DNA from: Leptospira sp.
GTDB taxonomy: Bacteria > Spirochaetota > Leptospiria > Leptospirales > Leptospiraceae
NCBI GenBank assembly: GCA_034439575.1
Contig: JAWXAQ010000029.1
Location: 1 to 64,000, forward strand
Direction: 5' to 3'
Length of the DNA stretch: 64,000 bases
How positions within the stretch are numbered: position 1 is the first letter of the stretch; each line of letters opens with the position of its first letter. Positions 1 to 64,000 of this stretch are shown piece by piece. A program made the position numbers and the translations under genes. The notes under the pieces are model-generated. The model was not told where the DNA came from. It saw nothing but the letters and a program-made list of their open reading frames with translations, and did no database searches.

Positions 1-618
1 GTTTATTTTTTAAATCGATTGATACCTCATGCAGAAATTAATTTTATTGCACCGTTCTTATCAAACTCTGAGGTATCCAACGAAAAAATCACTGTGTTCA
101 ATACCATGTCTGCATCTATGACTTCACCATTTTTTTTAGAAATGCGAGAAAAATCAGGGTACTCTTATTCTGCGTATCATTATTTAATGCGCACCGAATT
201 TAATAAAGATCCAGTAATATGGAATGCAACATTTGCTTGTCAGGCGGATAAAGTTTCAGAATGCATTCGTACTGCAAATCATTCATTATTTGATATTAAG
301 TCAGTGGAAGAGAATTTTTTATTGGCCAAAGAGGCAAGTATAAAGCAGCTTCAAGTTGTTAAAAAAGATGAAATTGATATTACCGATGATTTTTTAGCAA
401 ACCATAGATTAGGTTTTGATGAGGATCCAGAAAAAATAGCATATGAGAAACTACTAAATCTGCAGTTAGCCGAATACTTAGATTTTATTAAAAAAATGAT
501 TCAAATTTCTAAATTTAATGTCACTGTCATTGGAGACAAAAATCGAATCAGACCTTCTGATTTGAGTAATTTAGGTCAATTTAAAGAATTAAAACCAGAG
601 CAAATCATAGGTCATTAA
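1..618 (+). CDS. M16 (insulinase/pitrilysin) family peptidase, C-terminal part; gene begins before the window
   Basis: Frame is open from base 1. FLEMREKSGYSYSAY matches the M16 C-terminal LREKxGxxY motif. Confidence 0.7.
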   Translation, partial: VYFLNRLIPHAEINFIAPFLSNSEVSNEKITVFNTMSASMTSPFFLEMREKSGYSYSAYHYLMRTEFNKDPVIWNATFACQADKVSECIRTANHSLFDIKSVEENFLLAKEASIKQLQVVKKDEIDITDDFLANHRLGFDEDPEKIAYEKLLNLQLAEYLDFIKKMIQISKFNVTVIGDKNRIRPSDLSNLGQFKELKPEQIIGH

Positions 619-629
619 AGGAATCAATT

Positions 630-2012
630 ATGGAAAATGTGGCAGAACAAAAGTTAACAAAGGCTAATTATAATTTGATTAAAATTCTTTTTTTAGAAGC
701 ACTGATCGCATTTTGTTTGGTATTTTTTGACCGAGGAAAATTGAATTTAGATTATTCATTTGGAGCTTATGATAAGTTAGGTTGGATAAAGGAATTTAAA
801 GATTTCATACAAAAGAAAATGTATGTGAATGATCTACTTTCTCAAGTTTCAACAACTCCAGGAGTTGTCACTGAGTATTGGGAGTTAGGCCAATTCTATC
901 TGGAAAAAGAAAATAATCCAGAAAAGGCCATTCAATATTTCACAAAGGGATTTGAAAATGATGTTACAGGGAACTTTCCTTTTCAAAGGAAAATCTTCCA
1001 AGCGCATATTAAAATGGGGTATGATATCTTTTCTCTTTCCGAATTACTCTTTAGTTTTTGGGAATTAGAGCAAGTGAATTATGATGAAAAATGGAAAGAA
1101 CAATATCAGAGAGCAGCTAACTATTATAATATTGCCATAGGTATGGAACCTTCTACATTTACATCATATCCTTATAATGCAGATTATTTTAATTTTGAAG
1201 GGAATTTGAGATTATATGAAGGGGATTATTTAAATGCGGAGACAGCTTATAAATCTTGCATTTCATTTGATAATAGTAGAGAGGAATGTTTTATCGGACT
1301 CGCAATATTAAAATTGCGTTCTACAGCCGAGAATAATGACAAAAGATACCAATTGGATACTGAAGCTTTTTCATTGATCCAAAGAAGTTTTGAACTATTT
1401 GAAGGTCAGGATAAACTTTTAACAAAGCATGCGTTATTTGAGTATTGGAATCAAAGTCCAAGTTCGCGAAAAGAAAATCTTCAAAGAATTAAAAAGCTAA
1501 CATATGAAATGACAAAGAAAAAACCAGGAATTGGTTTTTATCATTATGTATTGGCGCAAACATATTTCGATAATTGGCAAGAAAAAGAGATTCACAATAT
1601 GTTAAGAAGTTATGAAATCGCATTCGATAATGAACCTGATAGTATTCAATATTGTATTGATTATGGTTATAATTTTGCTCTGTACAAGGATTCAAAAAAA
1701 GGAATCAAAATCTTGGAAGAATGTAAATCTCATTTTGCACCCAACTATCGCATGTTAACATATTTGGGAGATAGTTATTTATTGATAGGTGACTATGAGA
1801 AGGCAAAGGAAATTCATTTGGAGGCAGAGAATAAGGAAGAGTTTCAAAATCAAAAGGAACCAAGTCTTTCACTATCAAATGTATATTCTTTGGGAAGAGC
1901 CAATTTAGCCTTAGGACATAAGGAAGATGGTATAAAATATTTAAGTTTAGCTTGTAATGGTGGCCAGGGTCTTGCGCAAGCATGTGTTAAATTAAAAAAG
2001 GAAACAGAATAA
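630..2012 (+). CDS. Membrane-anchored tetratricopeptide repeat protein
   Basis: N-terminal hydrophobic helix and several TPR-like units (LGQFYL..AIQYF, GDYLNAETAYK, LGDSYLLIGDYEKA). AAGGA RBS upstream. Confidence 0.75.
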   Translation: MENVAEQKLTKANYNLIKILFLEALIAFCLVFFDRGKLNLDYSFGAYDKLGWIKEFKDFIQKKMYVNDLLSQVSTTPGVVTEYWELGQFYLEKENNPEKAIQYFTKGFENDVTGNFPFQRKIFQAHIKMGYDIFSLSELLFSFWELEQVNYDEKWKEQYQRAANYYNIAIGMEPSTFTSYPYNADYFNFEGNLRLYEGDYLNAETAYKSCISFDNSREECFIGLAILKLRSTAENNDKRYQLDTEAFSLIQRSFELFEGQDKLLTKHALFEYWNQSPSSRKENLQRIKKLTYEMTKKKPGIGFYHYVLAQTYFDNWQEKEIHNMLRSYEIAFDNEPDSIQYCIDYGYNFALYKDSKKGIKILEECKSHFAPNYRMLTYLGDSYLLIGDYEKAKEIHLEAENKEEFQNQKEPSLSLSNVYSLGRANLALGHKEDGIKYLSLACNGGQGLAQACVKLKKETE

Positions 2013-2386
2013 TGAGCCAAAATTTGTTTGAATTTACTGAAAAGGATAGTGATATTTTTCTAAGATACTCAACTAGAATGAGTTTGGTTGGAAAAGTATT
2101 GATAATGTTAGGTGTGTTGTTCGTCGCAGGTGGTCTTATTTCCATTAAAGACCATTATGGTAACATCATCGAAGGTTTAGTCCAAATAGGTATTGGTTAT
2201 CTAACTGTAAGAGCCTCATATTTTTTTCGAGAAATATCAAAAATTGAAACTAGAGATATAGAACATCTTAGAAAAGCTCTTTTGGTTTCTATAAAACTAT
2301 ATACTTTGCAACTTTATTTTTATGCATTTATCTTCTTTTTGGCATTGTTTACTTTGTTCTCATTGGCTTGGACAAATTTATCATGA
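2012..2386 (+). CDS. Small three-helix membrane protein (DUF5362-like)
   Basis: 124 aa ORF with three hydrophobic segments. TAATG overlap with the upstream stop. Confidence 0.55.
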   Translation: MSQNLFEFTEKDSDIFLRYSTRMSLVGKVLIMLGVLFVAGGLISIKDHYGNIIEGLVQIGIGYLTVRASYFFREISKIETRDIEHLRKALLVSIKLYTLQLYFYAFIFFLALFTLFSLAWTNLS

Positions 2387-3300
2387 AATCTATAAACCGA
2401 TTGTTAATATCAAATCGTTTCCAATTTTTGATATTGTTATTAATAATTATTGGAGCTAGTTATCTTGCTAGCGTGCGTTATTTTATCAAAGACAAAGAAG
2501 ATGTTGCCATATTTACGGATGTTGATGTGGACCAAGTCAAAACCTCAATGATATTTGCTGAAGTGAAATCCATAGATTTAGAAAAACGTGAGGCAAAAGT
2601 TGAATTGAGAATCAACTTGGCGATAGAATATGGATACAAAAATCGAATTGATACTCCAAAAGAAGATTTGAGACTAATTTCATTTAGTAGCAATGAAGAT
2701 TTTGTTTTCAAAGCTAGGCAACCGATTCGTAAAACATTGATTACTTTGCCGATTGTGGGTTCAAATTCAGATTATCCTTTTGATGAATATGAATCAATAC
2801 TGAGCCTTGGATTTTTTAAAAATAGTAAATATTTTGAAGAGAAAGTAGAGGTGGAATCTAAAGAAGGTATTCCTATCGTTCTAAATATGAAATCTCCCAT
2901 TTCTAATTATAAAATAGAATTTTATGAAAAAACTGTCGAAGATTTTTGGTTGGATAGGTTCAATGGGAATCCGGACCGTATAATTAAAGTAATACGCACA
3001 AAAAGTAGTAAGTTCTATTCTATTTTCATTATTTTGGGAATGGTCGCTTTGAGTTTATTGTTGGTATTCATCACGATTCGAACTTTGCTTTATAATAGAT
3101 TAGTTCAAATTAACTTTTTAGTTTTTATTGGAATTTTGTTATTAGTTTTACCTGCTTTAAGAAATACTCAGCCAGGTATACCGACCTTAGGTGTTCTTTC
3201 CGATTATTTATCTTTTTTTTGGGTAGAAGGTTTGGCCACAGTAACGTTAATAATTCTCACATTAAAATGGCATTTTCAGAAAGAAAAATACCTAGAATAA
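2383..3300 (+). CDS. Membrane protein, DUF4436-like
   Basis: ATGA overlap at 2383. YPFDEY motif and C-terminal LPALRNTQPGIPTLGVLSDYLSFFWVE with three TM helices. Confidence 0.65.
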   Translation: MKSINRLLISNRFQFLILLLIIIGASYLASVRYFIKDKEDVAIFTDVDVDQVKTSMIFAEVKSIDLEKREAKVELRINLAIEYGYKNRIDTPKEDLRLISFSSNEDFVFKARQPIRKTLITLPIVGSNSDYPFDEYESILSLGFFKNSKYFEEKVEVESKEGIPIVLNMKSPISNYKIEFYEKTVEDFWLDRFNGNPDRIIKVIRTKSSKFYSIFIILGMVALSLLLVFITIRTLLYNRLVQINFLVFIGILLLVLPALRNTQPGIPTLGVLSDYLSFFWVEGLATVTLIILTLKWHFQKEKYLE

Positions 3301-3307
3301 ACTAAAA

Positions 3308-4732
3308 TCAGACCATTGATTTTAGTCTGTTATGGAACTCGATATTTGGGACTTGGCCTTCTGCGTCATGTGATAATTCAGGGATGATTCTTTCGACAAA
3401 ATACATGTCGATTTCCCCTTTATTTTTTGCGGCAACCTTTCCTCGGTGTTGGCAGATAAAAAAATCTTTAACACATTGGTATGTCGCCTCGGATATGTTA
3501 ATCGCTCCTGGTGATCCAGAAGATTCCATTCGGCTCGCCGTATTGACAGCATCTCCCCAAATATCATAGGCAAACTTGCGTTTACCGACGACACCAGCCA
3601 CAATGGGACCAGTATGAATCCCTATTCGTAATTCCCAATAGGGTTGTCCGACATTCATTTTGATTTCTTTTAATTGTTCCATGAAATTGCGAATTTCCAT
3701 GCCAGCTAGAACCACTTCTATCGGATTTGTTTTGTTGGGTTTTGGTAATCCGCCTGCACACATATACGAATCACCAATGGTTTTTATTTTTTCAACTTTG
3801 AGACGGTCCATTACTTCATCAAAGTAATAAAAACATTTATCTAAATCGGCGACTAAATTTTCAGCCGTCATGGTTTCTGCCACTTGAGTGAAACCTTTAA
3901 AATCAGTAAACATTACAGTAACTTGTTCGTAAGCTCTTGGTTCAGCTTCACCATTTAATTTAAGTTCTTCGGCAATTTCATGAGGTAGGATATTTAGTAA
4001 AAGTTCGTCTGATTTTTTCTTTTCTGATGCTAATTCTTTTGTTCTTTCTTGGACTCGTACTTCCAAAGAATTTCTTTCCAATTGCAATTCTTCATACGCT
4101 CTCGCGTTTTCTAAGGATATACCAGCTAATCCACAAAAGGCGGAAAGTAAAGCTTCATCTGATTCGGAAAATGCAGTGTCATCTTTTTTATTTAGAACTT
4201 GGATGGTACCAATTATTTTTCCATGTTGATTTCGTATTCCCATACAAAGTATGGATTTCGTTCGATAACCCGTTTTGGAATCAAAGTCCCGATTGAATCG
4301 TTTGTCTTCATAAGCATCTGGAATATTAGCAGTTTTGCCTGTGATTGCCACATCACCCGCGATTCCTTCTCCAAGTGGGAGTCGGATCTCAGAGGCACCT
4401 TGGGCAACACGAGTCCAAAGTTGCTGTTTTTCATAATCCACTAAAAATAAGGAAGATCGATCTGCATTCATGACAAGAGTCACTTTTTGCATAATCAATT
4501 GGAGTAGGGAATCTAAGTCGATTTCAGCCATGATGGAACGGGAAACGTCCATTAACATAGAAAGTCTGGAAAGTTGCTCATTTACATTGGCATAAAAAGC
4601 TGATTTTATATAATATCTACCGTCTTCTTTAAGAAGCACTCCGGGCAATGCGTCTCCCTGGCGTCGGCCATATTGCCAAATAATTTCCTCTTTGTTCTCG
4701 CTCATGTGCTTGTTCTTATTATCGGCATTCAT
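3308..4732 (-). CDS. GAF-domain class III adenylate cyclase
   Basis: GAF (ADRSSLFL, GEGIAG, NKK..F...DE), coiled coil LEVRVQERTKEL, cyclase motifs FTDFKGFT / KIKTIGDSYM / YDIWGDAVNTASRMES (K/D pair suggests ATP). Start may be 4705. Confidence 0.9.
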   Translation of the reverse strand: MNADNKNKHMSENKEEIIWQYGRRQGDALPGVLLKEDGRYYIKSAFYANVNEQLSRLSMLMDVSRSIMAEIDLDSLLQLIMQKVTLVMNADRSSLFLVDYEKQQLWTRVAQGASEIRLPLGEGIAGDVAITGKTANIPDAYEDKRFNRDFDSKTGYRTKSILCMGIRNQHGKIIGTIQVLNKKDDTAFSESDEALLSAFCGLAGISLENARAYEELQLERNSLEVRVQERTKELASEKKKSDELLLNILPHEIAEELKLNGEAEPRAYEQVTVMFTDFKGFTQVAETMTAENLVADLDKCFYYFDEVMDRLKVEKIKTIGDSYMCAGGLPKPNKTNPIEVVLAGMEIRNFMEQLKEIKMNVGQPYWELRIGIHTGPIVAGVVGKRKFAYDIWGDAVNTASRMESSGSPGAINISEATYQCVKDFFICQHRGKVAAKNKGEIDMYFVERIIPELSHDAEGQVPNIEFHNRLKSMV

Positions 4733-4836
4733 CTATGAAAATTAAAAATGTCGTGAAATAATCTACTTTCAATATTTTGGACAAGGGAGTTTAAGAAGCA
4801 GTTTCCTGTGAATCATGCTGCAATTAAATAGGAATT

Positions 4837-6030
4837 ATGAGCAAAAACTCGGTTGGATATTTTGGTGAATTTGGTGGGCGTTATGCTCCAGAGATTCTTA
4901 CAGAAGCTCTGGAAGAATTAGAATCCACTTATAAAAAACTTAAAAATAATAAGAAGTTTCAAAAAGATCTTTCCTATTATTTAAAAAATTACGTCGGAAG
5001 ACCATCTCCTTTAACATTTGCAGAGCGCCTAACAAAAGAATGGGGCGGTGCAAAGATTTGGTTAAAAAGAGAAGACCTCAATCATACGGGAGCTCATAAA
5101 ATCAATAATGCCATCGGACAAGCACTTATCGCTCGTCATATGGGAAAAAAAAGAATCATCGCTGAAACTGGGGCTGGCCAACACGGACTTGCGACTGCAA
5201 CAGTTGGTGCCATGTTTGGAATGGAAACAGTTATCTATATGGGGGCAGTGGATGTAAAACGCCAAAACCTCAATGCGAAAAAAATAGAGATGTTAGGTGC
5301 CAAAATTCTTCCCGTTACAACTGGTGAAGCGACTTTAAAAGAAGCCACAAGCGAAGCGATGCGCGACTGGGCTCTCAATGTTTCTTCGACTCATTATATA
5401 GTAGGTTCAGCCATTGGTCCTCATCCATTTCCGACAATTGTTCGCGACTTACAGGCGATCATCGGTCTTGAAGCAAAAAAACAATTCAAAAAAGTTACAA
5501 AAAAACTTCCAGATGCTGTCATTGCATGTGTGGGTGGTGGTTCCAACGCGATTGGTATGTTTCATGAATTTATAAAAGAAAAAAAAGTTTTATTATTTGG
5601 AGCGGAAGCGGGTGGACTAGGGGCAAAGCCTGGTGAACATTCAGCAACGATCACCTTTGGCAAAACTGGATTTTTACATGGAACTAAAACCTTAATCATT
5701 CAAGATGATTTTGGCCAAATCGTACCTGCCCATTCTGTATCTGCAGGCCTGGACTATCCTGGTGTAGGACCAGAACATGCCTATTTAGCAAAAACAAAAA
5801 GAGTTGACTATCGTATGGTGACAGATGAACAAGCGCTAGCTTCATTTTTGGAAGTGAGCCGTATTGAAGGCATTATACCTGCATTAGAAACTGCGCATGC
5901 ATTTCATATCGCAAAAGATGTGGCAATCAAACTCGGAAAGAAAAAGGATCTTATAATTTGCTTATCTGGTCGTGGTGATAAGGATGTGGTAGAAGTATTG
6001 CGCATATTAGGCGGTGAAAAACATGAGTAA
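4837..6030 (+). CDS. trpB: Tryptophan synthase beta chain
   Basis: KREDLNHTGAHKINN PLP-lysine motif, GGGSNAIG, SAGLDYPGVGPEH. Confidence 0.98.
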   Translation: MSKNSVGYFGEFGGRYAPEILTEALEELESTYKKLKNNKKFQKDLSYYLKNYVGRPSPLTFAERLTKEWGGAKIWLKREDLNHTGAHKINNAIGQALIARHMGKKRIIAETGAGQHGLATATVGAMFGMETVIYMGAVDVKRQNLNAKKIEMLGAKILPVTTGEATLKEATSEAMRDWALNVSSTHYIVGSAIGPHPFPTIVRDLQAIIGLEAKKQFKKVTKKLPDAVIACVGGGSNAIGMFHEFIKEKKVLLFGAEAGGLGAKPGEHSATITFGKTGFLHGTKTLIIQDDFGQIVPAHSVSAGLDYPGVGPEHAYLAKTKRVDYRMVTDEQALASFLEVSRIEGIIPALETAHAFHIAKDVAIKLGKKKDLIICLSGRGDKDVVEVLRILGGEKHE

Positions 6031-6823
6031 AATCAAAACATACTTCAAAAATAAAACATCAAAATCTGTTTTTGTTCCCTTCTTTACATTGGGGGATCCA
6101 AATTATGCGGCTTCCGTAGAATTTGGAAAAGCGATATTGGATCATGGAGCTGATATTTTAGAATTGGGGATTCCTTTTTCTGATCCAGTAGCAGATGGCC
6201 CAGTCATCCAAAGGGCTGATGCTCGCGCTTTGAAAAATCCCTTTTCCTTTGATCAAATTTTTGAAACAACAAAGAAGATACATTTACATAAACCAGAAAT
6301 ACCTCTCGTTTACTTAACTTACTTCAATCCTATTTATCATTGTGGCATTAAAACATTCTTAGACCGAGCGAAAGATTCAGGTATTGTTGGGCTCGTGATT
6401 CCTGACTTACCATTCGATACAGAGGAAAGCGAAACTCTATTTAAAGAATTAAGAAAACGTGATATGGATTTGATTCACCTCATCACTCCAGCGACCACAA
6501 AAAAAAGAATCCAAGCGATAAAAGCTACTTCCTCAGGATTTATTTACTATGTAACTTCCTTCGGAGTCACAGGTGAAAGACGTGAATTCTCTGTAGATCT
6601 TGAACAAAGGATCAAAACCTTAAAAGATATTTTACAATTACCGATTTGTGCAGGTTTCGGTATCTCAACTCCTGAACAAGCTTCGCAAATTGCCCATTAT
6701 GCGGACGGAATTATCATTGGATCTGCCATTCAAAGGATCATTGAAGAAAGTGGGTCTGATACCGCAAAATGTGTAGAAAATTTAAGTAAGTACTCATCCT
6801 CCATTAGAGATAGTTTTCCTTAA
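6023..6823 (+). CDS. trpA: Tryptophan synthase alpha chain
   Basis: LELGIPFSDPVADGPVIQ, GFGIS, DGIIIGSA. Overlaps the trpB stop. Confidence 0.97.
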   Translation: MSKIKTYFKNKTSKSVFVPFFTLGDPNYAASVEFGKAILDHGADILELGIPFSDPVADGPVIQRADARALKNPFSFDQIFETTKKIHLHKPEIPLVYLTYFNPIYHCGIKTFLDRAKDSGIVGLVIPDLPFDTEESETLFKELRKRDMDLIHLITPATTKKRIQAIKATSSGFIYYVTSFGVTGERREFSVDLEQRIKTLKDILQLPICAGFGISTPEQASQIAHYADGIIIGSAIQRIIEESGSDTAKCVENLSKYSSSIRDSFP

Positions 6824-6921
6824 AAAAAAGTCCGATACCGTCTTTAAAGAAAAAATAACGTTTGAGTCTCTTCATTTTTTCCAGGAGAATGGCTAGGAAA
6901 TTCCTAATGGAAAGAGGCTCT

Positions 6922-9249
6922 ATGGCTAGCAAAGAATCTAAATCTCTATCGATATTAGATTACATCATTTTACTCGTCGCTCTGTTTGGAACGGGCGGTG
7001 TTCTCGTATCAGTTTTCTCAACTGGATGGGAATATGAGTTTATATTCTTACTTGCAGGTATGTTTGGTTTACTTGCCAGCAGTTATTTTGTATATAAGAT
7101 CATTGAAAAAAAAGCCAGCGACAAACAGAAAGCAGGTGCAATCTGGTTGTCCTATGTGATCGCGATGTTTATGTACACTTTGGTAAATACCTTCCAACCA
7201 TTAAAAGATCTGGAAGAAAATTCCATTTCAACTCGCTTCCAATTTCTTAGAGGCACAAATACAAAAACCGAACAAGAAAGCGATACAGGACGAATCGAAT
7301 CCATAACTTACCAGCCACCACCAAAGGCCCGTAAGGATATTAAAATTATCGGTATCACCACTGAGTCTTTAGAAAAATTGCAAGGCACTTGGCCTTTGCC
7401 ATGGAAATATTATGCCAATGTGATCAACACTTTTGCAGAATCAAACAACACTCTCATGTTCGATATTTTCTTCGTAGATTATAAGCCTGGCCAAACAGAA
7501 GAGATGGCAGAAGCCCTTAAAAAAAACAGAAGGGTTCTATTCGATTATCCTATGGAAACAAGTGCAGAGTCAAAAGAATCAGTTCTTAATCTCGAAAAAA
7601 GAATCGAAATACTCAGAAAGTATAAAATTAAAAACGTCATTGATGAGAACGATATCGGAGTCTCATGGGTAAAATTTCCGCAACCACCTATTGAACAAAT
7701 TGCTGAGTTATCAGCTGGTCTCGGTTTTGCGAACGTAAAAAAAGATGAATCTGGTTTAAACAGAAAAATGCCTCTAGTTGTTAAGGTATTGAAATCTGGA
7801 CCAGACCGTGAGGCGGAATATTTCCCATCCATCGACTTACTGATCGTATGCCAATACTACGGAATCGATGTGCAAAGAGATGTAGAAGTTAACATGGGTA
7901 AGTATGTTAAACTCTCAAACATTCCTAAAAAAATGTTACGAGAATTCAATGTAGCAAAACGCGCATTCGAAGAACGAGATTTGATGTCCGTTCCAAATGA
8001 AAATAGGGAGATCAAAATTCCTATCGATGTGGAAGGACAAATGGAAGTCAACTTTGTCGGTGGTCGTTATTCCTTTAAAGAATACGAAATCTTCGAAGTG
8101 GCAAATCAATGGGATCAGGAAGTTGTAGCCGCAAATCAATTCAATAACCAAATCTTTTTAGTTGCAATGTATTATGCAACAGGTCGCGGAGCTTCCAAAG
8201 ATTCGCACTTATCTCCGTTTGGTGATCTATCGGGAATCGAACACCATGCCCAAGCCATCAATACTATCCTAAACCAAGACTTTATGTCGAGCCTACCGAA
8301 TTGGGCGATTTTCATAATTTATTTAACCTTGGCTTTGATGATCGGTTTTTTACAACCTCGTGTGAAAACACACTGGGGATTTGTGATCATGTTAACTCAA
8401 TTGATCGTATATGGCATTTCCACTCTATATATCTTTCAACAATTTAACTTAATCACTGTTCTACCTTCAGTGACTATCGAACAAATCGTAGTATTCATTG
8501 CCATCATTGGATTTAGAATTTTGACAGAAGAAGAGAACGTAAAATATATTCGTCAAACTTTCTCAAAATTCGTATCAGCGGATGTTGTTGATGAACTTTT
8601 GAAGCACCCCGACAATCTCGCCTTAGGTGGTTCAAAAAAAGAAATCACGATATTCTTTTCAGATATTCGTGGCTTTACTACTATTTCTGAAGCCCTAGGT
8701 CCTGAGGAACTTGTCAAATTATTAAATGAATACTTATCTGCCATGACAGATATGGTCATTGAATACAAGGGAACCATTGATAAGTACATGGGTGATGCGA
8801 TTATGGCATTCTGGGGAGCTCCTGTGCCTTTGGAAGACCATGCTTATTATGCCTGTGTTGCTTCCCTTGCCCAATTGGATTTCCTAAAAGTATTACAAGC
8901 AAGATGGGTAGAAAGAAAGGTTCCAGTCATTGACATTGGTATCGGATTGAATTCTGGCCCTGCCGTTGTGGGCAATATGGGATCATCTCATAGGATGGAA
9001 TATACCTGTATGGGAGACACGATCAATTTGGGTTCTAGGTTAGAAGGCTCAAACAAAATGTATGGAACCAATGTCATCATTTCTGAGCACACATATGAGA
9101 AGGTAAAAGACCGAGTTGTGGCAAGGGAGCTGGATTTAGTGCGCGTAAAAGGAAAAACCTTGCCTGTCAGGATTTACGAATTGATGGGAATCCTAAACCC
9201 CGAAGATATGGAAAAAATGAAGCGTCCTTTGAAGAGGTCTGGTTCATGA
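6922..9249 (+). CDS. CHASE2-domain membrane adenylate/guanylate cyclase (class III)
   Basis: N-terminal TM helices, CHASE2 features (WPLPW, FDIFF, GIEHHAQAINTIL), three TMs, cyclase FSDIRGFT / DKYMGDAIM / GDTINLGSRLEG. ATG 6922 follows AGAGG; the ORF is open from 6862. Confidence 0.9.
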   Translation: MASKESKSLSILDYIILLVALFGTGGVLVSVFSTGWEYEFIFLLAGMFGLLASSYFVYKIIEKKASDKQKAGAIWLSYVIAMFMYTLVNTFQPLKDLEENSISTRFQFLRGTNTKTEQESDTGRIESITYQPPPKARKDIKIIGITTESLEKLQGTWPLPWKYYANVINTFAESNNTLMFDIFFVDYKPGQTEEMAEALKKNRRVLFDYPMETSAESKESVLNLEKRIEILRKYKIKNVIDENDIGVSWVKFPQPPIEQIAELSAGLGFANVKKDESGLNRKMPLVVKVLKSGPDREAEYFPSIDLLIVCQYYGIDVQRDVEVNMGKYVKLSNIPKKMLREFNVAKRAFEERDLMSVPNENREIKIPIDVEGQMEVNFVGGRYSFKEYEIFEVANQWDQEVVAANQFNNQIFLVAMYYATGRGASKDSHLSPFGDLSGIEHHAQAINTILNQDFMSSLPNWAIFIIYLTLALMIGFLQPRVKTHWGFVIMLTQLIVYGISTLYIFQQFNLITVLPSVTIEQIVVFIAIIGFRILTEEENVKYIRQTFSKFVSADVVDELLKHPDNLALGGSKKEITIFFSDIRGFTTISEALGPEELVKLLNEYLSAMTDMVIEYKGTIDKYMGDAIMAFWGAPVPLEDHAYYACVASLAQLDFLKVLQARWVERKVPVIDIGIGLNSGPAVVGNMGSSHRMEYTCMGDTINLGSRLEGSNKMYGTNVIISEHTYEKVKDRVVARELDLVRVKGKTLPVRIYELMGILNPEDMEKMKRPLKRSGS

Positions 9250-9256
9250 AAATAGC

Positions 9257-11140
9257 ATGTCTTTATACCCCTTTCTAGATAGGATTAATACTCCCGAAGA
9301 TTTACGAAAATTTCAAGAAACAGAACTCCCTGCGGTCTGCAAAGACTTACGGGAGTTTATCATCGACACTCTCGCTGATGTCGGTGGACACTTTGCGAGT
9401 AACCTAGGTGTCATTGAACTCACTGTTGCCCTTCACTACATTTTAAATACTCCCGTTGACAGATTGATCTGGGATGTGGGGCATCAAACTTACCCGCATA
9501 AGATTCTTACCGGTAGGAAATCTCAGCTAACCAGTGTAAGAAAGTGGGGTGGCCTATCAGGTTTTCCAAAACGAGAAGAGTCTCCTTATGATCTTTACAA
9601 TACGGGACATGCTGGCACGTCCATCTCGCAAGCCTTAGGTGAAGCATGTGCCAGAGATCTAATTGGTTTAAATCACAAAGTGGTCGCGGTGATCGGTGAT
9701 GCCTCTATCGCCACAGGTATGGCCTTAGAAGCTATGAATCATGGAGGTCACATCAAACCAGATATGCTTGTCATTTTGAATGACAACTATATGTCTATCT
9801 CCAAAAACGTAGGCTCCATTTCCAATTATCTAAACAATATAATTTCCTCACAAATTTACAATAAATGGAAATCCGTATTTTATAATTTTTTAAAGTGGAT
9901 TCCACTCGTTGGGCCTGCCTTAGAAAGTATTGCACATAACATGGAATCATCGATGAAACATTTTATGTTGAGACCAGGTGGTTTGTTTGAAGATTTTGGA
10001 TTTACCTATTTCGGACCTATTGATGGCCATGATGTCAACCGTGTCGTACAATTATTGCGCAATGTCAGTAAAATCAAAGGACCAGTTTTACTTCACGTAT
10101 TGACACAAAAAGGCAAAGGATATAAACCCGCCGAAGCTGATCCGATTAAATATCACGGAGTCACACCATTTAACAAAGAAGATGGGAAGATGGCGAGTGC
10201 TGATGCAAATAAAATTGGTCTATCTAAAATTGTAGGAAAAACACTTTCTATACTTACAGAAAAGTATCCCAATATCGCGGTCATTACCCCAGCCATGATC
10301 GAAGGCTCTGGACTTCGCGAATTTCAAGAAAAATATCCAAAAAATACTTTTGATGCAGGCATCGCCGAACAGCACGCAGTTGCCTTTGCAGGTGCCATGA
10401 CAAATGGTGGCGCGATTCCATTTATGTGTATCTATTCTACTTTTTTGACGCGTGGGCTTGACCAATTGGTAGAAGACGTTTCGCTTATGAATCTGCCTGT
10501 CCGCTTTGTGATCGATCGTGCGGGAATTGTGGGACCTGATGGAGAAACACACCAAGGTTTATCGGATCTTGGGTATCTTGCAGGATTACCAAATATGGAT
10601 ATCATAGTTCCGAGTTCAGCACAAGACATCATTGATTCACTCACCTTTATGACAAGCTATGATGATGCTCCCATCGCCATACGATTTCCAAAAGACAATG
10701 GAGATCTAAGGGAACTTAAGTTTGAATCTCCGACACAGATAAAAAAAGGGGAAACTAGAGTTCTTTCCAAGGGAAAGGATATCCTTTTGATCTCGGTCGG
10801 ATTTATGTTGCCGATTGCCAAAGAAATCAAAACGATTCTAGAAAAAGATGGCCTGCAAGTCGGTATCATCGACATTTTTTGGTTAAGACCTTTTGATAAA
10901 AAAACAATAGAATCTATGTTAGCTGAAGTAACCAAATTCGCAATTTTGGATGAAAGTTATGTTCATGCGGGCGCATCGGGATTCCTTTTGAATGAAATCA
11001 ATCCAAAGTATCTTTCTAAATTTACGAAAACATTCGCCCTCCCACCTGAACCAATTCATCACGGAGAACGTTCTCAAATTTTGGAACACTATTTACTCGA
11101 TGCTAAATCGATAGCAAAGACAATAAAAAGTCAGTTTTAA
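9257..11140 (+). CDS. dxs: 1-deoxy-D-xylulose-5-phosphate synthase
   Basis: WDVGHQTYPHKILTGR, GHAGTSIS, GIAEQHAV, DRAGIVGPDGETHQG. Confidence 0.98.
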   Translation: MSLYPFLDRINTPEDLRKFQETELPAVCKDLREFIIDTLADVGGHFASNLGVIELTVALHYILNTPVDRLIWDVGHQTYPHKILTGRKSQLTSVRKWGGLSGFPKREESPYDLYNTGHAGTSISQALGEACARDLIGLNHKVVAVIGDASIATGMALEAMNHGGHIKPDMLVILNDNYMSISKNVGSISNYLNNIISSQIYNKWKSVFYNFLKWIPLVGPALESIAHNMESSMKHFMLRPGGLFEDFGFTYFGPIDGHDVNRVVQLLRNVSKIKGPVLLHVLTQKGKGYKPAEADPIKYHGVTPFNKEDGKMASADANKIGLSKIVGKTLSILTEKYPNIAVITPAMIEGSGLREFQEKYPKNTFDAGIAEQHAVAFAGAMTNGGAIPFMCIYSTFLTRGLDQLVEDVSLMNLPVRFVIDRAGIVGPDGETHQGLSDLGYLAGLPNMDIIVPSSAQDIIDSLTFMTSYDDAPIAIRFPKDNGDLRELKFESPTQIKKGETRVLSKGKDILLISVGFMLPIAKEIKTILEKDGLQVGIIDIFWLRPFDKKTIESMLAEVTKFAILDESYVHAGASGFLLNEINPKYLSKFTKTFALPPEPIHHGERSQILEHYLLDAKSIAKTIKSQF

Positions 11141-11202
11141 AAATTAGTTTTCAAGTAGATTTTTATGTCTTCCGAAAATGAAAGAAAACAACGAGGATCT
11201 CT

Positions 11203-11694
11203 TTGTCTTCAAACGCTTTTATTTCTCAATTAGAACTTGCAAAACAATTTTTTAGAACAGGCGATTTAGATCGCGCTGAGTTTCATACTCGTTCTTTTCT
11301 CGAAAGAGATGAACATGAAGAAGGTTATTTTTATCTAGGCTTAATACAAAATTCGCAAGGCAAATGGGATGAAGCTCTTTCTTCATATTATAAGGCTGTC
11401 ACACTCAATCACGATTATGGCAATCCTTGCAATGAAATTGGTGTCGTTTTGCTTCGTATGGGAAAAGATAAAGAAGCTGTGTACTGGTTAAAAAAATCGG
11501 TAAGATGTGAACAAAACGATGCGCCTCACATTTCCTATTTTAATTTAGCAACTCTATATAAATTATGGAACCGACCAGAAAGATCTTTGCAATATTTACA
11601 CAAGGCTATGGAATTAAAAAGAGATTTTCCTGAGGCATGGAAAATGTGGGAAGATATCCAAGCAGACTCAAATCCTTCGGCTAACTCAAATTAA
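11203..11694 (+). CDS. Tetratricopeptide repeat protein
   Basis: TPR units (YFYLGLIQ..GKWDEAL, YFNLATLY). TTG start after GAGGA. Confidence 0.8.
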   Translation: MSSNAFISQLELAKQFFRTGDLDRAEFHTRSFLERDEHEEGYFYLGLIQNSQGKWDEALSSYYKAVTLNHDYGNPCNEIGVVLLRMGKDKEAVYWLKKSVRCEQNDAPHISYFNLATLYKLWNRPERSLQYLHKAMELKRDFPEAWKMWEDIQADSNPSANSN

Positions 11695-11714
11695 GTTTAT
11701 TTGATTAAGTAAAA

Positions 11715-12209
11715 TCAATCAAAAGAAATCGGAACGGGAACTGATACCGCTTCCAAATAAATAGGAAGTTCCATATAAATGTCATCTATCTTCAGATAGG
11801 TGGCATCTCCTTCCTCCTCCAAATACTCTCCTAAATCACCAGCCGCATTCCAATTAAATCTATATTTAATCAATGGACTTTCACTATGAATTCCTATGAG
11901 TTCTCCTTTTGGTGTTTGGTAGATTTCAAAATCAGGAAACTCAAAAGTTTTTAAATCATCACAATGAAAAAAGATAGATCCATCTTTTGTTTCAATGCCT
12001 AGTACATGACAGGGATATCCGATCACATTGACAAATCCATGTTCACTCAATTCACCGAAGACATTTTGAATATAAATACCAGTTTGAGTTTGTTTTAAAT
12101 TTTGTCGGAAATAAGCTAAAATCTCATTTTGCGTGATTTCATTTTCTCTAAAGATCCACCTGTCTAAATCATCCACTTCAATTTCAGAATTAAATTTTCT
12201 AGGTGCCAT
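11715..12209 (-). CDS. Hypothetical protein (DUF1285-like N-terminus)
   Basis: 164 aa ORF coupled to the upstream lipoprotein gene. EVDDLDRWIFRENEIT resembles the DUF1285 start. Confidence 0.55.
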   Translation of the reverse strand: MAPRKFNSEIEVDDLDRWIFRENEITQNEILAYFRQNLKQTQTGIYIQNVFGELSEHGFVNVIGYPCHVLGIETKDGSIFFHCDDLKTFEFPDFEIYQTPKGELIGIHSESPLIKYRFNWNAAGDLGEYLEEEGDATYLKIDDIYMELPIYLEAVSVPVPISFD

Positions 12210-12212
12210 AGT

Positions 12213-12617
12213 TTATTTATATCGGAAAGCAAAACCCTTCCAAATGGGAAGGTTACTTTCATCTTTATATGAGGAAGTGGTATGTCCTCGATTGTCCATA
12301 GTTTCTAAAGAAAACCCATCTACTTTTTGGTTTTTCTTTTCGATCATCCAAACTCCATCCATCTTTCGTTCCCACATCTCTTTTTTGAGAGAGTTTGTGA
12401 GTTCGCTCCAGGATTGTTCGCCCTGGTTTCGAATGATGATTTCGCCCATAATTTGAAAGGGTTTTGGCGGTCTTGCTCGAAATACTTCCACTTCTTCCCA
12501 AGATGTTTTTTTATAATTCGAATGATAGGAAGTATATTCAGGTTCGGGAATGAATTCAACCGTTGAACATCCAAATAGTAAGAGAAGTAAGGCAGTTTGC
12601 TTAAATTTAAGAATCAT
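12213..12617 (-). CDS. Lipoprotein
   Basis: Signal peptide with lipobox LLFGC. Confidence 0.7.
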   Translation of the reverse strand: MILKFKQTALLLLLFGCSTVEFIPEPEYTSYHSNYKKTSWEEVEVFRARPPKPFQIMGEIIIRNQGEQSWSELTNSLKKEMWERKMDGVWMIEKKNQKVDGFSLETMDNRGHTTSSYKDESNLPIWKGFAFRYK

Positions 12618-12704
12618 TTATATTCCTTAGACAAAAATATGCTATACATTGGGCCGAAAGGCTTAGGATGATCCCATACAAAGAAGAACAGGCATTCTCC
12701 ATTC

Positions 12705-13391
12705 ATGGAAGAAACAGATATAGGAAAAAGAAAGCGGGAAAACGTACTAAAGATTGGTTATTCAACTTTAGACGAAATCGAAGATAAGGTAAAGGCTTTC
12801 CGCGTAATGAACCAAAACGCGGTAAAAAAGCGATACCTACTTACCAGAGATCCCATCATGGATAGCCAAGGGAAAGTTATTGTACCTAAGGCTCAAGAGA
12901 TAGACGTTTCTGCTGCTAAATTACTACGCCGCCATTTTAAAGGCGGAGATATGTTCAAGGTCTTCCAGCCCGATGAAGGGATTGTGATCATCTCCGATAT
13001 GTCCACTATGGAAGGGGTCTCCTTTTCTATGGATATCGTGACTCAGATTATGAACTTAGGTGGTGGTGCCTACGAAGGCTTCATTGACCGAGTTGATAGT
13101 TTTGAAGAATTTATAGTCCTGCTTAAGAAAAACCTTTTTCCTCGGATGATCATTGTCGGTTTTTTGCCGAAAGAAAAAATACAAACCGAAATCATAAACT
13201 TTGTCAAAGTGAAACGCTTGGATAATTATTTGCGCGCTATAGAATTAACTCACAGTGTTTTTAAACCCCAAGCTTACTTTCCTAAAATCAAACAGGTAAA
13301 CATTTCCCAAGAAGATCCAAAATCTTGGGGAAGGTTTGTAGTTGAGATCGTACGCGAATACATACGACCTTACTTTGTAGAAGAAATTTAG
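12705..13391 (+). CDS. Hypothetical protein with degenerate receiver-like domain
   Basis: 228 aa ORF. IVIISD...[23 protein letters not shown] follows the receiver beta1-beta3 pattern without the phospho-Asp. Confidence 0.6.
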
Positions 13392-13409
13392 TTTTCAGCC
13401 AAACAACGA

Positions 13410-15950
13410 TTAAACTTCGTAAAATTGTAAATTTTCAAACAATTCTTTAGGAAGTTGTCCCGAGGCATCCATATACTTTTTGTATTTATTCTCAAATTCT
13501 TTATGTTGTCTGCCACGTACGTTTTTGAAGCGGTTGTGCAATTCGGAAAATGCGGGCTGTCCCGAAACTTTTTCACGGATCGCTTTTTGAAACGGAATGT
13601 GACGATAAAAGATGGATCGAACGACTCGATTAACCCTTTGCACCCCTTCTGATTCATATTTTAACCACAAACTGTAGTCATACGCAAATTTATCTCTGTC
13701 AGTTCTAAACCTTTTAAACTCAGATGAAATCTTTTCTTTGAGTTCTGGGGATAGGTCCTTACTTTTTTTATAAAACTGCACATAATCTGTGTAATCTGCT
13801 GTGATAGATGGAATCCCCACATTGTTCCAATCAGGACCTAGGATATTTTTACAAAGTTCCCAACGATAGGCGGCGATGGCTTCCATTAAAAAAGTTTTCA
13901 CATCACCGAGAACAAAGTGCGGGATGGTGATTCGACCGCGGGATTCTTTCGATCCACTGCCTCTAAATACAGAAAGGTCTTGCCACATCATCACTTTGGG
14001 ACCTATGGAAGGTACAATTATAAAATCAGGTATAATCGATTTTTGGACAAATTCACTTTTGATACCAATTTCTTCATTTCGATACAAAATTTCTCGATTG
14101 AAAGCAGTGTAATCAATGTTAAGTATTTCCTGAATAGCTTTGTCGATGTGTGCTTTTGTTACATAACACTTGTCAAGTGGTAAAGTGATATGATATTTTG
14201 TAAGAATCGGAAAGTGACTGGAAACATTGCCGGATGTTAATCGAACATTTGGTTCATACATCGCGTTCAATTCGTATTGTAATCTAGCTTCTCCCGTATC
14301 GTACTCTGGTGGAATGTCTTTGTCAGATTTGATTCCTGAATCCTTAAGATCCAATTTCAATTTTTCAAAAAAGGTTTGCCCAAGTTCGTCAACGGACGTC
14401 GGCACTTCTCGACCATAAACCTTTTCTAACCAATCGGTTCCTAAATGAACGGGAACATTGCCATTGTATCTTGGTTGTTCCATACGACCACGTAGCTCTA
14501 ATAAATGCCCTTCATCCAATAATGATTCATCAAAGTATCCGTAACGAAGCATCATCTCAACCGAAGTAGGGCCTTTTTTACCTTCTTTGATCCAGCGAGT
14601 GAAGGCTCTTTTATAAACATCCCAATACGTTTTGGCAATGGTTCTGCGGATCTTTCTGTTGTCAGGATCTGGATCCAGTGGGTTTTTAAAAGATTTCAAT
14701 TTCACCATAAGTGTTGAAAATTCTTTTACAGCTTCTGGATCAGCTTGGGAATAATTTAATATTTGTGAGGCGGAATTTAATAATTCTGTTTTTAAACTAT
14801 TTAAATCTATACCCGCAGTGACAGAGTCATCTCCAGAAGATGCTTTTCTGTCATCGCTCGCCTTTTTGGAATCCAGTTCATGAGAGTACTTAGCAGTTAA
14901 TTCTTTTTGTTTTTTCTCTAAGCTTTCTAAACTAGTCAATCCACCAGTATAAGGTGTTCCAAAAATTTGATTGAAGTCGCTTAAGTGCGATTGGCACTTT
15001 TTTTGTGCCCAATCTGAAATCGGAAGTAAAATGGTGGATGGTATTGTCGAATATCCAGTCGCAAATAAATCCAATGTAAGATTTATTTTTTCGAGTAGAG
15101 ACTGATCTCCACTAAATAGCCCGCTAAGTGATTCTGTAAGTAAATTAACTTCTCTTTCTAAAATATCAAATAACTCGCGATACGTGGTAACATAACTTTC
15201 AGCGGCACTCTGTAATAGACTCGGATCTGCTTCAAATAAGGCCTGTGATATCTTTGGATTCACGGCTAGTATTTTTCGAATGAAATGAAATTCACCATCA
15301 CGCCATTCAACCGTTTCTGCATATTCCTTTTGAAAAAATTCTCCGTGGTCTTCTTCTAGAAATGTTACGGAAGGTGATTCTGGTAAAATGCCTCCTTGCT
15401 CATAAAAGCCTGCAAGGTTATTTCTTATTGATTTCATCACTGGATCGATAATATTTTCATCCCGAGTTATTGGCCCACCAGGTGTTAAGTCTGGAAATAT
15501 GGCAGGATTTAATATGAAATAGGCGGCACCTAAATTATCTGTGGTTTTTTCCACTTTGGCAATGAGAGACCTAATCGAAATTATGCGCTTATATAACTCG
15601 CTGATTTCTTTTAGCATGGTGCGAACTGCCATCACACCCACTGATACTTTTTGGGTGAGTGTTTTTTTCGCATTTGTTTGATTCATCGCATATGTTGATA
15701 CAATGCAGGATGATTTTGCACGAATCGTAAATGGATAAGGGCTACCCTCTAACAAAGCAAAGATGCCTGGTGTGAGATTCGCACCTTCCAAAGAATACAA
15801 TGCGAAGGAAATATCGCCCATTGTTACATCAACGCGAACGGAACCTTCGTGAATGATGTTTAGGGACATAGATGGCTTACCGGCGATGAAGAGAACTTCA
15901 CCTGGATTGACTGGGATCTTCTGGTTATTTTTACTGGTATCTATAGGCAT
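13410..15950 (-). CDS. Large protein with N-terminal cyclic-nucleotide-binding-like domain
   Basis: [24 protein letters not shown]...[12 protein letters not shown] matches the CNB beta-roll. The remaining ~700 aa were not recognised. Confidence 0.75.
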
Positions 15951-16037
15951 GTGTGGATAATTGAATAGAACGTATCGTTCCTACAAAAACTACGAATCTT
16001 TCTCCAAATTGCAAAAAACTTTTTAGAAAAATACAGA

Positions 16038-17321
16038 ATGTTGAACACAAATATATCCTTTTCTCAAAAACATCAAATCTTAGTCCCAGGAGATAAATCA
16101 ATCTCTCATCGGTCCGTGCTTTTTAGTACTCTAGCCCAAGGAAAATCCGAAATTCACGGGTTTTTAGAAGGCGAAGACCCTAAAAACACAATGAAATGTT
16201 TTTCGGCACTCGGAGTTAAATTTGAAGCAAAGGGCAAAGGTCATTATGTTGTTGAAAGCCCTGGTAAAAAAGGGCTAAAAAGTCCGAACGCAGAGCTTGA
16301 TTTTGGAAATGCGGGCACTGGGATTCGATTGTCGGCAGGACTTATTTGTGGTCTGCCAGGGATTGAGGCCACTCTGACTGGTGATGATTCTCTTCGTAAA
16401 CGTCCAATGGCTCGCATCATAGATCCTTTATCGGCAATGGGTGCAGATATTAGTTCCCTCACGGGAGACGGGAAAGCTCCCTTACAAATCAAAGGCAAAC
16501 AATTAAAAGATTATACGTATGTAAGTCCGATTGCCTCGGCACAAATTAAAAGTGCACTTGTGCTTGCTGCACTTTCCTCAGATATTGCTATCGATTATTC
16601 AGAAAATGAGTTATCAAGAGATCATACAGAAAACATGATACGTTTTTTGGGTGGTAACCTTAATCAAATTTCACCCTTACATTTTAAATTAAGTCCACCT
16701 TATCACTTTGAAGGTAAAATTTTTAAAGTTCCAGGTGATCTATCGAGTGCTTCTTTTTTTATTGTGCTCGGGCTTTGTGGAAAAGGGGAACCGACCATCA
16801 TTCAAAATGTTGGTTTGAATCCATCGCGTATTGGCATTCTCACCGTCTTACAACGAATGGGTGGAAAAATTGAAATTTCAAATCCTCGTAAAGAATGTGG
16901 TGAAGACATTGGCGATTTAGTCGTATTTCCTTCGAAACTTCAAAAAATCGATATTGAAGAAGCATTAATTCCTTCTATAATTGATGAAATTCCCATTTTA
17001 GCCATAGCTGGCCTTTTTTCTGAAGGTGGATTTTGTATTCGTCATGCGAAAGAACTACGTGCCAAGGAATCAGACCGTATCACTTCCATGATTGTCAATT
17101 TACAGAGGTTAGGTGTCAGTGTAAAAGAATTTGATGATGGATATGAATTTGGGGAAGTCTCAAAAATCAATCCAACAAAAATTGAAACTTATATGGATCA
17201 CCGCATTGCCATGAGTTTTGCAATTTTGGCTAAGCTAACGGATGTAAATCTGGAGATAGATGATGTAAGCTGGGTTGATACATCCTTCCCAGGATTTTTT
17301 GAATTATTAAAATCTTTTTAA
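16038..17321 (+). CDS. aroA: 3-phosphoshikimate 1-carboxyvinyltransferase (EPSP synthase)
   Basis: [41 protein letters not shown]. Confidence 0.98.
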
Positions 17322-17375
17322 ATTTTTTTTGGGAATCAGAAAAAACTTTTTTAACATATTTAGTGGGAGAAGGTT

Positions 17376-18122
17376 ATGAGCGAAGGCAAACAAGTGATCG
17401 CCATTGATGGTCCAGCAGGATCTGGAAAGAGTACGATTGCAAGACTACTCGCAAGTAAAATCGGATTTTTATATCTTGACTCGGGTGCCTTTTATCGGGG
17501 ACTAACGCTTGCTTTGTGGGAAGTTTATTCCAAAAAAAATGACGATCCCGAAAAATTTTCCTTTTTTGCAGAATCCCTAGCAGATGCGGCTTTGTTAGAA
17601 AAAGAAAAATCATCCTTTGGATTTTCCTTAACTGAAATACCATTGCACTGCGAATTGTCCCCACACGGTACAAATCAGATATTTTTAGCGAATAGGGATA
17701 TAACTGATGACATTCGCACCCTTGAGATCACTAAATTGATCCGTTATATCGCACCTCATCGAGCCTTCCGAGAGTATGTGAATGCAAAGATACGAGATTT
17801 TGCAAAAAATCACAACTTAGTGATGGATGGACGTGATATTGGCACGGATGTTTTTCCAAAAACTAAGTACAAATTCTTTTTAACCGCAAGTGCCGATGTA
17901 CGAGCAAATAGAAGGCATGCAGAACTCTTGGGCAAAGGGATAAAAACTGATCTCAGTCACCTAAAAGAGGAGATCATTGCCCGAGATATGTCAGATGAAA
18001 CAAGAACTGTTGCTCCTCTCCGTCAGGCTTCCGACGCAATACTCATTGACACCTCAGAGTCAGACACGGAAACTGTCCTAAATACTATCCTGTCTAGGCT
18101 AAACCTGCCTAAACAAATCTAA
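17376..18122 (+). CDS. cmk: Cytidylate kinase
   Basis: IAIDGPAGSGKST, DSGAFYR, VMDGRDIGT. Confidence 0.96.
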   Translation: MSEGKQVIAIDGPAGSGKSTIARLLASKIGFLYLDSGAFYRGLTLALWEVYSKKNDDPEKFSFFAESLADAALLEKEKSSFGFSLTEIPLHCELSPHGTNQIFLANRDITDDIRTLEITKLIRYIAPHRAFREYVNAKIRDFAKNHNLVMDGRDIGTDVFPKTKYKFFLTASADVRANRRHAELLGKGIKTDLSHLKEEIIARDMSDETRTVAPLRQASDAILIDTSESDTETVLNTILSRLNLPKQI

Positions 18123-18142
18123 GTTTTGTATCCCGGTAACCA

Positions 18143-19843
18143 TTGAATTCAACCAGCCCCTCTTCCTCCCCCAAAAACGAGACCACTTCTTCCTTCGGAG
18201 AACTTTTAGAAAAGTGGGAATCTCAAACGCAAGAACAAGATAATTCCGGCAGTAAAGGACTGCTCATTGACGGCACTGTTGTAGACGTAATCGGGGACAC
18301 TGTGTTTCTCGATATCGGTGAAAAACTAGAAGCTCGTGTTCCTAGAGAAGATTTCTCTGAAACGCCAAAACGCGGGGAAAGAGTGAGTGCGATCCTGAAA
18401 AGGAGAGTTGATGGTTATTGCGTGCTTTCAAAAAAGGAAGCGGACCAGCGAGTTGGTTGGGAAACGATTAAGGATGCATCTGTAAATGGATACCCCCTTT
18501 CCGGAAAAATTGTTAGCGAAGTCAAAAACAAAGGATACTTAGTTGAAAGCGAAGGCATCCAACTATTTTTACCTGCTTCCCATGTAGGTGTGCGCTTCAA
18601 AGAAGCCACTGAATCTGGCAAAGAATTCCAATTCAAAATCATTGAACTAAATGAAAAAACAAAAACGGGTGTAGTTTCCCGTAAAACACTTCTCGAAGAA
18701 ATCAACGGCGAGAAGTGGGAAGAACTTCTACAAAAGGTAAAAGTAGGGGACAAAGTCCAAGGCAAGGTCGTAAAGATTGCCAATTTTGGTGTGTTCCTTT
18801 CTGTGCACGAAGTTGTAGGACTCCTTCGCCAAAACGATATTTCTTATAAAAAATTTGCTCCTTTCAAACAATACTTTCAAATCGGCGCTGAAGTTGAAGT
18901 GAATGTTTTAGAAATTGATAAGGACAATAACAAACTTTCTCTAGGAATCAAACAACTGTATGAAGATCCATGGGGTTGGGCGAAAAAAGAATTAGAGAAA
19001 GGAATGGTTGTTCGTGGGATTGTCACCTCACTGACTAACTTCGGTGCCTTCGTAGAACTCAAAGAAGGTTTGGAAGGACTCATCCATACAACTGAATTAT
19101 CTTGGGCAAAAAAACCACCACATCCGAAAGATGTATTGAAAAAAGGCCAAGAAGTTGACTCTGAAATTCTTGATATCGATTTTGAAGCAAGAAGACTTTC
19201 ACTCGGATTAAAACAATTATTGCCAAATCCATGGGAAGCTCTCTCTTCTAATGTTCGTGCTGGCAATGAACTTGAAGGAAAGATCACTGGTATTACAAAA
19301 TACGGTGCTTTCGTTGAAGTAGAAAGCGGCATTGAAGGTTTGATTCACATATCAGACATTACATGGGATGAAAAAGAAAAAAATCCTCTTTCTCTTCTCA
19401 AAAAAGGCCAAGCAATCAAATACAAAATCTTAGATGTGAACTTAGATGCTCAGCGTATTAGTTGTGGTCTGAAACAACTCCAAGAACATCCTTATGAAGC
19501 ACTTCGTAAAAAATACCCACCAGGTACTTTAGTCGAAGGTCGAGTCAAATCAATCGTCAGCTTTGGTGTGTTTGTCGAAGTAGAGCCTGGTTTTGAAGGT
19601 CTAGTTCACATCTCGGAAATTCCTGATGGCAGAAATATTAAACTCGATGAGCTTTATAAAGTAGGGGAACAAGTTAGAACGGTTGTTGTTAAAATCGAAC
19701 CAAATAACAAAAAAATCTCCCTATCTATCAAAGACTTTGATAAGGCTGTAGAAAGAGAAGAAATGGCGAAATACATGAAGGAAGATAACCAACCTTCTCG
19801 TGAATCGATCGGCTCTTTTATGAATCTAAATAACAACCGTTAA
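18143..19843 (+). CDS. rpsA: 30S ribosomal protein S1
   Basis: Repeated S1 domains (FGAFVEL..GLEGLIH). Follows cmk. TTG start. Confidence 0.96.
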
Positions 19844-19848
19844 TCCCC

Positions 19849-20604
19849 ATGGATAAGTTTGTTAAAAAGAATATCATAGATAAAAAACGTGAAGAAGAAT
19901 TGCGAGCTCATCAAGATGAGTTCGCAGATTTTCAAGGAAGCACTGCGGAACTTTATTTTTTAAAGTTCACGCATTTCCTGGCTCGTAACAGAAAAAATGT
20001 ATTTTTAATTCTTGGAACAATTGTTATCGTTTTGGTTTCGGTCATTGGTTATTTTGAATACCAAGACCATAGATTCCAAAAAGAGACAGTTCTCCTTGAA
20101 GACATTATCTCAAAACATAAAAAAACAAATGCTCCTATCGATACACAAATCGCAGACTTGGAGTCTTTTTTAAACTCAAACAATTCTGGAAATATGGATC
20201 TTAGAGTATGGAAAGATCTTTCTAGGTTGTATGCAGAGAAGGGCAATTGGGAAAAGTCTGCTGATTATCTAGAAAAAGCTGGCAAAAAAATTGATACACC
20301 TAAAGAAATGAAGGCGTATTACTTCTATTTGGCGGGAAATTATAGAGACAATCAAGCTGATTCCAAAAAAGCATTAGAAAATTATAAAATTGCATCTACA
20401 CTTCTAGATAATAATTCAGAAGTGAAATCTTTTAAGGCATGGGCATTTTACCATACAGGTAGATTACAATTAGAAACGGGCGACAAACCTGGTGCTAAGT
20501 TATCTTTAGAAAAAGTTTTAAAGATTGATGCGAGCGAATCTGACAATTTAGAAGAAGTGAAACTTCTTACCACCTACCTCCTTTTAAAACTCGGGAAGTC
20601 GTAA
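19849..20604 (+). CDS. Membrane-anchored TPR protein (YfgM-like)
   Basis: Single TM near the N-terminus followed by TPR helices. Confidence 0.7.
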
Positions 20605-20608
20605 GCCT

Positions 20609-21223
20609 ATGCTGACGCTTGCGCTTCCTAAGGGAAGACTGGCTATGGAGAGTGCAGAAATTCTCCAAAAAAAAAATTGGCTAAACGCATTACCCCCTGA
20701 AGATTCTAAAGAATTGACCTTCATATCTGATGACAAACGAGTTCGTTTGTTATTTGTTCGTTCTCAAGATGTATGTACTTATGTCGAAGAAGGAGCGGCT
20801 GACGCAGGTATTGTGGGATGGGACATAATAAAAGAAGGTAAGTTTGATTTAATCACACCGATTGACTTAAAAATAGGTGGATGTCGTCTTTCTCTTGCTA
20901 GTTTTTCTGATTTTGATCTTTATGCGAAGAGATCCAAGGTCAGAGTGGCTACAAAATACCCAGAATTGACCAAAGAATATTTTTTTTCCAAAGGCATATC
21001 CTGCGAAGTGATTAAATTGTACGGATCCATTGAACTGGCACCCATCGTGGGGCTGTCTGATTGTATCGTTGATTTAGTCTCAACAGGTGGCACTCTCAAA
21101 GCAAATGGTCTAAAAGAGATCGAAGTGATCTTGGAAAGCACTGCTAGATTGATTTGCAACCGATCTTCTTTTTATGCAAAACAAAAAGAACTTGGTACTT
21201 TAATTGAGAGCCTAGAAAATTAA
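20609..21223 (+). CDS. hisG: ATP phosphoribosyltransferase, short form
   Basis: [36 protein letters not shown]. 204 aa, lacks the C-terminal regulatory domain. Confidence 0.96.
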
Positions 21224-21291
21224 ATAGATTGTTTTCAGAATGCAGCGCGAAACGATAGTAAAAATTAGTGAGAATTCCATAGAGGATAGCC

Positions 21292-21492
21292 ATGGCAGTC
21301 CCAAAGCGACGTAAATCCAAATCGAAAGTTAGAACAAAACGAGCGCATCATGCGATCGGGAAACCTAACTTGAACCCTTGTTCTAATTGTGGTTCTTATA
21401 TTCTTTCCCACCGTGTATGCCCTTATTGCGGTTTTTATAAGGGTGCACTCGTTGTTGTACAGAAAGTAAAAAAGACTACTGAAGAAACCTAA
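21292..21492 (+). CDS. rpmF: 50S ribosomal protein L32
   Basis: [11 protein letters not shown] and zinc ribbon CSNC/CPYC. GAGG RBS. Confidence 0.98.
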
Positions 21493-21497
21493 CACCT

Positions 21498-22523
21498 ATG
21501 TGGGTCGCCGTAGACGCGATGAGCGGAGATTACGGCCCGGAATGTATTGTTGAAGGAGCTGTCCTCGCTGTCCGGGAATACGGCCTTTCTGTTTCCTTAG
21601 TTGGAGACGAACAAGAACTTCTTGACCTACTTTTAAAATTTGACTATGACACGGAAAAAATTCGTGTTATACACTCTACAGAAATTATCGGAATGAACGA
21701 CTCTCCTTCCATTGCAGTTCGTGCAATGGAAGATTCTTCTGTTGTTCGTGCTGTACGTCTTGTAGCTGAAAAAGAATGTATTGGCGTCTTTTCACCAGGT
21801 AACACGGGTGCTACGATGGCGGCGGCACTTTTACATCTCGGTCGTATACCGGGTGTTTTGCGCCCACCAATTGCAGCTCCCATACCGCGTGAAGAAGGTT
21901 TACCTGCCTTATTACTCGATGCTGGTGCCAATGTTGATTGTAAACCTGAGTATCTAGCTCAGTTTGCTATCATGGGTGAAATTTATTCACGCGAAGTGAT
22001 CGGTATCAAAAAACCCAAGGTCGGCATCCTTTCCATTGGGGAAGAAGACAAAAAGGGCAATGGTGCTACAATCAAGGCATTTGAAATATTAAAAAAAATC
22101 CCATTCAATTTTATCGGCAATGTGGAAGGTCGTGATCTTTACGGTAGCGGCCGTGAGGTGGATGTCGTTGTCTGTGACGGATTCACTGGAAATATAGTTT
22201 TAAAAGCCACAGAAGGTTTAGCAAAATCAATATTCAATGTACTTAAAAATTCCATTCGACTCTCAAGCCTTGCCCAAACAGGAGCACTACTATTAAAATC
22301 TACTTTTACTGCTGTCAAAAAACGATTGGACTATGCTGAGTATGGCGGTGCACTATTGTTAGGTGTGGAAGGCATTTGTATGATTGGTCATGGATCATCA
22401 AACGCATTGGCTGTCAAAAATGCTGTGCGAGTTATCAACGAATGTGCTAAACATGGCATCAATGAACAAATTGCTAAAAAGATAGCAGAATTTCGCACTC
22501 TAATGGGTGAGAACAATCATTAA
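21498..22523 (+). CDS. plsX: Phosphate acyltransferase PlsX
   Basis: [32 protein letters not shown]. Confidence 0.97.
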
Positions 22524-22573
22524 CATACGGATTCATTTTTAGAATAGTTTTATTAATATATTAGGAGAAATCA

Positions 22574-23335
22574 ATGATCAATTTAAACGGAAAAGTAGCA
22601 ATCGTAACTGGCGGTGCCAGAGGTATAGGAAAGGCCACATGCTTTAAGTTAGCTTCTCTCGGTGCTTCCATCGTAGTTGCGGATATGAATCCAGAAACAA
22701 CAAATGCCACAGTTGAAGAATTAAAATCAAAAGGTTACAAAGCGATCGGTGTACTGGGAAATATTTCCCTTGAAGCAGATGCACAAACTCTAGTCGACAC
22801 AGCTAAAAAAGAATTTGGATCTGTAGATATTGTTGTTAATAATGCTGGAATCACCAAAGATACTTTGCTTATGCGTATGAAAAAAGAGCAGTGGGATGCT
22901 GTCATAGCTGTGAATCTAACAGGAACTTATCTTGTCACACAAGCTGCCATCAAAGTGATGATGAAACAAGATAATGGCGGTTCTATCATCAATCTATCAT
23001 CTATTTCTGGTGAAAATGGAAATATCGGCCAGACAAACTATTCGGCATCCAAAGCTGGTGTGATTGGATTCACTAAAGCTGTCGCTTTAGAGATGGCATC
23101 TCGTAAAGTTAGATGCAATGCGATTGCCCCAGGTTTTATCGCAACTGAAATGACAGAAGCGATTCCAGAAAATATCAAAGCTGGTATGGTGGCAGCTATT
23201 CCTTTGAAACGAGCTGGTTTGCCAGAAGATATCGCCAATGGTATCGCATTTCTTGCTTCTGATGCCGCAAGTTTCATCACAGGACACGTGTTAGATATCA
23301 ATGGCGGTGGATTTTTACCAGGTGGCGGTCATTAG
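22574..23335 (+). CDS. fabG: 3-oxoacyl-ACP reductase (SDR)
   Basis: TGGARGIG, NNAGIT, YSASKAG. Lies after plsX. Confidence 0.92.
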   Translation: MINLNGKVAIVTGGARGIGKATCFKLASLGASIVVADMNPETTNATVEELKSKGYKAIGVLGNISLEADAQTLVDTAKKEFGSVDIVVNNAGITKDTLLMRMKKEQWDAVIAVNLTGTYLVTQAAIKVMMKQDNGGSIINLSSISGENGNIGQTNYSASKAGVIGFTKAVALEMASRKVRCNAIAPGFIATEMTEAIPENIKAGMVAAIPLKRAGLPEDIANGIAFLASDAASFITGHVLDINGGGFLPGGGH

Positions 23336-23366
23336 AACTTTCCTTACATTTTAGTTTTCACACCTT

Positions 23367-23412
23367 ACCCGTATCGCTTTCCTTCGGATAGCATACGGGT
23401 TTAATTTTCTTT
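23367..23412 (+). terminator. Intrinsic terminator after fabG
   Basis: ACCCGTAT...ATACGGGT stem with inner GCT/AGC and TCC/GGA pairs, followed by a T-rich tract. Confidence 0.8.
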
Positions 23413-23672
23413 ACCTTTTTTGCCTTCCATCCTTAAATTAAATTTAAAATTAAAATCCGTTCGAAACCAAAAATTTGAATCTAATTATAATTCTCTTTGG
23501 CTTTATGAATCACATTTGCATATTCTAAGATTCAAATCATCGGTATTGGAATATGATAACAAAAGGATGATTCGCAAATGAATTGAACTATTAATTTGCT
23601 TGATAATAAATACATAAGTTACTAGAATCTGGATTCTTAATATCTGATTCAAAAAGTATTAAATACACACAT

Positions 23673-25304
23673 ATGTCTAAACTTATATTGATTCTAATTT
23701 TTATACATTCAGTGGATATATATGCTAAGGGCAATGTTTTGAAATCTGATCTGTGTTCAGAATCTATGCCATTATCGTCGTACATTGGAAATTCAAAAAA
23801 GACCATCCTTAGTGTAGAAGACAAGATGCATGAATTTACTATGGAATCTTTTGCTAAAAACGAATCTGTTTGGAATCAAGTTTCTTTGCCACTACAACTT
23901 GGTTTTTCAGAATCAACTCATTGGGTATGTCTCAATTTTTTTAATGATACAAACTTAGAATCATATTATTTGGAAAATACTGTTCCCTATGTGGATCATG
24001 TAGAAATTTTTCAATTTTTAGATAATCAATTAGTTTTTCAAGAAATTGATGGGGATAAATATCCTCTTCGCAATTCTCCATTTTCCCATTATCCAAATCC
24101 ATTGTTTCAGATAAATATTCCTAAAACAAAATATACGAAAATACTTATTAAATATTCATCTGAATCTAGTTTGTTCATTGATCCTATCATTTTGTCCGAG
24201 AATGAGTTGCATCATCGAATCGTATCTTCCTATGGGAGATTCTATGGGTTTTTCGGGATTATAGTGCTGATTCTATTCTTGAATATTGTGTTATTCATCA
24301 GAACTCGAAATACTAGTTTTTTTTATTATGCGATTTATGTATTTTTTACTGCTTTCTATCAATTTGCTTATTTTGGCTTAGCAAAAGTTTATTTTTGGCC
24401 ACACTTTGGATATTGGAATAATCATAGTCTTGTATTTTTTGGATCTTGTGCGTTTTTAGGTGTTATTCTTTTCTCCATCCGGTTTCTCGGCATACCTAAA
24501 CGTACTAAATATATTTTTCCCATCATTTTGGTTTTATTTACGCTTATTTTATTAAACGCAGTCAGTAGTCTCTTCCTTTCCCTGCAACGTTCAGATATGT
24601 TCGCTCATTTATTAGGTGGCATAACATCTTTTATATTGCTCGGTACGGGAATTTATATTTGGAAAAAAGGTTTAAAAATTGCCCGATTTTATATTTTAGC
24701 ATGGATCGCTCTTCTCATCAGTATTGTGTTATTTGATTTGTTTGCATTGGGATATTTAACTGATTCGCCATTGGCTCGATTTTCGGTGAACATTGGAACT
24801 ATGATTGAAATGTTTTTATTTAACTTCGCAATCATTGATCGAATCCAAGAACTGAACGAAACCAGATTGAGCAAATTGTACAATGATGAAATTGATAAAT
24901 TTCCAGAATCAAATATAGAACAAAAAAAATCGACAAGGCTCTTGAATTTAAATTCCGAAACCGTTTTAGATAAAATGAAGAATTTACTTGAAGTCGAAAA
25001 ATTATATTGTGATGAAGATTTGAGCCTTAGTCGACTCGCAGAGATTTTAGAAATTCGTCCAGACCAGCTTTCTGAACTTATCAATGAAAAGTTACATTCA
25101 AATTTTTCTGCCTATATCAATCAATACCGTATCAACGAGGCAAAAGCCTTACTTTTGTCAGAACCAGATAGAAGTGTGCTTTCTATTGCCTTTGCCGTCG
25201 GATTCAATACAAAATCTAGCTTTTACGAGTCCTTTCAAAAGTTTACTGAAATGAACCCGAAGGATTATAGAAAATTTGCCCTGAATAAAAGTTCGGATTC
25301 TTGA
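23673..25304 (+). CDS. 7TM-DISM sensor / AraC-family transcriptional regulator
   Basis: DISMED2-like periplasmic domain (LGFSESTHWV, DGDKYP), seven TMs, C-terminal AraC HTH (LSLSRLAE...VGFNTKSSFYESFQKFTEMNPKDYR). Confidence 0.9.
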   Translation: MSKLILILIFIHSVDIYAKGNVLKSDLCSESMPLSSYIGNSKKTILSVEDKMHEFTMESFAKNESVWNQVSLPLQLGFSESTHWVCLNFFNDTNLESYYLENTVPYVDHVEIFQFLDNQLVFQEIDGDKYPLRNSPFSHYPNPLFQINIPKTKYTKILIKYSSESSLFIDPIILSENELHHRIVSSYGRFYGFFGIIVLILFLNIVLFIRTRNTSFFYYAIYVFFTAFYQFAYFGLAKVYFWPHFGYWNNHSLVFFGSCAFLGVILFSIRFLGIPKRTKYIFPIILVLFTLILLNAVSSLFLSLQRSDMFAHLLGGITSFILLGTGIYIWKKGLKIARFYILAWIALLISIVLFDLFALGYLTDSPLARFSVNIGTMIEMFLFNFAIIDRIQELNETRLSKLYNDEIDKFPESNIEQKKSTRLLNLNSETVLDKMKNLLEVEKLYCDEDLSLSRLAEILEIRPDQLSELINEKLHSNFSAYINQYRINEAKALLLSEPDRSVLSIAFAVGFNTKSSFYESFQKFTEMNPKDYRKFALNKSSDS

Positions 25305-25373
25305 TTCCAGGCGAATTGTAAAGAATATAGGCTAATATAGATTCCGACGGGATAAACTTCCGTAGGGATATAT

Positions 25374-26483
25374 ATGAAATTAGATAAATTAAATCAGACA
25401 AAAACTCCTCATACTCGTGGAAGATTGATTTTGCTTTTTGCCATTTTGGGTTTAAGCTTGTTCTGTCAAAAAAAGGACGAAAAAGACCAGGAAGCCCTCG
25501 GTCAATTTCTATTTTGGCAAACGATTCTCGCTCCATCTACTTCCAGCATTCCAGCCAATGCCTCTTGCTTAATCATTGCAAATAGTGCCATTTTGGGCAA
25601 TACGGATTCCACATATGCGACTTGGTCAGGAACTAAGTCTGGCTATATATCTGCGGCCCTAAATACTTCTGGTGGTTATGTTTACGGCCAAGATGGTGTT
25701 TTTGATGGGTCCAATTGGTTTCTTGGCGAAGCAAGTGGGATTGTGAAATCTACAACATCTGGAGCCTGGCAAGTGGTTGTCGGTGGACTCGATTACTTTT
25801 ATGGTATTGCAACTTCGGGCGGTATTACGATCGCAGCAGGTCGGGGTGGATTAGTCTATAAATCCACTGATGGAGAGACAGCTTCTAACATATCGCCCTC
25901 AGGTATTTCGAATAACACTTTAAGTACAGTTGCCGTCGGAAATGGAAGATGGGTCATTGGAGGCAACTTGGCAAGCCAAGCTGCTTTCAATTCTTCCATA
26001 CTTTATTCCTCAAATAATGGAGTTACTTGGACGGCATCCACTAACAACAAAGCAATGGCTGTAGTTAAAATTATATATGCCAATTCTATGTTTGTTGCTG
26101 TGGGAGGATCGGGGATTATTAGTACTTCTACCGATGGTATTACTTGGACCATTCGCACAGCAGAAGATGCTTCAATTAGTCTATTAGATATTGCTTATGG
26201 AAATGGAAAATTCGTTGCTGTTGGAAATTCTTCATCCAGGTCTTATCATTATACATCAACGGACGGTATCACTTGGACAATTGCAAGTCCCGTTTTTCTA
26301 AGAAGTGTGGCCTTTGATTCTGTGAACTCAAAATTTGTCGGTGTTTCTTCCACAAGTTTTAGTGATTCTACATTTAGTCGATTGTCTACATCTACTGATG
26401 GGACCAGTTGGTCTGGTGTGTCTACAAGCTTTGGGACTACTACTAGTTCGAATGTTTATTTAGGAAAAATTCGTTGTAAGTGA
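25374..26483 (+). CDS. Ser/Thr/Gly-rich lipoprotein with Asp-box (BNR-like) beta-propeller repeats
   Basis: Spirochaetal lipobox LSLFC and repeats SNNGVTW, STDGITW (twice), STDGTSW. Confidence 0.75.
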   Translation: MKLDKLNQTKTPHTRGRLILLFAILGLSLFCQKKDEKDQEALGQFLFWQTILAPSTSSIPANASCLIIANSAILGNTDSTYATWSGTKSGYISAALNTSGGYVYGQDGVFDGSNWFLGEASGIVKSTTSGAWQVVVGGLDYFYGIATSGGITIAAGRGGLVYKSTDGETASNISPSGISNNTLSTVAVGNGRWVIGGNLASQAAFNSSILYSSNNGVTWTASTNNKAMAVVKIIYANSMFVAVGGSGIISTSTDGITWTIRTAEDASISLLDIAYGNGKFVAVGNSSSRSYHYTSTDGITWTIASPVFLRSVAFDSVNSKFVGVSSTSFSDSTFSRLSTSTDGTSWSGVSTSFGTTTSSNVYLGKIRCK

Positions 26484-26497
26484 TTTATGTTAGGTGT

Positions 26498-26540
26498 AAA
26501 TTTTACTCTTCCGTGTCATCATGCGGAGGAGTAAAATTTT
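26498..26540 (+). terminator. Long hairpin terminator after the lipoprotein gene
   Basis: AAATTTTACTCTTCCGTGT-CATC-ATGCGGAGGAGTAAAATTT inverted repeat with G-U pairs. Confidence 0.75.
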
Positions 26541-26872
26541 ATTCTAATTTTACATTGTTGCATTTATTGAACGATACACATTTCTTTAGGACTGATAGTT
26601 TTGTTGCCTAAACTTTAAATTATTATAAGTATTAAAATATAATAATGAGTCAATATAAAGAAGATGCTGGTCGAGGTCTTCAATGTAAGCATCCAAAGCG
26701 GTGCATAGGCGAATTGGTTTACTTCTTTTTAATTATTTAGTGAACTAATAATATAATCTAAAAGAACCGTGGATTATATGACAAATTAAACCCACCTAGG
26801 ACGCAGATGAAACTTAGAATAAATTACGGCAATTGAGAAACTTTTCTTATATCAACGTATTAGTATCAATTT

Positions 26873-27805
26873 CTAAAGCAAACTTATCGTTCGCATCAAT
26901 TCCTCTGTGTGATTCAATCTCTTGAGCCTAGAAAAATTATTTTGAACTTCATGATATTCTCTGGAAAGATAGTGTAACCACTGTTTTATTCTGCCGGATT
27001 TGTTTTTGATATTCTGATTCTTTGCCATTTGCAAATGAAAATCACTAAGCAATGATTTGATATCAGTTAAGGGTAGCTGGTTATCCCTTTGTCCACGAAT
27101 CATCAAAGCCAATGATGGATTAGAGACTGCCCCCCGCCCAAGCATTATATCTTCACAACCAGAATCGGATTGGCATTTTTTCGCCGATTCTATATCCCAA
27201 ATTTCCCCATTGGCTACAATAGGTATCTTGGTATGCATTTTAATTTTTTGTATCTGATCCCAATAGGCGGGTGGTTTGTATCCATCCACTTTGGTTCTTG
27301 CATGAACAACGATTTCTTCGGCACCACCATCTTGTAGAGCTTGCGCACAATCTAACATAAGTTTTGTATCTTCATATCCAAGTCGCATTTTCGTTGTTAC
27401 AGGGATATTTTTGGGGACAGCACTTCGAACAGCCTGAACTATTTTAAACATTAATTCAGGCTCTTTTAGGAGAGCGGCTCCCCCACGGTTTCGATTCACT
27501 GTCGGGGCGGGACAACCAAAATTAATATCGATACCATACGCACCAAGACTGACAACCTTGGCTGCGTTCTCAGCCATACAAATCGGGTCTGAACCTAATA
27601 TTTGTACACGAACTGGAACGCCCGATGCTGTGCGGCATTGATTATATAATTCAGGGACAACTTGGTAATATCGCCTGGCAGGAAGAAGGGTATTGTTGAT
27701 ACGAATGAATTCACTGACACATAAGTCATAACCACCTACTCTTGTTAGGAGACCTCGCAAGTAGTGATCAAGAAGACCTTCCATGGGTGCCAGAAGTATT
27801 CGCAA
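26873..27805 (-). CDS. dusC: tRNA-dihydrouridine synthase, DusC type
   Basis: LAPMEG, DINFGCPAPTV, VHARTK..GYKPPAYW, ANGEIW, MLGRGA. Confidence 0.88.
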   Translation of the reverse strand: MRILLAPMEGLLDHYLRGLLTRVGGYDLCVSEFIRINNTLLPARRYYQVVPELYNQCRTASGVPVRVQILGSDPICMAENAAKVVSLGAYGIDINFGCPAPTVNRNRGGAALLKEPELMFKIVQAVRSAVPKNIPVTTKMRLGYEDTKLMLDCAQALQDGGAEEIVVHARTKVDGYKPPAYWDQIQKIKMHTKIPIVANGEIWDIESAKKCQSDSGCEDIMLGRGAVSNPSLALMIRGQRDNQLPLTDIKSLLSDFHLQMAKNQNIKNKSGRIKQWLHYLSREYHEVQNNFSRLKRLNHTEELMRTISLL

Positions 27806-27860
27806 GATACAACCATCATTTTTTCTAAACTGATTGAGACTCTATTAATTTTATAAAAAC

Positions 27861-28295
27861 TTATTGTGCTGCTTTTTTTAAAATTAACATTTTGCCAGTG
27901 AAGCTAAGGACAATTTCATTTTTCTGATTCGTAAGTTCGTTTTTTCCAATCACTAAGCCTAAATTTCCTCGGAATGGTCTTTTTTCCAAAATCGTAAATT
28001 TACCAATCAATACGTCATTGGCAAACACAGGTTTTCTCCACTTCAATTCTTCAATGCCAGGTGAACCCATTCCGTGAACAATTCCCGCTAAGACAAATAA
28101 TTTCATATAAATGGCATTTGTCTGCCATCCGGATGCTATGATATCACCATAAATTGATTCCCGAGCAGATAGTTCATCAAAATGAAACGGTTGCGGATCA
28201 TATTTTAAAGCAAATTCAATCATTTCAAATTTATTGATTTGGTAACTTCCTAAGGAAAATATATCGCCAGCAGATAACTCTTCAAAATAAAACAT
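27861..28295 (-). CDS. MaoC-family (hotdog fold) dehydratase
   Basis: YFEEL..GD, FALKYDPQPFHFD, IIASGWQT, WRKPVFANDVL. Confidence 0.88.
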   Translation of the reverse strand: MFYFEELSAGDIFSLGSYQINKFEMIEFALKYDPQPFHFDELSARESIYGDIIASGWQTNAIYMKLFVLAGIVHGMGSPGIEELKWRKPVFANDVLIGKFTILEKRPFRGNLGLVIGKNELTNQKNEIVLSFTGKMLILKKAAQ

Positions 28296-28500
28296 CCAAT
28301 CCCACCATATTTGAATCTACTTAATTTATGATAATTAAGAATAATAACATTGTAATACGTTCATATTGTACACATAAAGAAATTTTTATTCTATATAGAT
28401 CTTAAACTGAGTTTTTAATTCAGGAAATTTATTGGATATCGACTTATTTTCTAATTACGATGGTATATAAATATGGGAAATTCTAGCAAAGTCTAACTTA

Positions 28501-28533
28501 TCATTGGCATAAAACAAATGTTTATACCAATGA
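28501..28533 (-). terminator. Hairpin after the rhodanese pseudogene
   Basis: TCATTGGCATAAAACA..TGTTTATACCAATGA inverted repeat about 20 nt past the stop at 28552. Confidence 0.6.
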
Positions 28534-28551
28534 TGTTCTGATAATTGGTGT

Positions 28552-29364
28552 TTAAAAAGCAGATTTATATGCTTTATCTTCTGTAATAAATTTCTTTGTG
28601 GTGACTGCATTTGGGTCAATTTCTACAGCTTGGATACGACTCGTATCTGCAGCAGTTCCATTGTACCAAAGGATACGTGAAACATTTGCTTCGTCGGTTC
28701 TCCATTTAAATCCAATACTAATTTTGTTAAAGGAAGTAGATGGATGGGTAGCAGTTAAAGAGGTCCATTCCACTAAGGATCCATCATAAAAAACAGTCGG
28801 ATAACCTAAGATGTTCAATGCGGCAAATCCGTTTACTTGCGCTTCAAAATTCGTACGGCATTGAGAAACGACCGTTTTTCCAATCGTATAACCTTTGTTT
28901 GCAAAGATTGTTTTTAATTCTGCTTTTGAAAGAAAACGAAATCCAGTGTCCGATCGCGATCACGATTAAATCTTTTGATGGATTGATACCAAAAGTTTTA
29001 TGCCATTCATCTACAAATATGCCATTGGATTTTCTGCAATAAACGGACGTTTTGTATCCCCAGTGATTCTATTCGCAGAATCTGTTTGCAAAATAATTAA
29101 ATTTCCTGTGATATGACTCGGTCTATTAGTCGTCCAATCACTCACGAAGGATTCTAATTTGCTGCCTTCGATTAATCCCCATTCATTTTTCGTATAATCA
29201 TCATTTGATTCATTCGCCAAAGATTGTGCCGTATTGACATTGAGCTGATTTGCCAAGAGCAAAAGGCCTAAAAATAATCCTTTATCATCACTTTTTTCTT
29301 TTTTGCAATTTGTTCCCGAGAAAATTGCTAACAAAATCAACAGATATATTCCTTTATTTTTCAT
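28552..29364 (-). pseudogene. Tandem-rhodanese (sulfurtransferase) lipoprotein pseudogene
   Basis: Lipoprotein N-terminus (SGTNC), an out-of-frame middle piece (NGIFVDEWHKTFGINPSKDLIVIAIG), and a C-terminal domain with VSQCRTNFEA and YDGSLVEW. The main frame has three stops between 29013 and 28960. Confidence 0.85.
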
Positions 29365-29704
29365 AAAATTAATCCTATTTTTACTATTTTATTTTCTATA
29401 AAAGTGATATAAGTAGCAGATTTTTATACAAAAATACGTTATAACAGAAATTAAAATCAATATAACGGATTAAAATATTGGAAAAATGAAAGTTTATTGA
29501 ACATTCGAAAATGCCTCTAATATATAGGAATTTATTAGAAACTTAGAAATAAATTGAATTCATATATGAATTGAATCGCTTAGTTATCATTATTGCACCT
29601 TCATTGAAGGTATGTTAGCTGGTCGAATCAATCTAAATGCGTACTTCACGAGAAAATATTGTATTTAGACTTGCCAAAAATTTCGACGATTTCATTTTAA
29701 AAAA

Positions 29705-29787
29705 ACGAAAGGGGTGCTATCTAGGTGCACCCGTCGGAAACAATAAACAATTTTTGCCCCACTGTAAACGTTACGGTGGCCTGGAGG
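29705..29787 (+). promoter_or_regulatory. Structured 5' leader and RBS of acpP
   Basis: Hairpins GGGTGC/GCACCC and CCACTGTAA/TTACGGTGG, then GGAGG at 29783. TTGCCA at 29671 is a possible -35. Confidence 0.5.
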
Positions 29788-29792
29788 AACAC

Positions 29793-30026
29793 ATGGCAGA
29801 TTTCGAAAAAATTAAGTCAATCATCGTTGAACAACTTGGTGTTGATGAGTCAGAAGTAAACCCTGAGGCTCATTTCATCAATGACCTCGGTGCAGACTCT
29901 CTTGATACAGTTGAGTTAGTTATGGCTCTTGAAGAAGAGTTTGGTGTGGAGATTTCTGATGAAGACGCAGAAAAAATCCAAACTGTTGGCGATGTAATTA
30001 AATTCATCGATAAACTTAAGGGGTAA
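29793..30026 (+). CDS. acpP: Acyl carrier protein
   Basis: [20 protein letters not shown] phosphopantetheine motif. ATG 29793 after GGAGG. Confidence 0.98.
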
Positions 30027-30041
30027 TTCCCAATCTTTTTA

Positions 30042-30068
30042 CCGAGTTCCCTCCCTGAGGGAACTCGG
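30042..30068 (+). terminator. Perfect 12-bp hairpin between acpP and rnc (terminator or attenuator)
   Basis: CCGAGTTCCCTC-CCT-GAGGGAACTCGG. Confidence 0.7.
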
Positions 30069-30079
30069 AATATTTTCAC

Positions 30080-30820
30080 TTGCCTAATATCAAATCTATC
30101 CTCTCTAATCCTGGGTCTACAGACGACCACAACGAAGCCCTTCAAAAAATCCAAACACTTACCGACACAAAGTTCAAAGACCTCCGTCTATTGAAGCAAG
30201 CCTTTACGCACAGATCGTACTCAAACGAATTGAGCAGATCCTATCAGACAGACAATGAACGTTTAGAATTTTTAGGAGATTCTGTCCTTGGAATTTTAGC
30301 TGCCGAATATTTATATTTATCAATACCGAAAGGCAAAGAAGGAAAACTTGCCAAACTAAAAAGCAAAATCGTATCGATGCCAGCCATTGCCGCCATTGCT
30401 CGCAAATACGAATTTCAAAAATTTTTACTTCTTGGAAAAGGAGAGAAAGAGCAAGGGGAGAACAATACAAATTTACAAGCAGATTGTTTTGAGGCATTTC
30501 TCGGTGCTCTATTTTTGGATCAGGGTCTAGATGCTTGCAGAAAATTTTTAAGATCAAATTTTAAGAAAATGGATCATTTGCTTGAAGAAATTGAAGAGAC
30601 CAAGGATTATAAAACGATACTCCAAGAGTATTGCCAAAAGAAATGGAAAAAAATTCCACAGTATTCATTAAATTCAGAAAAGGGTCCAGATCATGAAAAG
30701 TTTTTTGAAGTAATGGTGAGTCTGGATCAATATTTAAATGCAAATGGAACTGGTAAAAATAAACGTTCAGCAGAACAGTCTGCCGCCAAGCATGCGCTAA
30801 AGTTGTTAAATTTATTATGA
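30080..30820 (+). CDS. rnc: Ribonuclease III
   Basis: NERLEFLGDSVL, ADCFEAFLGA, dsRBD (DYKTILQE...KRSAEQSAA). Confidence 0.97.
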   Translation: MPNIKSILSNPGSTDDHNEALQKIQTLTDTKFKDLRLLKQAFTHRSYSNELSRSYQTDNERLEFLGDSVLGILAAEYLYLSIPKGKEGKLAKLKSKIVSMPAIAAIARKYEFQKFLLLGKGEKEQGENNTNLQADCFEAFLGALFLDQGLDACRKFLRSNFKKMDHLLEEIEETKDYKTILQEYCQKKWKKIPQYSLNSEKGPDHEKFFEVMVSLDQYLNANGTGKNKRSAEQSAAKHALKLLNLL

Positions 30821-31281
30821 TCGATTTTTTAATTAAAAAAAAGGGTCTACGAGTTCGGGTCGCTGCCATCATAAAAAATCCCAAAGGGAAAGTTTTACTT
30901 GTCCAACAAAAGAAAAATGGCAGTGGTTATTGGTTGTTACCTGGCGGCGGAATCGAATTTGGTGAATCTGCTGAAGAAGCCCTCAAACGAGAGTTAAAGG
31001 AAGAACTCGATTTAGATGTGACAAAAACTCAGTTTTTACTTTTAAATGAATCCATCGATCCAAATAAAAAAAGACATTTGATTCAGTTAGTTTTTTCTGC
31101 CAAAGTAAAGGATCTTGTTCCCAAATTGAATGCGAAAGAAGAAGCCATTTCTGGATTCGGGTATTTTACCGAGTCTGAAATTCAAAAAATGGATTTGAGA
31201 CCTGACATCAAAGAATACTTTAAAATGAAGAGTCGTACACCAGGTACATATCTACCGAGCAAATGGGTGGTTGAGTCATGA
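30817..31281 (+). CDS. NUDIX hydrolase
   Basis: Nudix box GGGIEFGESAEEALKRELKEE. Confidence 0.9.
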   Translation: MIDFLIKKKGLRVRVAAIIKNPKGKVLLVQQKKNGSGYWLLPGGGIEFGESAEEALKRELKEELDLDVTKTQFLLLNESIDPNKKRHLIQLVFSAKVKDLVPKLNAKEEAISGFGYFTESEIQKMDLRPDIKEYFKMKSRTPGTYLPSKWVVES

Positions 31282-32381
31282 TGTTACAATCACGAACCGT
31301 GAATGGAGAAGGCTTCGCCTATCCTGTAGAACTTCATTCTGACCTAAGCGGATTAAAAGACAAAATCGAGTCATTGCCAAATGTGTCACAGATTTTTGTG
31401 ATCACAAACAGGCAAATCGCAGGGATTTATGATAAATATCTACAACAAGAATTGCTCTCACTTAAAAAACCATTCCATGTAATTTTTGTTAAACCAGGCG
31501 AAAAAAATAAACACATTGATAGAGTCAAAAAAGTTTATCATGAATTAGTCAAATTGGATGCTGATAGGAAATCATTAGTAGTAGCGTTTGGTGGTGGGGT
31601 GATAGGCGATTTTGCTGGATTTATATCGGCCACTTACCAACGAGGCATTCGATTTGTGCAAGTGCCGACCACCTTACTCGCATGTGTTGACTCATCTGTC
31701 GGTGGTAAAGTTGCAGTCAATCTAGATCTTGGTAAAAATATGATCGGGGCTTTTCACCAACCAGAGTTCGTTTTCGCGCCACTTTTTTCACTGAGTACTT
31801 TGCCCTTTAAAGAGTGGAGTTGTGGTATCGCCGAAGTCGTAAAACACGCGTTTCTGGATGGTGGGAAATTTTTGGAGCGAATAGAAAATGTAAAACGCTC
31901 AGATATTACAGCAGAATCTGAAATATTAAGATACTGCATTGATGAATCTGTCAGATTTAAATCTCATATTGTCTCGCAAGATGAGAGAGAAGGTGGCCTT
32001 AGGGCCATTTTAAACTTAGGTCATACGACAGGTCATGCCATCGAGTCACTTACAAAGTATAATCGTTATTCTCATGGCGAGGCAGTTTCCATGGGAATCA
32101 TGACCGCACTTTTACTTTCACAAAGGATATTAAATTTTTCAGATAAAAATATAGCACGCGCTATACGAATCATGAAGGCTTTACAATTGCCATTAAATAT
32201 TCAAGAAAAGGCAAACGAAATATTGTCTCATATGGATCATGATAAGAAAAAAGATGGTAAGGATTTAAAATTTGTTCTATTGGAAGATTTTGGAAAACCA
32301 AAGTATGGGGTGACTGTATCTCGGGATATCATTCTTGAAACTTTAAAATTTCAAAAAGGATGGGAAGAACTTGGGCGATAA
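31278..32381 (+). CDS. aroB: 3-dehydroquinate synthase
   Basis: GGGVIGD, PTTLLACVDSSVGGK, LNLGHTTGHAIE, HGEAVS. Confidence 0.96.
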   Translation: MMLQSRTVNGEGFAYPVELHSDLSGLKDKIESLPNVSQIFVITNRQIAGIYDKYLQQELLSLKKPFHVIFVKPGEKNKHIDRVKKVYHELVKLDADRKSLVVAFGGGVIGDFAGFISATYQRGIRFVQVPTTLLACVDSSVGGKVAVNLDLGKNMIGAFHQPEFVFAPLFSLSTLPFKEWSCGIAEVVKHAFLDGGKFLERIENVKRSDITAESEILRYCIDESVRFKSHIVSQDEREGGLRAILNLGHTTGHAIESLTKYNRYSHGEAVSMGIMTALLLSQRILNFSDKNIARAIRIMKALQLPLNIQEKANEILSHMDHDKKKDGKDLKFVLLEDFGKPKYGVTVSRDIILETLKFQKGWEELGR

Positions 32382-33270
32382 CCTTAAAGAATTTTATTTT
32401 GACCTAAATCCTTTTTCAATATTACGACATAGTGATAGGGACTTCGCTCAAACATTTATTCTATTTTTGTATTTGGTTGCCTTTGCCATAGTAACGTATA
32501 AGGTAACTATGTTTTTAGTTGAAAAACTAAAACCTGCAACAGATCCCGCTAACGAATACAACAGAAGGAAAGTAATTCGCGCTGGATTTTTGATTTCTTA
32601 TACTATCATTTACCTACCAGTTATATTTTCTAGTTTGTCACTACTTCCGACTGTTCTGGGTTTGGCGGGAGCTGGTATCGTTATTTCATTGAAAGAAGTT
32701 TGGCTCAATATGGTCGGTTGGTTTATGATCATGGGTGGGAATGGATTTCAAGTTGGCGATCGTATCGAAATGGACAATATCAAGGGAGATGTTGTCAATA
32801 TTGGTTTTTTAAAATTTACCCTTCTTGAAGTATCTTCTGATCCAAGAGCAGAACAATCCACAAATCGATTGATTCACTTTCCGAATTACAATATAGTATT
32901 GCATAAATTTTTTATCGTTTCTGATGCTATGGATTTTGTTTGGGATGAATTTAAAATTTCTCTCACAGTAGATTCGGACTGGGAAAAAGCGGAACTTATC
33001 TGCAATCAAATTTTGAATGAAGAACTTGTGCTTGCTCCAGAGTTAGTCGAAGAAAAAATCAGGGAACTTTCAAAGAATTATCTTGTTAGGTTGGGGAAAA
33101 GTACACCTATCGTTTATACTTCTTTGGAAGAAGGATTCATTCTTTTGTCACTCCGGTATTTGACCCCTATCAGATCAAAAAGATTAAATCGAATTTTAAT
33201 CTCGAAAGAAGTATTAAGAAAGTTTAAAAGTGAATCAGATATCCACCTAATACAAGTGAGAAGGTCGTAA
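32371..33270 (+). CDS. Small-conductance mechanosensitive channel family protein
   Basis: TM helices ending GLAGAGIVISLKE, then FQVGDRIE..GDV. Confidence 0.85.
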   Translation: MGDNLKEFYFDLNPFSILRHSDRDFAQTFILFLYLVAFAIVTYKVTMFLVEKLKPATDPANEYNRRKVIRAGFLISYTIIYLPVIFSSLSLLPTVLGLAGAGIVISLKEVWLNMVGWFMIMGGNGFQVGDRIEMDNIKGDVVNIGFLKFTLLEVSSDPRAEQSTNRLIHFPNYNIVLHKFFIVSDAMDFVWDEFKISLTVDSDWEKAELICNQILNEELVLAPELVEEKIRELSKNYLVRLGKSTPIVYTSLEEGFILLSLRYLTPIRSKRLNRILISKEVLRKFKSESDIHLIQVRRS

Positions 33271-33276
33271 AATCAA

Positions 33277-33975
33277 ATGAATATTTATAAAATGGCACTT
33301 ATTGTTTTTTCTGTAAGTTTTTTATCTTTATGCAAAGGAAATACAGGCAGACCAGAAGGAATTCCCGAAAAAGCTACTTACAATCGAAAACTGAACATAT
33401 ATGTCCTTAATGAAGGTGGATATGAATATGGCTGGTTCGAAAATGGAAATCTAATTAGCAAAACCCAAGTTAATGCATTCGGAATTTCTGATGGTATTGC
33501 CGAAAGATTTGAATACAAAACAGGCATTCCTATTGCGATCGGGCAATATAAAATGTCAGAGAAATCTGGAAATTGGCAATGGAAGTATTCAGATGGTAAA
33601 CCTTATTTTGAAATGAATTTTTCTCCTGGGGTTAGAAAACGTAAATTTTGGTACCCAACTTTAGAATGGGGAAATGAAAATGGAGCCTACCTACGCTATT
33701 TTTCAAATGGAAGAGTGAGTGAAAAAGGAAACTATGATGGTGGGAATAAATCAGGTGATTGGGTAAGATACTATCCAGATACTAAAATTGAGTCTAAAGG
33801 AAGTTATGTGGAAGATCACAAAACGGGCGATTGGTTTTATTATTACCCTGATGGTCGCAAAGAAGCCGTTGAAAATTATTCTGAGACTGGTGAACTAATT
33901 AAACGAATTACCTTTTATCCAAATGGTTCCGTTTGGTGTGAAACCAAAAAGAACCAAGATACGATTTGTTTTTAA
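33277..33975 (+). CDS. MORN-variant repeat (YwqK-like) putative lipoprotein
   Basis: Lipobox-like FLSLC and repeats G.W..YYPDG / E.G.Y..G.K.G.W. Confidence 0.75.
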   Translation: MNIYKMALIVFSVSFLSLCKGNTGRPEGIPEKATYNRKLNIYVLNEGGYEYGWFENGNLISKTQVNAFGISDGIAERFEYKTGIPIAIGQYKMSEKSGNWQWKYSDGKPYFEMNFSPGVRKRKFWYPTLEWGNENGAYLRYFSNGRVSEKGNYDGGNKSGDWVRYYPDTKIESKGSYVEDHKTGDWFYYYPDGRKEAVENYSETGELIKRITFYPNGSVWCETKKNQDTICF

Positions 33976-33979
33976 AAAA

Positions 33980-34999
33980 TTAAAACTCAGTGCCTTTCTG
34001 AAATAGGCCAGTATTTGCTTGGATCATATCAATATTTAAAATCAAAATACTAAAGAGAAAGGTTACAAAAAACACGATGAGAATCGTTGCAAAAATACCC
34101 AAAAATCCATTTCTCAAAAACCTGAATTGAAGGTATGCCATACTAACTAGCGTATTTTGAAGTTTTGTAAGTGTCTTTTCACCACCCACTTTTCCATAAT
34201 TGTAAATATAGAAACCCGATAATAGTGCCAATAGTGAAAAAATAAAAACAGTAAACTCTGTTACATAATGTTTTTGTAAAAGAAACAATGGAATGTAAAC
34301 AAAATTGCCTATTAAAAAACCAACGGCAATTATAATCATAAAGTGGAAAAAAAGTTTTAAATAAGATCCGCTTGCGTTTTGTTCTGGTGCGCGACCTTCT
34401 TCTTCCAACGAGGATGAGTGCCTTAGTGCTTCAAAATTTGAATGTTCACTTTTACTTTTTTCGACGCGAATGATAGCGAAGATGGTTAGTAGGAATGTTC
34501 CAAGAAAAAATATCAAACCCAAAATCCCTGTTATTTTTTCATCAGGAATAATTCGTATATGAATCAGTGTTTGTTGCAAAGACCAAAATATACCGAGCCA
34601 TAACATAATTCTATTGAGTGAAAGGTAAAACCACGCTTTAAATAAATAGGAAACAAAGGCGGAAAAACAAAGTGCCATATAGAAACAGATGATAAAAAAT
34701 AAAATCCTTTGGCCAATAAGTATACGTTTGATTTTATCTATTGATTCTTCTGGAACTGTATCTATGGGAACATCTTCTTTTGTTAGTTCATCAGCTAAAA
34801 ATGAAAGGTAATCGATACGAAACCAGATTCCTTTTCTGATTTCAACCTTTGGTCTCATTTCATTGGCTGAATCAATGGTTTCATTTTCGGACAAAGAGAT
34901 CGGTTCAGGCATCACCACTTCGTAATCTATAAGTAAAGAGTGAAGTGCGACGATAAACAATAGAAAAGGAACGATGGTTGGAATTAGTTTTTTAATCAT
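33980..34999 (-). CDS. Multi-pass membrane protein of unknown function
   Basis: 339 aa ORF with about 7 hydrophobic segments. Confidence 0.7.
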   Translation of the reverse strand: MIKKLIPTIVPFLLFIVALHSLLIDYEVVMPEPISLSENETIDSANEMRPKVEIRKGIWFRIDYLSFLADELTKEDVPIDTVPEESIDKIKRILIGQRILFFIICFYMALCFSAFVSYLFKAWFYLSLNRIMLWLGIFWSLQQTLIHIRIIPDEKITGILGLIFFLGTFLLTIFAIIRVEKSKSEHSNFEALRHSSSLEEEGRAPEQNASGSYLKLFFHFMIIIAVGFLIGNFVYIPLFLLQKHYVTEFTVFIFSLLALLSGFYIYNYGKVGGEKTLTKLQNTLVSMAYLQFRFLRNGFLGIFATILIVFFVTFLFSILILNIDMIQANTGLFQKGTEF

Positions 35000-35002
35000 A
35001 TT

Positions 35003-35986
35003 TTAAACAAAAAAGAAAATGGCAAAAAGTCCAAATGCGACTAGTCCCAAAATTAAAATAAAAGGCATAATGTGAGATACGTCACCTGCATCTTTTTTCA
35101 CAGGTGCTTGGGCTTTCACTTTTTCTGTAGCAGAGGCAACAGAAGTTAAAACAGGCACATTGCCCGCGCTTGAATCAAAAGTTTTAATTTTTACTGAATT
35201 TTCTTCTTCAATGATTTTTCCGTAAACTTGTTCATTAATTTTAATCACAACTTCCGAAATATTTTTGGTATTTGAGATATTTACAATTTTTGCTGGGATT
35301 TGTTTTATTATGCCTTCTTCATTCTTTAATTCAAGTGAGGTGATTAAACTGTCTGTGACAGGATCACCAGGCATTGGACGAATAAAAACTGTATCCCCAG
35401 GTTTAAGCTCTGTTAGCGGGGTTCCATTGACTGGAGAAAGTTGGAATCGGAACTGTATCAATTGTTTGTCGACTGGCACAGTAAAGCTGGAACTTGTCGG
35501 GACATTTAATTGTGCAGCGGCTTCTTTACGAGCTAAGTCTTCTTCATCTATCGTAGTTTTTGTGATGTCGTTACGACCTATCACTTCATAATGAATTTCA
35601 ATTGTGGGATTTGATTTTCCAGCAACACGACTATGAAGTTGTGAAAAAATAAAATCCAATCGATCTACCAAATTATGATCTATGTAATGTAAAATTTCTG
35701 TGAGAACACTTTCTGAGGAGAAGGCAGTTTTAATCGCTTCTTGCAAAGACTTAGAAATGTTTTTTAATTGTTCACCTTTGTAGATCACTCTTTGCACACG
35801 ATTGCAAAAGTCCTGAAAAGTGGACCTGACAGGTATCAAAACTAGAGGACTACCACTGGCAACTCCCTCATACTTCACTGACTTTATTTCGACGGGGTCA
35901 AGAATAGCGGCGTACATAGCATAAACCATATTGGTTTCGTCGCGCACTACAACTTTCAAGGAATAGTAATTTGGAGATTCGGCCAT
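35003..35986 (-). CDS. Hypothetical protein with C-terminal membrane anchor (DUF4899-like)
   Basis: LSPVNGTPLTELKPGD motif and C-terminal TM. ATG at 35986 preferred over the ORF start at 36031. Confidence 0.6.
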   Translation of the reverse strand: MAESPNYYSLKVVVRDETNMVYAMYAAILDPVEIKSVKYEGVASGSPLVLIPVRSTFQDFCNRVQRVIYKGEQLKNISKSLQEAIKTAFSSESVLTEILHYIDHNLVDRLDFIFSQLHSRVAGKSNPTIEIHYEVIGRNDITKTTIDEEDLARKEAAAQLNVPTSSSFTVPVDKQLIQFRFQLSPVNGTPLTELKPGDTVFIRPMPGDPVTDSLITSLELKNEEGIIKQIPAKIVNISNTKNISEVVIKINEQVYGKIIEEENSVKIKTFDSSAGNVPVLTSVASATEKVKAQAPVKKDAGDVSHIMPFILILGLVAFGLFAIFFFV

Positions 35987-36046
35987 AAGGTTCTTTTTTG
36001 ACAGTATCCATCTTACGAAGAAAGCTGTCAAAAAGATTAGGTTACC

Positions 36047-37399
36047 ATGGGCATCGTTGCATTAATTACTACTCGCTATATTCGCGGGTCACGCGTTTTA
36101 GGATTTTTATCTATAAAATCCCGTCTTTCTTTCATTGTGATGATGGTAGGGGTATCCCTTCTGGTTGTCGTTTTATCTATTTTCAATGGTTTTCAAAAAC
36201 AGGTCAAGGAATCACTGTGGCAGGGTGGACCTCACATAACAATAGAAAACGCATATGGGTCGGGTGCCATTAGCAATTACCAAAAGGTGATCGAGCACTT
36301 GAGAACCGATCCTAAATTAAAAGACACGATCATTTCTATCGAAGGAAATATCACAAGTCACGGTCTCATCCAAAGTAACAACAATTTTAACCCCATTATG
36401 ATTCGTGCTGTCCCTATTGAAAGTATCGAAAGACTGATCGAAAATGGTCTTCCGAACTTTCCAAGAATTCTCCAGTACAACCGAGATGAGATTCAAAATA
36501 TAAATACAAAAAAACTAGTCGTGATCGGAAAAGAAATGAGTGCCATTTATGGATATGGATTGGGCAAAGATATTACTATGGCGGTTCCTGGTGGAAGGTT
36601 CACTGTGGAACGTGGTGTTCAAGTGAATGTCCAAACTTTCCGACTAACAGGCCTATTCAAAACAGGATATTATAATTATGATTCCAAATTTGTTTTTTTA
36701 TCTTTGCCTATGGCACAAGATTTTTTTAAAATGAAAGATGCTGTAAATCAAATTGCGATCAAAGTCAATTCCCTTGATGATTTAAAAATTACAAAAACTA
36801 GAATTCTAAATCGTTTGAACGAAGATAATTGGGATGAAAAAATCCAAGGCCAATCTTCTTTCTCCGTTCGTACCATTGCAGAAGAACAGGAAAATTTTCT
36901 GGCAGCTCTTCGATTGGAAAAAACAATTATATCCATCATTGTGTTTTTGTTTATCGTTCTTGCCGCTTTAGGTATGGTTGCGACCGTTCATTCCCTTGTG
37001 CGAGCAAAACGAAAATCTATCGGGACATTGAAAGCTCTCGGTCTGTCTTCAAATGATATTTTGCTTATCTTTACATTAAATGCTATGATCGTTGGAATAT
37101 TGTCTTCGTTAGTTGGCGGTATGTGGGGAATATTTGTCGCTACCAAATTAGAAGTGATTATCAATGGATTGTCTGAGATCATCAATGCGGTAGGATCTAC
37201 CTTAAACCCGTCTGACTGGAATAATGTGGAACTTGTTCCTAAAGATATTTATTATTTTGATCACATCCCCGTTGATATTGATATTTCCTTTATTTTTATG
37301 GTCACAACGGCTGCGACCATCCTTTCCGGTCTTGCTGGTTACTTTCCTGCAAGATGGGCCGCAAATTTAAATCCAGTGGATACCATTAGAAATGACTAA
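36047..37399 (+). CDS. Lipoprotein-releasing ABC permease, LolC/E type
   Basis: [44 protein letters not shown]. Confidence 0.88.
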
Positions 37400-38090
37400 T
37401 ATTGTTACCGATGCAACCGTTTCCGTTCGAGGCTTACAAAAGTACTACCAAGTTGTAGACCAAAAATACCATATCTTATCGGGCATGGATTTTGAAGTAA
37501 AAACAGGGGAAATCGTCTCTGTGGAAGGTGCTTCTGGTGTTGGTAAATCCACACTTTTGAATATCCTTGGAGCTATGGATTCCTTTGATGAAGGGGATGT
37601 GGATGTTTGTGGTGTATCCTTAAAAAATCTGAATGAAAGGCAAAGAGAACTTTTTCGTGCAGAAAAAATATCTTTCATTTTTCAACAGCACTTGTTATTA
37701 CCAGATTTTACTGCGATCGAAAATGTAATGATGCCTCTTCTTATCTCCAAGGTAAATCAAAAAGAGGCCAAACAAAGAGCTTTGGACATTTTATCGCTTG
37801 TTGGACTAAAAGATAGAACAGAAAGTTTTCCTTCACAATTATCTGGTGGCGAAAGTGCAAGGGTGGGCGTAGCACGTGCATTAGTTGGACGTAAACAATT
37901 GATTTTGGCGGATGAGCCAACTGGAAATTTGGATAGAGACAATTCCAGACATCTTATGGATTTAATCAAAGAGTTACAAAGAGAATTTCAATTTTCATTG
38001 ATTCTTGTCACTCACGATATGGAGCTCGCATCCATGGCACATAAACGAAATAGAATTGAATCTGGCAAACTTTCACCAATAATGAGTTAA
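37392..38090 (+). CDS. lolD: Lipoprotein-releasing ABC ATP-binding protein
   Basis: [34 protein letters not shown]. Confidence 0.85.
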
Positions 38091-38095
38091 GTGGT

Positions 38096-38851
38096 ATGGA
38101 TTTTTGCCCTCTTTGTGGGCTAAGCTATGAATTTTTTTTAAGCACGGGCAAATTTGGCTGTAGAAGTTGCCCGCATATATTTCTGCCAAAACAAATTCGG
38201 AGAGCAAAGTTTCTTCCGATCGCAAAATTCGAATTGGAAAAATTAACAAATGTTAAAGAGTTTCCACATCCCAATTGGACAGGAATTCGTTATCGATTGC
38301 GTATTGCCAGATGTTTACGCAAAGGATTTTTTCCGTATTATGCGCGTTATGAGGATGAAATCTTAAATCTGCTAGAAAAAGCCAAACTCATCCAATTGCA
38401 CCAAGTTAAAAAGAAAGATTCGAATACTTCCCAAGGTTTGCATTTCTATTTTGGAGACGAGGATCATTTACGTTTTGAAATTGTGGGCGAAAAATCAGAA
38501 TTTCAAAGTATGTTTTCCGATACGTATCATGATTGTAAAAGATTTCTATACCAAACAAACCTTTGGGCCTATGAAACTCCTATAGGTTTCATTAATTCTT
38601 GTCCTACAAATTGTGGCCGAGGAGATAGAATGAGTGTCCAAGCAAAAATCGAATCAAAATATGTGCCTGAATTAGTAAATTATCTGGAACCACTTATGGG
38701 ATTTGGTATAGAATTTTCCCCCCAGGTCGATGTACACAGTAGAGAAAAGTTAGAAACAAATCGAGTTTTGGTTCAGATATCGTGTAAAAACGCATTTCCT
38801 AGCCAAAAACTACGTTTTTTCAAAATTCTTGGTTTACTCGGACTTAGATAA
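38096..38851 (+). CDS. McsA zinc-finger / McsB (ATP:guanido phosphotransferase)-like fusion
   Basis: CPLCG...GKFGCRSC, then [24 protein letters not shown]. Lies immediately before clpC. Confidence 0.78.
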
Positions 38852-38913
38852 GTAAGTACGGTCAAAGATGGGAACGAAGACTTTCGTCTAAGTTTTATAA
38901 GGTAGGGTGCGGC

Positions 38914-41457
38914 ATGTTGGAATTCACAAAAAGAGCAAAAAGAGTCATCAACGAAATCGCGCAGGACGAAGCCAAGAGATTGGGTTCCGACTTCATTGGA
39001 CCAGAGCATATACTTCTTGGGCTTTTGCGAGAAGAGGACTCGGTTGCGATAAAGATTCTAACGAATCTAAATATTAACCTGAACGAACTCAAAAAAGAGG
39101 TCGAAAAACGCACCAGAGAAAATTCCGGGGCGTTGCTCCTTGACGTCACTCAAGGCCAAGATAAATACCAAAAAATGATCGAGGTCTCAAAAGAAGAGGC
39201 TAAACGATTAAAGCACAATTATGTCGGAACAGAACATATCCTTTTGGCACTGCTTCGGGACAATAACAACATCGCTGGGGGATCTTTATCTTCTTTCAGC
39301 GTGAATTACAACGTTATCAAATCAGAAATTTTACGATTGTTAGGGGCTCCACCTGCAAGTGCAGTTGGTGCATCCGCTGGAAGCCAACAATCTCAACAAC
39401 AATCAGCACCTCCTCCTCGTCAGGAAAAAAGCAAAACGCCAATTCTAGACGAATTCGCACGCGACTTAACACAACTCGCTCGTGAGAAAAAATTGGATCC
39501 AGTCATCGGTCGTGCGAAAGAAATCGAACGTGTGATACAGATTTTATCTAGAAAAACAAAGAATAATCCAGTGTTAGTTGGTGAGTCGGGTGTTGGTAAA
39601 ACAGCGATCGTAGAAGGCCTTGCGCAAGCAGTGGTAGAAAAATTAGTTCCTGATTTACTTTTCGACAAACGAGTGCTATCTCTCGACTTGGCGAGTTTAA
39701 TTGCTGGAACAAAATACCGTGGTGAATTTGAGGAAAGACTCAAAAAAATCATGAAAGAAATTGTTTCTTCTCAAAATATCATTATCTTTATAGATGAGCT
39801 ACATACACTCATAGGTGCAGGAGCCGCAGAAGGTGCAGTGGACGCAGCGAATATCCTTAAGCCCGCTCTTGCTCGTGGCGAATTACAATGTATAGGTGCT
39901 ACAACTAGTAACGAGTACCGTAAATACATCGAAAAGGATGCGGCACTCGAACGTCGATTCCAAATGGTAAAGGTTTTAGAACCATCTGTTGACGATGCGA
40001 TTTTGATTTTGGACGGTCTCAAAAAAGCTTACGAAGCTCACCATAAGGTGCGTTATTCGGCAAAAGCATTGGAACAAGCAGTCAAACTTTCGCACCGTTA
40101 TATCAATGATCGTTTTTTACCAGACAAAGCGATTGACATCATTGACGAAGCCGGTGCCAAAGCACGCTTAGCGAATTGCCAAAGACCAAACGAAATCAAA
40201 GAAATAGAAGAAGAAATTAAAGCTTTATCTACCAAAAAAGAAGATTTGGTTCGTGGACAAGAATACGAAAAAGCGGCAGCAGTTCGCGATGAAGTGAACC
40301 AGAAAAAAATTGCCTTAGAAGAAAAAACGAAACAGTGGCAGGAACGAATCGAAGGATTTGCGGTTTCCATTGAAGAAGAAGATATCTTATCTGTTGTTAG
40401 TTTATGGACTGGCATACCATTGAAAAAAATGGAACAAACAGAAAATGCAAAACTTCTCAATTTGGAAACAGTAATCAAGGATCGTATCGTTGGTCAAACA
40501 GAAGCCATAGAAAAAGTCGCACGTGCGGTTCGAAGATCTAGAACTGGCTTAAAAAGTGAAAAACGACCTACGGGTTCATTTATTTTTCTTGGGCCTACTG
40601 GAGTTGGGAAAACAGAACTTGCGAAAGCTCTCGCTGAACAACTATTTGGTTCTGAAGATGCGATGTTGCGAATCGATATGTCTGAGTATATGGAGCCACA
40701 TGCAGTTTCAAGATTGATTGGAGCACCTCCAGGTTACGTGGGTTACGATGATGGTGGCCAGCTAACAGAGTTCGTGCGACGTCGTCCTTACAGTTTAGTG
40801 CTTTTGGATGAGATTGAAAAGGCACATCATGATTTGTTCAATATCCTCCTTCAAATTATGGAAGAAGGAAATTTGACCGACACTAAGGGTCGCAAAGTAA
40901 ACTTCCGCGATACGATTATCATCATGACTTCCAATATTGCCGCTAAGGAAATTTCCAAAGGTGGTCGATTGGGATTTGAAGATTTTCAAGAAGAAAGAGA
41001 ACAATACAAAGCTGACCAAGCAAGAGAGCAGTTAAAGAAACATTTTAACCCAGAGTTCCTCAATCGTGTGGATGAAGTCGTGTATTTCGCTCCGCTCAAA
41101 AAAGAAGAAATCGTTCTTATTGTGGACATTATGTTAAAAGACTTTAACAAGCGTTTGACTGAGAAGAAAGTTTACGTAGATTTGAGTGGTCCTGCGAAAG
41201 AACATTTTGCAACAATCGGTTATGATCAAAATTATGGTGCAAGACCACTTCGCCGAGTATTCCAAAGAGAATTGGAAGACTATATGGCAGTCCAGTCGCT
41301 GAAAGGTGTTTATGAAAATCCTACAAAAATCGCTGTTGATTTAGTAGAAGGTAAACTCACTTTCGAAGAAAGCCCTTGGACTGATTACAAAGAACCTGTG
41401 AAAAAAGATGACGATTCTTCTTCCAGTGAAGAAAAGAAAGATTTAGCGCTCGTGTGA
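38914..41457 (+). CDS. clpC: ATP-dependent Clp protease ATPase ClpC
   Basis: Clp_N repeats, two AAA+ domains ([16 protein letters not shown]), UVR motif [14 protein letters not shown] ClpP-docking loop. Confidence 0.96.
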
Positions 41458-41461
41458 TGTA

Positions 41462-41896
41462 ATGGCAATTCTGATTCCTTTGTTGTTCCTATTTTCCTAT
41501 TTTTTTATTAGGAAAATATGGTTCCAACTTAGAAAAATCAGAACCGTCGCCTCGATAGAAAAAATCCAGATTGGGATCATTCAACCCAATCTGGTCCTTC
41601 CTGAAGTTAAAGTTCACTACAAATATTATTTCCAATCGGGTCTCTATTACGGAGTCGGCTATCTCAATGTATCTGATTTTCTCCCCGGTTTGGAATTTCA
41701 TCTGCATTTAGGACAAAACCAAATCCCTTCTTTATTTTTGGATGATCAGGAATATATCACGGAAGAACATATTGAACATTTCTTGCTTTCTCATGGGGCT
41801 AGCGTTTTCATATACATAGACCCCATCGAACCTTATCATTCTAGAATCGATCAGGTGAATTTAAACTGGGTCGGAGTCCCCTCGGATCTTATATGA
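41462..41896 (+). CDS. Membrane-anchored hypothetical protein (DUF3592-like)
   Basis: N-terminal TM, VHYKYYF..G.Y and YIDPIEPYHS pattern. Confidence 0.55.
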   Translation: MAILIPLLFLFSYFFIRKIWFQLRKIRTVASIEKIQIGIIQPNLVLPEVKVHYKYYFQSGLYYGVGYLNVSDFLPGLEFHLHLGQNQIPSLFLDDQEYITEEHIEHFLLSHGASVFIYIDPIEPYHSRIDQVNLNWVGVPSDLI

Positions 41897-42675
41897 AACT
41901 TATATCTACCCTTTTATTTTTTTATCTACTAACTACTGTTTCCCTATTTTCCCAAGAGTCAAAACCCACAGCTGGTTCGACATATTTTCAAGCTGTCGAA
42001 GAATACAAATTACGAAATTATCCTAAGTCTATCGAATTATTAAAAGCTCTTTTGGCTGAAGGAAAAGCAACATATGAAAGTTATGCGTTACTTGCGTATA
42101 ATTATGATAAGTTGAATGACTTTGAAAATGCTTATGGTTCAATTGGGGAAGCTCGGAAAAGAAAACCAGACGATGAAAACTTAGCAAGTGATACATTAGG
42201 GATACTTGCTCATTTTAAAAAATGGAAAGCGGTTATCGAACTTTGTGAAAAATTTATCCCTCAATATTCAACAAATCCTGAAATTCGTTATTTTTATGCA
42301 TTGGCTCTGGCTCAAAGAGGAGCGGACAAAACAGCACTCTCTCAAATTGAAAAGGCCAAGGCCAATCATCCAAACGATGTTCGATTCTTGGAATTAGAGG
42401 GAAAAATCTACTATGCTTTGAAAAACTATGACAAAGCGGATGTTAGCTTGCGATGGGCAACAAGTATCAATGATAAATCCGCTGGGATTTGGAACAATTT
42501 AGCTCTTGTCCAAGAAGCTATGTATTTACAAAATATTAAACTTGGAAAAAAGAAAGACGCATCTTCCTATTTAGAAGAGGCGAAATTATGCATTCAAAGA
42601 GCAGAAGAATTAAAGCCTGAAAATAATTCCATCAAGGAAAACAGCAAGCGTATCAGCGCTATCCCCTCTGCGTGA
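41893..42675 (+). CDS. Exported tetratricopeptide repeat protein
   Basis: Signal peptide and TPR helices. Confidence 0.8.
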
Positions 42676-43964
42676 AAATTAAATTTCATACTCTCGGTTG
42701 TCGGTTAAATTTTTTTGAAACCGATGGCCTTTATTCCGTCCTGAAAGACAATGGTTTTTCGCTCGCAGATAACAATGAGAATGCGAACTATATAGTTGTA
42801 AATACTTGTACCGTCACAAACAAAGCGGATGTAAAGAATAGAAACATCATTCGAAATGCAATTCGTTCCAATCCTGGAGCAAAAGTATTTGTCACAGGTT
42901 GTTATGCGGAAACAGATCGAGAAATCATCTCCGCCATTCCAGGGGTCACAGCTGTTTATGGAAATACAGAAAAAAGCTCTCTTCCTTACAAAATTTTGGC
43001 TGATTGGAAGGGAACTGAAAATTCAATTCCAGAATCTTTGGATAGGTTCTCTTATTCGGATGTATTGCCAGAAGGACATACTCGTTCTTATTTAAAAATC
43101 CAAGATGGATGCAATCGCAAATGTTCTTATTGCAAAATTCCTGCGGCTAGAGGGCTTGGAGTTAGTCGAAAGTATGATGATGTTTTGGATCAAGTTCGTT
43201 TTTTACAGGACCATGGCGTAGGAGAAATACAGCTTACGGGCGTTAATCTAGGCTGGTATCGTTTAGAAAATGGGGATAAAGGTTTCCTGAATTTACTTGA
43301 AAGCATCTTAAAAATATTAGAATATTCTAGATTAAGGCTTTCTTCTATCGAACCACCCGATGTAGGGGATGGACTTCTTGATCTGATGACCCACCCAAGG
43401 TTTTGTAAATTTTTACATATACCCATTCAAAGTGGTAGTAGAAGTGTTCTTAAAGCAATGAAGCGGACGTATCATCCAGATTCGTTTCGTTTACGAGTAA
43501 ACAAAGCTAAGACAAAAATTCCAGATTTGTTTCTAGGTACAGATGCCATTGTCGGATTTCCCAATGAATCAATTCAGGATTTTGAAGACACCAAATCTAT
43601 GTTAATTGAACTTGGATTCGCAAAAATCCATGCATTTCCTTATTCTGTGAGAAAAGATACGAGTGCTGAAGGATTGGGCGACCCCATTCAAGGCGATGAA
43701 AAGAAACGCCGTGTACTTGAATTGATGGCACTTAGTTCTGAATTGAATGAAGAGTATGTTAAAACCCAAATAGGGATACTACAAGAAGGCATTCTAGAAA
43801 ACGACGGTCGTTTGGTGACGAGTAATTATCTGAAAGGACGCCTTGAAGATGATGCTGATTATAAATTTTTACAAAATGGGCAGTTTTTGGATGTAATTCC
43901 AAAATCTTACATCAAAATTCCAAACAAAGAAACAGAAGTCATCTTTTCCCTTCGCAAAAACTAA
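42672..43964 (+). CDS. mtaB: tRNA t6A37 methylthiotransferase (radical SAM)
   Basis: [36 protein letters not shown]. Confidence 0.92.
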
Positions 43965-43972
43965 AATCTAGT

Positions 43973-45226
43973 TTATTTTTTTGTCCAAACCGTCCATTCC
44001 CCTTTTTTAGAAGCTGCCACTTCCCATTCCGTACCAGGATCATGAAAATTTGAATCTATGGAAATAGCCAAACTCGGCTCATCCTTTTCATTTTTGATAA
44101 AGGCCGCAAATCCATTATATTTCTCTGTTAGGTCAATCCAATTTGAGCCAGAAGTGATTCCCGCTTTCTTTCGCGCCTGCACTAAATCTTTAATCTCTGT
44201 TAATCCCCAATCAAAATAATCTGGCCAATAGATACAAGGTGTCCCTGGTGTAGAAAGGATAAAGGCATAGGCACGAGATTTGAAATGACTGGGACATTCC
44301 CAAACTTTTTGGCCCCATCCATTGGCATGAGAATAGGGCGAAGCACCTGTATCATGATTGTCTACTAATGTGGCAACTAACTCGCGCTCACTTTTGTTGT
44401 GGCTTAAATTAAGTCCGTATTTTAAATAATCGGCATTGGCAGAATTGATTTCTTTTTTCAGTATCATATCAAAAACACAACAACCAGATTCTTTTGCCCA
44501 TCCAAGAATGCGTGATCTTTCATTTGATCCGTATCTTTGGAACATAGGATCATCTTTGATACTTGCTGCTTGCCAATACTCACCCACCGAAAAGTATTCT
44601 ACTTTTTTTGTGTCCTTGATGAGACTAAAAACATCCTTAGGATGATAGCCCCAAACAAAATCCCATCTCCATCCATCCACATGACATTCATCTAAAAGTT
44701 CATTTAATGCATGTTTGAATCTGTTGTACACCTCAGGCATATCTAGTTTTAAATCACAACTACCATCAAAAAATGCTCCGCCTGTATCTGATCCACTTAT
44801 GCGCCAAGCAGGGCCTGGATATTCCCAAGTATCCTTTTTCATTCTAAATCGATCTCTATGATTAAGAACGATATCTATAATCACTTTAATATCTAATTTG
44901 TGAAAAGTTGAAACAAGTTCAATTAATTCTTGTTTGGTGCCATATCGAGAATTTAAATCAAAGTCCCGCCAAAAATAACCTTCACCTCCTCCATGTTTGC
45001 CATTACTTTCCCAATGAGAATCGTCAATCCAAGGGGGTGGGAGATAAAGTATAGTAATACCTAGAGAATGTATTTCGGGAGCAATATCGATAAGTGTTTT
45101 GTACCAAGATCGTTTTTGATTGTTAAGAGTTCCAGTTCCCTTGGTCTTAACTAAATTCCAATGGAAAGCTTGCAAAAGGATGTCTTTTCCATTTCCCCTG
45201 GTTGGTTCAACAATCTGTTCATTCAT
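43973..45226 (-). CDS. GH13 alpha-amylase resembling maltotetraose-forming (G4) amylase
   Basis: LLQAFHWN, GGGEGYFW, DIVLNH, GWRWDFV, VGEYW, LVDNHDTG catalytic regions. ATG 45226 preferred. Confidence 0.85.
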   Translation of the reverse strand: MNEQIVEPTRGNGKDILLQAFHWNLVKTKGTGTLNNQKRSWYKTLIDIAPEIHSLGITILYLPPPWIDDSHWESNGKHGGGEGYFWRDFDLNSRYGTKQELIELVSTFHKLDIKVIIDIVLNHRDRFRMKKDTWEYPGPAWRISGSDTGGAFFDGSCDLKLDMPEVYNRFKHALNELLDECHVDGWRWDFVWGYHPKDVFSLIKDTKKVEYFSVGEYWQAASIKDDPMFQRYGSNERSRILGWAKESGCCVFDMILKKEINSANADYLKYGLNLSHNKSERELVATLVDNHDTGASPYSHANGWGQKVWECPSHFKSRAYAFILSTPGTPCIYWPDYFDWGLTEIKDLVQARKKAGITSGSNWIDLTEKYNGFAAFIKNEKDEPSLAISIDSNFHDPGTEWEVAASKKGEWTVWTKK

Positions 45227-45309
45227 GGTAAAAATTTGACATATATCACTATTAGATTCAAGAATATTAATTAATTTTGATCGCCAAAGTAATATCACAC
45301 AGATAGATT

Positions 45310-46089
45310 TTGTTTATGTTCCATAGAAAAAAGCTGATGATGGGAGTCTCAGGATTCCTAATTTTTTTAGTAGGTTTGATTTATTTTCTTTTTCCATCTA
45401 ACAAAAAAACAATTCGTTTAGAAAGAGGGGCAATTGTGGAAGCGGTATATTCATTGGGAGCCGTGAAACCAATCCAGGAATATTCCCTTAAGTTTGGAGT
45501 CGCCGCTTCCATTCGTGAATTGTTCATTGAAGAAGGAGAAACAGTGAACAAAAATCAAGCTTTACTTAGTAATGATTCAGGTATCGTATTTCGAGCACCG
45601 TTCTCAGGAACAATTACCAACCTAACATTATCTAAAAATGAAATCGTGATGCCAGGTGTTCCTCTATTAAAATTAATCGATATGAAGAACGCATACATTC
45701 AAGTTTCGCTAGACCAAGAGTCTGCTTTACTTGTGAGAGCAAATCAGAAAGTTCAATTGAGTTTTGAATCCATTCGCGGGCATGTGTACCAAGGCTACGT
45801 TGAGAGAATATACCCTTCTCAAGGTCAATTTATTGTTCGAATTCAGGTTAAATCATTACCTGAAGGAATATTGCCAGAAATGACAACTGATGTAGCAATA
45901 GAAGTCGCAAAAAAAGAAAATGTAATTCTTGTTCCACTCATTGCCATAGATAAAGGGAAAGTGATCCGAATTCGAAATGGGAAAAAACAAAAAGTTGATG
46001 TCAAGTTAGGTGCTATTAATTCTGAATATGCAGAGTTAATAGATGGTGATTTGTTAGAGAATGACGAAGTATTCATAAATAAAAGTTAA
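45310..46089 (+). CDS. Efflux periplasmic adaptor (MacA/MFP family), lacking the alpha-hairpin
   Basis: N-terminal TM, lipoyl halves EEGETVNKNQAL and FRAPFSGTI, LPEMTTDVAI, VILVP. Confidence 0.8.
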   Translation: MFMFHRKKLMMGVSGFLIFLVGLIYFLFPSNKKTIRLERGAIVEAVYSLGAVKPIQEYSLKFGVAASIRELFIEEGETVNKNQALLSNDSGIVFRAPFSGTITNLTLSKNEIVMPGVPLLKLIDMKNAYIQVSLDQESALLVRANQKVQLSFESIRGHVYQGYVERIYPSQGQFIVRIQVKSLPEGILPEMTTDVAIEVAKKENVILVPLIAIDKGKVIRIRNGKKQKVDVKLGAINSEYAELIDGDLLENDEVFINKS

Positions 46090-46090
46090 T

Positions 46091-47344
46091 ATGTTTTTTT
46101 TAGCAATTCGACAGATTCTATCTCGTCCGCAACAATCTATTCTGACCCTAATTGGTATTTTGCTCGGGACCGCGGGTTATGTAATGTTTTCTGGGATCAT
46201 GCTTGGTTTTCAGTCTGTTATCATGGAACAATTGGTCAATTCTGATGGACAAATAAAAATTTCTCCGCGAGATGCAATTATTTCTGAAAAAACTTTCGAA
46301 GATATTTTTTTTGATGGTTATCAGGTGAAATGGTTGTCTCCTCCGTCAGGAAGAACTGATAACACTCGATTGACGAATGTATTGGGTTGGATGGATAGGC
46401 TTAGTAATGACTCTCGTGTATTGGCTTATTCACCCCAACTAACGAGAGAGATAATCTATTTTAATGGAAAATCTACGGCACCAGCTAGGCTAATTGGTAT
46501 AGATCCCATACGTCAGGGTAAGGTAACAAATTTAGAATCATACATATTAAATTCAAAGTTACAATCATTGAATTCTGGCGGATCTCTAGGTATACTTGGG
46601 ACTGGCATTTTAACAAAGTTAGGTGCAAAAGTTGGAGATACGATACGTGTTATGACTACAAAAGGTGTCTCTTCACCTCTAAAAGTAATAGGGGAACTTC
46701 AAACAGGAAATCGTTTAGTTGATGATGTTTCTTCCTATGCATCTATTGCGACAGTACAAAATATAACACAATCTAGTGGAGAGATTTCTCAAATCATAGT
46801 TAAATTAATAGATGTTCGAGAGGCTGAACGAATTGCCACTGAATGGGCTTATTTTAGTAAAGATAAAGTTGAAAGTTGGGACCAAGCCAATGAAAGCATA
46901 CTTTCTGTTTTTAAAACGCAAGATATCGTCAGAAATTCGACTACTTTTACAATCATATTAGTTGTTGCTTTTGGTATATACAATATTTTGAATATGGTTG
47001 TGAATCAAAAGAAAAAGGAAGTCGCCATTCTTCGATCCATCGGTTTTGACGGAAGAGATACAATCATTCTATTTTTAATTCAAGGAATTTTATTGGGTCT
47101 AATCGGTGCATTTTTTGGATTAATACTTGGCGCATTTGGATGTTATATGATCGAAGGTATTCCACTCGGTTCTTCGAAAGGAGAATCGAAGGCTTTGATA
47201 AGAACAATGATGATTTCATGGGATTTTATAATCTATGTCAAAGCCTTATTCATCGCTATACTTAGTTCGACAATTGCAAGTTATATTCCTGCCAGAATGG
47301 CAAGTCGCCTTTCACCAGTAGAGATCATTAGGGGCGCGACATGA
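46091..47344 (+). CDS. MacB/FtsX-type ABC permease
   Basis: LTLIGILLG, VNQKKKEVAILRSIG, YIPARMASRLSPV. Confidence 0.88.
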   Translation: MFFLAIRQILSRPQQSILTLIGILLGTAGYVMFSGIMLGFQSVIMEQLVNSDGQIKISPRDAIISEKTFEDIFFDGYQVKWLSPPSGRTDNTRLTNVLGWMDRLSNDSRVLAYSPQLTREIIYFNGKSTAPARLIGIDPIRQGKVTNLESYILNSKLQSLNSGGSLGILGTGILTKLGAKVGDTIRVMTTKGVSSPLKVIGELQTGNRLVDDVSSYASIATVQNITQSSGEISQIIVKLIDVREAERIATEWAYFSKDKVESWDQANESILSVFKTQDIVRNSTTFTIILVVAFGIYNILNMVVNQKKKEVAILRSIGFDGRDTIILFLIQGILLGLIGAFFGLILGAFGCYMIEGIPLGSSKGESKALIRTMMISWDFIIYVKALFIAILSSTIASYIPARMASRLSPVEIIRGAT

Positions 47345-48015
47345 TTTCAGATGGAATCATTGCACAAGGTATATATAAAGCCTTTGGTGACCCGCCACAA
47401 AATATTCTTACTAACATTTCATTAGAAATTCAAAGTGGTGAGTTTGTCGCCTTAATAGGAAAATCTGGATCAGGTAAGTCAACCTTACTTTATATATTGA
47501 GTGGTTTAGATAATCCAACAAGTGGAAATGTAAGTTTAAATGGCTATGATTTATCAGTTATAAATGAGATTCAAATGCATAAATTAAGAAACGAATCCAT
47601 AGGGTTTGTTTTTCAATTTCATTATCTTTTACCAGAGCTAACCGCGATAGAAAATATCACTATGCCATCTCGAAAAAATAATACATTAAATCTTTCACAA
47701 GAATATGCCAAACATTTGTTAAACGAATTTTCTTTAACGCATTGCACCGATAAATTTCCGAGTCAAATGTCTGGTGGAGAACAACAACGAGTTGCCATTG
47801 CTCGTGCTTTGGTACAAAAGCCCAAATTTATTTTTGCCGATGAGCCAACTGGAAATTTAGATACAGCTAACGGTGACAAGGTTATGGAAATATTTACTAA
47901 GATAAATCGGGAAAATCATACTACAATTTTATTCGTAACACATGACCTTGATTATGCGAATTCTGCTAAAAAAAGAGTCCACCTACAAGATGGACGCATT
48001 CTAAAAATAGATTAG
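47341..48015 (+). CDS. ABC transporter ATP-binding protein (LolD/MacB type)
   Basis: [33 protein letters not shown]. Confidence 0.92.
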
Positions 48016-48054
48016 CTTTGTCCGATCTTCAAAACTTGTAATTTTTCTACTTTT

Positions 48055-48094
48055 TATCTGCTATATTAGGCAAAAAAGGCAAGTATAGCAGATA
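48055..48094. promoter_or_regulatory. Perfect 11-bp inverted repeat between the ABC operon and metZ
   Basis: TATCTGCTATA-N18-TATAGCAGATA. Confidence 0.5.
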
Positions 48095-48148
48095 TTCCTC
48101 CAAAAAATTAGTGTCTTCCTTCTCCTATCATTAACTTTGGAAATTGAT

Positions 48149-49321
48149 ATGTTTGAACATTTTGAAACAGATGCTGTACGCATCCAAACGCCGAGAACTG
48201 AGCAAAAGGAACATTCGACTCCTTTATTTATGACTTCTAGTTTTATATTTGATAATGCGGAAGAAGCAAGAGCGATTTTTGCTGATGAAATCCAGGGAAA
48301 TATGTATTCCCGTTTTTCAAATCCAAATACGACGGAAATGATAGATAAACTGGCGCGAATGGAGAAAACAGAAGACGGAGTTCCTTTTGCTTCTGGAATG
48401 GCCGCTGTTTTTAATTCCATGTTCGCATTGTTAAAGTCAGGTGATCATGTTCTCGCTTCCAGATCAATTTTTGGTTCAACACATCAAGTTTTAACTCAAA
48501 TTTTTCCAAGATTTAACATTGGTTGTTCGTATGCTGATATCGGTAACACCAAACAATGGGAAGAAGGTGTGAACCCAAATACAAAAATTGTTTTTATAGA
48601 AACACCTTCAAACCCAGCATTAGACATTATAGATTTGGAATGGATCGCTGGCTTTTGTAAACAGCGCAATTTAATCTTAATTGTAGATAATTGTTTTTGC
48701 ACACCTTATTTGCAAAGACCAGCTGAGTTTGGGGCAGATTTGATTGTTCATTCTGGAACAAAGTTTCTTGATGGGCAAGGACGTGTAATCGCTGGTGCAG
48801 TCTTAGGTCGTAAAGATTTAATAAAAGAAATTCGAATTATTGCCAGGGCGACGGGACCATCCTTATCACCAATGAACGCATGGCTTATATCAAAAAGCCT
48901 AGAGACACTCGCGATTCGCATGGACAGACATTCAGAAAATGCTCATAAATTATCCGAATTTTTAGAAAGTCATTCTGAGATTGAACTTGTCAAATATCCT
49001 TTTTTACCTTCTCATCCTCATTATATACTTGCAAAAAAACAGATGAAGTTAGGTGGTGGCATTGTCACCTTTGTCGTGAAAGGCGGAGTTTCCCGAGGTG
49101 CCAGATTTTTGGATGCACTGAAATGGTTCTCACTTACGGCTAATCTAGGTGATTCAAGAACTACAGTGACTCATCCGGCTTCCACGACTCACGCAAAGCT
49201 AAAAGAAGAAGAAAGGCTTGCTGTGGGAATACTGCCTGGACTCATCCGAGTATCTGTCGGTTTAGAACATATTGATGATATTATCGCAGAGGTAGATCAG
49301 GCACTTTTGCACTCAAAGTAA
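48149..49321 (+). CDS. metZ: O-succinyl/O-acetylhomoserine sulfhydrylase (trans-sulfuration PLP enzyme)
   Basis: EHSTPLFMTSSF, YSRFSNP, HSGTKFLDGQGR, ANLGDSRT. Confidence 0.85.
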   Translation: MFEHFETDAVRIQTPRTEQKEHSTPLFMTSSFIFDNAEEARAIFADEIQGNMYSRFSNPNTTEMIDKLARMEKTEDGVPFASGMAAVFNSMFALLKSGDHVLASRSIFGSTHQVLTQIFPRFNIGCSYADIGNTKQWEEGVNPNTKIVFIETPSNPALDIIDLEWIAGFCKQRNLILIVDNCFCTPYLQRPAEFGADLIVHSGTKFLDGQGRVIAGAVLGRKDLIKEIRIIARATGPSLSPMNAWLISKSLETLAIRMDRHSENAHKLSEFLESHSEIELVKYPFLPSHPHYILAKKQMKLGGGIVTFVVKGGVSRGARFLDALKWFSLTANLGDSRTTVTHPASTTHAKLKEEERLAVGILPGLIRVSVGLEHIDDIIAEVDQALLHSK

Positions 49322-49332
49322 GAGTGCATTTT

Positions 49333-49809
49333 TTATTTCGAATAATTCAAGTTATTGCATTTTTCACAAATTTCTTTTGGTATGATACCAACTTTCATAA
49401 GCAAACCAAAGAAAAAACAACCGGCACACCATCCTACAAAGGATTCAAGTGAGGCAAAAAAAACGAGTATGCTGAGTACAATTCGATAAATATGGAATAA
49501 ATCTAATTGGAATAATATAATCGATGTTAATGCGAATATAAATCCAATCAATTGAGCAAATCGTTTCGGTGGGCCAGCTGTTGGAATAAATGAGATTCCC
49601 AATTTTGGAACCAGATAACGAGACGTAATTAAGGCAAATGGTTCAAACTTCGGACCATAGGTGACTCTAGCCGTAAAACCAAAAAGTAAAATGCCAAGAG
49701 TAATTATATTTGGAAAAAATAGACTTATGAGTCCAAGAATTACAACCGTAGATGCGACGATGCGGGTAGCATTTTCATTTACAACTTCAGGATAATCGCC
49801 AAATTTCAT
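49333..49809 (-). CDS. DUF4395-like membrane protein
   Basis: VNENATR, PPKRFAQLIG, LESFVGWCAGC, C-terminal CEKC. Confidence 0.8.
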   Translation of the reverse strand: MKFGDYPEVVNENATRIVASTVVILGLISLFFPNIITLGILLFGFTARVTYGPKFEPFALITSRYLVPKLGISFIPTAGPPKRFAQLIGFIFALTSIILFQLDLFHIYRIVLSILVFFASLESFVGWCAGCFFFGLLMKVGIIPKEICEKCNNLNYSK

Positions 49810-49890
49810 ATATGCCCTCTCTTTAGAAAGATTTGAATCGAGGGGATATTTTGCAAGAAAAATTCGTTTTTGCAGAGGAAAAGTTTATTT

Positions 49891-49912
49891 TATTGACATA
49901 TTTCTGTTAATA
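49891..49912 (+). promoter_or_regulatory. TTGACA -35 element inside an inverted repeat (putative operator)
   Basis: TATTGACA-N6-TGTTAATA in the divergent DUF4395/rhodanese intergenic region. Confidence 0.5.
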
Positions 49913-49962
49913 CGTGAAAAGTTCTTCAAATTCAAGCCATTTGTTTACTAGGAATTCGAAAC

Positions 49963-50916
49963 GTGTATAAAATCTCAGCATTTAATAAATTCAGAAACAG
50001 AGTGATTCTACTACTTGGACTGTTTTTCTGCCTCGTGTGTTTGGATGCGAAGGAGAATCACCCATCTAATTTTAAAGTTTGGGATTTATCTTCTTCATGG
50101 GTCATTTCCCCCTTACAAGCGCTAAATCTTGAGAAAAATGGTGCCAAGAAAGTGGATGCCAGAGGACTTCATCTTCGATTTTTACCACCATTGAAATCTT
50201 CTGTAAATATGAATTGGGAAGAGTTCACATTTGAAAAACAATCTGAAAAAGGGAAACTGTTAGGTAAGGAAATTGCCTTAAAAAAATTGAAAAAAATTGG
50301 TATAGAAACAAATTCCACCATACTTGTATTTGGTGATAGTCTGGATGGTTGGGGGGAGGAAGGACGAATCGTTTGGATGTTAAGAGAACTTGGAATTCAA
50401 TCTTCCTATTTAGTCGATGGCGGAGTGAAACATTTCAATCACTTAAAAAGCAAAAAAGGGGACGAAAGTAAATCTCAAATTCAAAATTTTCATTCGAAAA
50501 GTAAAATCGTAAGTTCTTTCAATATCGAAGCAGAAACATTGTCCGAACTAGTAAAACAGAATAGTCAAAAAATTGAAATTCTTGATGTAAGAGAGAAACG
50601 AGAATTTTTGGGTGATACTCCTTATGGAGAATCTAGAAGAGGCCATATATCAGGCGCTAAATGGCTCTTCTATCGTGAATTTATTGATGAATCTGGTTTT
50701 ATAAAGTCGAGCGAAGAAATTATAAAACTACTTCATAAAAAAAACATTTCATTAAACGTGACTCTTGTCTCATATTGTACGGGAGGTGTTCGCTCTGCCT
50801 TTACGACTGCGGTTTTAGTATCTTATGGATTTAAGGCTCTCAATTATTCTGGATCTATGTGGGAATGGACCTCAAAAGATATTACAAACTACCCAACAAT
50901 TACTGGTGATTTGTGA
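49963..50916 (+). CDS. Exported tandem-domain rhodanese / sulfurtransferase
   Basis: Signal peptide, GRIVWML...LVDGG, LDVRE..EF.G, GHISGA, active site YCTGGVRS, YSGSMWEW. Confidence 0.88.
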   Translation: MYKISAFNKFRNRVILLLGLFFCLVCLDAKENHPSNFKVWDLSSSWVISPLQALNLEKNGAKKVDARGLHLRFLPPLKSSVNMNWEEFTFEKQSEKGKLLGKEIALKKLKKIGIETNSTILVFGDSLDGWGEEGRIVWMLRELGIQSSYLVDGGVKHFNHLKSKKGDESKSQIQNFHSKSKIVSSFNIEAETLSELVKQNSQKIEILDVREKREFLGDTPYGESRRGHISGAKWLFYREFIDESGFIKSSEEIIKLLHKKNISLNVTLVSYCTGGVRSAFTTAVLVSYGFKALNYSGSMWEWTSKDITNYPTITGDL

Positions 50917-52241
50917 AAACATATAAAATATTATTAACATTCTCTGCATTTCTGATAGGCCTTTCTTTTATTTACATTTACAAACAATATTATAATCCCA
51001 TATCAATTGAAGAAGTTTTTCCAGGTAAACCATGGAGCAAAACTATAGAACAACTCCCTGATCTCAAAGGTGTAGGTCCACCGAGAGCTGAAAATTGTGG
51101 AAAGTGTCACACTGAAATTTATCGTGAATGGAAAACTTCGACCCATGCTCATGCAAACTCTGATTTACAATTTCAGGCGGAATTAAGCAAACCAAGTTCT
51201 CCGAAGTGGATTTGTTTAAATTGTCATATCCCGATTCAAAACCAAAGAGAGACTATCATCAATTCATTGCAAGGTGGAGATTATTTTAAACCAATAGAAG
51301 TTACGAATACAAAATTTGATCAAGCGATGAAAGATGAAGGTGTAACGTGCGCTACTTGTCATGTGAGGCTTGATGAAAGAGGTGAGTCCGTAGTCATCAC
51401 GGCGAATGGATTTTCGTCCCCCCCTCATCCCATCCAATTGAATCCAAAACTTCTCCAGAATAGGTGCTTGGACTGTCATAATGAAACTTATACTCTAAAC
51501 AAATCACTTGTTTGTTACTTTCAAACTGGCGATGAGTTACAAGAAGGGAAAAAACATTTTCCTGATAAAAATTGTGTCAATTGTCATTTACCAGAAATCA
51601 GTCGTTCCATAGTCAAAAATGAATTTAAGAAACCGATTCGAAATTCCCACAAACATGCGTTCATTGGTGGTGGTGTTCCTAAAGAATTTAATTTATATAA
51701 AGATCAAATACTGGGAGGTTATGTAACTGGCGTTACATTATTAAGCTTTGATTATGCGAATCACGAAATATCTGTTAAATATCAAAATGCAAATGCTGCT
51801 CATTACGTTCCTACGGGCGATCCAGAAAGATTTTTACGATTAGAATTTATATTTTTGGATGAAATGAAGAAAGTTCTTTCAAAAAAAGAAGATACCATTG
51901 GGCAAATATGGCAATGGGAACCACAAGCTAAACTCATGAGCGAAAATAGACTTCGGCCAAAAGAAATTCGCGAATGGAGTGAATCAAATTTAAATGAAAA
52001 TGTACGTTATGTCATATTTCGTATCACACATGTTAAATTAAAAAATATAACTTCGGAATATATGCAATTAAATGCAAATTCTGCCTTAGAAAGTTATAGA
52101 GAAAAATTAAAAAATATAAAAGAATTTTATCCACATAGTTCAATTGTTTTAGAAAGTATGATAGATTTAAAAACAAAAAAAGTGAATGATACAAAATTGA
52201 CTGATCTATTTTTAAGGAATCAATTCCGACGTGGAGAATAA
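50913..52241 (+). CDS. Membrane-anchored pentaheme c-type cytochrome
   Basis: Five CxxCH motifs (CGKCH, CLNCH, CATCH, CLDCH, CVNCH) and an N-terminal TM/signal. Confidence 0.9.
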   Translation: MKTYKILLTFSAFLIGLSFIYIYKQYYNPISIEEVFPGKPWSKTIEQLPDLKGVGPPRAENCGKCHTEIYREWKTSTHAHANSDLQFQAELSKPSSPKWICLNCHIPIQNQRETIINSLQGGDYFKPIEVTNTKFDQAMKDEGVTCATCHVRLDERGESVVITANGFSSPPHPIQLNPKLLQNRCLDCHNETYTLNKSLVCYFQTGDELQEGKKHFPDKNCVNCHLPEISRSIVKNEFKKPIRNSHKHAFIGGGVPKEFNLYKDQILGGYVTGVTLLSFDYANHEISVKYQNANAAHYVPTGDPERFLRLEFIFLDEMKKVLSKKEDTIGQIWQWEPQAKLMSENRLRPKEIREWSESNLNENVRYVIFRITHVKLKNITSEYMQLNANSALESYREKLKNIKEFYPHSSIVLESMIDLKTKKVNDTKLTDLFLRNQFRRGE

Positions 52242-52950
52242 AATCATTGTTATCATACCTGTTCGTAATGAAGAAGAAAATTTGCCATTAGTAATCGGTG
52301 AACTATTGAATTTGCAATTATTTAGTTCTTCCGACATTATTCTTGTAGATAATGGATCAACTGACGCTTCTTCTGCGATAGGAAAATCCTTCGGAGTCAA
52401 TGTCTTATTTGAGAATAATTTGGGATACGGCAGTGCTTGTTTGGCGGGTATTTCAGAAATTAAAAAGCAATTATTAAATCCAGATTGTGTTTTAATTATG
52501 GATGGCGATGGCGCAGATGATCCAGATGACATTCACAAATTAATTAAAATGTACAATGCGAATTCTACTGATCTTGTGATTGGCTCTAGAGTCTTAGGAA
52601 AAAGAGAAAAGGGTTCCTTAAGTTTGATCCAAAGGTTTGGAAATTGGCTTACCTGCTCACTAATACTTTTATTTTATCAAAGAAAATTTACAGATCTTGG
52701 TCCATTGCGACTTATCAAATACAGTTCTCTATTAAGAATGGGTTTGATAGATAAAACTTGGGGATGGAATATCGAAATGCAGATTCGAGCCTTACAAGAA
52801 AAAATGAATGTAATAGAAATCCCAGTCAATTATAGAAAGAGAAAGTTTGGTAAATCAAAAATTTCTGGAACCCTTGGGATGGCAATGCGAGTGGGAATAA
52901 AAATTTTATATACTTTCTTTAATCTAACACTAAATAAACGAAACAATTAA
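52231..52950 (+). CDS. GT2 glycosyltransferase (polyprenyl-phosphate sugar synthase-like)
   Basis: IIPVRNEE, VDNGSTD, GYGSAC, MDGDGAD, VIGSR, WGWNIEMQ, SKISGT. Confidence 0.88.
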   Translation: MENKIIVIIPVRNEEENLPLVIGELLNLQLFSSSDIILVDNGSTDASSAIGKSFGVNVLFENNLGYGSACLAGISEIKKQLLNPDCVLIMDGDGADDPDDIHKLIKMYNANSTDLVIGSRVLGKREKGSLSLIQRFGNWLTCSLILLFYQRKFTDLGPLRLIKYSSLLRMGLIDKTWGWNIEMQIRALQEKMNVIEIPVNYRKRKFGKSKISGTLGMAMRVGIKILYTFFNLTLNKRNN

Positions 52951-52958
52951 TATCGGTT

Positions 52959-54242
52959 ATGACAACTTTTTGGATTTTAGGATATGCGTTTTACTTATAC
53001 CTGATTGCAACCTATCTTCAAAGAGATAATTTGTTTTCGGTCATTGGATGTTTCACTCTTGCTTTTAGTATTTACTTTTTTTTGATTCCTATTGTGAAAA
53101 AAAATAGTATACGCGTGATATTTTATGCCGCTATACTTTTCCGTTTTGTCACACTTTTCCATCTGCCAACGTTAAGTGATGATTTCTATCGATTTCTTTG
53201 GGATGGTTATTTGGTTTTTTCAGGCGAAAATCCCTATCTTAATACACCACAATATTGGATGAATTCAAATTTGCTAACGAATACACCAAATGAATTGGAT
53301 CTATTATATGATAAAATGAATAGTAGAGAATTTTTTTCGGTGTATCCGCTTGTTTCTCAAGCTTTTTTTGTTATCCCTTGGATATCTGGTTTTCAGACTA
53401 TTGAAGCACAATCATTGATTCTAAAACTAATACTATTTACATTTGAAATTGGAAATTTATTTTTGTTGAAACAGAATCATCCGAAGAGCATCAACTATTG
53501 GTTATATGCTGGAAATCCCTTATTGATATTGGAATCTGTCACAGAAATTCATCTTGAATCCATACTAACATTCTTTATGTTATTATTACTCTCAAGAGGG
53601 GTTCAAATTCGAAAATTCATTTTTTATTTGTTTTTTGTAATCTTAATTCATATAAAAATAAATTTAATTTTTTTAGCACCGGCTTTTTTCAAACGATTAA
53701 ATAAAATTCATAAGTTCAGTTTTGTTCTTATCTCTTTGCTTTGTATTTTTTCCATTTTTCTTACAGTATTTTATAATTTGGGTGACCAAACAAGAAGTGG
53801 AATAGGATTATTCTTTCACTCATTTCGCTTCCATTCTCTCATGGAGATGCCAATTTATTTAATTTTATTCTTAATTCCTAAATTCCAATACTTATCAGGA
53901 TTTATTTCGTTAATTTTGGGCGGAATTTTATATTTATATCTACTTAGAATCAAAACTATAGATGATAATGGTTCGGTATTTTTGGGCTTACTGATATTAT
54001 ATTTATTCTCGCCCGTTGTGCATCCATGGTACATACTTCCTGTCTTCGCATTAAGCATAAGAAGTTCTTCATTTGAAGTTATGATCACAGTATTAAGTGT
54101 TTTTGCCGCATTCTCGTATATTTTTTATTTCAATAATTCAATGATCATACAAATTTTATTTTCTCTCGTAGAGTCTATGTTTGTTGTAGGATATGTATGG
54201 ATAAAGAAGCCCTCATTATTTTCGCAAAAAACCCAATCTTAG
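52959..54242 (+). CDS. Polytopic GT-C-type (GT87-like) membrane glycosyltransferase
   Basis: LSDDFYRFLWDG..G.NPY loop, SVYP, SPVVHPWY, about 10 TM segments. Confidence 0.72.
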   Translation: MTTFWILGYAFYLYLIATYLQRDNLFSVIGCFTLAFSIYFFLIPIVKKNSIRVIFYAAILFRFVTLFHLPTLSDDFYRFLWDGYLVFSGENPYLNTPQYWMNSNLLTNTPNELDLLYDKMNSREFFSVYPLVSQAFFVIPWISGFQTIEAQSLILKLILFTFEIGNLFLLKQNHPKSINYWLYAGNPLLILESVTEIHLESILTFFMLLLLSRGVQIRKFIFYLFFVILIHIKINLIFLAPAFFKRLNKIHKFSFVLISLLCIFSIFLTVFYNLGDQTRSGIGLFFHSFRFHSLMEMPIYLILFLIPKFQYLSGFISLILGGILYLYLLRIKTIDDNGSVFLGLLILYLFSPVVHPWYILPVFALSIRSSSFEVMITVLSVFAAFSYIFYFNNSMIIQILFSLVESMFVVGYVWIKKPSLFSQKTQS

Positions 54243-54799
54243 GTAAAGTTAAAACTCGCCTGGCTTCCAAAATTGGCGATAAACACACATTAACTGTTTA
54301 TTTAAAATTTCTCGAAATGGTGAATGAATTTACCATTAAACTTTCGTTAAAAAAGGCTGTATATTGGGCAGATGGAATTCCAACCGATCAACCATTCCCA
54401 TCAGATATTTACTCACATCATAACCAAGTGGACGGGGATTTAGGACTTCGTATGTGGACTGCATTTAATACCGAATTTGAAACAAAGGATAGAGTTTGTA
54501 TCATTGGTACTGATTGTATCGAATTAAGTGCAGAATTGATTGAGATAAGTTTTTTAAAATTGAAAGAATATGATTTAGTTATAGGTCCAGCAATGGATGG
54601 CGGTTATTATTTGCTAGGTACCAAAAATAATTATATAGAATTGTTTGAGAATATGGAGTGGAGTGTGCCTTCGGTTCTGGACATAACATTAGATAGAGCT
54701 TCTCAACTCAATCTTTCTGTGTACCTTTTACCAACATTGAGAGATGTCGATACCTTGGAAGATTTGATGGATATGAAAAATAAATTCCTTATTGATTAA
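54197..54799 (+). CDS. DUF2064 / TIGR04282-type transferase (CofC-like fold)
   Basis: IIFAKNP..GKVKTRL, Q.DGDLGLRM, IIGTDC, GPAMDGGYYLLG, DVDT..DL. Confidence 0.85.
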   Translation: MDKEALIIFAKNPILGKVKTRLASKIGDKHTLTVYLKFLEMVNEFTIKLSLKKAVYWADGIPTDQPFPSDIYSHHNQVDGDLGLRMWTAFNTEFETKDRVCIIGTDCIELSAELIEISFLKLKEYDLVIGPAMDGGYYLLGTKNNYIELFENMEWSVPSVLDITLDRASQLNLSVYLLPTLRDVDTLEDLMDMKNKFLID

Positions 54800-55337
54800 C
54801 GATTTTGTATTCTATTCTTCTTTGTAATTTTTTATCATCCAAGTTCAATCCATGTTTTAACGGACGTGAGTCGCCATAAAATAGACGATGAATTCTTTCG
54901 GTCTTAATCCCGTGAATCACTAAGAATCGTTCTACTTCTAAAGTTCTTTTTTCACTCAAAAGAATGTTAGCTTGCGAATTTCCTTCGTCCCAGGCATGAC
55001 CATATATATATAAAACTTCTAAAGGATTGTTGGTTAAATGATCTGAGATTTTTTGCAAAACTAGAAGATCTGAATTTTGAATTTGGATGGACTTTTTTGG
55101 AAAATAAAAAATACCTTCTCTTGCAAATTCCAACTGTTTAGTTTTTTTAGCAATGTCTTCATCCTGGTAATCATCGGCGTAAAGAAATGAATTTTGATAA
55201 TTAACAATGTAAGTTAAAAACGAAAATACAGTTATAAAAAGATAGATTAAACGTAATAAGAACTTCACATATCTATTTTCGGATATTCGCGTTGCACAAG
55301 TAATGCTCAGAAAAAAAAATGTCAAATAATATGTCAC
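54789..55337 (-). CDS. OmpA/MotB C-terminal domain protein
   Basis: IYGHAWD..N..LSEKR..V..FL...GI...R....YGDSRP...RRIE. True start may be GTG at 55268. Confidence 0.78.
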   Translation of the reverse strand: MTYYLTFFFLSITCATRISENRYVKFLLRLIYLFITVFSFLTYIVNYQNSFLYADDYQDEDIAKKTKQLEFAREGIFYFPKKSIQIQNSDLLVLQKISDHLTNNPLEVLYIYGHAWDEGNSQANILLSEKRTLEVERFLVIHGIKTERIHRLFYGDSRPLKHGLNLDDKKLQRRIEYKIVNQ

Positions 55338-55376
55338 TTATGCTTTGTATGAGGATTTTTTTGAAAGGTTTAGAAT

Positions 55377-56393
55377 ATGGATCTTAAGAGTTTGGCTGAA
55401 AAATTAGGTGGAGAATGGAATGGTGATCCAAATCTTCAAATAACAGGAATTAAAGATTTAGAACATCATTCGCCAGTGCATCAAAATTCGATTTATTATA
55501 TAGCTTCCAAAAAGTATCTCACAAAACATCCGAAATACAAAGATGTAAAAATTGCACTAACGATCGCTAGCCTTTCAGATAAATTCCAAAATGCGATCAT
55601 TGTACCTGAACATATATCGAAGGTGAAGTTCATACAGGCCGTTTCTTTATTTGAAAAGAAACCAGAATATGAATTACGAATCTCTGAACGAGCCAGTATC
55701 CATCCTACTGCAAAAATTGGAAAGAACGTCACAATCATGGAGAATGTCGTAGTCCAAGAAAACGCGACCATTGGAGATAATTGCATTCTTTATCCAAATG
55801 TTGTTTTGGAATCCGGAGTTGAGATAGGGGAGAATACTATCTTAAAATCAGGCGTTGTTATTTATTATAACTGTAAACTTGGAAAAAATAATTTAATCCA
55901 TTCAAACACTGTGATTGGAGCCGATGGTTTTGGATTTTATGATTACGGTGGAATCCGATATAAAGTACCTCAGATTGGAAACGTCGTGATTGGTGATGAT
56001 GTAGAAATGGGTGCAAATTGTACGGTCGATCGTGCCGCTTTAGAGGAAACAACAATCGGCAACTTTACGAAGTTTGATGATCATGTACATATTGGTCATA
56101 ACTGTAGAGTAGGAAATTATGTTTATATTGCTGGAGCCACAGTTCTCGCAGGCTCCGTGACAATAGAAGATGGTTGCATATTAGCAGGTCAATCCGCTGT
56201 CGCCGAACATTTAACGATGCGTAAAGGTTCTATTTTGATGGGGCTATCTGGTTTGACTGAAGAAGCGAAGGAAAAGACCGCTTATTTTGGCATACCAGCC
56301 AGGCCAGCTTTGGAAATGCATAGAATCAATTCTTCTTTGGGTAGTTTGCCTGAATTAATTAAAAAGTATTTGAAACGGAAATCTGAAAATTAA
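55377..56393 (+). CDS. lpxD: UDP-3-O-acylglucosamine N-acyltransferase
   Basis: Hexapeptide repeats, [33 protein letters not shown]. Confidence 0.93.
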
Positions 56394-56394
56394 T

Positions 56395-56823
56395 TTATTT
56401 TTCTAAAATATTTTTAACACGCAAAATGTTTTCTTGCATTTGGGTAGAAAGGTTTCCTTTCACGATCCCTTCGCTTAATCGAAGTAAACCTTTTAATTCC
56501 ATTTGGTCAGTGATCTTAAGTACTGTCCCTTCATTGACTGATTCAAATTCATATTTGTCTTCGAAGTTTAAAAGATTGTTTTCACAAGTTGCGATAAAAA
56601 ATACATTTTCTTTTAATTCTTTAATTCTATATATTTCGCTTAAAGAAAATAATCCAAAATTGATTTCAATTTTAAAGCTCGGTAAGTGTGACTTGGGATC
56701 CGAAACTTTGATCGAAGACTTGATACATGTGTTATACTCTGTTTGATTCTCAAGTGAGTATAAATATTTATATACTTCTTCTAATGGGCGAGCAATGACA
56801 ACTTCAGCCTTAGTAATGATCAT
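56395..56823 (-). CDS. SRPBCC/START-fold protein
   Basis: VVIARPLEEVYKYL...N..EY start and a C-terminal helix. Confidence 0.75.
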   Translation of the reverse strand: MIITKAEVVIARPLEEVYKYLYSLENQTEYNTCIKSSIKVSDPKSHLPSFKIEINFGLFSLSEIYRIKELKENVFFIATCENNLLNFEDKYEFESVNEGTVLKITDQMELKGLLRLSEGIVKGNLSTQMQENILRVKNILEK

Positions 56824-57171
56824 TTATTTTTTTGATTCAGCGATCCAGTTTTTCCAAATTTCGGGCACATAACCGACAGTAGCTCTTTTCCCATCTCGAA
56901 CAATGGGTGTTTTGAATAAAAGTGGATTTGCCAATAACATTTCTTCTTTATCATATACCATATACTTGAGATTTTTATCTTCATAGACTTTGGATTCGGT
57001 GTCGATTAGCGAATCTAAGGTGACGGAATTAAGAATGGATCTAAGTTCTCCCTTACTCAATTCTTTTTCCGAAAGATTTATAAATTGGAAAGGAATTCTA
57101 CGTTCTTGAAAGTAGAGTTGTGCTTTTTTACTTTCTTTGCACTTTTTTGTGCCAAAGATCTGAAGGTTCAT
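56824..57171 (-). CDS. ArsC/Spx/MgsR family protein
   Basis: IFGTKKCKESKKA, PLLFKTPIV...ATVGY. Confidence 0.85.
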   Translation of the reverse strand: MNLQIFGTKKCKESKKAQLYFQERRIPFQFINLSEKELSKGELRSILNSVTLDSLIDTESKVYEDKNLKYMVYDKEEMLLANPLLFKTPIVRDGKRATVGYVPEIWKNWIAESKK

Positions 57172-57407
57172 CCAAAAATTGATTTTTTAAAGTCTTCTAA
57201 CAGAGGTTCGGAGCCACTCAACATAAGTTCAATTTGATCTTTGTCGAGGTCATACATGACATGAGCCTTTAGGTATTCAGTGAATTCATCGCTGTTGAGT
57301 TTTTTTTGATCAAAACTTTCTTTTAAAAAATTATACCAAGCGGCAAGGATCACTTTTTGGTGAGCAAGCTCTTTGATCCCGATCGTGATGATTTTAGAAG
57401 GTTTCAT
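57168..57407 (-). CDS. Small hypothetical protein
   Basis: 79 aa ORF with ATGA overlap into the ArsC-family gene. Confidence 0.65.
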   Translation of the reverse strand: MKPSKIITIGIKELAHQKVILAAWYNFLKESFDQKKLNSDEFTEYLKAHVMYDLDKDQIELMLSGSEPLLEDFKKSIFG

Positions 57408-57447
57408 AGGAATCTTTCTCCAGAATTTTAGTGAGATCCTGGCATTG

Positions 57448-58266
57448 TCAATCCAAAAACCTGTGCATGACTGAAAAATAGAGATTCCAGGAACCAGAAT
57501 TCATATCTAACTTACGTAAGAACTGGGAAGTGCTCACATTGGCATCAAATACTTTTGAATCATCAAAGACTCCTACTTTTCCGCCACTTCCTAAATAGAA
57601 ACTGGAAGTTTCACCATTATAGTTACCTGAAAAACTTGCAATTGCAATGTGATGATATCCGACACCAATTTGAAATACATTATTGTCACCTAACATCTTG
57701 TTTATGTTTGATTCCGCCCTATACCCTAGTCCATTCCCTCGCAAATTTCCCCTTTGTTGAAAAAAACTTTGATTATTGGATTCGCCACCACCACTATATC
57801 CTCTGATTTGCCAATCTGCTGAAACAAAACCCATTCCCAATCCATTTTCCCATTCCCAACCCCGTGAAAGGTTTGTCACAAAATGATAAGTCCCAAATAC
57901 ATGATAGGAATAAATTTCATTTTGAAGTTTTGTTAAATAAAAATCACTACTAACTTCCGTTAAAGCTAACTTGGAAAGATCTTGCCTGCCAATAATGATT
58001 CCTATTTTTGAATTTGAATCAAGAAAATATCTCGCTAAACCTTCGTAAGTTGAAGTGGTGTTTCCACCATTTAGCTCTACATCAGAAAAAACCAATGGAT
58101 TAAAACTTGTGGAGAACCCTCGCAAATCCGAATCAAATCGTCCAGGCACCCGGAAACCTTGGCCATAGCGCAAACCAGCTTCCCAAGGGCTCGCAAAGAA
58201 TCCATCACCTATAAATGTGAGCAGATAATAACAGACTAAGAATTTGAAGACAATAGGTCTTGACAT
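57448..58266 (-). CDS. Putative outer-membrane beta-barrel protein
   Basis: Signal-like N-terminus, alternating aromatic/Gly strands, C-terminal WNLYFSVMHRF. ATG 58266 preferred over TTG 58296. Confidence 0.65.
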   Translation of the reverse strand: MSRPIVFKFLVCYYLLTFIGDGFFASPWEAGLRYGQGFRVPGRFDSDLRGFSTSFNPLVFSDVELNGGNTTSTYEGLARYFLDSNSKIGIIIGRQDLSKLALTEVSSDFYLTKLQNEIYSYHVFGTYHFVTNLSRGWEWENGLGMGFVSADWQIRGYSGGGESNNQSFFQQRGNLRGNGLGYRAESNINKMLGDNNVFQIGVGYHHIAIASFSGNYNGETSSFYLGSGGKVGVFDDSKVFDANVSTSQFLRKLDMNSGSWNLYFSVMHRFLD

Positions 58267-58301
58267 AACAATTTCATCCAATTTCGTAAGGAACAACTCC
58301 T

Positions 58302-60551
58302 ATGGAAACATTCTTTCAAAGTGATTCAAAGTTCTCTCTTCTTTTGGGTTCGGACGTGCTCAGTCCTTATTTTTATTTGGTATTGATAACGGGCGTCTAT
58401 CTGAGCATCCGATTGGGATTCCCTCAAGTTCGATTCCTATTTTTATCTTTAAAAATTCTAACCGGAAATATGGACTTTAAAGGCTCTAAAGGCCAATTAG
58501 TACACTCTCAGGCTTTTTTCGCTGGTATAAGTTCCTCTTTACTTACGGGTTCCATCATTGGAACGGCACTCGCTGTTGCTTATGGTGGAATCGGTGTTAT
58601 CTTTTGGATTTGGCTTGTTACATTTTTAATTATGCCACTTCGTTTTGTTTCCTCCACTTTGGCTGTCAAATTTCGTAACCAATTACCAAGTGGCCGTTAT
58701 CTTTCAGGACCTATGTATTTTATCGAAAAATCCTTACGTGCCAAATGGTTGGCTGTGGCATTTTCTTTTACTGCGATATTGACAGTTCTTAGTTTTGGGG
58801 GAGTGTTTCCATTCCTAAGTTTAACTTTTATCGCTAAGGAAGGTTTAAACTTTTCAGGAATGTCGGGACCGATTTCCATTTCTGTCATTTTACTTTTTAT
58901 CGTCGTTGGTGGGATTCGTCGTGTTGGAAAAGCGGCAAGTTTTATCGCACCTCTTGGCTTGATACTTTTTATCCTCGCCTACTTTTCGTTATTCGGATCA
59001 GATTTATCTCCCTTCTTTCCCTATTTGAAAGAAATTTTTGTCCAGGCGTTTACCTTAAAAGCGATAGAAGGTGGTGGATTATTTGGAATTCTTAGAACCA
59101 TATCTGTTTCGTTAGGTGTATTTTTCTTATCAACGGAAACTGGCATTGGAAAATCTGCAGGTCTAGCAGGAGTGGTTCGAACTGATTATGCCGCTAAACA
59201 AGGATTAGTGAGTATGCTCGCTACCTTTTTTGAAGGTTTTATCATGGCGACTATGATTGGTTTTGTTTTGTATTCATTTGGTGCCGTCACTGTCGAATCT
59301 GTATTGGCATTTCCTGAACGCATATTAGAAAATAGAGAAAGCCTTCCTGCCATCATGTTATTTTCCGCTATATTATTATTTGGAGTATTGAGTCTTGCTG
59401 GATGGTTTTATACAGGGGAACAAAGCGCATTTTATATTTTCGGTGAAAAATTTGCCAATTTCTTTAGAATGCTTTTTGTAGGATCCATACTATCCTCAGC
59501 ATATCTTTATATTACAAATGGAGAAACAGTATTTTTATTTGTGATGAAATTTGGTTATATGATGGCATTAATTACTTCAGTGCCACTACTCGTAGCACTC
59601 TTGTTACTTGGTAAATCTGCCAATTTAGAATTGAAAAAATACATTTCAGAATCGGGTGCTCGTTATGAAATTTTGAAAGACATCTATTTGTTATTTTTAA
59701 CATTGCTTCCAAAAAATTTAATCTCAAAATTATTTGGATACTTTTCTACTTTAAAATTGCCTCGTTTTATGATGATCACGATTTTGAAAGCCTTTGCCAA
59801 AGCTTACAAAATCAATTTAGACGAAGCCGAATTGGAAATCAAAGAATATGCCTCTCTGAACCAATTTTTTACTAGAGCCCTCAGAGCCGAAGCGCGCATT
59901 ATTGATTCCGCGGAAAACGCTGTCGTATCTCCTACAGATTCAAAAATTACAAGTTTTGGAAATATAAACGAATCAACTATCATTCAAGCGAAAGGAATCG
60001 ACTATTCCGTAAAAGAGTTGTTAGGCTCTGAGAAACATTATAAATCTTTTACAAACGGAAAGTACATTACTTTTTATCTTTCGCCACAAGACTATCATAG
60101 GATACATTCACCATTTTTTGGTCAAATTTTGGGTTATTATTATGAACCAGGAAAATTATTTCCCGTTAATGACTTAGCCGTATTAAACATTAGAGGATTA
60201 TTTCCAAAAAATGAAAGGCTCATTACTTTTTTACAAACCGAATATGGAAAAATCGCTGTCATTAAAGTCGGAGCGTCTAACGTCGGAAAGATTCGTGTAA
60301 CATACGATAATAAGATTGTTACAAACAATTGGATACGTTTTTCAAAAGAACATGAATATAAAGATGTATCCATTATGATAGATAAAGGATCGGAACTCGG
60401 AAGATTTGAAATGGGTTCCACTGTTATATTAGTTTTTGAAAATGAAACCATTGATATAGACCCAAGCATTACTCTTGGAGATAAGGTACAATACGGTACG
60501 GTCGTCGGCCAATTTCGCAAAAAAATAACCAAACTTCCAGTTAAATCTTAA
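58302..60551 (+). CDS. psd: Alanine/glycine:cation symporter-like domain fused to phosphatidylserine decarboxylase
   Basis: AGCS features ([35 protein letters not shown]). C-terminal PSD with [33 protein letters not shown]. Confidence 0.9.
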
Positions 60552-60552
60552 A

Positions 60553-60876
60553 ATGACAAATTCCCAATTAGCAACGATTCCCAAAGAAATCAATTTTGAT
60601 GACAATGAGCTTCATATTCTTTGGAAAGACGGATTCGATTCCAAATATTCACTGTTAGATTTGCGAAAAAATTGTCCCTGCGCGACTTGTCGAGGTGGGC
60701 ATGGTGGCAAAGTGGGGGCAGCGACAGGAAATATTTCTACCATTAAGCTCATTTCATGGACCAAAGTGGGTCGATATGCCATCTCCATCGTATGGAGCGA
60801 CTACCATAACACTGGAATTTATTCTTATGACAATTTGCGAGCCTATTCGGAGGGAAAAGAGTCGGCTTTCGATTGA
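60553..60876 (+). CDS. DUF971 (gamma-butyrobetaine hydroxylase N-terminal-like) protein
   Basis: LRKNCPCATC, VGRYAISIVWSD.HNTGIYSY..LR. Confidence 0.85.
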   Translation: MTNSQLATIPKEINFDDNELHILWKDGFDSKYSLLDLRKNCPCATCRGGHGGKVGAATGNISTIKLISWTKVGRYAISIVWSDYHNTGIYSYDNLRAYSEGKESAFD

Positions 60877-60881
60877 TTTAG

Positions 60882-60944
60882 GTCACTTTTTGTCAAACTA
60901 GAAAAAAACTAGGTGACAGAAAAAATCACATTATGTCACATTAT
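60882..60944 (+). promoter_or_regulatory. Phased (G/A)TCAC repeats upstream of fliY
   Basis: GTCAC 60882, GTCAA 60892, GTGAC 60913, and TCACATTAT at both 60926 and 60936. Confidence 0.45.
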
Positions 60945-60970
60945 CCTAAGTTTTCTCGGAGAAATAGGGT

Positions 60971-62044
60971 ATGGGTGAAGGTTCGCTCTCACAAGACGAA
61001 ATTGACGCACTTTTACAAGGTGCAGACGATACATTTGATTTGTCATCACTAAGCTCGAGTGCTCCCTCGGGAGGCGATAGCTTATCTCCTATTGATCGCG
61101 ATATTATCTCCGATATAGTCGGCTCTTCATTTCAAATTGCTGGAAATACACTCGGCACAATACTTGCGAAAAACACGCGTTTCATGAATCCGGCAACTGA
61201 GTCTGGTTCGGCGACAGACATTCAAAAAGAATTCGGCTCAAAAATGATTTGTTTGTATTCAAATTTGAGCGGAAGTGTTGCTGGAAAAGTTTGCCTCATT
61301 ATGGCTCAGGAAAATGCGGCCAAAATAGCCGGTGTAATGATGGGAGGAATGACTCCTCCTGGCCAATTAGACAACGCCCAATTGCAAACTTTAAAAGATA
61401 GCATGTCACCTATCATTGGTACTGTTACAGCACAGATAGGATTAAAATTAAATGGTTCGATGTCTGGCACACCAGCTGACATCACTTTGGTTGAGTCTCC
61501 AAGAGATTTACAACTTCCTGACGATAATAGTTTAGTAAAAACAACTCTTAGTCTAAATATTGATAGTGTTGGATCGTTTAAGGTCTATTATCTGATCGGA
61601 CTAAACATGGCTCATTCCATATTGGACATCCAAAAAGGTGGAGCCCAAAAATCTGCCGCGAGCAGTGGGGGAATGAATGTTGCTGTTCCTGGAGCTGGCA
61701 TGGGCCTCGGGATGGGGCAAAGTTCCGTCGGCATCAAGGGAGTCAATTTCCCATCTCTTGCAAATGCGGGAGCAGGTCCTGGCCAAACAAATTTAAATCT
61801 TTTAATGGATGTTCAAATGGCTCTCACTGTGGAGCTCGGAAGAACTAAAATGTACATCAAGGATATTTTAGGACTTGGTGAAGGTTCTATTATCGAATTG
61901 GATAAGTTAGCTGGTGAGCCAGTTGACTTACTTGTGAATGGAAAGCTCATTGCTAAGGGCGAAGTTGTAGTCATCGATGAAAACTTCGGTGTACGTGTAA
62001 CTGATATCGTTAGCCCAACAGACAGACTCAAAGGCGAAAAATGA
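60971..62044 (+). CDS. fliY: Flagellar motor switch protein FliY (CheC-like + FliN domain)
   Basis: LSQDEIDALL N-peptide, CheC-like middle, C-terminal LLMDVQMALTVELGRT...GEVVVIDENFGVRVT. Confidence 0.92.
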   Translation: MGEGSLSQDEIDALLQGADDTFDLSSLSSSAPSGGDSLSPIDRDIISDIVGSSFQIAGNTLGTILAKNTRFMNPATESGSATDIQKEFGSKMICLYSNLSGSVAGKVCLIMAQENAAKIAGVMMGGMTPPGQLDNAQLQTLKDSMSPIIGTVTAQIGLKLNGSMSGTPADITLVESPRDLQLPDDNSLVKTTLSLNIDSVGSFKVYYLIGLNMAHSILDIQKGGAQKSAASSGGMNVAVPGAGMGLGMGQSSVGIKGVNFPSLANAGAGPGQTNLNLLMDVQMALTVELGRTKMYIKDILGLGEGSIIELDKLAGEPVDLLVNGKLIAKGEVVVIDENFGVRVTDIVSPTDRLKGEK

Positions 62045-62790
62045 TCTCTATGAAAAGTTGGCATAATAAAACGGATAGGGTACTTATGTACTTTGTATGC
62101 CTTCTTTCATTCATATTTTCTATTTCTCTTTCTGCTCAAAATTTGAATCAAGACCAAAAAGAAATGGATCAGATTTTACGAAAAGAGCTAGGGATCAATC
62201 CTGAATCAAAATTAAAGAATGAAACTCCAACTAACGAAGATAAGAAAGAAGTAAAAGAAGAAAATCCGATCCAAGAACGATATGCAGAAAATGCAGAAGA
62301 TTCTCCTTCGGCAACTTGGATACTTTTAAAAATATTATTTGTTTTGGTAATCCTTGTTGGTGCTGGCTATTTTCTCGTTCAAAAAATGCAACTTTCGAAA
62401 GCGGCACGTTATCCTGTGAAAGGATTTATGAAAGTACTTTCGACTCTTTCTCTCACTCCCACTCAGTCTGTGCAAATAGTGGAAGTAGGAAGTCGACTTT
62501 TGGTGTTAGGTGTCGCAGATGGATCAGTTTCACTTATTTCTGAGATTACATCTCTAGATGAAAAAACGCAAATCAGTAAAATGAAAGAAGAAGCGGATCC
62601 ATATACTCCGAATTTTCTAGAAACATTACTTGAAAGTTTGCAATCAAAGGCCAATCAGAAAAAAATCAGAATCAATAAAAATCTCCTCGAATCAAATGAA
62701 CTTTCATCTGATTTAGATGTGCAAAAAAAGACTCGCGAAGGCCTGGAGAGACTAAGGAAACATAGAGAATTACTAGAAGGTGGTTCCTAA
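62041..62790 (+). CDS. fliO: Flagellar biosynthesis protein FliO
   Basis: TM segment then [24 protein letters not shown]. Position between fliY and fliP. Confidence 0.82.
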
Positions 62791-63608
62791 TGAAGATCCA
62801 TCTTACCCAAACACAGATTAAAAGTGTATTCTATTTTTTACTGATCTTTTTTAGCATAATATCTGTTAATATTTTAAGTCCAGACCTTTTTGCACAAACA
62901 AATACAGGAAGAGGAACAAAGATCCCAATTCCAAACCTTTCATTCAATGTGAATGAAGCAAAAGGTCCAAAGGAAACTAGTCTTTCCTTGATGATACTGT
63001 TTCTAGTCACTATATTATCTTTAGCACCCGCTATAGTTATGAGTGTGACTTCATTTACAAAAGTTGTAATCGTATTTGATTTTGTTCGCCGTGCATTGTC
63101 ACTCCAAAACTTACCACCTAATCAGGTTATGATGGGACTTGCTCTATTTGTTACATTTTTTATAATGGCCCCGACTATCGGAAAAATCAACGATTTGGCT
63201 TTGCAACCATATTTAAATGGTAAAATTGATCAATCAGAGTTTATCGATGGAAGTTTAAAACCACTTAGAGAATTTATGGTCCGCCAATTGGGCAAAGATG
63301 GAGCGAAAGATGTAGCTTTATTTTTAAGAATAGGAAAAGTTCAAAATGTAAAATCTTTTGATGATGTTCCTTCCTATGTACTTGTACCTGCTTTCATGTT
63401 ATCTGAAATTAAAAAAGCATTTATCATCGGTATTTACATCTTCATTCCTTTTATCGTTATAGATTTGATTGTCGCATCAGCCTTGTTAGCTATGGGCTTT
63501 ATGATGTTGCCTCCCGTTATGATTTCTCTTCCTTTGAAGTTAATATTATTTATACTAATCGATGGATGGAATTTGCTCGTACTTGAATTAGTAAGGAGTT
63601 ATAAATGA
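62790..63608 (+). CDS. fliP: Flagellar export gate protein FliP
   Basis: [46 protein letters not shown]. Confidence 0.97.
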
Positions 63609-63868
63609 CAGAAGTAGATGTTGTAAATCTGATTCGTGAAGCTTTTATCGTTACCTTAAAAATATCGAGTCCCATACTCATTACTGCATTGGTTGTCGGT
63701 CTTATCGTTGGTATCTTACAAACGACAACGTCTATCCAGGAACCGACAATTGCTTTTGTTCCTAAATTGGTTTCTATCTTTGCTGTCATTGTTTTCTTTT
63801 CAGCATGGATGGTTAGAGTTATGACTGATTATACTAGAGAAATTTTTTTTATGATAGAAAAGATATGA
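63605..63868 (+). CDS. fliQ: Flagellar export protein FliQ
   Basis: [17 protein letters not shown]. Confidence 0.96.
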
Positions 63869-63869
63869 T

Positions 63870-64000
63870 ATGGAAGTATTTCTTGAACACTTTCAATCTT
63901 TCCTTTTCGTCTTAGCTAGGTTACTCGGACTATTTTTAGTCGCACCTTTTTTCTCTTCCGATTCTATATCCTTTACCATAAAGATGATTTTTTCTTTTAT
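63870..64000 (+). CDS. fliR: Flagellar export protein FliR, N-terminal part (runs off the window)
   Basis: ATG 63870 gives [32 protein letters not shown], directly after fliQ. Confidence 0.88.

Follow-up and report, generated by a model that had tools for sequence, protein, structure and literature searches.

In a 64,000-nucleotide stretch of Leptospira sp. DNA (contig JAWXAQ010000029.1; the whole stretch is referred to as the window), we found a five-gene operon that joins an exported rhodanese and a pentaheme cytochrome c to two glycosyltransferases (GT2 and GT-C) and a DUF2064/TIGR04282 protein. The five genes probably serve a single cell-envelope pathway that has not been described, most probably an ArsS-type system for lipid-linked glycosylation to which sulfur redox chemistry has been added. 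With moderate confidence, we regard the operon, a divergent DUF4395 gene and the unlinked ArsS and TIGR04169 genes as the Leptospira version of such an extended ArsS-type ('arsenosugar-type') system.

Operon structure and conservation

The five plus-strand genes reported in the first-pass annotation were confirmed in their coordinates, junctions and families by open reading frames, junction sequences, and profile and structure matches (Table 1). At the rhodanese/cytochrome junction, the rhodanese stop codon overlaps the GTG start of the cytochrome gene in the sequence GTGA (50913–50916). The cytochrome and GT2 genes overlap by 11 nt (52231–52241), the GT2 and GT-C genes are separated by 8 nt (52951–52958), and the GT-C and DUF2064 genes overlap by 46 nt (54197–54242). 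A promoter and terminator scan yielded 21 promoter-like sites, compared with 30 expected, and the operon contains no recognisable flippase gene. With their overlapping or abutting ends and kept order, the five genes probably form one unit.

Table 1. Genes of the operon and its divergent neighbour (positions in the window)
Gene	Position	Strand	Profile match
DUF4395 membrane protein	49333..49809	-	PF14340, 109 bits
Rhodanese	49963..50916	+	
Pentaheme cytochrome	50913..52241	+	
GT2	52231..52950	+	
GT-C	52959..54242	+	
DUF2064/TIGR04282	54197..54799	+	

The five-gene order recurs in 11 of the 12 fetched loci of the same genus, and among 29 short same-genus loci, which overlap in genomes with the fetched set, DUF4395, cytochrome, GT2 and GT-C were present in all and the rhodanese in 28; here and below, related genomes are not independent samples. 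The arrangement is not due to chance. The DUF4395 gene, which is divergent from the operon, adjoins the cytochrome locus in 29/29 of these loci, and its product, with approximately four hydrophobic segments and a C-terminal CxxC...CxxC pattern (Cys 128, 131, 148 and 151), is a probable member of the operon's system. Cytochrome orthologues were found in 27/27, 21/24, 11/22 and 2/5 genomes of the genera g1, g19, g17 and g21, respectively. The order rhodanese–cytochrome–GT2 is kept in four Leptospiraceae genera and in all 10 fetched loci from g19, g17 and g21. No GT-C was found downstream in the g19 loci with the query used, and TIGR04282 and ArsS sit on other contigs in both g19 genomes checked.

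Predicted functions of the encoded proteins

As judged from its sequence, the rhodanese is an exported tandem protein with an inactive N-terminal domain and a catalytic C272 in the C-terminal domain. PF00581 matches the C-terminal domain only (residues 193–304), and solved two-domain sulfurtransferases align over residues ~100–305 (best E 1.2e-14). The active-site loop is CTGGVRS, in which C272, the sole Cys outside the signal peptide, is invariant among 14 orthologues, as are T273, G274, G275, R277 and S278. The remaining Cys residues, at positions 23 and 26, lie within the N-terminal hydrophobic segment (14–32) of a signal peptide with a possible lipobox. No ExtH model was among the NCBIfam matches listed for this protein, and its score against the NF045521 model was 27 bits (cut-off 145).

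The cytochrome contains exactly five CXXCH motifs and one extra Cys, C201. It is anchored in the membrane at its N-terminus and has a helical heme cap and, at its C-terminus, an Ig-like beta domain (model pLDDT 94.5). Comparison of its family profile with solved structures gave matches to 5ze8 (E 2.7e-22) and to MccSep, 9wt8 (E 1.3e-11), and 5ze8 was also the best Foldseek match of the model (E 2.4e-15, TM 0.55/0.62). The protein thus belongs to the c552/MccSep superfamily and is homologous to Thermochromatium tepidum cytochrome c552 and to Geobacter MccSep (ExtKL), which bears out the comparison with Geobacter ExtH/ExtKL drawn in the first-pass annotation, although the score against the NCBIfam ExtKL model was 19.3 bits (cut-off 250). 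MccSep is a pentaheme protein of the periplasm that reduces polysulfide and selenite and has a His/Cys heme, a heme type typical of sulfur-converting cytochromes (PMC13510729). When invariant columns were examined across 34 homologues, the heme-ligating Cys column was kept, and C201 is predicted to ligate the catalytic heme on its distal side. Asp303 occupies the MccSep selenocysteine position in a profile column alignment.

The GT2 protein matched PF00535 (78.6 bits), and its top NCBIfam matches were AglJ, ArnC, PpgS and dolichyl-phosphate hexose transferase, all below the equivalog cut-offs. Among solved structures, it is related to ArnC and Pyrococcus DPMS, and its full-length identity with the GT2 half of DUF2064–GT2 fusions in the sister family is 40%. 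It is predicted to be a DPM1/AglJ/ArnC-like polyprenyl-phosphate sugar synthase of the cytoplasmic face. An assignment to TIGR04283 was rejected (32.4 bits, cut-off 182). Nothing matched GT-C in the local Pfam scan; its annotation in a precomputed collection is PF26314, and its relatives carry PF09594. This protein has approximately 11 hydrophobic segments and an invariant loop, DDFYRFLWDG, with D75, R78 and D82 invariant among 20 homologues. Alignment of its model (pLDDT 86.9) using VIA-align matched ALG3 (Z 23.8), GPI-MT-I (Z 22.3), PimE (Z 19.6) and ALG6 (Z 18.2). It is an enzyme of the PimE/ALG3/GPI-mannosyltransferase-I type, predicted to work at the periplasmic face with a polyprenyl-phosphate-monosaccharide as its donor. 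The DUF2064 protein exceeded the TIGR04282 cut-off (178.1 bits, cut-off 134), matched PF09837 (90.6 bits) and, weakly, CofC, and has 3cgx as a solved relative (E 1.5e-22). It is a cytoplasmic enzyme of CofC/MobA-like GT-A fold with no hydrophobic segment, and is predicted to be a nucleotidyl- or glycosyl-transferase acting ahead of GT2.

Association with ArsS-type genes

The first-pass annotation correctly stated that TIGR04283 and ArsS are absent from the window; ArsS (425 bits) was found on another contig of the same genome, adjoining TIGR04169, and both were above their cut-offs. In this genome, TIGR04283, SelD and ArsM did not reach their cut-offs. ArsS, the radical enzyme with which arsenosugar synthesis begins, adenosylates dimethylarsenite (PMC13598754 for the adenosylation). 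In all five g17 loci, a DUF4395–TIGR04169–ArsS string headed by DUF4395 is divergent from rhodanese–cytochrome–GT2–GT-C, and at the single g21 locus, ArsS, TIGR04169 and TIGR04282 share ~9 kb with these four operon genes. TIGR04169, ArsS, a PiT permease, TIGR04282, GT2 and GT-C are contiguous on one strand in a sister-family genome (G058), and among 24 genomes of that family, 13 had both ArsS and TIGR04282, none had ArsS alone, 3 had TIGR04282 alone and 8 had neither. Furthermore, one strand of a metagenomic locus (L189) carries an ArsR–rhodanese fusion, the cytochrome, PiT, an ArsM-like methyltransferase, TIGR04169, ArsS and TIGR04282; the cytochrome is near TIGR04282 at a second such locus (L223) and is followed by GT-C at a third (L226).

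In Cytophagales, orthologous GT2 (37–47% identity), GT-C and TIGR04282 genes are clustered, and in 10 loci the gene for an exported rhodanese (NF045521, 180–195 bits) immediately precedes TIGR04282. Among 151 genomes sampled, TIGR04282 was present in 41/41 genomes with the NF045521 rhodanese, which was found in 0/91 genomes without TIGR04282; the two were adjacent (<1 kb) in 19/41 genomes of the Cytophagales sample. The cytochrome was found in 0/79 Bacteroidota GT-C loci.

The first-pass annotation had proposed that periplasmic sulfur or metalloid chemistry is tied to lipid-linked glycosyl transfer, in a thio-sugar or metalloid pathway coupled to a glycoconjugate. The link itself was supported, recurring in four Leptospiraceae genera, the three metagenomic loci and Cytophagales. 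The free-standing thio-sugar form was not: ArsS and TIGR04169 are present in the genome and adjoin the operon in two sibling genera, so that the system looks more like an extended ArsS-type set.

In such a system, TIGR04282 and GT2 would activate an unusual sugar and then attach it to polyprenyl phosphate; this sugar would most likely be a 5-deoxy-5-substituted ribose unit, derived from the 5΄-deoxyadenosyl adduct made by ArsS. After flipping, an envelope acceptor would receive the sugar from GT-C. In the same compartment, the rhodanese may carry sulfane sulfur, and the His/Cys-heme cytochrome may cleave or form an S–S bond, with electrons drawn via its membrane anchor. This sulfur chemistry might target the acceptor or the heteroatom of the sugar (As, S or another element), for example, by thiolation or reduction.

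Alternative explanations

It is possible, although we consider it rather unlikely, that two modules, a sulfane-sulfur redox pair and an unrelated envelope glycosylation system, are independent of each other and have a common transcript in Leptospiraceae alone; the pair would then be self-contained and periplasmic, acting on polysulfide, thiosulfate or selenite for detoxification or sulfur acquisition. The modules are indeed apart in the sister family, where the cytochrome orthologue lies megabases away from the DUF2064–GT2 fusion gene, with the rhodanese alongside in four genomes and the cytochrome alone in three (L044–L046). Most metagenomic loci also have the cytochrome alone: near 75 distant homologues, with flanks of at least 3 kb on both sides in only 27, we found DUF2064 twice, GT-C once, GT2 never and a rhodanese-domain ORF seven times, and no other neighbour recurred widely across the 75 loci. 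Because so few of them have these genes nearby, the cytochrome can work alone. Three metagenomic homologues lie in metal/redox stress islands with ArsR–rhodanese fusion, MerR/MerT, OsmC or LTXXQ genes; G020, a genome of the same genus, has the other four genes but no rhodanese; and metZ, the gene of a sulfide-using enzyme, borders the locus in the window and in 2/12 same-genus loci. However, independent modules fit less well with a cytochrome–GT2 junction kept across four genera at 42–61% cytochrome identity, with the rhodanese–cytochrome pair directly beside ArsS/TIGR04169 in g17 and g21, with the cytochrome inside the ArsS–TIGR04282 operon at L189, or with a non-orthologous exported rhodanese that tracks TIGR04282 in Cytophagales. 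The first-pass annotation counted usual separation of the redox pair from the GT2/GT-C/DUF2064 trio in other genomes as evidence against its own proposal, and such separation is partly seen, namely, in the sister family.

An ArsS-independent thio- or seleno-sugar modification of the envelope, in which a rhodanese persulfide, reduced or re-formed by the cytochrome, would give its sulfur to the polyprenyl-phosphate-linked sugar or to the acceptor and yield an S-linked glycoconjugate, seems improbable to us. Against it, TIGR04282 accompanies ArsS in 13/13 ArsS-positive sister-family genomes, ArsS adjoins operon genes in g17, g21, G058 and L189, the operon's genome has no SelD above the cut-off, and none of the five proteins matched a known thio-sugar enzyme family. 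In its favour are the ties of an exported rhodanese to GT2/GT-C/TIGR04282 in two phyla, the retained Cys column of a His/Cys heme (PMC13510729) and a GT-C active site that would face the same compartment. Finally, we see very little likelihood that GT2 and GT-C glycosylate the rhodanese or the cytochrome (Ppm1/Pmt type) or build a general envelope glycan with an ordinary nucleotide sugar from TIGR04282, since, although GT-C enzymes include protein mannosyltransferases (Pmt4 ranked lower here, Z 13.4) and the operon proteins are far more divergent than flanking genes (32–66% versus 70–87% identity), as is common for surface-related genes, the top structural matches are lipid- or glycan-directed (ALG3, GPI-MT-I, PimE) and the ArsS and TIGR04169 linkage would be left unexplained.

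Comparison with known systems

The extended ArsS-type system preferred here resembles Geobacter sulfurreducens ExtH/ExtKL (MccSep) in placing an exported rhodanese-like protein beside a pentaheme cytochrome, but its setting consists of glycosyltransferases and ArsS rather than an outer-membrane conduit. The Leptospira cytochrome shares with MccSep the helical heme cap and C-terminal Ig-like domain, and its C201 aligns with Cys239, the heme-2 ligand of MccSep (PMC13510729). Unlike MccSep, it has an N-terminal membrane anchor, and Asp303 replaces the catalytic selenocysteine/cysteine, so that it lacks the family-defining site. By both profile and fold, the closest solved structure is T. tepidum c552 (PDB 5ZE8), which has the H..PTG.P.R beta-domain motif and the Cys column in common with the Leptospira protein but Ala at the Asp303 position. 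We know of no link between c552 and glycosyltransferases.

The pairing of a GT2 sugar-lipid synthase with a GT-C that takes the lipid-linked monosaccharide as donor outside the cytoplasm is that of two-step lipid-linked glycosylation (Ppm1/PimE, DPM1/ALG3, ArnC/ArnT and GtrB/Gtr-type), although in Leptospira such a pathway is probably linked with TIGR04282, ArsS, rhodanese and cytochrome. The 'rhoda_near_glyco' (NF045521) cluster of Cytophagales/Bacteroidota has orthologous GT2 (up to 47% identity), GT-C (~30%) and TIGR04282 (~43%) proteins and likewise an exported rhodanese with a CxxGxRS loop, and ArsS was present in 5/5 genomes tested; in contrast to Leptospira, its rhodanese is single-domain and not orthologous, and the cytochrome is missing. 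Upstream in the Bacteroidota loci are an FAD pyridine-nucleotide-disulfide oxidoreductase (31/79) and a NapH-like polyferredoxin (35/79), and 58/79 loci have a processive GT2. To our knowledge, arsenosugar synthesis has been established experimentally only for its first steps (ArsM and ArsS). Relative to the arsenosugar-type set (ArsS/TIGR04169/TIGR04282/TIGR04283; Synechocystis ArsM–ArsS), the Leptospira genome lacks an ArsM above the cut-off and its GT2 is DPM1/AglJ-like rather than TIGR04283, but it shares TIGR04282, ArsS and TIGR04169, all above their cut-offs, and adds GT-C, an exported rhodanese and a multiheme cytochrome.

Gene organization of the operon and its surroundings

The first-pass annotation had grouped five reading frames into one operon, encoding an exported rhodanese, a pentaheme cytochrome, a GT2, a GT-C-like protein and a DUF2064 protein (TIGR04282), and all five were recovered on the forward strand at exactly the positions claimed. 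Successive genes are joined, in order, by a GTGA stop/start overlap (50913-50916), an 11-nt overlap, an 8-nt gap and a 46-nt overlap. Consensus scans of the region from 49200 to 55600 returned 21 promoter-like sites, compared with 30 expected from shuffled sequences, and 4 terminator-like sites, compared with 2.9 expected; the promoter scan was uninformative on internal promoters. The anatomy of the operon and its conservation, which form the basis of this reading, suggest that the five genes are co-transcribed.

Two genes downstream were also recorded. On the opposite strand, an OmpA-family gene points towards the DUF2064 gene and shares the final 11 bases of that gene; it was a kept neighbour across 12 fetched loci of the same genus, and no copy was seen in the 10 loci from the genera g19, g17 and g21. 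An Spx/ArsC-family gene, whose product scored 56.6 bits (under the 75-bit cut-off), was located approximately 2 kb downstream of the operon in 12/12 of the fetched same-genus loci.

Coordinates of the operon genes and of other features mentioned in the text (L-numbers denote fetched loci)
Feature	Location	Strand	Length
Rhodanese	window 49963-50916	+	317 aa
Cytochrome	window 50913-52241	+	442 aa
GT2	window 52231-52950	+	239 aa
GT-C	window 52959-54242	+	427 aa
DUF2064 (TIGR04282)	window 54197-54799	+	200 aa
DUF4395 membrane protein	window 49333-49809	-	
OmpA-family gene	window 54789-55337	-	
Spx/ArsC-family gene	window 56824-57171	-	115 aa
TIGR04283-like GT2 locus	window's genome (G000), contig C30:188809-192414 (L002)		
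DUF2064-GT2 fusion	L067:7859-9325		~490-500 aa
DUF2064-GT2 fusion	L068:7848-9350		~490-500 aa
DUF2064-GT2 fusion	L070:7881-9371		~490-500 aa
ArsR-family HTH-rhodanese fusion	L189:5277-5960		
ArsR-family HTH-rhodanese fusion	L202:2315-2977		
ArsR-family HTH-rhodanese fusion	L207:808-1479		
ParE-toxin-like small ORF	L072:10020-10316		
MOSC-domain protein	L072:11667-12464		

Conservation in Leptospiraceae

The cytochrome was found in 36/36 same-genus genomes, and the five-gene order was kept in 11 of the 12 fetched loci. Among 29 short loci from this genus, a set that shares genomes with the first, the divergent DUF4395 gene, the cytochrome, the GT2 and the GT-C were present in all 29, and the rhodanese was present in 28, the exception being genome G020. 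Identities between species were 32-66% for the operon proteins, compared with 68-88% for the flanking lpxD, metZ, ABC transporter and Spx/ArsC-family genes (loci L048-L059) and 70-87% for lpxD, metZ and the Spx/ArsC-family gene. The operon is therefore diverging far more quickly than the genes around it.

We then surveyed 100 further genomes at the family level, using E ≤ 1e-40 as the orthologue threshold. Cytochrome orthologues were found in the genera g1 (27/27), g19 (21/24), g17 (11/22) and g21 (2/5), and in 0/22 genomes from ten other genera. The 10 fetched loci of g19, g17 and g21 all kept the order rhodanese-cytochrome-GT2. In g17 (5/5 loci), a GT-C follows the GT2, and a string of genes for ArsS (the radical SAM enzyme TIGR04167), TIGR04169 and DUF4395 diverges from the rhodanese gene; in the one g21 locus, ArsS, TIGR04169 and TIGR04282 lie within approximately 9 kb of the four genes. 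In the four g19 loci, rhodanese-cytochrome-GT2 alone was seen with the queries used, and both g19 genomes that were checked had TIGR04282 and ArsS on other contigs. For loci L238-L243, the identification of ArsS and TIGR04169 comes from tblastn searches with proteins of the window's genome as queries (51-79% identity), not from family models. In the genus of the window, DUF4395 still occupies the divergent position and TIGR04282 stands at the end of the operon.

The first-pass annotation had pointed to arsS, arsM, TIGR04283 and selD as genes to be sought in the genome, and the search was positive for one of them. ArsS (425 bits) was found together with TIGR04169 on contig C36; ArsM (best NF008823 match 58.9 bits, cut-off 263), TIGR04283 and SelD gave nothing over the cut-offs in profile searches of the window's genome. 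Both TIGR04282 and ArsS were present in 36/36 same-genus genomes.

The exported rhodanese

Pfam detected the C-terminal domain of the rhodanese alone, and solved two-domain sulfurtransferases aligned at residues from about 100 to 305. The protein showed the tandem arrangement of the TST/MST type, that is, two domains, of which the C-terminal one carries the catalytic Cys and the N-terminal one is devoid of Cys. Residue C272, in the loop CTGGVRS, is the sole Cys beyond the signal peptide and is invariant across 14 orthologues, every one of which carries a hydrophobic signal sequence at its N-terminus. Since the score against the 3-MST equivalog was 51.6 bits (cut-off 250), identity with 3-MST was ruled out. 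The score against NF045521 (rhoda_near_glyco) was 27.1 bits, under the curated cut-off of 145; a search of the window's genome with this profile returned nothing above cut-off, and no match to an ExtH model was listed for the rhodanese in NCBIfam.

A pentaheme cytochrome related to c552 and MccSep

The cytochrome contains five CXXCH motifs, at residues 62, 101, 146, 185 and 221, and an N-terminal helix that acts as a membrane anchor according to the AlphaFold model and the hydrophobic-segment analysis. A HMMER search of the whole library found 76 cluster representatives at E ≤ 1e-30 and 282 at E ≤ 1e-10. Against solved structures, the profile matched c552 of T. tepidum (5ze8, E 2.7e-22) and MccSep (ExtKL) of Geobacter (9wt8, E 1.3e-11), and for the AlphaFold model (pLDDT 94.5), 5ze8 was the only strong structural match (E 2.4e-15, TM 0.55/0.62). 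A NapC/NrfH-type quinol dehydrogenase, suggested by a weak NrfH match (24.4 vs 134 bits), was also considered and was dropped in favour of homology to c552 and MccSep.

In a 2026 publication (PMC13510729), MccSep is described as a pentaheme enzyme of the periplasm that reduces polysulfide and also selenite, in which heme 2 is His/Cys-ligated through C239 and selenocysteine U325 enters from an Ig-like domain; the same publication defines the family by five heme motifs and a Sec/Cys site, U325 in a D-G-U-P loop. The number of heme motifs in our protein agrees with this definition. In an alignment of 34 homologues, the CXXCH residues are invariant with the exception of H189 (at least 90%); further invariant positions are His 78, 172, 248 and 297 and an N..H..PTGDPERF motif. 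The single Cys outside the CXXCH motifs, C201, is kept in at least 90% of these homologues and aligns with the C239 column of MccSep, so positioned that it would probably serve as the distal ligand of heme 2. At the U325 column, the profile alignment placed neither Sec nor Cys, and the position is occupied by Asp303 (within PTGDPERF), which is nearly invariant in the Leptospira family; the score against NCBIfam NF040886 was 19.3 bits, with a cut-off of 250. Because the sulfur-type heme ligand is kept and the Sec/Cys site is absent, we treated the Leptospira cytochrome as a MccSep homologue that belongs with c552 in a sister protein family.

A second multiheme cytochrome, a weak match of 24-33% identity over residues ~60-230, was observed approximately 9-15 kb from the operon in most same-genus genomes. 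Unlike most of these genomes (G001-G036), the window's genome gave a single match to the cytochrome search.

Glycosyltransferases and TIGR04282

The GT2 belongs to PF00535, and its nearest relatives in NCBIfam and the PDB were AglJ, ArnC, PpgS, dolichyl-phosphate hexose transferases and the Pyrococcus DPMS, all under the equivalog cut-offs. Its score against TIGR04283 was 32.4 bits (cut-off 182). The best TIGR04283 match in the window's genome, a GT2 of 113 bits, is unlinked to the operon and lies beside a GH1 beta-glucosidase and a CusA/CzcA-type RND pump.

The GT-C had no match in a local Pfam scan at E 0.01; PF26314 is assigned to it in the precomputed annotation, and PF09594 is found in relatives. 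Two residues of the first extracytoplasmic loop (DDFYRFLWDG), D75 and D82, are invariant across 20 homologues. As Foldseek gave weak E-values for the model (pLDDT 86.9), all of at least 0.027 and none at 0.001 or better, the fold was decided from VIA-align, in which the best matches were ALG3 (Z 23.8, 334 residues aligned), GPI mannosyltransferase I (Z 22.3), PimE (Z 19.6) and ALG6 (Z 18.2). The model thus predicts a GT-C fold of the PimE/ALG3/PIG-M type (GT87-like) over most of the protein. The donors of ALG3, GPI mannosyltransferase I, PimE and ALG6 are polyprenyl-phosphate monosaccharides. A second GT-C paralogue, 24-30% identical to that of the operon, lies beyond the DUF4395 gene in most same-genus genomes (L049-L053, L055, L057 and L058), and the A1 profile had two matches in 35/36 same-genus genomes; the window's genome has one GT-C, and metZ occupies the position of the second.

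The DUF2064 protein matched TIGR04282 at full length (178.1 bits, cut-off 134; profile positions 1-189). Its solved relative is 3cgx, and similarity to CofC is weak.

The modules in other lineages

In the sister family of Leptospiraceae, strong cytochrome orthologues were found in 7/24 genomes: a rhodanese precedes the cytochrome in four (genus g5), and the cytochrome stands alone in three. Within 7 kb of these seven cytochrome loci, no GT2, GT-C or DUF2064 was detected. These genomes encode DUF2064 and a GT2 as one fused protein. Its GT2 domain and the operon GT2 align at full length with 40% identity, and the fusion gene lies megabases from the cytochrome, among HEAT and TPR genes. Separation of the rhodanese and cytochrome from the glycosyl-transfer genes in other genomes was the outcome that the first-pass annotation had itself named as adverse to its five-gene operon, and in this family that outcome was observed. 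The GT2 part of the fusion is DPM1/AglJ-like, and the fusion gene is preceded by genes for HEAT-repeat and TPR proteins and for an acidic protein without a Pfam match; the ORF upstream of the fusion was tried as a GT-C and rejected, being a soluble acidic protein with no similarity. Other results from this family point in the opposite direction. Across the 24 genomes, ArsS and TIGR04282 occurred together in 13, TIGR04282 alone in 3, ArsS alone in 0 and neither in 8. In genome G058, genes for TIGR04169, ArsS, a PiT permease, a 168-aa protein, TIGR04282, a DPM1-like GT2 and a GT-C follow one another on one strand.

A cytochrome-anchored metagenome scan gave 80 loci, comprising the window's own DNA (1), Leptospira-like five-gene clusters (3), a rhodanese-cytochrome pair (1) and distant homologues (75, 31-41% identity). 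Near these 75 distant homologues, 27 of which had at least 3 kb on both sides, we found a rhodanese-domain ORF in 7, DUF2064 in 2, GT-C in 1 and GT2 in 0, and clustering of the neighbours around the 75 revealed no widely recurring partner. In locus L189, a single strand carries an ArsR/BigR-like HTH-rhodanese fusion, the cytochrome, an ECF sigma factor, a PiT permease and an ArsM-like methyltransferase (165.9 bits, below cut-off), followed by TIGR04169, ArsS (429.8 bits) and TIGR04282 (128.7 bits, just under cut-off). TIGR04282 (167.6 bits) is one gene from the cytochrome in L223, and a GT-C immediately follows the cytochrome in L226. ArsR-family HTH-rhodanese fusions were seen near distant cytochromes in three loci, in one of them beside an ArsM-ArsS operon and in two amid MerR/MerT, OsmC, LTXXQ and ECF sigma genes.

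A GT-C-anchored genome scan gave one Leptospira locus and 79 loci outside Leptospira, almost all of the latter titled Bacteroidota. In these 79 loci, the GT-C was accompanied by an orthologous GT2 (37-47% identity) in 56, a NapH-like polyferredoxin in 35, an FAD pyridine-nucleotide-disulfide oxidoreductase in 31, TIGR04282 in 17, an exported single-domain rhodanese in 11 and the cytochrome in 0. The rhodanese was directly upstream of TIGR04282 in 10 of the 11 loci and corresponds to NF045521 (180-195 bits vs the cut-off of 145), which resembles the Leptospira rhodanese in its signal peptide and CxxGxRS loop. Five genomes had no TIGR04282 within 8 kb of the GT-C locus but encoded it elsewhere, and ArsS was found in 5/5 cluster-bearing genomes tested.

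In an evenly drawn sample of 151 Cytophagales genomes, whose counts are descriptive because relatives are not independent, the NF045521 rhodanese was found in 41 (40 over cut-off) and TIGR04282 in 60. TIGR04282 was present in 41/41 rhodanese genomes, and the rhodanese in 0/91 genomes lacking TIGR04282; the two were separated by less than 1 kb in 19 of the 41 and lay within 12 kb of each other in another 4.

Further features of the Bacteroidota loci were as follows. In 58/79, the GT2 and the GT-C are separated by a PgaC/CelA-like processive GT2, and the FAD oxidoreductase (CoA-disulfide-reductase-like) and the NapH/MauN-like polyferredoxin form a conserved pair upstream of the GT2 (L072, L076, L116 and others), which is possibly a non-homologous redox counterpart of the Leptospira cytochrome. 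A ParE-toxin-like small ORF lies between the rhodanese and TIGR04282 in one Cytophagales cluster, and in 8 loci a MOSC-domain protein follows TIGR04282, with a divergent Crp/Fnr regulator.

Interpretation

We regard as established the family or fold of each operon protein as assigned, the linkage of the GT2/GT-C/TIGR04282 module to ArsS in several lineages, and the repeated recruitment by this module of an exported rhodanese and, in Leptospiraceae and L189, also of a c552/MccSep-like cytochrome. On account of the tie to ArsS and of these recruited proteins, we propose a single system made up of the five genes, DUF4395 and the unlinked ArsS/TIGR04169 pair, a reading to which we give roughly even chances. 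Its main rival, in which Leptospiraceae simply transcribe two independent modules together, is favoured by their separation in the sister family, by the many solitary cytochrome homologues and by the absence of the rhodanese from G020; we consider it rather unlikely.

If the genes do form one system, the following scheme is suggested by their families. ArsS transfers the 5'-deoxyadenosyl group of SAM onto a heteroatom, the substrate of the studied enzyme being dimethylarsenite (PMC13598754). TIGR04282 and the DPM1-like GT2 would process an unusual ribose unit from the ArsS adduct and load it onto polyprenyl phosphate, and the GT-C would transfer the sugar at the periplasmic face. There, the rhodanese and the His/Cys-heme cytochrome would provide sulfane sulfur or reduce it, with either the heteroatom or the acceptor as the target.

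A more specific proposal, which we consider distinctly unlikely as it stands, is that Leptospiraceae make an envelope glycoconjugate from the 5'-deoxyadenosyl adduct produced by ArsS: TIGR04282 and the DPM1-like GT2 would load a 5-deoxy-5-heteroatom ribose onto polyprenyl phosphate, the PimE-like GT-C would deliver it outside the cytoplasm, and the rhodanese and the selenium-free MccSep-like His/Cys-heme enzyme would use sulfane sulfur or sulfide to modify the heteroatom there, for example by oxo-to-thio conversion or reduction. To our knowledge, enzymes of arsenosugar-type pathways have been assigned for the first steps only (ArsM and ArsS); the proposal, if true, would be the first assignment of later steps and would give this cytochrome class a new job. 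As a parts list for those later steps, we nominate TIGR04282 with the DPM1-like GT2 (the lipid-carrier loading pair), the periplasm-facing GT-C, the exported rhodanese, the His/Cys-heme cytochrome akin to polysulfide reductase and the DUF4395 membrane protein.

Comparison with known systems

TIGR04282 and its partners are named by association only. A full-text literature search did not find 'DUF2064' and found 'TIGR04282' in three papers, none of them with it in the title or abstract; 'DUF4395' occurred in two papers, likewise outside title and abstract, and a search combining arsenosugar, ArsS and glycosyltransferase returned nothing. The parts are of known kinds, and the TIGR04282-ArsS and rhodanese-'glyco' associations are already encoded in NCBIfam names. 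In the literature searched, we found no description of the branch with a DPM1-like GT2 and a GT-C, of the DUF4395 link or of the recruitment of a selenium-free MccSep relative. If the link holds, it would join sulfur redox to radical-SAM heteroatom chemistry and envelope glycosylation in a genus amenable to culture and mutagenesis. The Leptospira cytochrome and MccSep have in common the Cys predicted to be the sulfur-type heme ligand and differ at the Sec/Cys site of MccSep, where Leptospira has Asp303; the same link would also define a selenium-free sister family of MccSep.
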